Source: the human T2T-CHM13v2.0 reference genome, Homo sapiens. Taken from it: a stretch of 64,000 bases of DNA. Location of the stretch: NCBI RefSeq assembly GCF_009914755.1, contig NC_060929.1. One strand, given 5' to 3'. Below, piece by piece: positions 1 to 64,000 of the stretch. Under the pieces are notes generated by a model. The model saw only the letters and a list, made by a program, of their open reading frames with translations. It did no database searches and had not been told where the DNA came from. Numbering within the stretch: the stretch's first letter is position 1; each line of letters begins with the position of its first letter. Both the position numbers and the translations under genes were made by a program.

Positions 1-243
1 CCAGGGCAGCTACTTCATGACCACACTAAGGAAGCTGTTTTATTCTAAGTCTTAGGAGAGCATGCGCTGAGGGTGACTCATGCTCCAATTTTAAGCAGAT
101 TACCTGGGCTGCTCATGAGAGTGGACTGGAAGTGGGCAAGAGTGAAAATAGGGAGACAGTCAGGAGCTGTTTGCAGTAGCCCAGGAGGGCCAAAAGGGTT
201 GGCAATAGACATGGAGACTAGATGCATTGAAGGTATATTTTGG

Positions 244-526
<283 letters not shown>

Positions 527-1779
527 GATATATTTTGGAAATAGAAATAACAAGGTCATTGTCAACCATTCAGTCCCCACAGGTTTCCAGCAGATGACCT
601 GTGTTGTATGATCGTCTGGTCTTTGTCCTTCAAGAGAAGGTTCTATTCGCTCCCTTAAACAAGGCTCCATGTTCCAAACTGTTCCACCCTGCTCTTCCTG
701 GAATGTCCGTAGATTTATCAAAGAACTTCGCTAGTCTTGCCAGCCAGCTCCTCCACCCTCTTGTAAAAAATATCCATATTTATGTTGAGCTACCACTGAC
801 TCCCCTCACGCTCCCTGTGGCTGGCATTTACATCCAGAGGACTTAAAAGGTTTGGAGGATTCTTCCACATGTAAATGCACCATATGCAAATCAGACCTGT
901 CTGCCTCTGTAGACAGCTGTCAATGGAGGGTGTGCCAGAAACACTTATTTGCCTTTACAGAACACCCCACAGCCCCACAGGCAGGAGGTCTTTAGGGAAA
1001 CAGCAGTGGGGAGACCTAGAGGAGCTGCATCTGCCCCAGTGGCCCAGGATACTTGGCGGCAAGGCTTTGTTCTCCCTCAGAAGATGAATCTTCTTTAACA
1101 GGACCAGAGGGCGTGACCAGCTATGTCATAAGCTTGGAGGCTTTTCATTTTTTGTCCACAAAATCTTGCTCCTGGGTGGTACTGAGTCAAATTCCTTAAC
1201 AATCTAACAGCTGCTCAGTGGCTTATGAAAAATGACTTGCAGCTTCATGGTCTGAGTCCTAGTTTGGAACTTCATGGTGGAAGCCTCCTTGGCAACCATG
1301 ACAGAGATCCTGGGATGGGGTGAAAGACCTTCTGAAAGGAGTGGTCCTTCTGAACTCAGCTTGCATCTCAGGCCAACCGGAAAGCTGCAGAGGCCAGCCT
1401 TGGCCGAGCAGGGCCTTGGGCCTTGAGAAAGATGCTCAGTGTAGGTCTCTCTCCCACTCCTCCCTGGAAGTATATTGGGAAGATTCTATGCAGAAATATC
1501 TATCCAGTTGTTTGTCAGGCCCACCCTATGTAGACTCTATCCTCCATTTTCTAAGAACTGATTCTCCCACCCCCTTGATTCACATGCTTCCTGTGGGAGA
1601 AACGATGTTTTGGCCATTTGACCTCTGCTCTGGCTTCAGTTAATGGAAGACCAATCAGAGTCCCTCCTCTAGGAAAGTAGAAATGAGATCAAGGTCTCAG
1701 TGGGTCTGGTCTCCTGAGTAAAGGAAATGAAATTCTACTAGCTGCAAAAGACCGAGTTTTCCTGAGATTTGGGGCTTGT

Positions 1780-2060
1780 CTATTGTGACAAGTAGCACAA
1801 GCTTCAAATATCAGTGGCTTAACACTGTAAAAGTGTATTTCACATTCGTGCTTGTAGGAATGCCACATGAACACATGACCACCAGCTTGTCACAGCAAGG
1901 GAAGAGAGGGTCACAGAGGATGTTTTTCAGGGTCACGCCGTATGTCACTTTCATATACATTATATTGACCAGAATTAAATTAGATAGCTCAAACATAACT
2001 GTAAGAGGAGCAAGGAAATTAAGTCTTTCTGCATGCCAAGGAAGAGAAAAGGGTGTAGAG
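1780..2060 (-). mobile_element. Old MaLR LTR fragment (MLT1-type)
   Basis: MLT1-like motifs 'tcagtggcttaaca...tatttc' and 'tcactttc...acatt..attgaccagaa...taactgtaagagg'. Highly diverged. Confidence 0.5.
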
Positions 2061-3399
2061 AGCATGCTGTATTGCTTCATCACATACATGAAACTACAAA
2101 CAAGAAAAGTCAATCCCCAAAGAGAAAAGGAAGTGAAATAGGCACATGCTACAAACAGCATCCCTACAATAAACTCCCATTGTGGCCTGAGTTAGTTCAA
2201 GGGGGTTCTCTGTACTTGCAAACAAAGAGAAGTGTACAAATACAGCCTTCAGCATCCACTGCATGATGACTCTTTAAAAGACTTGAAGATAGCACTGTTC
2301 AGAGTCAAGCCCAACTCCTCACTGTGATCAAAAGGTGAAGTTCTACATGCTTGCAACTCTGGACTTCCAGCCGAAAATAGTCTTAAGGACACAAGTGTTC
2401 CAGTGCTGTGGTCTGTTGGCTCAGGTTTAAAGATGAAGCTTTTCATACCACCAGCTGAGAGATTACCCTTCAAGCAGTTATGATTCTTTTTTGAATGGGT
2501 ATACACACTCTTGCAACGGTCATGTTCTGTTGCATTTCACACAAAGGGCTGTAGAGCATGGGGAGGGCTCAAGTTCAAGAGCAGAGCAAGGAAGGCAAAT
2601 GCACAATTAGTATCAGGGCATTTCTATGTGCGGATGAAATAGGTGGCATCTGGGGGCTGTGATCTCAGTGGTTTGAGGAGAATCTTGAGCCCCTAAATGT
2701 TCTTCCTACTCCTACTGCTCACCTCATCCTAGGAACTTCATTGATTCCCCTGGCTTAAGTCTACAGATCTTCCCTACCTCATGTCTTGCCTCAACATTCC
2801 AAAGCTACTGATCCCTGTCGAACTCTCCAGATTCACTCCAGTCTGCCATTCTGTGTTCTACTATACCCTTCCCTCTGCTTAAAATACCCTTGGCCTTCTC
2901 TTCCTCACAGAAGATTCCCCTCACTTTCCTCCACCCTCTGCAGAGCCTTTTCTGTGCAACCAAAAGTGATCACTCCTTCCTCTGTGGCACCATCACCTCC
3001 ATTCCTGCTCTACCAAGTAATTATTTGCTCCTCAGTTGCCCTGCTGTTCCTGCTCAGCCCCCTAAATTTCAACATGGGAACTCCTTTAAGGTAGAATTTC
3101 TTCTGATTTGTATTTAAACTCCTGTGGAACTGTCTATTATCTGACACCTAGTAAGTGCTCAGAAAATAATTCACTAAATAAAGAAACAAACGAATGAATG
3201 AATGACTGAATCTATAAAAATAGTGACCTCAATGAAAGATAAACAATCAAACCTTAGCAAATGTATAAGTAAGTATTGATCAATTTATTTGACCTTTAGG
3301 GTGAATGAGGATGGAAATGCTGGAACTATTTCTTTTTCTCTTGGATTTCCCTATGGAGTGTTCAGGCTCTCAGCTCCTCCTCTGGACTTTCCAAATCAG

Positions 3400-3630
3400 G
3401 TTTCTCCCATATGAATTTTCTTTCCTCTATCTTGCAGTACAGTTCACTTCTGTCTCTTGCTCCCAAACTTGCATACACAGACTCATTGACATGCTTACCA
3501 GTATCAGAATATGAGTTCCATGGGGGAAGGGGCCATGCTTGCCAAGCCCATCAGCATTCCCAGTGCCCAGAACAGTATCTGGACACATAGTAGGTGCTCA
3601 ATAAATACTTGTTAACTCAAGGAAGGAATA
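3400..3630 (+). mobile_element. L2 3'-end fragment
   Basis: L2 3' terminus motif 'cacatagtaggtgctcaataaatacttgtt'. A second L2 tail lies near 3090-3210. Confidence 0.65.
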
Positions 3631-4598
3631 CATAAATCAATCAATATGTGAAAGAATAAAGGCCTTCCTATTAATATGTTACTGACTTTTTAGGAAGCAG
3701 TCTGGGTTTTAAACAGCATTTCTTTTCTGCTATAAGATGATAAATTGGTTTTATCTCATTTTAAAACTCTGATCAAGTGGCAGTGGCTAGCTGGAACACT
3801 CTAATGAGAAGGGTTCAAATTGGGATCAGTGAGAAAAAAAGGACTGTGATTGATTAGTAATGTCTGTCATGCCAAAGGTGGAGAAAGTGGTGATGCATCC
3901 CTGAACTAGAGAAAATCTTAGGGTAATGCATAAGTAATACTTGATGCTGTAGTTCAAACAATAGACATCAGTGCAGAGTGGCAAAAAATAAAGGAGAGTG
4001 GGAAGCATGAGAATGCATACAGCACCCAGGTGAATTTTTATAATGGTAAGAAGTTTTTAAAGTAAATTTCTCTAAAAACTCTCAATGAAATATGTAAATA
4101 AATTCCATAATCAACTTAAATTGCCAAAGCACCAAAATATGAAACTGCAAAAAACTACTCATCCAGTCATAGTATACACAGACTGAGGCAGTTGTTTGGA
4201 TATCTTGGAAAAAATTACCTTCAGATTCTCCGTAGTCTTCACAAGTGCCATTCATCAAATATTTCTAGCATGTTTTCTGTTCGGTACACAGTAAGACTGC
4301 ATCTTTCCTGGCTCCTTGAAGTTGGATGTGATCATAAGATTTGCATTAGCCAATGAGATGTGAGTGGAGGTGACCTGGGTCCCCTTTGGGCAAATGTATT
4401 AAGATTTAATACATTAAGAGCCAATGTATGATTTGCTCCTGTTCTTTCCACCTCCCAGGGAAACAGGCAAAGCTCCAGGCCATAAGGGCTTCTTCAGCCT
4501 GAATCTCTGGCCGAGGACAGCTTGGAGTAGAGGAGGGTCCCCAGAGGATCTGCAGTGGTCACATAGCATGAATGAGAATAAAACCTTTGTTAACATTT

Positions 4599-4959
<361 letters not shown>

Positions 4960-5851
4960 AACCTTTGTTAACATTTTCAAGCCACTGAAATGTGTGGGTT
5001 GTTTATTACTACAATATGACTGAGCCTGTCCTGACTGATGCATTCTCCAAATTGGGAATTACAATATGTCACAGCACAAGGAAAATATGAGACTAGTTGC
5101 TCAGGACCAGTTACCTGGTTAAACACCTCTTTCTCTAAACTGTGGCTTCTGTTCATCTGAAATATTTAGGAAGAGAACCAATACAGGGAGAAATGAAAGC
5201 TTTGCCTCCCACTGCTCCTCCTCCTGAACCTGGGCTCCAGCAAAACAAAGCGAGGCACTGTTCTTGATGATCACCCCCAGGTTTTCTTGGTTCATGCCTT
5301 TGTTTCCACTATCCTCTCTCCTTAGAAACCTTTCCTTCACCTTGTCTCCAAGTCACTCTCATCTCCCAAGGACCAGCTATAATGCCAACTCCTACAAATG
5401 CATCTTCCTGCCACCTAGGAGGGATGTCTTCCCCTTCTGAACTCTGAGAGTACATTTTCAGTATCCTTCTTATTACATTTTTCATTGTCTACCATAAAGG
5501 TTGGTTGAATGCTCATATAAAAGAGTCAAGGGATGGAGAAAAGAAGAAAAAGAGGAGATGGAAGCAAATTCAGGGAATCATGGGCAGCCGTGTGAAAATA
5601 ACATTTGCCAGTTTGGAAAGCTTGTCTTTGCTTCTGTGTTGTATATTTTGGGCTTTCACCGCAAGCCACTTGTTATTCTCGTCACCTTTTATGGGCTGTG
5701 CCACTTCTCCTGTGCCCCAGTTGCTTCCTCTCGACTATGCCTTCTGATCAATTATGTCAATTGTTCACATAGATGTATCCTTGCTGACAGGTAAGGAGAC
5801 CTGTGATTCCTCCTGATTAACGTAATACATACTTCTTCATTTCTTAGTGGT

Positions 5852-6220
5852 TGATAAGGTTTGGCTCTGTGTCCCCACCCAAATCTCATATCAAATTGCA
5901 ATTCCCATGTGTTGGGGGAGGGACCTGGGGGGAGGTGATTGGATTATGGAGGTGGTTTCCCCCATGTCATTCTCACGATAGTGAGTGAGTTCTCACATGA
6001 TCTGATGGTTTAAAAGTGCATGGCAGATCCTCCCTTGCTCGCTCTCTCCTGCTCTACCAAGAGAAGATGTGCCTTGCTTTCACTTCACCTTCAGCCATAA
6101 TTCCAAGTTTCCTGAGGCCTCCTCAGCCACACTGAATTGTGAGTCAATTAAACCTCTTTTCTTCATAAATTACGCAGTCTCAGGTAGTTCTTTATAGCAG
6201 TGTGAAAACAGACTAATATA
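5852..6220 (+). mobile_element. THE1 (THE1D-like) solo LTR
   Basis: Starts 'tgata.ggtttggctctgtgtccccacccaaatctcat' and ends 'gtgagtcaattaaacctcttttc...ctttatagcagtgtgaaaacagactaatata'. About 370 bp. Confidence 0.92.
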
Positions 6221-6317
6221 GTAACTCATAGTGTGTTTTGATGGCAATTCTAGGTCTCCGGGATGCATAATTTGAAAAATTATAACCTCAGCTCTTTTAG
6301 TGACCCTTTTGAAAGAC

Positions 6318-6487
6318 ACAAGCCAATTTGTGGGACCTAGTAAAAAATGAAAATTCTGGGCCCCTTGTTTAAAAGTTATTGAGAATTTCAAGATGGCAAC
6401 AGCAGAGCACTAAATAAAGGGTAAGGCCCTTCCAACCACAGAGCACTGTGCACCTGCAAAGGTCGCACACTCATGAAGTTGACCCTG
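6318..6487 (-). mobile_element. MER45A-like hAT MITE
   Basis: 'gggccccttgtttaaaagttattgagaatttcaagatggcaacagcagagca...gtcgcacactcatgaagttgaccctg' matches the remembered MER45A reverse strand. Confidence 0.75.
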
Positions 6488-7499
6488 ATGTGGAATGTGG
6501 GAGTTCTCAATGCCTTCAAATCATACAATGTAGGTGACAGTTCCAGTCATATACTAGATCCTCTCTAAAAGGGTGATACCACCATTTCCCTCCTCCTGTC
6601 TACTAGGCATGTCCGACACTGACTTCCAGGAATCAACTATCTAAGGAGTCTGACAACCTTCAGGAATGTTGCCTGCTGAGTCTTTGTTCTCTGCAGAGAA
6701 AATGGATGCATTCCAGCATCAAAGTAGCAGCTTCACACAGCTTCACTCCAACCACCATTCAAGATGCCAAGGAAGCGTTTTGATTTGCCCTCATTTTCCT
6801 TTAACTAATGTGTTCGTCTACTAGACGAATTACCTATTTCTTGATGGAGTTGAAAGTTGGCCCACATCTTCTAAGAACAGTGATATATATGATGGCCTGG
6901 GAGTATATTTTATTTTATCTTAAAAAAAAAGCTTTTTTTCTACCAAAATCAAAGGGAGGTTGAGAATACTTTTAGCTTATGTTGTCTAACTCCTTTACAG
7001 TTCAATTTCACATCAAGGAAACAGAGAAACTGTGGAATGTCCTCCAGTAGGGCAGGCCAGCAGGAGTTCCCAGCATGGATCTATGATGCTCTGTGATCCA
7101 CTCACAAACTTCAGAGAGTACACCACACACAGGGGAGGACTACTCCTGTTTAAAATTCCAGGAAACACCAAAAGATTGCTATGAGGACCTGGAAGTCAGA
7201 TCGCTATGGTCCTTGCCCCACCTTTGACAAACTAAGTCAGTAAGTTTGGTAAGTGAGAGCATAGGACAGGTGCTCTCACTTACCAAAGATCAAGGTGGCG
7301 GCTTCATCCCCATGCAGCCAGAACGATGATGCTGTAGTTGGCTGACTTGGTTGTTCACAGTTTATGTCTGTGGTGATTAGACCAGCATCCATGCTGATGG
7401 ACTGGTACCCATGTCATATCAGTTGTTAAACTTTGTTTACTGTCATCCCTGGAACAAACCATATGCCCATTTTTATTCTGGTGTCTAACAAATGTGGGA

Positions 7500-7670
7500 C
7501 AGTGGTCTGGTGGAGCCAGCTTGTACCAGCTCACACAACCCTTCCTCACCCCTACTTCACTGATATAAAATTGGTAGCCTGAAATCAGTCACAGTGAGAG
7601 TTTTTACACCACACAAATCAGCACACTACAGATAAGGGCTTTTTGTTTTCAGAGAGTCGGTTGATCAGCT
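7500..7670. mobile_element. MER63-like hAT-Blackjack fragment
   Basis: 'cagtggtctggtggagccagcttgtaccagctc' terminus and 'ttggtagcctgaaatcag...agagagtcggttg'. Confidence 0.55.
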
Positions 7671-7758
7671 CATCTCATATCTCAGATGTGTGATGGATAT
7701 GTGAATCATTGGTTAGTCATCCATCAATTATTTCACCCATGATACAGTAAAAAATGCT

Positions 7759-8195
<437 letters not shown>

Positions 8196-9259
8196 TATTG
8201 TATTGCCTCTAGGCAACTATGCTTGTTTTGGGAGAGAAAACAGTCATTATGAGAGACATGATCTCTACCCTTCTGACATTACAGCCTACTGGGTTAAACA
8301 GATAAATCGATAAATAGCATTTTTTACTGATTCATTTCCCACCCATAATATCAAAGGTTTAAATTAAATGTTATAAGAACAGATATGTAAAAACAGTTTT
8401 TATCTTAATGATCTCACTTCAAGAAATTGTGAGTTATGACTCTACAAGCAATTTGACTGTCTTAAAAACAAATCATATGAATGCTACCATGTTCAAACTG
8501 GTCACCCTGAGAGGTTGTGTATGTAACCCAGTGAGACTGCCATTGCTAGATCATTCAAGCCTCAAGAATATTTTGAATAGCTTTGATTGCAGTCAATTTT
8601 CATCCTTGCAGTGTGAATTTAACTTCTGAAATGGATCAAAAGTCATTTGGCATCAAGTGTGAGGAAGAAAGAAAGTAAGCAAGCTGGGTAGAATATTTTG
8701 GTTTAAATCAGGGTGAAATCATACGTCATGAGATGAAGTTTCTTGTGCGGTTAGCTAAAGTGGCTCCGCAAATAGACACTCCCAAGAAACATTGTAAAGC
8801 TACACTCAATTCATTTGGATAAGTATTTCTAATTTTCAAAAGAATTCCAAGAGCTTTTGCACACATCTTATACAGTACAGATATAAGGAAGAAAAACAAG
8901 GCCACGGTGGAATGAAGAATTGGGGGCATCTGATATTTATGTCACAGATTCGCAAAAAGCTTACTGGCATATATATAGGTAAGCTTTATATAATATTATA
9001 TGTAAAATATTATGTAAAGCTTATCAAAATATATGTATAAAAGATTACATATATATTTAAAGCATACTGAAATATATATATATATTAATCTACTACAAGC
9101 ATTGGAATAACTAGTCAAAAGCCAAAATATCATAAATACGGTTAATCTTAAAATGTTGCTACAGAGAGAAAGCACTTGCTGGTTTACTGATCTTTAGATG
9201 ATGCTACTTCTCACCCAAGTACTTATTGGTGGAAACTGAGCTCAAATCCAGGTCCTGTC

Positions 9260-9960
9260 CTACATTCATTCACTCAACACAGAATGATGGAGCTCTCAAG
9301 ACGATTCAGGGCTCAGCCCTGGGCATAGGGCAGTGAGGAGAAGTCACAAGACTCCCATTCTTGTGGAAGCCTCAGCCTACCAGGGGAGATAGACTTTGAT
9401 CAGATAACACAGAAATAAAAGGATGTTTTTGTTTGTTTGTTTGTTTGTTTTGAGATGGAGTCTTGCTCTGTGGCCCAGGCTTGAGTGCAGTGGTGCAATC
9501 TCGGTTCGCCACAAGCTCCGCCTCTGGGGTTCACGCCATTCTCCTGCCTCAGCCTCCTGAGTAGCTGGAACTACAGGCGCAGACCACCACACCCAGCTAT
9601 TTTTTTTCTTTGTATTTTTAGTAGAGACGGGGTTTCACCGTGTTAGCCAGGATGGTCTCGGTCTCCTGACCTAATGATCCACCCACCTTGACCTCCCAAA
9701 GTGTTGGGATTACAGGCATGAGCCACTGCACCCAGCCATAAAAGGATGTTTTTAAACTGCTGTGCTAAATGCCATAAAAGAAAATCAGAGGACTCTATAA
9801 GAGACAATAACCTTCTTGAGGAAGTAGGGTCAAGCCAGGACATAAGGAATTAACTGGTCAAAGAGAACAAACTAGTGTGAGGAGAGAACAGCTTGCAGAG
9901 ACACTGAGGCTGAGGTCAGGGTCAGAGAATCTGTCAATTTCAGAAATCACATGGCCAAAC
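9260..9960 (-). mobile_element. L2 fragment hosting the AluY at 9431-9737
   Basis: 'cattcattcactcaaca' tail followed by diverged L2 body. Confidence 0.55.
9431..9737 (-). mobile_element. AluY
   Basis: AluY diagnostics and (GTTT)n tail. Perfect TSD ataaaaggatgttttt at 9415-9430 and 9738-9753. Confidence 0.95.
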
Positions 9961-10154
9961 TCCTGTCTAGGTAAATGAGGGAAGTGAAAAGGGCAGGTCT
10001 AGAGACCAGATGTCTTGACTCACATCTCATTCGGGGTGTTTCTTAGCACCCACCCATCTCTTTTTGAATTCCAAAGGTATCTGGAGCATGTAGAGAACCT
10101 AACAGGAGAAGTAGTCAAGAGGATGTTGCTTTTGAGGTTAGCGTCTGGGTCTTC

Positions 10155-10308
10155 TGTGCACACATATGCATGCACACACACACACAAACACACATGCATG
10201 TATACATTTGTGTGCACACACAAAGACATAGTCATACAAACATGTATACACACAAACACATGTATGTTTATATGCATGCATGCATGTATGCACATGCAAG
10301 TACACACC
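10155..10308. repeat. Degenerate (CA/TG/TA) alternating purine-pyrimidine repeat
   Basis: Mixed CACA/TGCA/TATG units over about 150 bp. Confidence 0.9.
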
Positions 10309-10759
10309 TAGATGTACTTTTTGTTTATGAAAATGGCCCTTTTTCCAATGGATATTGAGCAGCAAGGTAGAATAGCAGAAAGAACACTAAATTCCAATTC
10401 TAGGCATATGGGTACAAGTCACTACATCATTCCACACCTCTATTTCTTTACCTGGAAGATAGACACAAATCTTCTCGTCTAAATAATGCATTGGGTTGTA
10501 GCGAGGTGCCAATCAGATGGCTAATATGAAATTGTTGAATGCGCACAATACAGTATTGTATTACTATTAAGCAGTCAGAAAATTAAGTGGTGGTTTGGAG
10601 AGATCTCCTGTTTGGTGTCTATGATTTTGCCTCCTTTTTTGCCTGTTAATCTGGACATTCTTCACCTCTCCATAGTCACTTGGTACAGGCTCCAGAGGTC
10701 TAACACCAAGAGAACTGCCCCACCACGCTAGGCTCAATGCCCTTGCAAGTAGGATTCAG

Positions 10760-10925
10760 GGTCATGAGTTGTGGAATCAGAAAAATCCAGCTCGCTTCTT
10801 CAGGCCCATTACTTTCCAGCTCTATTGCCCCTGGGGAAGGCCACTTAATCTCCCTGAGTCCCAGTTTCCTCATTTGTAAAATCTGAACTCTAATATTTCC
10901 TTCATAGACTTGTGAGAAATAGAGG
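10760..10925 (+). mobile_element. MIR
   Basis: MIR core 'cacttaatctccctgagtcccagtttcctcatttgtaaaat'. Confidence 0.75.
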
Positions 10926-11149
10926 CTATTTTTGGAAGCCCTGGGGTCCTGTCTGGTACACAAGAAGCCTCAAGAGGATGTATTTGGCAGGTCAGTTCTT
11001 TGCTTCCAGCATTGGCCCCCAACGTTGCCAAACATCCAGACGTCCTATGCATCTGTTGCACCACAGTGGGTCTGTCATTCTGTGAATTTTAGGAAGTCTT
11101 TTAGGGAAACAATTTGTATTTTCAGTCTGTCCCATGTTTTGGGGTTGAT

Positions 11150-11690
11150 TCAGTTATTTATTCATTCAACAAACATTTATTGATCACCTCTATGTGTCAG
11201 ACACCACTCTAGGTACTTGATATACACCATAAATAAGAAAAATGAAAACATCACTCTAGTGGAGGAAGACAGATAATAAACAGTAAAAACAACATATTAG
11301 TAAATTGTATAATAAATGATCAGGGATGTGGGGAATAAAAGAGCAGTGTAAAGATATCAGGAATGCTAAGGGTGGGGTGGTAGGTGTTTCTTTACCAAGG
11401 TTCATCACCATAAGTCTAATTGCAAAAAGGTCATTTTAGTAAAGACTTGGGAGAGGGACGAGAGAATGAGCCTATGGCTATCTGCAGAGTGGGGTGGGCA
11501 GAGAACATTCCGGGTAGAGGGAACAGGAGCATGGATGACATGCAGGAAGGACAACAAGGAAGCCAGTGAGGCTGGAACAGAGTGAGCAAGGGGTAAAATG
11601 GATGGAAAGGAGGCTGAAGAGTGAACAAAAAGCCAGATTATTTAGGGTTTTGTAGGCATTACTTAGACTCTGGATTTTGCCTTGAATTTA
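11150..11690 (-). mobile_element. L2 fragment (L2a-like)
   Basis: 'ttattcattcaacaaacatttattga' tail and 'gaagccagtgaggctggaacagagtgagcaagggg'. Confidence 0.8.
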
Positions 11691-11958
11691 TTGATATGAT
11701 AAGTATGTATCAGGTGTCTGCTGCATGGATAGCCACATGTTAGAAGACATGGTGGCCAGGAAGAAGTCAAGCAAAAAGAAATAAGAATTTCTTGGTCCCT
11801 TTTCTGTTAAAACTAGTGGGAAATCAAAAGTATCTTAATTCACCACCTCTTTTGTTTATCTATTGAACATGTAGAGTCCATGCTTTGACGGTTGTCAGGA
11901 AATAAAGGTGAGAAAAGCCAGAGAGGGTCTTTACCCACATGGAGCTTTCAGTCTAACT

Positions 11959-12175
11959 CAGGGTCTCTCCATCATGGCATGACTAATATCTGTGGCCATT
12001 TAATCCTTTGTTGTTGCGGGCTGTCCTGTGCATTGTAGAATGTTTAGTGGCATCCCTGGCATCTACTCACTAGACACTACTAACACATCTTCCAGTTGTG
12101 ACAACCAAAAGTGTCTCTAGACCTTATGAATATCCCTGAGTAGGGATAAGCAAAATCATTCCCAGAGAATCACTG
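11959..12175 (+). mobile_element. MER20 hAT MITE
   Basis: 'ctgtcctgtgcattgtagaatgtttagtggcatccctggc...cagttgtgacaaccaaaa'. Perfect 8-bp TSD gtctaact at 11951-11958 and 12176-12183. Confidence 0.9.
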
Positions 12176-12295
12176 GTCTAACTGAAAATATGTTATGTGC
12201 TTTTGTCATTATTTTTGGCTGTTAACACCTAAACACTTTTGTTGTTATTTTGGGATCCTACAGCTCTGAGATTTCAAGGCAGTCACAGTCCACTT

Positions 12296-12433
12296 CTATT
12301 AGGAATTGAATGTTTGCATCCTCCCCCAAATGTATATTGAAGTGCTAGCCCCCAGTATTATGGTATTTGGGGGTGGTGTTTTTAGGAGGTGCTTGGGTTT
12401 ACATAAGGTCATGAGGGTGGGGGCCCCCATAAT
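12296..12433 (+). mobile_element. MaLR LTR 5' fragment (MSTD/MLT1A-like), truncated
   Basis: 'tgaatgtttgcatcctcccccaaat..atattgaag...aggtcatgagggtgggggccccc' stops abruptly. Confidence 0.75.
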
Positions 12434-14231
12434 AGCACTAAAGGATTTAGTATGCTAAAGGATTTAGTATACTAAGCAGGATACTGAAGCTTTGGAGAGC
12501 TGATGGAATTAGCTCTAAATTAGTATACTAAATTACTATACTGAATCCTGCTGCAGTAGGATTGATGGATCATATGGCAGCTCTAGTTTTACTGTTTTGA
12601 GGAACCTCCAAACTGTTCTCCATAGTGGTTGTGCTAATTTACATTGCCACCAACAGCAATCCTTGTCAGCATTTGTTATTACCTGTTTTGGATATGAGCC
12701 ATTTAACTGGGGTGAGGTGATATCTCATTGTAGTTTAGATTTGCATTCCTCTGATGATCAAAGATGTTGAGCACCTTTTCATATGCATGTTTGCCATTTG
12801 TATGTTTTCTTTTGAGAAATGTCTATTCAAATCTTTTGCCCATTTTTTGATTGGATTACCAGACTTTTTCCTATAGAGTTATCTGAGCTCTTTATATATT
12901 CTGGTTATTAATATCTTATCAGAGGGATAGTTTTCAAATGTTTTCTCTAATTCTGTAGGTTGTCTCTTTGCTTTGTTGATTGTTTCCTTTGCTGTGCAAA
13001 ATCTTTTTAACTTGAAGTCATCCCATTTGTCCATTTTTGCTTTTGTTGCCTATGCTTGTCGGGTACAGTTTAAGAAATTTTTGCCCAGACCAGTGTCCTG
13101 GAGATTTTCCCCAATTTTTTTTTTTTTTGTAGTAGTTGCATAGTTTGAGTTCTTAAAGTCTTTAATCAATTTTGATTTGATTTTTGTACATGGTGAAAAA
13201 TAGGAGTATAGCTTCATTCTTCTACATATGGATATCCGGTTTTGCCAGCACCATTTATTGAAGAGACTGTCTTTTTCCCACTGTATATTCCTAGTATCTT
13301 TGTCAAAAATGAAGTCACTGTAGGTGTGTATATTTGTTTCTGGGTTCTCTGTTCTGTTCCATTGATATGTGTGTCTGTTTTTATTTCAGTACCATGCTGT
13401 TTTGATCACTATAGCTCTCTATATAATTTGAAGTCAGGTAGTGTGATTTCTTTACTTTTGTTATTTTTGCCTAGGATAGCTTTGGCTATTCTGGGTCTTT
13501 TGTGGTTCCATATAAATTTTAGGATAATTTTTTTTCTATTTCTGCGAGGAATGTCATTGGTATTTTGGTAGGGATTGCACTGAATCTGTAGATTGCTTTG
13601 GGTAGTATGTACATCTTAACAATACTGATTCTTCCAATCCATGAACATAACTTTTTTTATTATTTTTTTGGTGTCCTCTTTAATTTCTTTCATCAGTATT
13701 TCATAGTTTTCATTATAGTGCTCTTTCACTTCTTTGGTTAAGTTAATTCCTAGATATTTAATTTTATTTGTGGCTATTGTAAATGTTATTACTTTTTACA
13801 TTTCTTTTCTGCATTGCTCACTGTTGGCATATAGAAATGCTACTGATTTTGTTATGTTGATTTTTTTATTTTCATTATTATATTTCAATAGATTTTGGGG
13901 GAACAGGTGGTGTTTGGTTACGTGAATAAGTTCTTTAGTGGTGATATCTGAGATTTTGGTGCACCCATCACCACAGCAGTGTACACTGTACCCAATATGT
14001 AGTCTTTTATCCCTTGTCACCCCCACCCTTTCTCCCAAGTCCCCGAAGTCCAATATGTCATTCTTATGCCTTTGTATCCTCACAGCTTAGCTCCCACAAA
14101 TAAGTGAGAACATACGATGTTTGGAAATTTCCATTCCAATTTCCACTGCTTCACTTAGAATAAGTCTCCAATTCCATCCACGTTGCTGCAAATGCCATTA
14201 TTTCATTCCCTTTTATGGCTGAATAGTTCAG

Positions 14232-14740
14232 CTCCCAGTTCGGCTACTCGGGTGTCAGGGACCCACTTGAGGAGGCAGTCTGTCTGTTGTCAGATCTCAA
14301 ACTCTGTGCTGGGAAAACCACTACTCTCTTCAAAGCTGTCAGACAGGGACATTTAAGTCTGCAGAGGTTTCTGCTGCCTTTTGTTTGGCTATGCCGGGCC
14401 CCCAGAGGGTGAGTCTACAGAGGCAGGCAGGCCTCCTTGAGCTGTGGTGGGCTCCCCCCAGTTGGAGCTTCCCGGCTGCTTTGTTTCCCTACTCAAACCT
14501 CAGCAATGGCAGGCGCCCCTCCCCCAGCCTTGCTGCCACCTTGCAGATTGATCTCAGACTGCTGTGCTAGCAATGAGCGAGGCTCCGTGGGCATGGGACC
14601 CTCCGAGCCAGGTGCGGGATATAATCTCCTGGTGTGCCATTTGCTCAGTTGGAAATGCAGACATCACCCGTCTTCTGCGTTGCTCACGCTGGGAGCTGTA
14701 GGCTGGAGCTGTTCCTATTTGGTCATCTTGGAACCGCCCC
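14232..14740 (-). mobile_element. L1PA (about L1PA4-6) 5'UTR-only fragment with an internal splice-like deletion
   Basis: Minus strand starts GGGGCGGTTCCAAGATGACCAAATAGGAACAGCTCC. Junction CCAACTGAG|CAAATGGCACACC at 14644/14643. No poly(A) and no TSD. Confidence 0.92.
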
Positions 14741-14769
14741 TGGCAGTATGGTCATTTTCACAACACTGA
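14506..14769 (+). other. L1 ORF0-derived open frame (87 aa) with a non-standard C-terminus; expression unknown
   Basis: ATG at 14506 gives MAGAPPPALLPPCRLISDCCASNERGSVGMGPSEPGAGYNLLVC, the recognisable N-terminus of primate L1 ORF0. The frame then reads across the deletion junction. Confidence 0.6.
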
Positions 14770-17700
14770 TTCTACCCATCCATGAGCATAGGATGTGTTT
14801 CCATTTGTTTGTGTCATCTATGATTTCTTTCAGCAGTGTTTTGTAGTTTTTTTCCTTGTACAGGTCTTTCACATCCTTGGTTAGATATACCAAGAATTTT
14901 ATTTTATTTTTTGCAGCTATTGTGAAAGGGGTTGAGTTCCTGATTTGATTCTCAGTTTGGTTGCTGTGGGTGTATAGCAGAGCTATTGATTTGTGTACAT
15001 TAATTTTGTATGCTGAAACTTTGCTGAATTCATTTACCAATTCTAGGAGCTTTTTGGATGAGTCTTTAGGGTTTTCTAGGTATATGATCATATCATCAGC
15101 AAACTGTGACAGTTTGACTTCCTCTTTACCAATTTGGATGCTCTTTATTTCTTTCTCTTGTCTGATTGCCCTGGCTAGGACTTCCAGTACTATGTGGAAT
15201 AGAAGTGGTGAAAGTGGGCATCCTTGTCTTGTTCCAGTTCCCAGGGGAAATGCTTTCAACTTTTCCCCATTTAGTACAATGTTGGCTGTGGGTTTCCTGT
15301 AAATGGTTTTTATTACCTTAAGGTATGTCCCTTCTATGCCAATTTTGCTGAGAGTTTTAATCATAAAGTGATTTGAATTTTGTCAAATGCTTTTCCTGCA
15401 TCTATTGAGATGATCATGTGGTTTTTGTTTTCAATCCTGTTTACGTGTTGTATCACATTTATTAACAAACCATTTATTGATATTAAACCATCCTTGCATC
15501 TCTGGTATGAAACCCAGTTGATGATGGTAGATTATCTTTTTGATATGCTGTTGGATTGGGTTCAATAGTATTTTCCTGAGGATATTTGCATCTATGTTCA
15601 TTAGGAATATTGGTCTTTAGGTTTTTTTTTAATTTTTTTATGTCTTTCCCTGGTTTTGGTATTAGGGTAATACTGGCTTTATAGAATGATTTAAGGAGGA
15701 TTCCCTCTTTCTTTGTCTTTTGGAATAATGTCAAGAGGATTGGTATCAATTCCTCTTTGAATGTGTGATAGAATTCAGCTGTGAGTCCGTCTGGTCCTGG
15801 ACTTTTCTTTGTTGGCAATGTTTAAATTATCATTTCAAACTTGCTGCTTCTTATTGGTCTGTTCAGAGATTCTATATCTTCCTGGTTTAATCTAGGAGGG
15901 TTGTATATTTCCAAGAATTTGTCCATCTCCTCTAGGTTTTTTAGTTTATGTGCATAAAGGTGTTCATAGTAGCCTTGAATAATCTTTTGTATTCCTGTGG
16001 TATCAGTTGTGGTATCTCCTATTTTGTTTCTAATTGAGCTTATTTGGATCTTCTCTCTTCTTTTCTTAGTTAATCTTGCTAAAGGTCTATCAATTTTGTT
16101 TATCTTTTCAAAGAACCAGGTTTCTGTTTCATTATCTTTTGTATTTGTTGTTGTTGTTGTTTCCATTTCATTTAGTTCTGCTCTGACCTTTGTTCTTTTT
16201 TTCTGCTGGAGTTTGTGTTGGGATTGTTCTTGTTTCTCCAATTCCATGAGGTGTGACCTTAGATTGTCTATTTATGCTCTTTCAGACTTTTTGATGTGGA
16301 CATTTAGTACTATGAACTTTCCTGTTAGCATCACTTTTGCTGTATCCCAGAGGTTTTGATAGGTTGTGTCACTATTATCATCCAATTCAAATAATTTTTA
16401 AAATTTCCATCTTGATTTCATTTTTGACCCAATAATCACTCAGGAGAAGGTTATTTAATTTCCACATATTTACATGGTTTTGAGGGTTCTTTCTAGAGTT
16501 GATTTCATTTTATTCCACTCTGAGAGAGTACTGGATGTAAGTCCAATTGTCTTAAGTGTACTGAGACTTGTTTTGTGGCCTATCATATTGTCTACCTTGG
16601 AAAATGTTCCATGTGCTGATGAATAGAATGTATATTCTGCAGTTATTGTATAGAATGTTCTGTAAATATCTGTTAAGTCATTTGTTGTAGGGTATAGTTT
16701 AAGTCCATTGTTTCTTTGTTGACTTTCTGTCTTGATGACTTGTCTAGAGCTGTTAGGTCTAGTAGTAATTGTTTTATAAATTCTGAAGCTCCAGTGTTAG
16801 GTGCATATATATTTAGGATTGTGATATTTGCCTGTTGGACTAGTTCTTTTATCATTATATAATGTCCTTTTTTGTCTTTTTTAAATGCTGTTGTTTTGTT
16901 TTGTCTGATATAAGAATAGCTACTCTTGCTTGCTTTTGGTGTCCATTTGCATGGAATATATTTTTCCACCCCTTTACCTTAACTTTATGTGAGTCCTTAT
17001 GTGTTAGGTGAGTCTCCTGACCACAGCAGAAACTTGATTGGTGAACTCTTAATTATTCTGTGTCTTTTCAGTGGAGCATTTAGGCCACTTACATCCAATG
17101 TCAGTATCGAGATGGGAGGTACTATTCTATTCATTGTACCATTTGTTCCCTGAATACTTTGTGCCTTTTTCATTGTGTTATTGTTATATAGGACCTGTGA
17201 AATTTATGCTTAAGGAGGTTCTATTTTGGTGTATTTTGAGGATTTGTTTCAAGATTTAGAGCTCTTTTGAGCAGTTCTTATAGTGCTGGCTTGGTAATGG
17301 TGAATTTTCTCAGCATTTATGTTTCTGGAAAAGACTGTATCTTTCCTTCATTTATGAAGCTTAGTTTCGCTGGATACAAAATTCCTGGCTGATAATTGTT
17401 TTGTTTAAGGAGGCTAAAAATAGGACACAATCCCTTCTACCTTGTAGGGTTTCTCCTGAGAAATCTGCTGTTAATCTGATAGGTTTTCCTTTATAGTTTA
17501 CATGATACTTTTGCCTCACAGCTCTTAAGATTCTTTCCTTTGTCTTGCCTTGAAATAAACTGATAATAATTATGTGCCTACGTGATGATCTTTTTGTGAT
17601 GTTGAAGTCTATTCTTTTTATACTCAGTTTTTTTTGAGGATTTTTATCATGAAGGAATGTTGAATTTTATCAAATAGTTTTTCAGCATCAATTGAAATGA

Positions 17701-18691
17701 TGTATAGTTTTTATCCTTCATTCTGTTGATATAATATAGTGCATTGATTAATTTGCTTATGTTGAACCATCCTTGCATCCCAGCGATAAACCCCACTAGA
17801 TCATGATGAATGATGTTTCTAATATATTGCTGAATTCAGTTTACTAGTATTTTGTTGAGAATTTTTGCATCACCATTCATCAGAGATGAATATTGTAGTA
17901 TAGTATATGTAATATAGAATATTGTACCCTGTAGTTTTATTTTCTTCACGTGTATTTGGTTTTGGTATTGGGGTATTACTACCCTTGTAGAATGAGTTTG
18001 GAAGAATTTTCTCCTCCTGTATTTTTCAAAGTAGTTTGAGTAAAATTGGAATTAGTTTCTCTTTAAATATTTGGTAGAATTCGGTGGTGAAGCCACCAGG
18101 TCCTGGGCTTTTCTTTACTGGGAAACTTATTACAGCTTTGATTGTGTTACTTGTTATTGGTCTGTTCAGGTTTTGGACTTCTTCCTGGTTCAATCTTGGT
18201 GGGTTGTATGTGTCTAGAAATTTGTTCATTTCTCATAGATTTTCCAATTTATTGGCATATTGTTGTTCATAGTAGCCACTAATGATCCTTTGAATTTCTG
18301 CAGTGTCAGTTGTAATGGCCCCTTTTTCATTTGTAGTTGTATTTATTTGGATGTTCTCTCCTTTTTTCTCAGTCATGTTAAAGGTTAGTCAATTTTGTTT
18401 AATTAAAAAAAAACCTATTTCATTGATCTTTTGTATTATTTTCTTCATTTCAATTTCATTGATTTCTGATCTGATATTTATTATTTATTTTCTTCTACTA
18501 CCTTTGGATTCATTTTGCTCTTGCTTTTCTAGTTCTTTAAGATGCATTGTTAGATTGTTTATTTGAAGTTTTTTCTCTTTTTTGATGTAGGCACTTATAG
18601 CTATAAATTTCCCTCTTAATACTGCTTTTGCTCTATCTCATAGGTTTTGATATGTTATGTTTCCATTATCATTTGTTTCAAGAAATTTTTT

Positions 18692-20979
18692 GCTCTCCCT
18701 CTTCCTCTCCCTCTCCCTCTCCCCACTCTCCCTCTCCCCACGGTCTCCCTCTCCCTCTCTTTCCGCGGTCTCCCACTGATGCCCAGCCGAAGCTGGACTG
18801 TACTGCTGCCATCTCGGCTCACTGCAGCCTCCCTGCCTGATTCTCCTGCCTCAGCCTGCCGAGTGCCTGCGATTGCAGGCACGCGCCACCACGCCTGACT
18901 GGTTTTCGTATTTTTTTGGTGGAGACAGGGTTTCGCTGTGTTGGCCGGGCTAGTCTCCAGCTCCTAACTGCGAGTGATCCGCCAGCCTCGGCCTCCCGAG
19001 GTGCAGGGATTGCAGATGGAGTCTGGTTCACTCAGTGCTCAATGGTGCCCAGGCTGGAGTGCAGTGGCGTGATCTCGGCTGGCTACAACCTCCACCTCCC
19101 AGCCGCCTGCCTTGGCCTCCCAAAGTGCCGAGATTGCAGCCTCTGCCCGGCCGCCACCCCGTCTGGGAAGTGAGGAGCATCTCTGCCTGGCCGCCCATCT
19201 TCTGGGACGTGAGGAGCCCCTCTGCCTGGCTACCCAGTCTGGAAAGTGAGGAGCGTCTCTGCCCGGCCGCCATCCCATCTAGGAAGTGAGGAGCGCCTCT
19301 TCCCGGCCGCCATCCCATCTAGGAAGTGAGGAGCGTCTCTGCCCAGCCACCCATCGTCTGAGATGTGGGGAGCGCCTCTGCCCCGCCGCCCCGTCTGGGA
19401 TGTGAGGAGCGCCTCTACCCGGCCGCGACCCCGTCTGGGAGGTGAGGAGCGTCTCTGCCCAGCCGCCCCGTCTGAGAAGTGAGGAGACCCTCTGACTGGC
19501 AACCGCCCCATATGAGAAGTGAGGAGCCCCTCCGCCCGGCAGCCACCCCGTCTGGGAAGTGAGGAGCGTCTCTGCCCAGCACCACCCCATCCGGGAGAGA
19601 GGTGGGGGTCAGCCCCCGCCAGGCCAGCCGCCCCGTCCGGGAGGGAGGTGGGGGGATCAGCCCCCCACCCGGCCAGCCGCCCAGTCCGGGAGGGAGGTGG
19701 GGGGGTCAGCCCCCCGCCCGGCCAGCCGCCCCGTCCGGGAGGTGAGGCGTGCCTCTGCCTGGCCGCCCCTACTTGGAAGTGAGGAGCCCCTCTGCCCGGC
19801 CAGCCGCCCAGTCCGGGAAGGAGGTGGGGGGGTCAGCCCCCCTCCTGGCCAGCCACCCCATCCGGGAGGGAGGTGGGGGGTTCAGCCCCCCACCCGGCCA
19901 GCAGCCCCGTCTGGGAGGGTGGTGGGGGAGTCAGCCCCACGCCCGGCCAGTCGCCCCGTCCGGGAGGGAGGTGGGGGGGTCAGCCCCCCGCCAGGCCAGC
20001 CGCCCCGACCGGGAGGGAGGTCGGGGGGTCAGCCCCCCGCACGGCCAGCCGCCCCGTCCGGGAGGTGAGGGGCGCCTCTGCCTGGCCGCCCCTACTGGGA
20101 AGTGAGGAGCTCCTCTGCCCGGCCAGCCGCCCCGTCCGGGAGGGAGGTGGGGGGGTCAGCCCCCCACCCAGCCAGCCGCCCCGTCCGGGAGGGAGGTGGG
20201 GGGTTCAGCCCCCCGCCCGGCCAGCCGCCCTGTCCGGGAGGCAGGTGGGGGGGTCAGCCCCCCGCCCGGCCAGCCGCCCCATCCGGGAAGGAGGTGGGGG
20301 GGTCAGCCCCCCACCCGGCCAGCTGCCCGGTCTGGGAGGTGAGGGGCGCCTCTGCCTGGCCGCCCCTACTGGGAAGTGAGGAGCCCCTCTGCCCAGCCAC
20401 CACCCCGTCTGGGAGGTGTACCCAACAGCTCATTGAGAACAGGCCATGATGACAATGGCGGTTTTGTGGAATAGAAAGGAGGGAAAGGCGGGGAAAGAAT
20501 TGAGAAATCGGATGGTTGCCATGTCTGTGTAGAAAGAGGTAGACACGGGAGACTTTTCATTTTGTTCTGTACTAAGAAAAATTCTTCTGCCTTGTGATCC
20601 TGTTGATCAGTGACCCTACCCCCAACCCTGCGCTCTCTGAAACATGTGCTGTGTCCACTCAGGGTTAAATGGATTAAGGGTGGTGCAAGATGTGCTTTGT
20701 TAAACAGATGCTTGAAGGCAGCATGCTCGTTAAGAGTCATCACCACTCCCTAATCTCAAGTACCCAGGGACACAAACACTGCTGAAGGCCGCAGGGTCCT
20801 CTGCATAGGAAAACCAGAGACCTTTGTTCACTTGTTTATCTGCTGACCCTCCCTCCACTATTGTCCTATGACCCTGCCAAATCCCCCTCTGTGAGAAACA
20901 CCCAAGAATGATCAATAAAAAATAAATAAATAAATAAAAAATAATAATTAAAAAAAATAAAAATTAAAAAAAAAAAAAA
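18692..20979 (+). mobile_element. Full-length SVA (SVA_D-like)
   Basis: Short CCCTCT hexamer head, antisense Alu-like domain, GC-rich VNTR, SINE-R (about 20420-20920), AATAAA and A-tail. TSD aagaaattttt at 18680-18690 and 20980-20990. Confidence 0.97.
19140..20420. repeat. SVA VNTR with 35-50 bp GC-rich units
   Basis: Repeated 'cccggccagccgccccgtccgggagggaggtgggggggtcagccccc' and 'gggaagtgaggagc' units. Confidence 0.97.
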
Positions 20980-21281
20980 AAGAAATTTTTCAATTTCTTT
21001 CTTCATTTCTTCATTAACCCACTGGTCATTCAAGAGCATATTGCTTAATATCCATGTATTTGTATAGTTTTCAAAATTCCTCAATTATTAATTTCTAGTT
21101 TTATTCTATTGTGGTCAGAGAAGATGCTTGACATTATTTCAAATTTTTTGAAATACAAAAACAATCTTAACAGAACCCAGCCACAAGTACTATTTTATAA
21201 CCCATTATTTAATCTGATAACAACTTAACACTGTTTGCATAAATGAACAAGCAAAAAGAAAACTATTAATAATAAAAAGTC

Positions 21282-21607
<326 letters not shown>

Positions 21608-23079
21608 TTAACTTTGTCCCCCTGCTTTTTAACTTCCTGTTGTTTCTATTTATATCTTATTGTACTGTCTTTTGTCTACAAAAGTTGTAGCTATTTTTTA
21701 ATTGATTCATCATTTAGTCTTTCTACTTAGGATAAGAGTAGTTTAGACATCACAGCTAGTGTTTTGATATTCTGTGTTTTTCTGTGTACTTACTATTACC
21801 AGTGACTTTTGTACCTTCAGGTGATTACTTTTTGCTCATTAACATCCCTTTCTTTCTGATTGAAGTACTCCCTTTAGCATTTCTTGTAAGACAAGTCTGG
21901 CATTGATGAAATCCCTCGGCTTTTGTTTGTCTGAGAATGTCATTATTTCTTCTTCATGTTTGAAGGATATTTTCACCAGATATACTATTCTAGGGTAAAA
22001 GGTTTTTTTCCTTCAGCACTTTAAATATGTCATGCCACTCTCTCCTGATCTGTAAAGTTTCCACTGAAAAGTCTGTTGCTAGACACCAAGTTAGACTTCC
22101 AAGTAGAACATTTTGGAGCTTCATTGTATGTTATTTGTTTCTTTACTCTTGCTGTTTTTAGGATCCTTTCTTTATCCTTGACCTTTGGAAATTTGATTAT
22201 TAAATGCATTGAGGTAGTCTTCTTTAGGTTAAATCTGTTTGGTGTTATATAACCTTCTCATTCTTGAATATTGATATCTTTTTTCTAGATTTGGGAAGTT
22301 CCTTGTTATTTTTTCCTTTGAATGAACTTTCCATCCTTATTTCTTTCTCTACCTCCTCTTTAAGGCCAATGATGCTTTGATCTGCCCTTTTTAGCTATTT
22401 TTCTAGATCCTGTAGGCAAGTTTCTTTTTTCAAAATTCCTTTTCTTTTTTCTCCTCATTCTGTGTATTTTCAAATAGCCTGTCTTCAAGCTCACTAATTC
22501 TTTCTTCTGCTTGATCGATCTATCCTGCTATTAAAGAGCTCTGATGCATTCTTCAGTATACCAACTGCATTTTTCAGCTCTAGAATTCCTGCTTGATTCT
22601 TTTTAATTATTTCAATCTCTTTGTTAAATTTACCTGATAGAATTCTGAATTTCTTCTCTGTGTTTTCTGAAATTAACACAGCTACTTTGAATTCTCTGTC
22701 TGAAAGGTCACAAGTCTCTGTTTCTCCAGGATTGGTTCCTGGTGGCTTATTTAGTTCATTTGGTGAGGTTATGTTTTCCTGTATGGTGTTGATGCTAGTA
22801 GATGTTCTTTGGTGTCTACACATTAAAGAATTAGGTATTTATTGTAGACTTCACTGTCTGAGCTTGTTTGTACCCATCCTTCTTGGAAAAGCTTTCTGGA
22901 TATTTGAAAGTACTTGGGTGTTATAATCTAAGTTGTATCTGGTTTAGGGAATACCCCCAGACCAGTAACACTGTGGTTCTTGCAGACTGGTGGTGGTCTT
23001 GGACAAGGTCTGGAAGAATTCTCTGGATTACCAGGTAGAGACCCTTGTTCTCTTCTCTTACTTTCTCCCAAACAAATAG

Positions 23080-23081
<2 letters not shown>

Positions 23082-23120
<39 letters not shown>

Positions 23121-23158
23121 GTCTCTCTCTCTTTCTCTTTCTCTTTCTCTTTCTCTTC
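23082..23158. repeat. (CT)n / (CTCTTT)n microsatellite inside the L1 5'UTR
   Basis: Direct reading of the sequence. Confidence 0.95.
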
Positions 23159-24839
23159 TGAGCCACCTAAAGCTGGGGGTGGAGTGACCCAAGCATCCCT
23201 GTGGCCACTTCCACTGTGACTGCACTGGGTCAGAGCTGAAGTCAGAACAGCACCGAGTCTCACCCAAGGCCTGCTGTAAACACTCTCTGGGTACCGCTTA
23301 TGTTCACTCAAGACCCTGGGGCTCTATAATCAGCAGGTCACAAAGCCAGTCAGGCCTGTGTTCTTCTTCCCTTCAGAATGGCAAGTTTCCCTAGGCCCTG
23401 GTGGGTCCAGAAGTATCATCCAAGAGTGAGATACTAGAGTCAAAAACCTTAGATGTCTACTTGGTGTTCTATTGTACTGTGACTTGGCTGCCACTCAAAC
23501 CACAAGACACAGTCATTCCCAGTCTTTCCTCCCCTTTCCAAAGGTAGAGGAGCCTCACCCTGTAGCCACCACCACCACAGGCCATGGGGAATATGGTAAG
23601 ACTACCAAGGAAGTTCTCTTAATGTCCCAGAGCTCTTAAGTCAGCTTGTAGAGAATGTTGCCTGGCGTGGGACTGACCCTTCAAGTTTGGGCTCCTCTCT
23701 GGCCCAGAGCAGGTCCAGAAATGCCATCCACAAGTCAAGTCCTGGAATCAGGGACCCCAAGAGCCTGCTTGGTGTTCTACTCTCTTGAGGTTATACTGGT
23801 TCCTGAATCCAGCAACTCTCAGAGGCTCACCCAAGGCCCTTGATGTAGTATCTGGGTATTGCTGCTGGTTATTCAGGACCCAAGGGCTCTTTAGTTAGTA
23901 GGTGATGAATTCTCCCAGGACTGAGTCCTTTCCTTCAAGGCAGCGATTCCCTTCTGGCCCAGAGTGTGTCTAGAAACGTTGTCTGGGAGCTAGGGCCTGA
24001 AACAGGGGCCTCCCAACTCTGACTGGTGCCCTATGGTGCTGTGGCTGAGCTGGTATTCACGAAGAAAGACAAAGCCCCTCCACTCTTTCCTCTCCCCTCC
24101 TCAAGCAGAAGGAAGCGGTCTCTTTTGGAGCTGGAAGCTGTGCAGCTTGGGGTTAGGAGAGGGGTGAGGCCAGCATTCCCTTAGCCACCCCAGTTTATGT
24201 CTCAGTATGTTGAGTTCTCCCCAGTCCACTCTCTCTGGGCCCAGTTTAGCACTAGGATTCACCTAAGAGTTGCAGTTCTTATGGCCTAGACTGCCTTTCA
24301 AGTTTACTTAGCACCTCAGAGCACTGTAGCCATCAGTGGGGAGGTCTGCAGGCACTCAAGCTTCTGGCCTCTGGAATCAGCGATTCCCACCCGACTAGCT
24401 AGGGCTGGTTCAAAGCTCCCTTCATGGGCAAGCGTCAGCTGAGTTTGGTCCAATTTTCCTTTCTGCTCTAACAGGACAGCACTGAGTTCAATGCCTTACA
24501 GTTTCTCTGGTCTCCCTCCCGCAGCACCCAGAGACACTCTCAGCACCACAGAGCTGCTGCTGGGGGTTGGGGAGGGGTGGCATCAGAGATTCCGGACTGT
24601 TTTTCTTCTTCAGTGCCTCTTTCAGCAATACAAAGTTAACACCAGGTACTATGAGGACTCATCTGATTTTTGGTTGTTATGAAGGGTTTTTTTTTTCTGT
24701 GTAAATAGTTGTTAAATTGGTGTCCTTATGGTGGGGACAATCAGTGGAGCCATCTATTCTTCCATCTTGCCAAACCCTGATGTCTTAATGCATCCATTGT
24801 ATGTAACAAGAAAGGAGATTTGTCACATAATGACGATAA

Positions 24840-25320
24840 TTACTATTAAGAGTGAGCACTGAGCACACACCTGTGCCAGGCACTGTTCTAAGTGCTGCAC
24901 ATGTATAAGTTTTCCCTTAATTGTCACCACTATGATATGAAGCAGGTACTATTATTATCTCCATTTATAGATAAGAAAATTAAAGCACTGAGTGGTTAAC
25001 TAACTTACCCAAGGTCACACAGTCAGAGAAAGGCAGAGCTGGGGGATTGATGGTTGACTGATGGATTGATTTAGGAATAGCTACTTTTTTCAACATAGTA
25101 ATTCAATCTGCTGACCTTGAAACCATGGATTCAAATGCCAGCTCTATTCCTTACTATCAGATCATTTTAAACCAAGTTTCTCATAGTTAAAATAATAAAT
25201 TATAGCATCTAACCTCATAGGTATGTGGGAATATTATATGAGTTAACTCATGTAATAGTGTGAAACCTGGAATACTGGCTGGCACCAAGTAAGCAATATT
25301 ATTAATACTATTATTATTTC
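24840..25320. mobile_element. Two MIR copies in opposite orientation
   Basis: 'actgagcac...tgtgccaggcactgttctaagtgct...cccaaggtcacacag' (minus) then 'agtttctcat...aaaata...tggcaccaagtaagc' (plus). Confidence 0.7.
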
Positions 25321-28300
25321 TTCGTGTATAACTTAGGCAGAATGACTTGACAGCTTGTGTTCTAACTACCACCCTGTATTATCTTCCTTCTAGATTCCAT
25401 ATCCTCAGTTCCATAGCTGAATGGTTGACACACCTGAAGCAGTCGATAACATTTGATGAATAAATGAACGAATGAAAAGATACATGAACTGCTGAATGCA
25501 TTAGTAGAAGATAGAGAGGAGAATTAAGTCTTATCCTATATGTAGAGTTTGGAAGGGAAAACAAACATTTCTTAGGAAATGCCAATAATCACCTATGTTT
25601 AATATTGTTAATGAATCAGGAAATGTGCCTTCCTTCCAAGAAAAATGACCAGCTTATCTACACTACAGGAAACAACAGGCCTTTAGACCTCCTAAGCACC
25701 CCCCAAGCATGGGATCCCTCTCATACTTTCTGTTTGCTCCTTCATTTGCACCTAAACCCAGCCCAGTCTGTGCTGTGAATTTCATGGTCATAGCTTATGC
25801 CAGTAAAAAGCCTTTCATGCTCTGCTAATGTGGCATTTGTTTGGTAATATGTGGGAGAGAGCATTAAAAAGAAATCCAGAAACGGCATCTTATAAATTTG
25901 GATTTTCTGTTCTCATAATTTATAGGAGTTCATGTTAGAGAGCACTGTCTTATGCATAAATACAATTTCTTTGTGAGCTGATGATGGAATTTATATCAAA
26001 GGGGGTCGAACATATACTTCATGAACTCAGCATCCACTATTATAAGCTATTTCATGTATAACTGGAGATGAATGATCTCTCCCCCTGTTTGTCTTAACTT
26101 AAAATTCAGTTGGTTTGCTTGAATTCATTTCCAAGGCATGGAAGTGGGGGAAGGGAATTCAAGATTGATACAGCTTTAATATAATCAATTCTAAACATAT
26201 CTCTAGACAAATAATTTAAAAATCTATGCATCACAAAACACCTCTATTAATTTCAGAATACATAGTTTGGTGAATTTTTATGTGATTGTGGGTTTGTGTG
26301 TTTAAGGAGATTAAAAAAAAATCATCCTCTCTTTCCTTTCCCCTCAGAAAGAAATTTTAACAGGAATGTTTTGAAATAAAGTCCCACAAGGAAACAATCC
26401 CCCCAGATAATTCAACGGGGAGAAGTTCCCCTGAGGGCAGACCAAAACAAAATTCATAAAAATAATTGCTGTGCTGGGTTTCTGCTGTATTTTGGCTGGG
26501 CATAAGCAGAACAGCGGGGGCCTGTGCACATACTCACAGAAAACACACACACACACAAACACACAGAGTAAGTGTGTCCCTCCATGGAGCAGGCTTATGA
26601 CACTGTTGTGTGTAACTACCTGGCCAGACTCGGGTCTTTCTGGCAAGATGCAGTGATTTGGAGGCTGTAGCCAATATAAAATAACAATCAGGTCATTTAC
26701 AAGGTTCTGCCAAATATTAACCTTATATCCAATTCTCCCCCAACCTTTCAGAGTCTCTAATGTGAACCAGGCCAGCCCCCCCAATCATTTTACCATATTC
26801 TGGAATGGGGGTGGAGGCAGTAGGCAAGTTGGGGAACTCAGTACACACTTGTTAGAAATAAAATATTTTAAGGGTGTGTGTTTATACCAAGATAATGATG
26901 TAGTTTGTTGGCCTTTTTTTTTTTTAAGTGCCTGAAAGATTGTTTAATTGCCCTCTCTTTCCTTAGGGGAAACTCAAAGGTTAATCCGTCCAAGAAAGTG
27001 GGGTTTGCATTTGCCCTGAAGATAACAGAATTATTTGAGCTGTGGTCGAGGGTGTAGGAAACTGTGGTTTAAGGCCAGGTGGCTGAGAGTGTTTTGGCAG
27101 GGAGGATTGAAGTTATGGTTTTGTGTCTGTGTTGGGGAATTGCTTTGGACAGAATCATGCGGTACTGGGTTTAATGCTGCACTCAGGAGCATGCTCAGAC
27201 AGCTAATATTGTATTAATATTTATTATTAACATAGCTTCATAGTTATTTTTAGCACTTCAAAAGAGATCACTGATTTGTACCATAGCCTCTACTTCTCCA
27301 CTTCTCATTTTTTAAGCAACCACACTGGAGCCCCTCTTGTGTGCCAGACACTACGTCCTATTTAATCTACACAAGAGGTCGATACTGTCAATATCTCCAT
27401 TTTAGAAATAAGGAAAAGGAGGTTTCTTGGACTGGGAAATACCTCTCCCAGGTCAAGTGGCTACAGAATATAAAGCTAAAGGCAAGCCCCCTAACTTGGT
27501 CCATACTCCATTCTTCCCTCTTAAGAGAGCATAGCCCTCCATGCCTGGATCCATTCTGCAGACATTTCTAGTCTTTGCTTTCAAATGCCAGTGAAGCCAA
27601 TGGTACTGCACTAGTCTGAGCCATGTCATAGAGAACTTCTAAACTTCTCAAGCCAGCCATGATCACCAAGATTCAATGGATAAAATAATTCCTAAGTAAG
27701 CCCATCTGTCTGAAGCATAGATTGTATTCATTCTCTGTCCCTGCTGTATAAATTCTAGCCAAGTTTTCCTTCCCTCTCTAAAGGCCGATCATACCTTCCG
27801 ACTGAAGGCCTTGGAGAACTTAAATGCAATTTCTATGCTGAAATTAAGCCAGGTGAAGGTTTCAACAATAACAACAACAAAACTGGTCCCTCTGGGTCTT
27901 CTCTCAAAACTGTTGGTATCACTACTTCTTTGGAAGCAGAGGTGATATTTCTTGACAGCCAAGACACTATATCTTACAGTTAGTTAGTCTTCTTTGAATG
28001 TATTTCTTTTTTTGTGGAGTGGAGCCTAGGGAGGGGGGTGGGGCTCAAATTCTTTAGTGAATGGAGTGTTAGAATAAACAGCTCTGCATGAATGCTGGGA
28101 TAATGTTTTAAAGTGAGTACCAGCCAATGCAGTCAGGAGAAGCAGTTTTAACAGCAGGGCTGTTATTTTAACAATAGGTTACCAGATCCATTGGGCAATC
28201 TGACTAAAAGCCCATATTTATTTCCCTAATTTTATAAACATTTAATAGGTCCTTATTAAACACATCAGCCAGCATGATTTAATAACACAATCAGTCTAGA

Positions 28301-29349
28301 AGTTTAAGAAAATTGAAAACAGGATTTGAATGTAATGCAGCCACAATTACTGGAGATTATAGGGAATCATTCCCATATGTCTCCAGTGGAGAGCTGCTAA
28401 TCTCTGTTTGCGTGGAGGTGATTTCCTTTGGAACCCTGCCCAGCCTTCAACAGCACTAGGGCTGAACAAATTAGATTTGAAAGTCCCCAATTTTATGACT
28501 AAGGTAATACACTCTGTGTATTTAGAGAAACACTGAGTTCCTATTTTCACTGGCTCTCAAACGCTGGACAGAGACCTTGATTTCATTTAGTTTGGCTCCA
28601 CTTAGAATACGGTCATAGGTCTGAAGGGGTCAGCATATGTTTTTGTGTGACTTTCATAGGTATTCTAATTCCTCTCCACCCACAATGCTGAGGCGTTTGC
28701 ATCATGGCTTGGTGACGACAGATCTCAGGAATGTGCTGCAATTAGACCTGGAAGACAGCCGGCTTCTAGGGGCCTGGGGACCCGCACCTTCCTCTAATAA
28801 ACTTTTGCGCCTCCATCTCATTCCCCGTCCTCCGCTCATGGTACCCTCCGAGTGGCTTTTCTTATCCTGAGAGAATAGCAACCTGGGAAACTAGGCTTTG
28901 TTTTTCTCTTTCTTACGCAGCTTCTGGAAAAGGTGAACTCTGCAAAGAGACAGATTTTCTTGATTCTGGGTAAAGCAGCAAGGACCAGTAGGCTAAAGAT
29001 GAAAGTCTTGGGGGCTGCAATATTAGGAACAAACCCAAAAGCAGCATTTCTATTAGTATTAGCCTGAAATAGTGCTGGATGGTTTCCACCTTGATGTTTG
29101 CCTCCCATCCTGCCTCTTATTTTTGTAGAATGAGTGAAATATAGTAACAATGACTCCCAATTCTTGAACATTTACTGTGTGCCAGCACATTACGATACTG
29201 CCAGCTTTAAGCTTCACAATAACCCAATAAGATCAGTATTATCAACCACACCTTATAGAAAAAGAAACAGATTCTGTTGACTTTGGAACCTTCCTGTGGT
29301 CTCAGCAAAGCAAAGATTCAAACTCAGAGGGCATTGACTTAGAAGTTCC

Positions 29350-29855
29350 TTTTATATATATATATATATATATACTTTAAGTTCTGACATACATGTGCAG
29401 AATATGCAGGTTTGTTACATAGATATACACGTGCCATGGTGGTTTGCTGCACACATCAAACTGCCATCGACACTCAGTATTCCTCCTAATGCTATCACTC
29501 CCCTAGCCCCCCACCCGCCTACAGGCCCTGGTGTGCAATGTTCCCCTCCCTGTGTCCATGCGTTCTTATTATTCGACTCCCACTTATAAGTGAGGACATG
29601 TGGTGTTTGGTTTTCTGTTCCTGTGTTAGTTTGCTGAGAATGATGGTTTCCAGCTTCATCCATGCCCCTGCAAAGGACATGAACTCATCCTTCTTATGGC
29701 TGCATAGTATTCCATGATGTATACGTGCCACATTTTCTTTATCCAGTCTATCATTCATGGGCATTTGGGTTGGTTCCAAGTCTTCGCTATTGTGAATAGT
29801 ACTGCAATAAACATACGTTTGTGTGTGTCTTTATAAGAGAATGCTTTATAATCCT
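29350..29855 (-). mobile_element. L1PA7/8-like 3' fragment with (TA)n tail
   Basis: 'tactttaagttctg...acatgtgcagaat.tgcaggtttgttacatag.tatacacgtgccatggtggtttgctgc'. (TA)n at 29353-29374. Confidence 0.9.
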
Positions 29856-31122
29856 ATCCTTAATCGCTATTTGGAGTGTGTTTCTTCCAATAATGGTAAA
29901 GATAATGAGATGACAACAATGCCTTATGTGTGCATGAAAAGGAAGTGTACCTTTTCCTAGACATCTTTCCACTCAATTCAAGAGTTCTAGTTAGTTTCTT
30001 CCTGGTAACTTCCCTTACTGTGGTGCTTTTGGCTTTTGAAGATCCAGAAGCAACAAGAGGAGGAAGAGGTAAAGGGCTAGTGGAAGAAATCTGGGTAATT
30101 CTGAAGAGAAATGTTGAGCAGCTTGCAGAGAATGAGAGAAAATGCGATTTTACAGCTCTTGAGTTAAAACTTATTTATGATTTACCATGTACCCGGCACT
30201 GTTCTAAGCACCTGTCTTGTATTTCCCTTCATTTCAATCCTCCCAACAATTGTGTGAGGTAGTTCCATCTTAAAGTAATCCTACTTTACCCACATTAAGT
30301 AACTTTTTTAAAGTGACCCAGCTAGTAAGTGGCACAACCAGGATTTATGCCCAGACATTCTGGGTCTAGTGCCAACCCTCACCACTGTGCTAAGACATTG
30401 TGTATCAACTAGTCCTTCGCTTGGAGAAATGCAAGGAGGGAACTCATGTTGCTTTCAGGTTAGTTTTTGCTTGCTGAACTATATATATTTGACCTTCACT
30501 GAGCCCCTTGCCTGAAGCCCTCAGCAGGTTTATCTAAGCAGGTGGGATTAAAACCTTTAATTTATTGAGTTGACTTTACAACCTAAGCCCACATCCTCCT
30601 CCCCACCGCATGCACCCACCACAATCATATGTGTTCAACTCACAGTCACAAACATCTCCATTAACATATATTAAGGTTATATGTGCTGAGATTTAAAACA
30701 AAATGGAACCACTTTGAACCCTTTAGGCAAACAAGAACACCAGAAATCTCCATTCACCCTCCATCCTCGCCAAAGATTTGATGGTTCCCCTAAGGGCAGA
30801 ATATTTGAACACCCAGTCGTCAGTGTATACAGACTTTTGTTCATTTCTTTAACCTAGAGCAATCATTACTCAACTCTAGCATGTATAAGAATTTCTGTAG
30901 ATCATTGGATGCACTAAACAAAAGGGTACCCACTGAGTGTGATGGGTAAAGACAACTCTGCCTCCCCTGCTGATGCCAGGTGAGAGCATCCAGGTGAGAG
31001 CAACAGGTGAGTTGAGTCAGTGACCCACAATGCTTTGAGGCTTTTGAAGTGCCTCAACCACCTCCTTCTCAGTTACACCAACTCTGCGAGGTCACCAGTC
31101 CAGTTCCTGGCCCCAGGAGGCA

Positions 31123-31560
31123 TGTGAAAGTAAATTAAAATGGAGACCAGGACTGAAGAATCCCTGAGCAGACCAAGCCAGGTAGGCCTCATCAGTGAGT
31201 TTAACCCTCCTTGATTTGCAAGCATGAACAAAACTTAACTTGAGCTAGTTTTCTTGTAAATGCCTATATTAAAGAAAAATAGAACTTAAGCTCAACCAAT
31301 CAGGAGCAGCCAAAACACTTATCATTATATAAGTAGGGGCCTTCCAGCAAGAGAGACCAAATAAGGCAGCCGTATGACTATAACCAATCAAATATTTGCT
31401 TTGCTTTACTTCCAATTTTATCCTATAAAAACCTCCCTCTCGTGTTCCTCTGGTGGAGCTTCCGAGCCACTTCCAATTTGGAACTACCAGATTCATGAAT
31501 CACTGTTTGCACAACTCAACTCTTTCAAAATTTATTGTGCCTCAGTTTGCCTTTTTAGCA
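31123..31560 (+). mobile_element. ERV solo LTR (LTR47-like; family tentative)
   Basis: TG...CA termini, two CCAAT boxes (about 31295 and 31384), TATA 'cctataaaa' near 31422. Flanks ggca/ggtg are consistent with a CpG-decayed GGCG TSD. Confidence 0.8.
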
Positions 31561-31959
31561 GGTGTCATATTTCAAGCTCCGTTTCATCGAGGGCCTCATC
31601 TGAAGTCAAAATGTGCTGGACTCTAAAGAGAGCCTCAAAACTGCCCTGAAATCCAGTTTTTTCACATAGAGTAGCATCTTTTGTCATCATCCAACTTTTA
31701 CCATGAAAGGGTCAAATGGCTTCTAGAAGCCATTGAACACAGCAGCCTGATGATGTAACAACTTTTTAAAAGAAATTCAAATAAGTTCTGCTGAAATGTC
31801 TACAAAAAAATCCAACTAAATCAATATCAGATACGATTTTGTGCTTCTAAAAGACAATACCTTCTAGAATATCATCACATTCCATCACTAAATATTTTAT
31901 TTAATCAAAGTTTGTTGGTGTAGACTTTCTGCCAAATCCTCAGGGTGAATTCTAATTAC

Positions 31960-32670
31960 ACAGTGTAGCCAGGTGTTTACAGAGCATGACCTTTTTAGAG
32001 ACTGTCTGCCTGGCTTTGTAACCTTGCCCAGCCAACCACTAGCTTTGTGTCCATGGGCATGCTTACTTCATCTCTCTGTGCATCAGATTTCCCATCTCTA
32101 ATATGGGGACAATGACGGAATCTGCCTCTTGGTGTTGTCGTGAGTATTAAATCAGTTAATCTATGCAAAGTACTTGGAACAGTGCCTGGCACACATGAAG
32201 AGTTCAATCAGTGTTATCTCCTATAGTATCAAATGGGAAAATGCCTTAGTCAAGATGAGAGTCATTGAACAAGATATAAGTTTGTCTTCACAATAAATAA
32301 AATCAATTCAGCGGTATGTAGTGGACCAAGGATGGAGTTTTAGAGTCAGACAAACCTGAGTTTGCATTCTGGCTCTGCCTCTTTCTATAACTGTCATCCA
32401 TGTAACTGCTGGAGGCTTAATGAATGGCAACTGCATGAGGCAGCATGATAGTCAGATGTGTGAACTTCAGAGCCACTTCTGGATTCCAACCCTCTGTCAC
32501 TTAATACCTATCTGATTATGGAAGAGACATTCACACTTTCTGTACCTCAGTTTCCTCCTCTGAAATAATGAAACAATAAAGCCTGTGGGAGTTGTAGTGA
32601 AGGTTAAATGAGATATGTGTATAGTTCCTGATAGGTAATCAACACTCAATAAACTGTAAAAATGCTGCTG
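31960..32670 (+). mobile_element. Cluster of MIR copies
   Basis: MIR cores 'tctctgtgcatcagatttcccatctctaatatgggga' and 'tctgtacctcagtttcctcctctgaaat'. Confidence 0.7.
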
Positions 32671-32766
32671 TTAATCTTTTCCAAATCACATAGGTAGTGG
32701 TTACCTCCAAAGTCAGATCTCATGAGAGAGACAATTCTATTAAGTGTTCTAAAATACATGTAACAT

Positions 32767-33073
32767 GCCAGGTGCGGTGGTTCATGCCTGTAATCCCAGC
32801 ACTTTGGGAAGCTGAGGTGGGCGGATTACGAGGTCAGGAGATCGAGACCATCCTGGCTAATGTGGTGAAACCCCGTCTCTACTAAAAATATAAAAAATTA
32901 GCCACGCGTGGTGGTGGGTGCCTGTAGTCCCAGCTACACGGGAGGCTGAGGCAGGAGAATGGCCTCAGGAGAGTGAACCCGGGAGCTGGAGTTTGCAGTG
33001 AGCCAAGATCGCCCCACTGCACTCCAGCCTGGGCGACAGAGTGAGACTCCGTCTCAAAAAAAAAAAAAAAAAA
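32767..33073 (+). mobile_element. AluY with a small internal insertion
   Basis: AluY diagnostics. TSD aaaatacatgtaacat at 32751-32766 and 33074-33089. Confidence 0.95.
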
Positions 33074-33955
33074 AAAATACATGTAACATATAATGTACTA
33101 TCTTAGCCATTTTTATATATACAGTTCAGTGGTATTAAGTCATTCCCATTATTGTGCAGGCCTCACAACCATCCACCTTTAGAACTTTTCATCTTGGAAA
33201 ACTGAGACTGTCTACCCATTAAACAATAGCACCCCATGCCCCTTTCCCCAGCCACTGAAAGAAAAACCATTCTACTTTCTGTCTTTATCAATGTGTCTAC
33301 TCTAGGTACCTTATATAGGTAGACTCATACAATATTGGGTTTTTGTGACTCACTTATTTCACTTAGCATGATATCCTCAAGGTTCATCCATGTTGCAGCA
33401 TGCATCAGAATTTCTTTCCTCCTAAGGCTGAGTAATATTTTGTTGTATGTCTATACCACATTTTTTTAATCCATTCTTCTGTCAATGTACACTTGGGTTG
33501 CTTCTGTGTTTTAGCTATTGTGAGTAGTGTTGTTATAAAGATGAGTGTGTAAATATCTGTTCAAGGCCCTCATATCAATTATTTTGGGTATATACCCAGA
33601 AGTGGAATTGCTGGATCATATGGTAGCTCTACTTTTTATTTTTTGAGGACCTACCATACTGTTTTCCACAGCAGCTCCACCATTTTGCAATTCTGCTAAC
33701 AGAGCACAAGGGGCCAATTTCTCTGCATCTTTGTCAACACTTGTTATTATCTGGAGTTTTTTTGATAGTAGTATCCTAAAGGGTGTGAGCTAATGTCTCA
33801 TTATAGTTTTGATTTGCATTTCTCAAATGATTAACAATGTTTAGCTTTTTTTGTGCTTATTGGTCATTCATAAATCTTCTTTGGAGAAATGTCTATTCAA
33901 GTCCTTTGACCATTTTTTAGTTAGGTTGTTTATTCTTGTTGTTGCTGAGTTGTAG
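33074..33955 (-). mobile_element. L1MB 3' fragment
   Basis: 'tacagttcagtggtattaagt..attc.cattattgtgca...ccattctactttctgtct' 3'UTR followed by the ORF2 C-terminal region. Confidence 0.88.
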
Positions 33956-34309
33956 AGAAAGACATTTTTAAAGATACTCTCAGAGACTTATTTTATGAAA
34001 AATATTTTTTCTTTATTCCTCAGAAAAATAAAGGGAACATTCTTACTGGAGAGAAAAATAGGAACTATAAGGTTATTTTGTGATAAGGTACATATAAAAT
34101 GCCCCTTTCCCTAGGAATGGCTTACACAGAGGCCTCAGGTAAGGGACTGCAGGGAAGGCCTGCACCTCTTCCAGCCTAGCTCCAGCCCCAGCCCCAGTAC
34201 CCTGTGCCTGTAGGGCAGACACAAGCACTTCTGCCTTTTGGGGCCTGGCATATTAGGGTGTCCACTTAGGCCCCATTAAAAATGGCCACCCTAAAGTGAA
34301 AAAAGCCAG

Positions 34310-34678
34310 TGTCTTTGTTCATTTTTGTGCTTCTGTAATAAAATACCACAGACAGGGTAGGTTATACACAATAGAAATTTATTTCTCACAGTTCTGGAGG
34401 CTGTGAAGTCCAAGAACAACGCCCTGGCAAGTCATGTCTGGTGAAGGCTGCCCTCTGCTTCAAGATGGCACCTTGGATATTGTGTCCACACATGGCAGAA
34501 AGTGGAAGGGCAAAAAGGGCCTAGTCTAGTTCCCTCCAGCCCTTTTATTAATATAAGGCACTAATCCATTCATAAGGGCAGAGCCCTCAAGACTTAGTCA
34601 CTTCCCAAAAGGGCTTACCTCTTAATGGGGATTAAGTTTCAAAAAGAATTTTGGAGAGGACACATTCAAACCATAGCA
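34310..34678 (-). mobile_element. MST (MSTB/C-like) solo LTR inserted in an L1M 3' end
   Basis: 'atttatttctcacagttctggaggctg.gaagtccaaga...acattcaaaccatagca'. 5-bp TSD gccag/gcaag. Confidence 0.88.
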
Positions 34679-34960
34679 GCAAGTCTCAGAAGGACAAATA
34701 CTACATGATTCCACTTATATGAGGTATCTGAAATAGTCAAATTCATAAGAACAGAGAGAAGAATGGTGGTTGCCAGGGGCTGGAGGAGAGGACAACGTAG
34801 AGCTGCTGTTCAATGGGTATAAGGTTCCAGTTACGCAAGATGAATACCTTCTAGAGATCTGCTGTACAACATTGTCCCTATAGTTAACAATACTATGCTG
34901 TGCACTTAAAATCGTGTTCAGAGGGTAGATCTCATGTTAAGTATTCTCACCATAATAGTA
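34679..34960 (+). mobile_element. L1MA9/L1MB1-like 3' end
   Basis: 'gacaaatactacatgattccacttatatgaggta...tctagagatctgctgtacaacat...gtagatctcatgttaagt'. Confidence 0.85.
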
Positions 34961-35109
34961 ATAACAATAACATGGTTACCACTGGGGATTCTGGTACCTG
35001 GAATGGCAGCTGGCTTCTGGATGACTTCAGTGGAAAACCATGCTTCACGAGTTACTGGACACTGCTTTCTGAGCCTCCTTCCCCAGGCCACACCCACTCT
35101 ACAGCTTGA

Positions 35110-35419
<310 letters not shown>

Positions 35420-36809
35420 TAAAGCACTAATACTTCTCATAACATCCTATCACCTGAGAGAGTGAGCCCTGACACCCTCCCCTCTGAGTGTCCCCAGCTA
35501 ACTCTTCAGTGAAGACTGAGCTGCATCTCCAAATGCCACACTAAAATCCTGATTTGCCTGCCCAGTTCATCTCTGGGGTGAGAGACCAGGAGAAACAGAA
35601 GACGGTTTTTACTAGAACCTAAAAACCTCAGTTCCTTGGGCACTCTTGCTGCCTGTACCAGTGTCCCAAAACCCAGCGCCTCCCTGGCACCATCTCCAGC
35701 CTCCATCCTTGTGGAATGGTGGGATCTTCCTGCTTTGCCTTACCAGGTGGGTAACACTGAATTCCCTGCCTTTGGCCTTTTTCACTTAACATTATTTAAT
35801 TCCACTTTTACCCACAGCCTTCAGCCCTTAATTTAATATGCATTTACTCAACCACAGTCTGGGTGAACTTGCTAGGAAACAGAAAGGAAGGTCAAAATGT
35901 GAAGGGATGTGATGGATAAAAACCAATGGATAACTTTGATGAGGATGTGAGGCTGGGGGCCATCAAATGTTTAGCAGGAACCTGTGAAAATAACATTTCT
36001 GTGGTAATTCCTCCTAATATGCAGTGAACTGAGAACATTTCAGACATTTTATTTTCATGTCTTCTCTAATAATTGAAAAAATTTTAAAAAGCAAAATATC
36101 AGGGTCAAAATATTTCAGAGAGGTATTTTTTTTCACTTCTAGTTTGAAAGTAAATTGTTACTTTCTAAGCAAGCAAACAAAAAGGGCTTTTATGCATATC
36201 TGATTAGCTCATTTCCTTTGATTTTGGCGAGTGATGTCATTTGGGCCCAGCTGTTGGTATGCTGCAAATGATTTCCCTTCCTCATGTTTCAGCAAGTCAT
36301 TTCTGCCCCTAATGGAATTACTTTGACTGGAACCCAGCATTTTTCATGGTTCACCTCTCCTATCAGCTGATACCCAGGACTCCTCTGGAAAAAATGAGGA
36401 AAGGCTACAAAGGCATTTAAATGCCTAGCAAACAATAACTTCACGTAGACTCTTATCAAGCAGTTGTCTTTTTGAAATCTGTTTGTGTCCAATGCCTTAG
36501 CTCCTCAATTCATCCAGTAAAATAACAGTGAGAGTCTGAAGTAGATGAAGGGTCTAAATTAAAGGGCCCTGCATTTTCAGAAGCAGGCCTGGCTTGCCCC
36601 TTTCTGCCTCATGTGCTTACAGCAGAGCTGACGTATTAACCCAACAGGGAAGGTAACGGAGCCATAGAAAGAACGGGGTAGCACACAGGAGCGGTGGCTT
36701 TCAAATTCTTCAGACTCAAGTCCACATTTGAGTGCCACGCCTTGCTAGCTAAGTTTCTGGGCGTCTTTATACCCCAGTTTCTTACCGGTAAAAAGAAGCT
36801 ACTAAAAGT

Positions 36810-36945
36810 AAGCACAGATAGTGGGAGAGGCTGTGAATATGTGGGAACCAGGGGTTTATGAGGAACCTCTGCACATTTGCTCAGTTTTTCTGTGAACCTA
36901 AAGTTGCTCTAAAAAAATCATAAAATCTACCTTTTAAAAAAAAGC
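36810..36945 (+). mobile_element. Short L1MC-like 3' terminus inserted in a MIR
   Basis: 'gggagaggctgtg...ctcagtttttctgtgaacctaaa.ttgctctaaaaaa'. MIR halves lie on both sides (36680-37030). Confidence 0.7.
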
Positions 36946-37072
36946 AACAGGACAGAGGGTTGCTGTGAAAACTGGCCCTTAAAGTACTTAGAACTCTACG
37001 TAGCACAGTCATCATTATGTGCTGCTTCTAAACTGGTTATTAGATGTTCGGGCACGGGGTTATCTGCTAGAT

Positions 37073-37310
37073 CAATGCTTTTCAGCCTATGTACTCTTGA
37101 CATTTGGGCCATTTAATTTTGTTGGGAATAGGGATGTCTTGTGAACTATAGGATGCTTAGCAGTATCCTAGCATCCCTGGTCTCTCTACTCACTAGATGC
37201 CAGTAGCAACTTCAATTCCCTCCCAACCAGTAGTGAAAACTAAAGACATCTCCAGACATTGCCAAATGTCTCCTGAGGGGTATAATTGCCCTTGGTTGAC
37301 AATAACTATG
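37073..37310 (+). mobile_element. MER20
   Basis: 'gcatccctggtctct..actcactagatgccagtagca...tctccagacattgccaaatgtc'. Confidence 0.85.
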
Positions 37311-38077
37311 CTAGGTTAAAAGAAAAACAATAATCAGTGCATTCAACGGCTCCACTGAATAGAAACACTTCATGGTCCCGGTGAAACTCTCTTTTTGAGA
37401 ATTTTGCTTACTTGTTTCTCTAATTGTCAAGCGCTGCTTTCATCTGTTCAGACTGATCTCACAGCACACCTGGCTCACCTTAGCCCTGCCCCTGTTCTCC
37501 CACAGCTGGATGCACTGCCTTCCCTCTTCTGCTCTCTTCCTGTCTGAACACTTCCTAGCTTCGGCCTCCACCTCCTTCATTACTTCTTGAATACTTGAAG
37601 CCTTCGGAAGTCATCCTGTCTTCCCAGATTCTTAGTCTGCCACTCCATCTAGCAACTCATTTTACCTTGGCCCTGAGAGGATTGCCTGAGAGACTAGAGG
37701 TTTTAGAGCAGGAAAAGATGATACAAATCACGTAACCCAGCAGCCTCTAGGAGCAGATGAGGACGTTTGGATGTGGGAAGGCTACAGAACTTGTGTAAGG
37801 TCACAGTGCTGGTGATGTGGAGCTGGAATTATGACCTCTGCTTGGCAGCCGTCCCCCTGGAGTGGATGCTCCTGGGAGTTGGTCCCTGTGTCCAGCCTCT
37901 GTCTTCATACACAAATTATGTTTAGACAGGTTGGCCCATGCAGACTTATCAGTGGTTCAGAGATATCCAAAAGCTTTGTTCCTCTCATGGTGCTGAGTCT
38001 AAGAGATTTATCTTTCTTGCATCCCCTGCTTACACTAAACTTCCATTTAAGCTTAATAGCCAGAGAAGTGACTGTAA

Positions 38078-38250
38078 GCAGTTCTCCAACCTGAGCTTGC
38101 ATTAGAATCACCTGGAGGGCTTTTTGAACCATAGAGAGCTGGGCTCCACCCCTGGAGTTTCTGATTCTGTGAAGGTGGGGTGGGTCTGGGACTTTGCATT
38201 CCCAGGTGATGCTGATATTGCTAACCCTGAGATCTTATTGGGAGAGCCTG
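38078..38250. mobile_element. MER5A
   Basis: 'gcattagaatcacctggagggctt...gctgggctccacccctggagtttctgattc...cccaggtgatgctgat'. Confidence 0.85.
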
Positions 38251-41200
38251 AGAGAGAGTGGTTAAGAACCTGGACTTCACAACTGAACAACCCTGAGTTT
38301 CAGCTCCTGTTTCACCACCTTGGGCAAGTGACTCAACCTCGGTAAGCCTCAATTTTCTCATCTTTACATAAAGATAATCATTAGAAGTGCTCATTACGAT
38401 GTGTTGTTACATATAACATCTTCAATTTTTGGCATTTACCAACTCGCAGCATGGGTCCTGACCAGAGGAGTAAAAAGAGGTCAATTTCCTTCTTTTTTTT
38501 TTTTAAGCTAGTGGCTTAAGAGGAAATAGAAAGTGAGGCTCAGTTTAATTTGGTATGGGACTCTGCAAAAACCATTTTACATATTAGCCAATTCTGTAAA
38601 ATGGACCAAATGGCTCTTCTCCACTTCCCCCGATGTCCCCCGGACCTGTTGGTCAGGTAAGAGGATAGTAATGAGTACTCTGAAAAGAATTAATTAATAA
38701 TATGACACTGCTATAAAAGTTCATTCCTGACTTGCCTCTTTCAGCAATAGTCCTCTGGAAGATGAGTTCTTCTCTTGCCTTTGTTTCTTTCCAAACCTGC
38801 GTAGCTTACCTTCCAGACGGGCACTTTCCTCCTCACTATAGCCCAAGTGAGTATCTCCCTTTTCTGATGAATCTCTATTGCCTAATTCCTACTTAACTAT
38901 AAACAGCTTGCTTTGAAACTTACCTGCCTAATGAGTACTGTCTCCATGTCTCTTCTCTCCGATTAAACATTCTTTGAGGAAATGAACTATGCTTTCCATT
39001 TCTTTTGAATTACCCCTGAGTGCCTGGCATCATTCTATGAACAGTCAATAGACGAATGTTGATTAAATGTATATTGCCTAGTTTTCATAGAATGTCAAAG
39101 CTTTAAACAGGACATGGGAAAATAATTTCCTGTGTCTTCATATTTAAGATGTAGCTCTCTTCATCTTTTAGGTCATTCGTGCTTGTGTACAACGGGTTGG
39201 TCACGTCAGACTCCTAACAGCTCAAGCTGACTGCCTAGAGAAGGGTAACTCCCAGGGTCAATCTATTTGCAACACTTCCCTCTGATATTAACAAAACTAT
39301 TTTTGGGGAGATCACAACCTTAGGAAAATGAAATATGTCTGGCTTTTCATTGTCATATCACTTTGTGACCAAAATTGTAAAAGCATTATGCTGAGCGGGT
39401 TACCCAGACTTCTCGAGTTAAATGGACGAACATTAAACTCCTAAAATAATGAAACCCCCGGAGTAATGGGAAGTGAAGCGGAAAAGAGGGAGCTGAGAGG
39501 GCTTCTAGTCCTATTTGTGTCCTACTAAAGTGTAGCCATAAAATATAATGGGCCAGTCGGGGTACATGTGGTTTAACTTGTATTCCCTCTCCTTTCCCAA
39601 ACATGCCTTTTTTTAATAGGACAGTGATTCTACCAAAGATAGGTTTTCCTGGGGAGAAGTTGAGAGAGCCATGACCACAGTGGCCCATGGAGCATCCATG
39701 AAGTCTAAGGCCTTGCAGTGTTCTGAATGGGATTCCCTGTTGCCTTCTTTTTTCTTTTTTTCCTAGCATTTGTCCCTTTGGGAAAACTATTCCACCTCTT
39801 AGAATTCGATTTCCAGCTCCCTCTGTCCCACCACACCTTCAAAGAGGACTTGGTATACCGATTCCTTTTCACTACCAGTAGTGAAGCATGAGTCTAATCA
39901 GCAAAGGGCAGGGCCCCCAAAGCAGGCCGCTGGATGGAGGTGGTGGGACTTGCAAGAGGCAGCTTGACTTTCCTAGGATGCTCTTCAGTCTTCCATTTGG
40001 ACCAGTAGCTCTTGACCATAGGTCATGACACACGCTTGCAAACGGTGTCACAAATAATGTGTTACTAAGCACACAGGACAGCACTGGTGAGTGATTTACT
40101 CTTTAAAAATTAAAGGTGAGATCAATGACTCCTAGGACAAAAGTCACTCTCATGTATTTCAATATGCTTTCTAGGGCAGAGCTCAACTATTGTCCCTACA
40201 TATGCTTATGGCACTGAAAGTTGAATGATGAAAGTTGAAAGAGATTTTCAAAGATTGAGAAATACTGTATCCGATAAGAGTATTCCATCCTCTGACCCAA
40301 TGAGTATAGTATATTGAACAAGACCTAGGCCTGGGGAATTCCTGTTCTGCCACTTACCAGCTATGTGAACTCAGGCAATGCTATTTAACTTTGAAGAATC
40401 TTGGATTTCCCGTCTGAAAATTAGGCAAATACAATCTAGCTCAGAGAATTGTGAGGATTAAGTGAAATGATGTCTGTGCTTATCAGAAATCTTTGTTTGC
40501 ACACCCTGTGGTTCAACTGGCAGTCTCAACACTGAATTTTACTGACCTAGACTATAAGCTCCTTGAAGGCAGAAACCACATTTCACTCATCTTTGTATTT
40601 TCCTTGCCCTTCTGATGTGCCTAATATATGATGATTTTTTAAAAAGTGCTCATTGAATCATTGTTGAATGATTTTACAGTTTGCATCATTGCTGGTTGTA
40701 TAATACAATTGGTTGCAAATGAATTTGCAAAGCAAGTTTCTGGCATACTTTTGGAGATGCAGATGGAGACCATGAAAATAGTTCCCAAGTTCCCAGATGA
40801 TAGAGCATTATCTGTACTCAAACTCCTCAAGTACAATGAAGGAAAATTTCCAGTTGTCTATCTTCTGGATGCTTTAAACTTCATTTCTCGGGTAGTGGTT
40901 GATTAACTCTCAAATCATGTGTCTAGTGTCCAGTAATGGGCAGCATCTGATGTGTGAATTAATTTAATTGTGGGCCCAGATGTTACTTTCAGGAGCAATT
41001 TGCCTGTGATTTGAGGAGGTGGTCCCACACAGATCTGTTGGAAAGGAGAAAATTATAATGATGTTTTCAAAAACAGTCACAGCCAGGTGAAAGAGTAGCT
41101 GAACTCTTTCTGCCAGGGAGGCAGGATGTTATATGGGATTTAAAAGAAAAGCATACTATATGTGTTTCCTTTTCTAAACATCTGTGTTAGCCGGACCCCC

Positions 41201-41479
41201 ACTTCCTGGGACATCAGGAAAGAACCAATATGAATCTCTCAAGAAGGAAGTGATTGTGCTCTGTCTTAAGTGGAAAAACTTTGAAGTTAAGGTCTTCCTC
41301 ATATTTGTCCATGCAAAATTAAAAACGTTAAGTTGTTATACAGCAAACGTATTTGATCCTTGTTTTTGTTACTTTATTTACGATGATGACAATATGTTGC
41401 AACTGACATAAATTTCTGTAAGCAGTAAAACAAACAAGAACCTTTCAGTAAAGCTTATGCAATAGGATAGACCAAGGTA

Positions 41480-41850
41480 GATATGACTTACCTACTGCTT
41501 GATCCAGGCCTCAAATGGTATCTCCGGGATCTGTTTCTCTCTCTTCATTTCCCAGTGACCTGTCCCTTGGTGCTGCCTCCCTTGTCAGGCTCCACATATT
41601 CACAGAACTGTGGCAGTAGTCCCAGATTCTACATTCTCTCTGATTCACTTTTCAGAGGGAAAAGATAATGGTCTCTTTCCAGGATTCCTAGCCAAAGTCT
41701 CTTTGGGTAATTGCTCTGATTGGGTAATTGACCCCTCTCCAAGCCAATCACAAATGGTCAGGGGTAGAGATGTGACCCAGTGATGACTTAAGCCTGGCAT
41801 ACATACTTCATCTCAGAAGTTCATGGTTAGGACTTACCAACACAGATATC
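41480..41850 (-). mobile_element. Old ERVL/MaLR LTR fragment (family uncertain)
   Basis: 'ttgatccagg.ctcaaat...ctctgattgg...agccaatcac...ggtcagggg' pattern. Confidence 0.5.
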
Positions 41851-42120
41851 CATGGTCAATATTAATACCCAGTACTCTTGTCATGTATGAAGAGCTATGT
41901 GCCAGATATTACCTTATTATATCCCTGTAGCCTGTCATTCATTTATTCAGAGACCATATTGAGGTCCTACCATGATGAGAAAAAAAACAAAACAAAACAT
42001 GGTCTTTACTCACAGTTTAGAAAGAGAACATAGCATGAGGTAAGGGTTACTATCTACATTTTACAGATGGGGCAACTGAGGGTTCCTGATGTTATTTCAG
42101 TTCCCTATAGTATTACATTT

Positions 42121-42710
42121 ATTTTGACTTTTATTTTAAGTTCAGGGGTACAGGTGCAGGCTTGTTATATAGGTCAAGTTGTGTCATGGGGGTTTGTTGT
42201 ACACATTATTTCATCATCGAGGTATTAAGCCTAGTACCCATTAGTTATTTTTCCTGATTCTCTCCTTCCTCCCACCCTCCACCCTCTAATAGGCCCCAGT
42301 GTGTGTTGTTCCCCTCAGTGTCTATGTATTCTCATCATTCAGCTCCCACTTACAAGTGAGAACATGTGGTATACGGTTTTCCATTCCTTGTTAGTTTGCT
42401 AAGGATAATGGCCCCCAGCTCCATCCATGTTCCTGCAAAGGATATGATATTGTTCTTTTTTATGGCTGCATAGTGTTCCATGTGTATATGTACCACATTT
42501 TCTTTATCCAGTCTACCATTGATGGGCATTTAGGTTGATTCCATGTCTTTGCTATTGTGAATAATGCTACAATGAACATACGCATGCATGTGTCTTCATG
42601 ATAGAACAATTTATGTTCCTTTGGGTATATACCCAGTAATGGGATTGCTGGGTTGAATGGTAGTTCTATTTTCAGGTCTTTGAGTAATTGCCACACTGTT
42701 TTCCACAACA
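42121..42710 (-). mobile_element. L1PA13-16-like 3' fragment
   Basis: 'ttttaagttcaggggtaca.gtgcagg.ttgttatatagg...gtcatgggggtttgttgtaca'. ORF 42460-42714 is the ORF2 C-terminus. Confidence 0.9.
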
Positions 42711-42722
42711 ACATTACAATTA

Positions 42723-43152
42723 TAGATGACCTTTGAACAATGCAGGAGTTAGGGGTGCTGACCCCAATGTGGTCAAAAATCCGTGTATAACTTTTGACTC
42801 CCCCAAAACTTAACTATTAATAGCCTACTGCTGACCAGGAGCCTTACTGATAAACAGTCGACTAATGAATATTTGGATGTTATGTGTATGATGTGCTATA
42901 TTCTTATAATAAAGTAAGCTAGAGAGAAGACACTGAGAAAATCATAAGGAAGAAAAAATATATTTACTGTTCATTAAGTGGAAGTGGATCATCATAAAGG
43001 TCTTCCGTCCTCTTCATCTTCACATTGAGTAGGCAGAGGAGGAGAAGGTGAGAGGGGGTTGGTCTTGCTGTCTCAGAGGTGGCAGAGGAGGAAGAAAATC
43101 CACATGTAAGTCGACTGTGCAATCCACACCAACGTTGCTCAAGGGTCACCTG
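42723..43152. mobile_element. Tigger2a (MER28)-like TcMar MITE
   Basis: TIRs tagatgacctttgaacaa / ttgctcaagggtcacctg with TA target duplication on both sides. About 430 bp. Confidence 0.88.
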
Positions 43153-44564
43153 TATGAAGTGACCAACAAAGACCCAAATCTAAATCTCAGTTGCCATGGC
43201 CTGACTTACTACTCCTTAGAACTTATTACACTACCTTAGCTTCTAAACTGGCCGAAAAAGTGCCACTTTGGGGAATAATCTGCCCAGATGTTTATCTGTG
43301 ACCATGAACTCCCATCATGAAGATTATCTCGTGAGAAAGAAAAGAGGAACTGCATGGGTATCTTCCCACTCCACCCCATACTGATGAGTCAATATTAAAT
43401 TCTTTTAAAGTCTTAGTGATAAGTAACCACAAACTGACCAACTAATTTTTGTGAATTAATGAATAATGAAAGTACTTTCATTCAACGTTATTTTTCCTCA
43501 GTGCTTTATAAAGAACACCCAATCTAGTCTCAGATATTTGGCTCCATGAGAGCATCTTTGCAGTTCTGCTGACAAGATCGGCATCATCAATCCTACATGG
43601 CTTCCAAGAGTACAACAGGCCATCTTATTCTACCTACAAGGAAACCAAAGCTCAGAGACATTAAGTAATAGGCAGGCAATTTCCATGGAAAGCTGTTTTT
43701 CCTTTTCAGAAAAAGACATACGTATCAGCTGAATGGGGACGTGACCTTTTTTAGTTCCTCCTCACCCGGTGTTGGCCTCCCCAGTTACAATCACCCCCCA
43801 CCCTGTGCTTGCATCCCGTCTTTGCTTGTGAGACACACCTGCTGTTTAAAGGTTAACCCAACTTTTCAAGCTTCTCTAATATTTGATGGCTTTTGTTGTT
43901 TTGCAGCTTGTGTGAACTTTTTTGGTATACTTCTTTAGTGGCTGTCAAACTGCGCCATTCTTCCAACTGAAAAACATCTATTTTGGAGGGCAGCTTCAAC
44001 AATTTAACAAAGCTATTGCCACTTTCACTTTATTTTGTTATAATTATGTTTCATTCCCCCCAGAAGTTTTCCTACTGATTATTGGAGTTCTGCTACCCTC
44101 CTAAACCACTTAAGGATGAAATTCAGATCCCCAGTGCATTTTTATCCCTAGTTACTTGGAGAGAAGGATTAAGTAAACTACCTAATACCTCTCTGTTTTG
44201 ACACAGAGAATAGGAGGAAGAGAAAAGACCCATTGTGTTTGAACACATTCCTTCACAAAAATTCAAGCTCTTAGAGGCGGCTCATTTGTTTCACCATTTA
44301 ACAAAATTAAGGAAGTCTGTGTTTGTCCTCATAGCTATTCTTGGCTGCCATGATGCTCAGGGAGATTGGGGATATTGAATGCTAGCTAGCATGGTTTCTT
44401 GAGGAAAAGAGATCGCACATTTGTGTTCTTGTTTTTTAGTCTTTCTCACAAGAGAATCCATCAAATTGCAAAATAGCATGATCTTTCCCCAAAGCTGCTT
44501 TGGAGAGTTAACCAACTTACTGATTGCTATTGTTAACTCCAGAAAGAGTTTATCCTTTCTCTTA

Positions 44565-44960
44565 CTGTTCTAATCCTCAAATCTGTTGCACATTAGAATC
44601 ACCTGAAGCGTATTTAACACATACCAATACCCAGTCTTCAGGCTGACCACTTAGATCAAGATCTCTGAGGATAAAACCTGGCACACTTTGGAAAGTTCAC
44701 CAAGCCACTCTAGTGTGCACACAGGGTTAACAGCATCTTCTCCAAAGCCTCTGGCTTCAAGAATTCCTTTAGAGTCATTGTTATGATGCAGCCAGGCAGG
44801 TCTGGGTTAGATCTCTGCTCCACTAACTAGCTATGATGTAGGGCTATTTGTTTAGCTTTTCTGAGCCTTGGGTGTCCTTCTATAAAAGAGGGATAATAAC
44901 AGCTCCTACCTTGTGGAGTTGTTTTGAGATTCCATGCAGTGATGCATGGATAGCACAGCC
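44565..44960. mobile_element. MER5-type MITE followed by a MIR
   Basis: 'gcacattagaatcacctg...caagccactctagtgtgcac' then MIR core 'tctgagccttgggtgtccttctataaaagagggataata'. Confidence 0.65.
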
Positions 44961-45139
44961 TGCCTCCACTGCAATGACCAGCTCATAGTCTTCCTACCTT
45001 TGAGTGTCTTTTCTGCTCAGTTCATATTATACAACAATGAATCTTCCTAAAGTGCTGCTCCCCTGCCCAGTAAGAAAGAGAAAAGCCATGTCTGATATCT
45101 GGGCACTGGCCTGATATGTACAACTAGAACTTGTTGGTG

Positions 45140-45662
45140 TTAGTAGCTGATTTGGAATTCAAAGCTAGGCCCTGGTATCATCCTGTTGGACATAATCTTA
45201 TCAAACATCATCAGGTAATGTCACTCTGTGACCATGCTGAAGTGAGACAAAAGCCAAGACCACTTCATAATTATTTCTAAGCAGAAAAACAGGTCGCTGC
45301 TCAAACTACAAAAATATCAAGCACCTCCCACCCCAGTTAGTATGAGTGACTGCAGCTTCTTCACCTATTACAGCTTTAGCTTCACTCTAATCTTCTCTCT
45401 TTCTAAAGTTTATTCAGATAGTCAATTATAGAATTATGCCCACGTTCTGACAGCACCCAATTCAGAGTAAACCCCTTTTCTTTCGACTCCAAATTCAATC
45501 AAATGAAGCCCAAATTCTATAAGGAATCCTTTCTAACACCTTCCTACTGAGACACCCCATGGCTCTCTAGGTGCATGTTCTCCCACACTGCCTCAATTAA
45601 TACACCCAACTTGTTCAACAACAGGTATGTTCCTGGTGGTCTTTGACTGGAAGGCATTGATT
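45140..45662 (+). mobile_element. ERV1 solo LTR (MER67-like; family tentative)
   Basis: 3' end 'cccaacttgttcaacaacaggtatgttcctggtggtctttgactggaaggcattga' and internal 'tctgacagcacccaattcagag'. Confidence 0.65.
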
Positions 45663-47320
45663 AGCCTCACTCTCTTATTCAAAATCCTATAATCCCACTT
45701 TCTGATTTAAGAACCAAAGCGTCCTTAAAACTATTAAGTTGCATTTATATTGCCCTACCAAATCGTCTAATCTTTTTTCACTATGTCCTTCTGCTACCTA
45801 TCAAACCCCATTTCTCATTGTTCTCTGGTATGACCTTCTGGGATACTTCTCTTTCTTATTCACGATGTTTATTTTCTTGCATTTACTCTTGTCATTTCTA
45901 TACTTTCTTCCCTGATTCCTTCTCTCCTCACCCAGCCTGAAATAATAGAACACTTACTATGTGCTAGATGCTGTCCCAGAAATATGACTCATTAAGAATG
46001 AACAACAATCTCTATGGTAGATGCAAGGAGGAAAAATATAAATTTGGATCTTAGAAGCTTTGATGTATCTTATGATAAAATATGGCCAAAATATAGATCA
46101 ACTTTTTATGTAATATGTTTTGTAGACAAAGGTTACAAAGTAAGAGTAAGTGGAAGTAAGAAATATTCTTATTAGAATCCTGTAGGATTCAAAACCAAAG
46201 AGCTAAAGCCTCTCATTTTGATGGTCTTCTTATAAGATGATATTTAGATGTAGCTAAGCATAAACATTGCAGTCTTTCCTACTGGCTGTATTAACTAACT
46301 TTCTCCCCTTGATGCCTGTGGAAGATGAAGGATGTGTCTGAGACAGTTCTCCATTAGATGTAGGTGTATTTTTTAAACTGGAAGTATTATGTATATGTAT
46401 AGATATATAGATGTATAATCAACAAACCGACCAAGCATGAGGAAAGCCACCAAGAATGAGGAAGCAAGACTACAATTTGAGCCTTCTGGGAGATCCACCC
46501 TCTATCACATACCTACATATGGAAAAAATAATGTGGCACAAACTTTTTAAGACTTATTTTATAACTATAGAAAACGAGAAAGATTGATGCTTCATCTGCC
46601 AGAAGATCAGTTCCCTGCTGTTGCTTTTCTTTTTATTTAATCCCCCACCTTCTTCCCCCATACTAACGTAAAAACAAACGTCCAGGACTAATTAAAATCA
46701 GAACCCAGTATCCGATTAGCGCACGTTTGGCAGACCTTAGCTTTGGCATTGTTTTCTGACCAGTTTACTGATTAGTGTTTATTACTAATCATCTGTGGCT
46801 GGAAACATGACCCAGAGAGAAGAAAGACAAGGGCAACAGCATGCAGTGACATTGTTAGAATTATTCAAAGTGTTTTCAGCAGGAATCACTCAACTCAAAT
46901 CCACAACCACAACAGATGCCTTAGCACGCCAAACCCCAGGCATTGGCGGCCAGGCAAAGCAGGCTTCTCTCAGCACTTGGCAAGACTCCTCTTCATTTTG
47001 CCCTGTGTCTGAGGTCCAATGCTTGGCCAGGAGTAAAGGTGGGACAGGCTGAGGGAATAAGAGTTTGCTGTATCTGACAGCGATGCTTGATGTCATATGT
47101 CTGCCCAATACACCGTAGAAAATCAAGACTAATTTAACCTCTCCAGACTCAGCTTTTCTGAGGAAGTGTGTTCACCCCTGTAGTATTTCAACAAATATTT
47201 GTTGAGTGACTACTATGTGCCAGATCCCTGATGTTCTGGGGAAGGCAGTAGATGAACAAAAATATGAAAATTCACTATTAAAACTAATGATAGGAATTCA
47301 TTGACATCTGAATTTTCAAT

Positions 47321-47860
47321 TTTGTAACTAATGCTATTACTATGGCACTGAAGAGAAACTCAATAAGGCTTTTCTTCCTAAATAGATATGATTATAACTT
47401 TATTTTACCAAGTTCATAGCCTAATGATTGCTGGCTTTGCTAATATTCTAATTCCTTTGTTTTGAAATACATCTTTTGACAGTTAATTTTTTTCTCTGCT
47501 TCTAAAAGTAAGAAACTTCTGTATTTAAGTTCATTTAGAAAATATGAATTTTAACTGCCCATCATCTCACCACCCCAAAACAACCATACTTAGCATCTGG
47601 GTGTAAAATAGGAAATCATGAAATCATGATCAAATCATGATCAAATGTTATAATCATATCTATTTAGGAATTATAATATCAGCAAAACCAGCAATAATTA
47701 GGCTACAAACTTGGTTTAAAAAAATGTTCTGTCTATTTAGGAAGAAAAACCTTTGCCTATGAGTTTCTCTTCAGTGCCATAGTAATAGTTACAAAGTCAT
47801 CATGAAATCATGATCGCCTATTTTATCTCTTGCTTTACACCCAAATGCCAGGCATGGTTT
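47321..47860. repeat. Complex imperfect inverted duplication
   Basis: 47321-47455 pairs with 47667-47795, 47375-47398 pairs exactly with 47647-47670, and 47582-47630 pairs with 47799-47859. Confidence 0.85.
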
Positions 47861-49112
47861 TAAATAATGAAAACATGTCTTTTTTTTTTCTTAAACTATT
47901 AATGTATTGCAAATTCAGCTACTTGAAACAAAGACAAAAGGACAGTATTCTAATGAGAAGGTTTCTTTAGGAAATGGTGGTTTCTTCCCTGAGTGAAATC
48001 TAAGTTAATTTTTGTATTTTTGCCAAACCAGAAAGGTATGAGAAATTTAGAACATGACAGAGGATGATATGGATGATGTTTTATTTAATGTATTACAAGA
48101 ATATTTGTTTAAAGGTTAACAAACACCTTTTCATCTATGAAGAGAATTTTAGTGTCTGAGAGAGCTGTAGCTGAGTGGTGGGAATGGTTTTTACCTATTT
48201 AGTTAGCACATTTTTATCAAATGTCTTTTATGTGCCACTAATTAGGCAAAGAGACTGGGAAATAGAGGTATGGAGGCACTTAGTCTAGGGGGCAAATGAT
48301 CTTACGCCAGTAATAATACTCAAAGTAAGTATCATGGCGGAATATGCTGTGCAGAGAAGTACCGATGCTGTGAGATTACACAGCAGGGACCCTAACTTAT
48401 TTGAGATAATGAGAGAAGTCTTCCATAATCAAGTACCCTTTAATCTCACACAGTGCATTTGTGAGAAGGTACCAGGTTTAGTCTGGTCCATGGTGGAGAC
48501 CATTCCAGCAACCATGGTCATGTCAGAACCCATATTTCAGCTGTTGAAAATAACTACCCTACAGAAGGGCCATTTTTCCTTGCTGAGATGTTGGTCCTAT
48601 GAGTATGATTACACAGTGAATCTGGAAAATAGCATGCTTGTGTGGTCAGTCAGCTTTCTAACTGACCTTTCTCAGAACAGAATGTCACTTCCTGGAGACC
48701 GTTTGCTGGAGCCCCACTCTTCAGCCTTTAATGTATAGAATCACTTTGGACTTAGTTAAGGAGATACCAGAAATTCCAGGCTGTATGCATAAATGGATAC
48801 AGAAAGCATCAGAGAGGTTTGAGTGGTTGTGGCAAAAAGATTCATCATAATTTATACGCTATGCGTTCGAAGATGTCTCATGTGAAGTCAACAGCTGAAA
48901 TTGAATGAATAATTCAGCATGTGAATCAATCGCATCATCTCACTTGCCACGTTATTGCTATTTTTACGCAATTGCAAAGTAAAAAAATAAATTGATGTCA
49001 TAAACAACTGTCATTTGACATGATAAAGACCCTAGCATTTTAGGGATCTTCTATTTTTAGGTAATATTCTGGTGCTTTTCATACAATTAAGAATATGCCC
49101 TTATTAAAATGA

Positions 49113-49625
<513 letters not shown>

Positions 49626-50805
49626 CTTTAGTTTTTAAAGTTGGTGGATATGAATGAACATAGTCTAATATCCTATTTTCCTTCCCATGAATCCTTTCTT
49701 GATTGAGTGAAAGGTAATTAATAAAAGCTACCTTTATTCATTTTATGCCTCTTAAAAAAAACACAAAACATGACCTAGGTAATCTCATATCACAGGCGTC
49801 AACTGTCATATCATTCCCATAATTAATCTTATAACTAGAATTTGTTCATAGTAGTACAATAAGAATATTCATTTTAACTGTCCAATTTTTGAATTTTTCC
49901 ATTTTTCAAGTTTTCTTTTTAATTAAAGTCTTGCCTCCTTTTATCAAAAATATTGTTTCTTGAAAGTGTTAGTAAAACTTTTTTTCTAGGTGCTAAAATG
50001 TAAACTCTGAAGTTTGAATATACTGTAAAAACTAGAAATTCATTATTATTACCTAGCCATTGATTCAAAGACAAGATCTAACTTTATGTTTAGTTCTGAA
50101 AATACATGTTATCAATAAAACTCATGAATCTTCTAGCATATTAACTGTATATACCCTTAACAGGATCATTTTATGTCTTTAAATATCTTACATCTGAAAT
50201 TGTTTGTACTTCGTTTGAACATCAGTTAGATACACACCAATATTTGGTTTTTTAGAATAGAAATTCACTCAGAGTCGAGTAGGCTATCTGGATAACTTAC
50301 CTTGTCTAACAGTATGCTAGGTAGTGTTCGTGGTAACAAAAAAACAAAACAAAACAAAACAAAACCCTACAGATAATAGCATGATTTAGAGAGCACAGCC
50401 TTTTCTCTGTATTTTCAGATAACTACACTTTTGTTTGCTTTCAGAATTGGAAACACAGTGGGTTTTTTAAGCCAAATATAATTTAAAATAAACTCTTGCA
50501 TTCTCCTTTCTCGGCTCAGATCTGGGAATGGACTGAACCTAAGTGGGAAAGAATTAGACCTTTTGAACTCTTTGGGGGGAAAGTGTAGGGAGTGTGAAGG
50601 TTTCTGATGTTTTTCATCTGGGCTGGGTTCGTATCACTGAAATGCTGTTGTTCTTCACACTATCCTTTAATACAGTTGAGCACGTTTGTGCAGCCAAATG
50701 TCATTTCATAGGAAAAATCAAACGCAATTTGGTAAGGTTTCTGGAGAAGAATAAATCTAATCTGGGATGGAATTGACGAAGTACACCAATTAAAACAAAC
50801 ACTAT

Positions 50806-51085
50806 GGCCGGGTGCGGTGGCTCACGCTTGTAATCCCAGCACTTTGGGAGGCTGAGGCGGGCAGATCACAAGGTCAGGAGATCGAGACCATCCTGGCTAG
50901 CATGGTGAAACCCCATCTCTACTAAAAATACAAAAAATTAGCCGGGCGTATTGGCAGGCACCTGTAGTCCCAGCTACTCTGGAAGTTGAGGCAGGAGAAT
51001 GGTGTGAACCCAGGAGGCAGAGCTTGCAGTGAGCTGAGATCGCACCACTGCACTACAGCCTGGGCAACAGAGCGAGACTCCATCT

Positions 51086-51117
<32 letters not shown>
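50806..51117 (+). mobile_element. AluY
   Basis: Full length with a poly(A) of about 31 nt. Imperfect TSD aaaacaaacactat / aaaacaacagtat. Confidence 0.95.
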
Positions 51118-51118
<1 letters not shown>

Positions 51119-52287
51119 AGAAAACAACAGTATGTGGTGCGGTGCCCTGCTCATAACATTGTAATGGTAAAGATTATTGCTTTTAGAGAAATACAATAAT
51201 TTTAGTCCAGAGGTGACAAAACATATTCTCTTTCCCTTTTCTCTTGGTAGAGCTTCCTTTCAGAAGGGAAATGAATCTTTATTATGTTCCAGTGATTAGG
51301 GGGGTAGAGACAACCTTCTGCCAGAGCTGAGAAGCTGACACTGTTAGTAATATTGACTGAGCAAATTGGATTTGTGGGACTGATAGAGTCAACACTGAAT
51401 AGTCAAAGGAATATCATGGCTACCTGATCATGTATTGTAGAAGTTTGGTATTGCTTTTATCTGGACCAACCTGAATGACTTTTGTAGCCTGGTGTTAGAC
51501 AGATGAATAGATGGATCCAAATACCTAGGGATCCAGCAGTACAGATTAGGCACTACACACCATCAGCATCACTCAGTCCAACTGCTATAGGAATGTTGTG
51601 CTCTCAACTAAGAATGCAAGACCTTTATAAGAATAGGTGGAGCCATTGCAAGTCTCCTTATTTGAATCTTCTCCATTTAGTCACTTGGGTATTTTGCTCA
51701 GTTTCTCAATGCAAGATTCAAAAAAAAATTGTTTAATGTGATCAGTTTTAACAAAATGACAGATACCCACTGCATTACAGTGGCTAACCCATTGTAGGTG
51801 CTCTATAAATATCTGTTGAAAATGTGATTTGGGGTTGTATATGTAGGTGAATCTCTGTCTTTCATCAGGCTATAGCTCTGTGGTGACAAGGATCCCATCT
51901 GCCACGTTTATCTCTGTGAACTAGATGCAGAACCCAGCCCAATGGCCAACTAAGTAATGATCCAATTCTTCTTGAATGAATTAAAACATTATGAACCATT
52001 GCCCTACAGGATAAATACTTACCATCTCATTTTACATGTGTGGAAATGAGTTCTACAGAGGCACCATGAGGAGCCACATCCCTAGAGGACTGACTCATGG
52101 TGTTGCAGCTTTCCATCCTCTTGGTTTGGATACTTAAACGTAGTCAGATCATGGTTTGTACTTTTGCTCTCTTTTGGTCCATGTCCAACCCATCCCTTCT
52201 AATAAACTGTTTTGGGTTATTGGACAGAGGGATGCTGAGAGAAATGGCAAAGCAAAACACTGTTTTATTCATTGTAGAAATATTCTT

Positions 52288-53640
<1,353 letters not shown>

Positions 53641-54029
53641 GAGATATTCTTGATGATACAGATAGTGGCTTACTTATGAGGACTATGAGAAATTTCTCTC
53701 AGTCCTCTGAGCTGGGAAACATTGGCTCCTCCTGAGCAATTGGTGGGCTTTTCATTTCATGAATAATGTGCATTGTGTAACTGATCACAATTTGTTTTTC
53801 ACTTTGTCCACTTAGGAAGTCAAAGCCAACTCTGAAGGCCAGCTTTGTTCATTGCATACCTATGTGTGATTTTTCATTTCAGGAATCCTTTTGTAATTCT
53901 GTTCCTCTTTTCTCATCATGATACTTGTTTATGAGTTTCACTCTTATTATATTTTAACATGCTATTATATGATGCTTTAATTTTATTAATTGGAAATTAG
54001 AATCTTAAAAAAAAATCTCCAGTAGAGGC

Positions 54030-54250
54030 AAGTTTTGTGGAGGTGGTTAAGGGAGGGTTTAAAAGATCCTGAGTTCAAAAATACCAGCTCTACCATTTCC
54101 CAGCTGTGTGACCTTGAGTCAGTTACTTCACCTTGGCTTCTTCATTCATAAGATAGGGTAATAATAATATCGACCACAAGGATTTGTTGCCGGGATTAAA
54201 AGAGATGATCTATGCAAAATATCTAGGCCGGAGCCCGGGTTGCACAGCAC
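54030..54250 (+). mobile_element. MIR
   Basis: 'cagctctacca.ttcccagctgtgtgaccttgagtcagttactt'. Confidence 0.75.
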
Positions 54251-54323
54251 ATGTTATTTTATTTTCTTGTTTCAGCTCTGCCTCTACCCCTCCTACCTAA
54301 TCTACCTACTCAGTGCTCTAGAG

Positions 54324-54525
54324 AAGGGTTTCTCAACCTTGGCACTATTGAGAATTGGGGCTAAATAATTTGTTATTGTGGGGGCCTGTTCTGTGCAGTA
54401 CAGGATATTCAGCAGCATCCCAGCCTCTACCCACTAGATACCAGTAGTACAACCTCAGTTGTGAAAACCAAAACATTACCAAAGGCCCAGTGCGGGGCAA
54501 GATGGTTCTTGGTTGAGAACCACTG
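54324..54525 (+). mobile_element. MER20
   Basis: TIR-like ends 'agggtttctcaacc' / 'ggttgagaaccactg' and internal 'cagcagcatcccagcctctacccactagat'. Confidence 0.9.
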
Positions 54526-55961
54526 CTCCTGAAGTCTCCTGGTGTTTCCTATTGATTGCGACCACATTCTCTTCAGTAATTTTCTGTTAGGTCACACTTC
54601 CCCAGACCAGTTGACACATTGTTGTGTTTATTTTTTTTAAATCCAAATGTATTAGTCCACTTAGTATCTTTACTAATCACTCAGTAAGCATTTATTGAGC
54701 ACCAGCTAAGGTCTTTGCCCTTGAGGAGGCATTGCCCAGGGAGGTAGTTTAGCCATGTGTGCAAAGCACTATGGAACAGCCCAGTGACTGCTAAAACTAG
54801 GGCATGTACTGTACCTCTAGAAGGAAAAAGCAGAACACATGCTTTGACCCATGATTTTTTTGGTCAACATTTTAATTTATGTAAAATATTAATGTATACA
54901 AATACTCATAAGTAGGTAAGTTTAATAAGTCACCCTTTTGAGAAGGGTAAAATTATGAAATTAGAAAGTGCTTAGGAAAACTGGAATATATGAGGACTGT
55001 CACAGCAGGGAGTGATTAATTTTTCTAGATACAGGCAGATAACCTGAATCATACTGAGGCAGTGATAATTGATAAGAGGTTAAAGTGATGTCCCTTCCTG
55101 ATGCCATTTACATTTTAATGAAGGGCTATAATGTGTTCAGGGAGTCACATGGGGATGATGCTTACAGAAATGGAACTCGAACATTTTCTGTAAACTCACA
55201 AAGGCAAAGCTATTGGGAACAGGGAATATTTCCTGTAATAAAAAGAAAACCAAACACATATTTAAAAAACAAACAACCCAGTTCTAGGTCCCCGATGATC
55301 TTGGGGACTTTAGCCATGAAAAAAACAGCAAGACCTGGAGCAAAAAGAGCTTGGAATAGAGTCAAATAAGCTTTGGAGGTAGAGTCCTAAGACTAATGAT
55401 GGTATAGGAAATGATACAAGTTAATGATAGGTGGAAAAAATCTTGGCAGTATTCTTCTCAATTTTTATTAAAAATATAAATCAAGAAAGCACGACTTTGG
55501 CAAAAGTTTCTTCACTACACTTTCCTCTTTGCATTGTGGGCTACTTACCCTCACATGAACAAAACCACTCCTGAAGTGTGCAGTCATTTAGAGGTGGAAT
55601 GAAACATTATGGAATTCATTGTTTTTCTCAAACGTAGCGCTGCTAATCACTAAACATGTTTCATTGTGAAAGCTTCCTTCTGATGGCTACTGTGCTTTAT
55701 CAATGGCCCGTTTCCAAATACAAGTTGCTGTATCTCCAAGTACAATGGCCATTAGTATGGACTTGTAATTTCTTTCTTTTTATTGGTGAGATTGTGATGG
55801 ATGTTGGAGATGGCAGTAAAATTACAGACAATACAAACTTTGCTTTTTGAGAAAGAGCTGGCATTGCTGTTCTTACACTAGGTTGCACATTGAAGTCACA
55901 GAAGACAAACCATACTTGTATACAAATCTATTTGACTTCAAGTCTAAAGAGCTGTGTATTT

Positions 55962-56053
55962 GGTTGATAGGTGCAAGAAACCACCATGGCACACATTTAC
56001 CTATGTTACAAACCTGCACGTCCTGCAAATGTATCACAGAACTTAAAAGAAAA
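55962..56053 (+). mobile_element. Very short (about 90 bp) L1PA 3'-terminal insertion
   Basis: 'gataggtgca..aaaccaccatggcacacatttacctatgt.acaaacctgcacgtcctgca'. TSD aaagagctgtgtattt (55946-55961) / aaagaactgtatattt (56054-56069). Confidence 0.88.
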
Positions 56054-59000
56054 AAAGAACTGTATATTTCAATTCAGGGACGAGGTGAGAAGGCACTAAT
56101 ACAAACCAGAAATTCATTTTCCTTGTGTTTTCTAAAGCCCAGCTTTGTACAGTCCCATGAAAAACAAAGATACTTCCCCTGTGTGTATAACAGGGTCATT
56201 CTAAGGACATATTTGTTGGACTTTGCTCTGTTGGCATCTGTTCAAAACAGCTAACAAAAGTCGGTTGGTTCTTACCTTCTGATCACTACCCCAGCCCCCA
56301 ACAAATCACTAGCAAATTCCACTTGCTGAGTGTCCTCCTATTAGCATAATAGTGTGTTTTAATTTGGAGAAGACACATGTGTTTCCTATAAGAAAGTTGT
56401 TTTAGGTCTTTAAATGTCTCTGTCAAACACTTTCTTTTTGTTTGTAGAAATAATTACAGATCAGTACTGTTGAAACCAAAACATCAGAGAAATTGCCTGT
56501 CCCAGTGTTTCTAATTTGGTGGACGTCTGCTCAGTGAATGACAAAAGCTTAGCTTGGCCATGCCAAGAAAAACATATCCAGTTTAACCATTGCAAATACT
56601 GCCTTGGTTATAAGGGATGACAGTCACTGTACTTTGGTTGTTTCCCTCATATCCCAATGAAAGAACCCTCATTCTACAAGGGCACATCTGTTTCTGTGAC
56701 TCCAATAATGGCAGACACCAGGGGACACAGTGACACTTGTCTTTTGATGCTCTTTTCTCCTGACTTTTTAGGAAGCATCTATGTTTGCCCATAGATACTC
56801 AGGACCACTGCATTGATGTCCTAGCTGATGTGTCTCCACTTCTAAATGTTTCATCTTAGACTTTTTCTGATCCCTATCTGGGTGTATTTTTACTATAACC
56901 ATCATAGCTACTAAAGGTAAAATAGTCATACATTGTAATTAAACAAAACATGAAAGGACATACACTAAAATGTTATGTAGAGATGAGACTATAGGTAATT
57001 TTTATTTATTGATCTAAATTTGTTAAAATTTTAATCCAAGCAGGTATTGTAGAAAAGAAAAAAATTTGTTTTTAAAAACTAAGGGTCATTTGGTCTGGGA
57101 AAGGAAAACAAACTATAAATAGAAAAAGAGTAATTCAAATTCCAGGGAATATATAAATGGTGATCACAAGTATTGATGTTAAATCTTGTGAGCACAGAGA
57201 AGAGAGAGCAAATACTAAGCATCAGAGGTGGTGGACTGCAGCTAGCATGAACTCAAATCAACAATAATAGCATTCAGGCATCTGAGAACTGCTTCATTAA
57301 GACGTTCCATATATTATCTCACAATAACTCTATTATGGAAGTAATGTTATTTTTCTTTTTTAAGATGAAAACATTTTGGTACAGAAATAAAAACTTGTCC
57401 TAGATCCCATGACTGGTATGTTTCATAGCCAGTATTAATGGAGCCCACTAATGCCAAACACTGCTTTACTCATCGTGGCGTATTCCCTAGAAGGGGAGGA
57501 AACACTCAGAAAGGAAAATTTTCTTTGTTCAAAGTCCACATGTGTGTTTGGCAGTAAGGTAGAGGAAGGTGGATGGTGACAAAAATGGAACCACTCAGGC
57601 AAATAGCGTTTCCTTCACCTGATACGCTTTTTGTCTGATATCAAGTCATGGGTCAGGAAAAATGGAAAAGTTCTTTTTCAGCATAGGAAGTCATTATTCA
57701 GAGGCTCTTATACTTCTTTCAGAATAAAATGTAATGCAACACTTTGGGTTTAATTTTTGGAACTGCACAGCCAAACTTTCTGCAAACTTTCTTTGGATGA
57801 TGTATACTGTCTGTTAAGTTGTCTGCTCTTGAATACCTGGTTGGAGATGACATGGAGTTCATCCTTTGAGGCTCTATAAGAGCATTTTGGGCCTGTTTGT
57901 GAAATGCCCTGCTAGTTCTACAAACTGAAGGATTTTTAAGAGGTATAATGAGTGTATGCAGGTGATAAATCCGACAAAAATAAGTGTTTTACCATTCTGA
58001 TGAAACATACGGAGTGTGAAAGGTACATAAAATTTATTTGATCTTATGCATCACCTATCTGCAGAAGAACCTTAAAATTCTGAGCATTCATCTAAATGGC
58101 TGACAACATAATTTGGCATTTATTAGACCAGTTCAGATATCAGGGCTTAATTTGCGTCTTCGAATAAGCTTTTGGCTTCATTACATTTTCAAGGAACTCT
58201 CTCATATGTGTATCTACAAAAAGGTAGGCCAGAATGACACTTTTTGTATCTTTTGTTTGCTAAATTGCAATGTCAGGATAATAAATGCTGTGGTTGGAGT
58301 ATGTGTGTGTTTCATCTCTCTTAGGGAATTCGGTACTTCAAGGGCTTTCCTCTTCAACATTGCAGATAAAACACTCCATCACACTGTTTAGTGAAAGAGA
58401 CACTTTCTCCTTCAAGATGCCTGCTCAGCTGTTCCACAGCTGAAGAGCTGGGAAGACTTAAATTACATTCTTTTTCCTGCCATTAAAAGGGAATCGGGGG
58501 TTGGGGGGGACAAGAAACTTGCATCTGGTTCAATTTCTTTGCCAAATTCTTCATTTAATTGTTTTGTAATTTGAAGAAAACCACAAATGACAAGATGAAA
58601 TTGCTAGGAATATAAATCCAGAATTTAATTGTTCTTGTCAGGATTTCAATTCCCAAACCATGGTAATCTGAATCTCAGTTTTCTGAGCAACAAACATGAA
58701 AAGCATTGGAGGCTGATGCTGAGTTTGCAAGCCATCATGATCCCCACCACCCCCACCCCCTACCACGTTCACAAAACTGTCTTCAATCAGAGAAAGCGAG
58801 GAAGGAAGTTGACTTCTCTTATCCCTGTGGATTTGATCCCAACAGCTGGAATCCCAAAACAAGTTTTCTCAAGAAGAAATCATCACATCAAGCCCAAGAT
58901 CCAAAATAAACCAACACCTGAGTGCTAAACACTTAATTGATAGGCTCCTACAAGTTTAGAGCATCTCTGATAGCAATGAGGTTCTCCTAAAGACCTGCCT

Positions 59001-59396
59001 TTATTTTGATTTGTGGCATAAACTTTCCTGGACAAAGAGGCAACTTAGTCTAGTTGGTATTATTCTGGATTTTAAGTTAGGAAACTGAGTTTTCTTCTCT
59101 TGTTCCACTGTCTGAAATGTTATTTTATCTACAGTCATGCTCCATTAGTGTTTGTGGAATGAATGTGTGTGATGAGCAAATGCACAACAGGATGAACCCT
59201 AGTATTTTGCAAAGTGGTTGGATAGACAAACTCCTCAATTCCCCACTCAGTGTTCTTTTCAAGAATATGATGGCTCCAAATTCTAGCTTCCTGGGTCCCT
59301 CATAGATTTCATCCATTTAGATATTGTTCCAGTAGGATCCTCACTCGATGTCCCAAACCTTTTCCTTTTGGTTTCCTTTCATCAAAATTTACCAGA

Positions 59397-59698
59397 GGCC
59401 AGGTGCAGTGGCTCAGTCCTATAAACCCAATACTTTGGGAGAGAGGCAGGAGGATCACTAAAGGCTAGAGTTCGAGACCGGCCTGGGCAATATAGGGAGA
59501 CCCTGTCTCTACAAAAAATAAAAAAATTAAAAAAAAAACTACCCAGGTGTGGTGGTGTGCACCTGTAATCCTAGCTACTTAGGAGATTGAGGTGGAAGGA
59601 TTGCTTGAGCCCAGGAGTTCAAGGCTGCAGTGAACTATGATCACACCACTGCATTCCAGCTTTGAATGAACCCTGTCTCAAACAAAACAAACAAAAAC
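59397..59698 (+). mobile_element. AluJ
   Basis: 'ggattgcttgagcccaggagttcaaggctgcagtga'. TSD aaaatttaccaga (59384-59396) / aaaacttaccaga (59699-59711). Confidence 0.93.
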
Positions 59699-61720
59699 AA
59701 AACTTACCAGATCTTTATCTCATTCCCCTAAAGCTCTGTTTTTGACTGTATTATAATCTAACAAAGTCATTGAGACTAAAATGCTATTGACTTAGAATGG
59801 TTTAATTTGCCATCCAATCCAGATAATTTTCTTTTACCAACCTTAACACAGTTAAGTCACGAGTCATCATAGTCAAAAATCCCAGGGCCTATTATAGAGT
59901 CAAAATGAATTATGTTTGGGGCAATGGAAGTACCTCTTTATGTCTGCAGCCAATTGATTGCTTTCTTTGAGACTAACCTTGAAAGGGAGGATTAGTTCCT
60001 AATCTGACTTCAAGGCACTATTTTATGAAATAGTTTGTAAGAGTGATTGGTTACATTGTATGGTGAGGCAATTTAATCTCCTTTGTATAGACATATTCAT
60101 AAAATTATAGAACAAAAACTGAGTCACCAGAAACAAAAATCTAGAATTACTAAAGTCATGTGCATAAATAAGAAAATATATCATGAAAAGTATTTATCCA
60201 GGAGATCCTTGAGAGATTTTAAAAGAAAGTAGAATTCTACATACACACTTCAAAATAGTTTTTTCAACAACTCCATGATAAGCATGACTCATTACTTAAT
60301 CAAATATGGAAGAGTCTTAAAGTTTATATCATATTTTTGGCCCCCGAAAAATTACATTCACCATATTTCCTCTTCTGATAATAGTAGAAAAATTTAGGCA
60401 AATCGTACTCATTCAAGATAGTTCATATGGGCAGCTCGTAAACTTGTTTACATTGAATCCCACCAATCCATCAAAAATCTTGGTTTCACCAGCATAGAAA
60501 AAGGGTTTTTTCCTCAATAAGAAAAATCTCTAGTTTGACAGCTGCTCTATTATATTTATCAAGAACTTTAACTTTTAGGAATAACAAATAGTGTAGTAAA
60601 AAATACTGCTGGGAATGAATGGTATAGTCCTGGCTTCAATACTCAAATAAGTGAAAATAATGGTTTCTTGTATGCTTAGTTGCACCGTAGTACTTTCTGA
60701 AGATTTTCTGTATTTTACCATATGGATTTTGTATGATCATGCTTACTTAGATCAAAGATTGCAAGCTCTGGTGAATGGCCATGTATTTGCTTCTCAGTTC
60801 ATCCCAGTGAACCACTATATTGAAAACAATTGCCATAAGAGATATTATTATTTCTCCATCTTTAGATTAGCCACATTAACCACCCCTTCCTTGAGAGTTT
60901 TTCAGATAGAGCCAATTGGTTTATTTATGGCGATGCACTTTTCTGATAGGGTACGAGTCATCTTAACGTATCTTTCCAACCACAGAGCTATCTTCTTCCA
61001 TGTTAGTCTGTGAACTGCCTGCTGCCTTTCCCTTACATAGGCCCCAGCCCAGGAGTCAAGTGGTATCAAGTCTCTCATTCCTTTTGGATGCTCCCATAGC
61101 CCAGTTCAGGGATCTGTCTTCAGCCTGTGCTGCCAGCTGTCGTGTGGGAGAGGTGAAGTGGGGATTAAGACTAGGATTTCTCCCTATACACTAATCTCTT
61201 GGGAAATAATTTCAGCTCTTCATATCTGCCCAACTTTCTTGGGGGAGGATTCGAGAAGTATGCGCTACTTGATGTTCTCACACTTCTCAATAACAAGCTT
61301 ATATATGGGCATATTATTTGTAATTTTTAACTAGGACATTGGTGGGAATCTTTCGGCAGGCATGTCCCGATGACTTCGTGCCAGCTGCCAATTACCAATG
61401 TTTTTGTTTTGAATAGAGTTAGTTACTGCATGTGTAGAATCCAACTTTCCCTTATTATATTTCATATTTTATTGTTTGACTTTTAATTTGTTTCAGTCTT
61501 GTATTTGGAGAAATTGTACCTTTTCGTTTTAGTAGAGTCTTGTAACCAACTTCCCCCCTCCCACCCTTGATTGGCATTTCTACTGTGATAGCTACATTTT
61601 CTGTAGTGTCTTGGTGGATGGAAAATCATGGGTCATACTTTTTTTTTTTAACTTGGTTCCATATTTTAAAGTCTTATATTTATTCTCTCCTTAGTGAACA
61701 AATATGCTGCTCTTCTAGAT

Positions 61721-61908
61721 TAGTGGTTCTCAAACTGTAGAGTGCACCAAAATTACTTGGAGGCCTTGTTAAAATATAGATTGCTGGATCCCACCCCAGA
61801 GTTTCTGATTCATTACATCTGGAGTGAAGTTTGATCATTTGTATGTCCAGTGTGTTCCAAAGTGATGCTATTGTTGCTAGTCAGGAGATCGCACTTTGAG
61901 AATCACTC
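61721..61908. mobile_element. MER5A
   Basis: TIRs agtggttctcaaa / tttgagaatcact with TCTAGA-centred flanks. Confidence 0.88.
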
Positions 61909-62998
61909 TCTAGACCATCAAAGGAAGAGGTGCTCTTGACCTTCCCGATGTGTTCCTTACCCACGAAACTAGTATCGTCATGCAAAACCCACCTGTGAAA
62001 TTCTATTGAAAAACTTAGCAAGTACCATGGTGCTACTTAAGGACACAAGGAGCCATTGTTTCCCTTTATTTGAGTATTAAGGCCAGAACTCATGATTCAT
62101 TCTCAAAAGTGCTTCCTACCACAACATTTGACATCCTTAAAAATTAAAGTTTGTGAAAAATGTAATTAAGGTAATTGTCAAAATAGGGATCTTATTCATG
62201 GTGAAACATAAAGACCTACTTGTTTTTATTATGATGAAACCAAAATTTTGTGTGTTTATTATAGACATTTTTATGTTTATTATAGCCAATTCAAGGCTAT
62301 TATGAGATTTCTAGCATTGTCCTTCACCTGCAATCCAATTTTTTCTTGAATAGGAAAGAAAAGGATAGATCTGCTTCTAGCTTAGGATGAATTTTACTAA
62401 TCCTCAGCCTACTATATTTATGACCTTTACTGATCCACTTTTGAATTGTGCCTATTTAAGAGTACTATAAAAGAGTACTATATTTCCTGGTACTCTTTTA
62501 TTTTCTGGGGTAAAGACTTTTGGGGGGATCAAAATATGGCTAACCTTTGGGAACATGTTATTAGTGTGAATATCATGAGCGTAATAGAGGAAAAAAGCCT
62601 GAGATCCACTGTCTCATACGACCAACTGTCACCTCCTTCCCCTTGGATTTATTGAGCTATTAACAGGAAACCAAAACTTGGTTCTGGTGATCAGGACTCC
62701 CACATCATGTGCATGGCAGGGTTGCTGGGCAACATGAAAACCCAACTGAAGAGTCTTAACATTAGCATAGATGATTTAGAAACACAGAAGTAGATGGTGT
62801 CCCCTACTGCAATCTAGATCATCATCTTACCAAAGAGGCAATAGACCCAGCTGCCCTGGAGGCAAACCGAGAGGCTTTGGGAGAAGAGTCTTCAGAACTC
62901 AGAAGAAAGTTGCTAATAAGCACATCAGTCTAACTGAGGCTGAAGCAAGATTCTATGTTCAAAATTTAGTTCTAAAGGAAACAAAGACTTGAACAAGG

Positions 62999-63420
62999 CT
63001 TCATTCATTCATTCATTCATTCATGTATTCACTCATTTAACAAAGAGGTATTGAGGGTCTCTGATGTGTCAGGCACCATGCTGGGCTCTGGGGATCATGA
63101 GGTGAACAAGGAAGACATAGTCATGCATTCCCAGAACTAATATAGTACCACAGGAAAAAGATTAGGAAAGATTAAGCGTCCGGTAAGAGATGTAATTACA
63201 CTTGTACTGTTACTTAAAGAAAAATACAGAAGTTTGGGCAGTCAGGAAAGTTTCCAGGTGGAAGCAAAGTTGTTTAAGCTGAGGCTTAAAGAAAGGAGAA
63301 AAGATTGATTAGGTTAAGAGGAGAGGGCTGGCGGGAAGGGGAAAATGATGGGAGGCTGTCCCAGGTAGAGCAAACAGCAGGTATGAAGTGCCTGAGGCAG
63401 GAGGGAGTGCAGAGTATTGG
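62999..63420 (-). mobile_element. L2 fragment with (TTCA)n tail
   Basis: (TTCA)n then 'tattgagggtctctgatgtgtcaggcaccatgctgggctctggggat'. Confidence 0.8.
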
Positions 63421-63559
63421 CAAACAGATGCAGGGGCTAGATTGCAGCCTTCCCTCACCCGTTCAGCCAGGGATTCTTGTGCAGGGCACAATCTAAATAC
63501 CTACACAGAAACCTGGGGCTGTATACCATGGCAAATTCTCCTTTTTCGTTTTATTTGGC

Positions 63560-64000
63560 CTCTTAGTCATATTTCATACCAGTTTACCACAGCCTTCTTC
63601 TTGAAACACTTTCTTCCCCAGGTTTCCATACCTCACACACCCCTCATCTTCCTTTTACCTATGCTAGTCTTTCCTTCAAAACTGGGCCTCCATTCATATG
63701 TCCCAAGGCCTCATTTTTACTCCTCCACTTTTTATTTGCACACTCCCTTGGTGATCTCTTCTGAACCCGAAGCTTTAAATCTCAATATGGTGATGATGTC
63801 TTCATTATCATCTCCAGCTCTGACTTGCCCTCTGAGACTCACATTCCTGAGTCCTACTGTTTATATGACATCCTTATGTATTTAATATGCATCACCTCAT
63901 AAAAATGAATTACATAGAACTCATTTCCCCCTCATACCCAACCTATTTCTCCATCTCAGGAAGTGGGATTTAATTCTTGTAGTTGCTTGGGTCAAAATCT
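63560..64000 (+). mobile_element. L2 body fragment
   Basis: 'ccttcttcttgaaacactttcttccc...cactcccttggtgatctc...atctccagctctgac'. Confidence 0.7.

What the first reader, a model, noticed from the sequence alone, without database searches (positions are those of the whole stretch)
14232..14740. Spliced L1PA 5'UTR cDNA captured without poly(A) or TSD, replacing about 1.2 kb of an older L1PB
Seen: the fragment begins at the true L1 5' end (GGGGCGGTTCCAAGATG, minus strand, 14740) and runs exactly 97 nt to ...CCAACTGAG. It then jumps to CAAATGGCACACC and stops in mid-5'UTR with about 4 nt of filler. The host L1PB jumps from the ORF2 C-terminal end ('ggctgaatagt', 14227) to 'tggcagtatggtc' (14741). 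Other L1 copies in this window put that gap at about 1.2 kb. Known: +97 is the major L1 5'UTR splice donor, and the consensus as I recall it has ...TTAG directly before CAAACGGCACACC near +300. That is a canonical acceptor, different from the commonly described ones near +622, +790 and +976. Inference: a spliced L1 RNA was reverse-transcribed from an internal priming site to its 5' end and used to patch a double-strand break (endonuclease-independent insertion with target deletion).
Basis: partly seen in the sequence, partly recalled or inferred. Interest (0 to 1): 0.8.

Follow-up and report, generated by a model that had tools for sequence, protein, structure and literature searches.

The report
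Stub of a spliced L1 retrocopy
A 509-base piece of an old L1 jumping gene, copied from an RNA that had lost a small intron, sits inside an older L1; the splice junction recurs across the genome and looks undescribed, but how this piece got cut short is unsettled.

Summary
On the minus strand, 14740-14644 is L1PA 5'UTR nt 1-97. It is joined directly to 14643-14232, which matches about nt 315-725 of unspliced relatives. The missing 217 nt begin with GT and end with AG in most relatives.

The same junction occurs in at least 21 places in this genome. Fifteen of the others were read in full. Twelve are near full-length L1s, and all 15 end in an A-rich tail. Six or more have clear target-site duplications. 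On a tree the spliced copies lie scattered among unspliced ones, and a single origin is rejected. None falls in the clade whose acceptor AG has mutated. This is recurrent splicing, and it looks like a spliced-L1 (SpIRE) class with a 97/315 junction that I did not find in print.

The host L1PB lacks about 1,212 bp, and it is roughly twice as old as the insert.

The endonuclease-independent patch idea is not shown. An ordinary full-length insertion followed by a deletion of about 6.6 kb gives the same picture. An EN-like TG/AAAA site lies 18 nt upstream of the insert. I favour that route at about 0.55, against 0.25 for the patch. Orthologous primate loci would decide, and none could be reached here.

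The parts
14644..14740 (-). L1PA 5'UTR nt 1-97 ('exon 1'). It begins at the true L1 5' end and ends at the G98U99 splice donor.
   Evidence: Matches ref 8-95 of unspliced L054. Relatives start with the same GGGGCGGTTCC / GGGGTGGAGCC.
14232..14643 (-). L1PA 5'UTR from the acceptor (about nt 315 of unspliced relatives) to about nt 725 ('exon 2', cut short in mid-5'UTR).
   Evidence: 88.2% identical to ref 293-722. The end of homology is at ...aactgggag.
14643..14644 (-). Splice junction ...CCAACTGAG|CAAATGGCACACC (97/315). It replaces a 217-nt GT..AG segment.
14741..17590 (-). Host L1PB, 5' part. It is 5'-truncated in ORF1 and runs to ORF2 position ref 4384.
13861..14231 (-). Host L1PB, 3' part: ORF2 C-terminal end, 3'UTR and A tail. 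It resumes about 1,212 bp downstream of the break.
   Evidence: The same intact relatives carry both parts 1,211-1,213 bp apart.
14741..14758 (-). AAAATGACCATACTGCCA, preceded by TG. This is a possible upstream target-site-duplication copy and EN-like nick site (TTTT/CA on the other strand), if the L1PA arrived by ordinary target-primed reverse transcription.
   Evidence: Such a site lies within 6-20 nt at 4.8% of host positions (29% for NNAAAA).
12659..13860 (-). Older L1M-type ORF2 fragment (ref 4198-5328) into which the L1PB inserted.
   Evidence: (70.2% to the L1PA reference).

Best explanation
The insert is the 5' stub of a retrotransposed, spliced L1PA RNA. An L1PA of an older type (CCAACTGAG / GGCACACC; subfamily not assigned by any tool) was transcribed from its own start. 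The RNA was spliced from the known donor G98U99 to a canonical acceptor (...CTAAT..GCTTTTCCAACGGTCTTAG|CAAACGG) 217 nt downstream. It was then reverse-transcribed into the genome.

This splicing happened many times. It left at least 21 copies, mostly full-length with A tails and target-site duplications. That makes a SpIRE class (97/315) that I did not find in print. Younger relatives whose acceptor AG has become AA have left no such copies.

For this particular copy the most likely route has two steps. First, a full-length spliced element inserted by ordinary target-primed reverse transcription into ORF2 of a pre-existing L1PB, at TG/AAAATGACCATACTGCCA. Second, a later non-homologous deletion of about 6.6 kb removed the L1PA from about nt 725 to its tail, the downstream duplication copy, and about 1,212 bp of L1PB.

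Shown: the anatomy, GT..AG, the recurrence, the independent origins and the relative ages. Inferred: the two-step route. The splicing origin alone I put at about 0.9. The confidence given below is for the whole statement, including the two-step route.
For: GT..AG.
- Of the 20 unspliced relatives in which the donor motif was located, 19 start the missing piece with GT and 1 with CT. The piece is 217 nt in 13, 202-204 nt in 6 and 191 nt in 1.
- 21 of 29 unspliced relatives end the piece with AG, and 8 do not.

Recurrence.
- 16 pattern hits against 0 for the control.
- With a 100-nt probe, 20 of the 40 scored matches span the junction. Five of these are new, giving 21 distinct copies. The five were confirmed.

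Retrotransposition hallmarks in the other copies.
- Of 15 others read in full, 12 are 5.86-5.94 kb L1s with only this gap.
- All 15 end in an A-rich tail, and at least 6 have duplications of 14-19 nt.

Independent origins.
- 16 spliced rows need 15 changes on a 45-row tree, against a shuffled mean of 13.5.
- The AU test rejects one clade: dlnL 322.7, p 8e-41, 42 rows after three long-branch rows were dropped.
- Both exon-1 variants, GTTCC and GAGCC, occur among spliced and unspliced copies.

The acceptor is needed.
- The starred clade of 8 AG-less unspliced copies holds 0 of 16 spliced copies. Fisher p = 0.037.

The gap is not a repeat-mediated deletion.
- The short TTTCCAAC repeat near both ends is out of register with the junction.

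Ages.
- In the same ORF2 stretch, the window L1PB has an end branch of 0.07. The L1PA copies have 0.019-0.06, median about 0.03.
- The insert's end branch is 0.083 against a family median of 0.073.

The two-step route.
- An EN-like TG/AAAA lies 18 nt upstream of the insert.
- All 20 other copies run past the nt-725 break.
- Sen 2007 states that deletions of L1 3' ends mimic endonuclease-independent loci, and that ordinary insertions are orders of magnitude more frequent.
Against: - No trace of the deleted L1PA body, tail or second duplication copy is left, so the two-step route has no direct evidence.
- The EN-like site is weak support, because NNAAAA occurs within range at 29% of host positions.
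- The 3' junction has no EN-like sequence and little or no microhomology. That fits a break repaired either way.
- A 509-nt insert with a 1.2-kb target loss lies inside the ranges reported for endonuclease-independent loci: 34-4,410 bp inserted and 5-14,534 bp lost.
- My prior odds for deletion against patch rest on rough rates, not on a count made here.
- No RNA evidence for the 97/315 splice was available.
- The unspliced comparison set is the first 30 of 79 exact matches to one 33-mer. One of them was a spliced copy and was dropped, so the set is a biased sample.
Confidence: 0.55

Rival explanations
1. Endonuclease-independent capture. A double-strand break in the L1PB lost about 1.2 kb. 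A free 3' end primed reverse transcription on a spliced L1PA RNA at about nt 725. The cDNA ran to the RNA's 5' end, and the product was joined to the other break end.
For: - The insert is 3'-truncated, has no poly(A) and no duplication, and comes with a flanking deletion.
- The insert starts exactly at the RNA 5' end.
- The 3' junction is not EN-like.
- The sizes fall within those of the 21 published loci.
Against: - The same picture arises from a later deletion, and the source paper says so.
- Such events are rare: 21 loci in that whole-genome screen.
- An EN-like TG/AAAA at duplication distance lies upstream of the insert.
- No clear microhomology at either junction.
- The pre-insertion site cannot be seen with these tools.
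Confidence: 0.25
2. DNA-templated patch. A break in the L1PB was repaired by copying from an existing genomic 97/315 copy (synthesis-dependent or microhomology-mediated), not from RNA.
For: At least 20 potential donor copies exist in the genome.
Against: - Copying from DNA gives no reason to start exactly at L1 nt 1.
- No extant copy is specially close. The nearest rows lie at path length 0.13-0.14, and the insert's own end branch is 0.074.
Confidence: 0.05
3. One-event chimera. While the L1PB RNA was being reverse-transcribed, the enzyme jumped to a spliced L1PA RNA, copied it to its 5' end, and jumped back to the L1PB RNA 1.2 kb upstream.
For: - All three pieces have the same orientation and order.
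- Template switching by the L1 enzyme is documented (Sen 2007 passages).
Against: - In the same ORF2 stretch, the L1PB end branch is about twice that of the L1PA family (0.07 against a median of about 0.03).
- The insert is as old as the L1PA family, not as old as the L1PB.
- Two switches would be needed, with a return to the same RNA.
Confidence: 0.03
4. The 217-nt gap is not splicing. It is either a constitutive deletion of one L1PA sub-lineage or a recurrent DNA deletion between short repeats.
For: A short imperfect repeat (TTTCCAAC) lies near both ends of the gap.
Against: - One clade is rejected.
- The junction is out of register with the repeat and falls on GT..AG.
- No spliced copy falls in the AG-less clade.
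- One copy (L047) carries a second GT..AG gap ending at the published 622 acceptor.
Confidence: 0.03

Closest known systems
SpIREs (spliced integrated retrotransposed elements): SpIRE97/622, 97/790, 97/853 and 97/976. Larson et al. 2018, PLoS Biol, PMC5860796 (passages read).
   Same: - Same donor (G98U99).
- Intra-5'UTR GT..AG gap.
- Full-length L1 bodies with A tails and target-site duplications.
- A few per cent of copies: 3 of the 79 exact acceptor 33-mer matches are spliced (with the places).
   Different: - The acceptor lies about 217 nt downstream of the donor (about nt 314/315). It is not among the published 621, 789, 852 and 975.
- The class sits in an older L1PA type, and a broadened pattern found no copy with the other sequence variants.
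- The gap is small and spares most of the 5'UTR, so the promoter loss reported for 97/622 need not apply (not tested).
- The window copy itself lacks the insertion hallmarks.
Non-classical (endonuclease-independent) L1 insertions, NCLI. Sen et al. 2007, NAR, PMC1920257 (passages read). Morrish et al. 2002 (reference listing only).
   Same: 3' truncation, no poly(A), no duplication, a target deletion, and a few ambiguous nucleotides at a junction.
   Different: - The published loci were accepted only with a pre-insertion site from chimpanzee or macaque and with clear divergence from the EN site. Neither condition is met here.
- The published set was restricted to elements under 2% diverged. This insert is far older.
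Old L1 insertions truncated by later genomic deletion.
   Same: A 5'-intact L1 stub joined to flank that lacks the expected sequence. The junction is non-homologous.
   Different: Nothing distinguishes it, and that is the point. It is the null model for this locus.

Membership tests
SpIRE (Larson 2018) | The gap starts at the 5'UTR splice donor G98U99, directly after L1 nt 97. | tested here: met
   Exon 1 is exactly 97 nt (14740-14644). 19 of 20 relatives read GT at the next two bases.
SpIRE (Larson 2018) | The gap ends at an AG acceptor in unspliced elements of the same type. | tested here: met
   21 of 29 unspliced relatives read ...TCTTAG|CAAAYGG. The 8 without AG form one clade that holds no spliced copy.
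SpIRE (Larson 2018) | Recurrent genomic copies with L1 insertion hallmarks (A tail, target-site duplication, EN site). | tested here: met
   This holds for the class. There are 21 copies. 12 of the 15 read in full are near full-length, and at least 6 of 15 have clear duplications.
SpIRE (Larson 2018) | This particular copy shows the insertion hallmarks. | tested here: not met
   No A tail and no second duplication copy. The element ends at about nt 725. Only a possible upstream duplication copy and nick site are present.
SpIRE (Larson 2018) | The splice is seen in RNA (RT-PCR or RNA-seq). | not testable with these tools
   No transcript data were available.
Endonuclease-independent L1 insertion (NCLI, Sen 2007) | 3' truncation and absence of poly(A). 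| tested here: met
   The insert ends in mid-5'UTR at ...aactgggag(c), with no A run.
Endonuclease-independent L1 insertion (NCLI, Sen 2007) | Absence of target-site duplications of any length. | tested here: inconclusive
   None is present. Under the rival route the second copy would have been deleted, so absence does not discriminate.
Endonuclease-independent L1 insertion (NCLI, Sen 2007) | The insertion site diverges significantly from the L1 EN consensus. | tested here: inconclusive
   The 3' junction is not EN-like. However, TG/AAAA lies 18 nt upstream of the 5' junction, as expected for an ordinary insertion.
Endonuclease-independent L1 insertion (NCLI, Sen 2007) | The pre-insertion site is recovered from another species, with flank boundaries that match the insert ends. 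| not testable with these tools
   No primate genome other than the window's own assembly can be searched here.

The most novel reading that the evidence does not exclude
This copy is a genuine endonuclease-independent repair patch made from a spliced L1 RNA. In addition, the 97/315 acceptor was a strong splice site of an older L1PA type that the lineage later lost (AG to AA) because it wasted transcripts. That would be a case of a retrotransposon purging a harmful splice site, complementary to the published 97/622 class that starts only in younger subfamilies.
Probability: 0.2. Interest if true: 0.5.

Novelty: new variant of a known kind. Interest (0 to 1): 0.4.

Why it matters
Spliced L1 retrocopies record how often L1 RNA is mis-processed, and they show how the 5'UTR changes under that cost. 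The published classes use four acceptors. The most abundant class, 97/622, was found in L1PA1-L1PA6 only.

A fifth acceptor would extend that record back in time. It is used repeatedly in an older L1PA type, and no spliced copy comes from the relatives that mutated the AG. This gives a simple natural experiment on splice-site loss.

For annotation, elements like these would be scored as full-length L1s with a small 5'UTR deletion. The locus itself lies in a gene-poor stretch, and I saw no sign of host function. Its value is as a test case for telling break-repair insertions apart from later deletions.

Tried and rejected
- Belancio 2006 and 2008 and Khan 2006 are not held. I could not check their lists of splice sites or assign an L1PA subfamily from published consensus sequences. 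Subfamily names in this report are therefore approximate.
- Supplements of Larson 2018 (S1 Table, S1 Data) were not opened. A 97/315 copy listed there under another label would not have been seen.
- My first automated duplication finder failed. It was replaced by a BLAST-anchored version, which still misses degraded duplications. 'At least 6 of 15' is therefore a floor.
Only 1.2 kb of each was read, so their 3' ends are unknown.
- I considered using the three large internal gaps in other copies (L040, L046, L047) as a rate of post-insertion deletion. I rejected this. Their junctions show microhomology and could have formed during reverse transcription.
- Premature polyadenylation is rejected, because there is no A run at the 3' junction.
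- Homologous recombination between the L1PA and L1PB ORF2 regions is rejected. The L1PA ends in its 5'UTR, not at a position homologous to the L1PB restart.
- A second splice from the L1PA 5'UTR into the 3' piece is rejected. That piece is L1PB-type, not L1PA-type.

Full report
**What is in the sequence**

Read on the minus strand, an L1 ORF2 runs down to ...gtgaaaatgaccatactgcca at 14741. At 14740 a different sequence starts, ggggcggttccaagatgaccaaatagg. This is the 5' end seen in full-length L1PA relatives elsewhere in the genome. It runs exactly 97 nt to ...ccaactgag (14644) and continues at 14643 with caaatggcacacc.

I compared it with an unspliced genomic relative (L054, reverse-complemented, used only as a ruler). 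The two pieces match ref 8-95 and ref 293-722, the second at 88.2% identity. The insert ends at ...aactgggag(c). The older L1 then resumes at (c)tgaactattcagccataaaa. Between 1 and 5 nt at this junction cannot be assigned.

**The missing piece is an intron**

I fetched 30 genomic matches to the 33 nt that follow the junction. They are the first 30 of 79, taken in chromosome order. One turned out to be a spliced copy and was dropped, which left 29 unspliced copies.
- In the 20 where the donor motif could be located, the missing piece is 217 nt in 13, 202-204 nt in 6 and 191 nt in 1.
- It starts with GT in 19 of those 20 and with CT in 1.
- It ends ...GCTTTTCCAACGGTCTTAG in 21 of 29. The other 8 read ...GGCTTAA or similar and have no AG.
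- A CTAAT lies about 25 nt upstream of the AG. That this fits a branch site is my reading, not a test.
- The junction has the usual 2-nt ambiguity (AG on both sides), and one register is the canonical GT..AG.
- A short TTTCCAAC repeat lies near both ends. The junction is out of register with it, so a repeat-mediated deletion does not fit.

The donor is the published G98U99. The acceptors published for spliced L1 retrocopies are A620G621, A788G789, A851G852 and A974G975 (Larson 2018, PMC5860796, passages). This acceptor is not one of them. In the held library only that paper contains the word 'SpIRE97'. Two later papers that cite it do not mention such a junction (passages seen). Belancio 2006 and 2008 could not be read.

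**The junction recurs, and not as one lineage**

- The 22-mer junction has 16 genomic hits, against 0 for the reversed control.
- With a 100-nt probe, 20 of the 40 scored matches span the junction. The other 20 cover only the downstream half.
- Together this gives 21 distinct copies, counting the window's. The count is a floor, because the searches tolerate little decay.

Of the 15 others read over about 7 kb:
- 12 are L1s of 5.86-5.94 kb with only this gap.
- 1 (L051) measures about 6.2 kb.
- 3 carry further large gaps.
- All 15 end in an A-rich tail, and at least 6 show duplications of 14-19 nt.

The five extra copies, read over 1.2 kb each, all carry the junction and continue past ref 1300.

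I built a tree from the 1,450 nt downstream of the junction, with 45 rows.
- The 16 spliced copies need 15 changes of state, no fewer than shuffled labels need (mean 13.5).
- Starred branches force at least 3 origins.
- After three long-branch rows were dropped (U_L009, S_L040, S_L047), an AU test rejects a single clade: dlnL 322.7, p 8e-41, 42 rows.
- Exon 1 was not used for the tree. It comes in two variants (GTTCC, GAGCC), and both occur in spliced and unspliced copies.
- The 8 unspliced copies without the AG form one starred clade, with somewhat shorter end branches. That clade holds none of the 16 spliced copies. Fisher p = 0.037.
- A pattern broadened at four positions found the same 16 copies and no other sequence type.

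I read this as repeated splicing of RNAs from several source elements, dependent on the AG. I put that at about 0.9.

**The host**

- The flank above the insert (14741-15140) is 88-91% identical to many genomic L1s. The flank below (13866-14231) is 84-86% identical to others.
- The same intact elements carry both parts 1,211-1,213 bp apart (L058, L067, L068). L062, which has a deletion of its own, gives 1,095 bp.
- The lower identity of the lower part is regional. The relatives differ from each other by the same amounts in the two stretches.
- The 3' part does not match the L1PA ruler by BLAST. The label L1PB for it rests on my recall of that 3'UTR, not on a library.
- The element is 5'-truncated at about 17590, ends in an A tail at 13861, and lies inside a still older L1M-type ORF2.
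- In the same ORF2 stretch, its end branch is 0.07. The L1PA copies have 0.019-0.06, median about 0.03.
- The insert's own end branch over the 5'UTR is 0.083, against a family median of 0.073.

So a younger L1PA sequence entered an older L1PB. This makes a one-event chimera at the time of the L1PB insertion unlikely.

**How the stub arose**

Two routes give exactly what is seen.

A break in the L1PB lost 1.2 kb. Reverse transcription was primed internally on a spliced RNA and ran to the RNA's 5' end.

(b) The two-step route. A full-length spliced element inserted in the ordinary way at this point. Later, a non-homologous deletion of about 6.6 kb removed the element from about nt 725 onward, its tail, the second duplication copy, and 1.2 kb of L1PB.

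Sen 2007 (PMC1920257, passages) describes route (b) as the known mimic of route (a). That study accepted loci only with a pre-insertion site from another primate. It found 21 such loci in the genome and states that ordinary insertions are orders of magnitude more frequent.

What bears on the choice here:
- The 18 nt upstream of the insert read TG/AAAATGACCATACTGCCA, an EN-like nick site at duplication distance. T[TG]AAAA within 6-20 nt occurs at 4.8% of positions in this host element, and NNAAAA at 29%. This is modest support for (b).
- The 3' junction is not EN-like and shows no clear microhomology. That does not discriminate.
- All 20 other copies extend past nt 725, so the break point is private to this copy.

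Weighing the rarity of (a) against the long time available for a deletion, I favour (b) at about 0.55 and put (a) at about 0.25. These odds rest on rough rates, not on a count made here. No other primate genome could be searched.

**Other routes considered**

- Copying from a genomic DNA copy would not be expected to start exactly at L1 nt 1, and no extant copy is specially close.
- Premature polyadenylation is excluded, because there is no A run at the junction.
- Homologous exchange between the two ORF2s is excluded. The L1PA ends in its 5'UTR.

**Verdict**

The splicing claim is supported and widened: the junction defines a recurrent class of spliced L1 retrocopies with an acceptor that I did not find described. 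The double-strand-break patch is possible but not shown, and the ordinary route is at least as good. This is a new variant of a known kind and of moderate interest to L1 specialists. The locus itself shows no sign of host function.

Noticed in passing
L047 (G000:C1:226414600-226421830, minus strand), ref 467/619: This 97/315 copy has a second gap in the 5'UTR bounded by ...TAG|GTAAAC and ...CTGTCTGACAG|CTTTGAAG. It is a GT..AG piece of about 151 nt. By my recall its acceptor is the published 622 site, paired here with a different donor. It looks like a doubly spliced retrocopy.
   Followed up: partly
L040, L047 and L046: Three of the 15 other spliced copies carry large internal gaps: ref 1004 to 5715, 1133 to 4522, and 4363 to 5224. 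The junctions lie in short repeats (microhomology), not at GT..AG. Whether they formed during reverse transcription or later is open. The left end of the L046 gap lies about 21 nt from the position where the window's L1PB is broken.
   Followed up: partly
window 17591-17605 and 13847-13860 (minus strand): The host L1PB is flanked by TCAACATCACAAAAA at its 5' end and by TCAACATAACAAAA after its A tail. This may be its target-site duplication. The surrounding old L1M would then lack about 330 bp (ref about 3786 to 4118). The two L1M positions may also resemble each other naturally, so the match may be partly chance.
   Followed up: partly
L064 (G000:C1:3548614-3552010), about 3324-3397: In another L1PB relative, an L1PA 5' end (88% identical to nt 3-71 of the window's insert) starts right inside the L1PB 3' region. 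It is an unrelated nested insertion that happens to look similar.
   Followed up: no
L054 (G000:C5:54487000-54494200), ref about 3148-3157: The unspliced copy used as a ruler lacks about 185 bp that all 15 spliced copies have at this point. Reference coordinates beyond 3150 are therefore shifted by that much.
   Followed up: no
exon 1 of spliced versus unspliced copies: The GTTCC variant near the L1 start is seen in 11 of 15 spliced copies, counting near-variants. It is seen in about 5 of the 22 unspliced copies where exon 1 was found. All AG-less copies with a readable start have GAGCC or CAGCC. Splicing seems concentrated in the type that looks older.
   Followed up: partly
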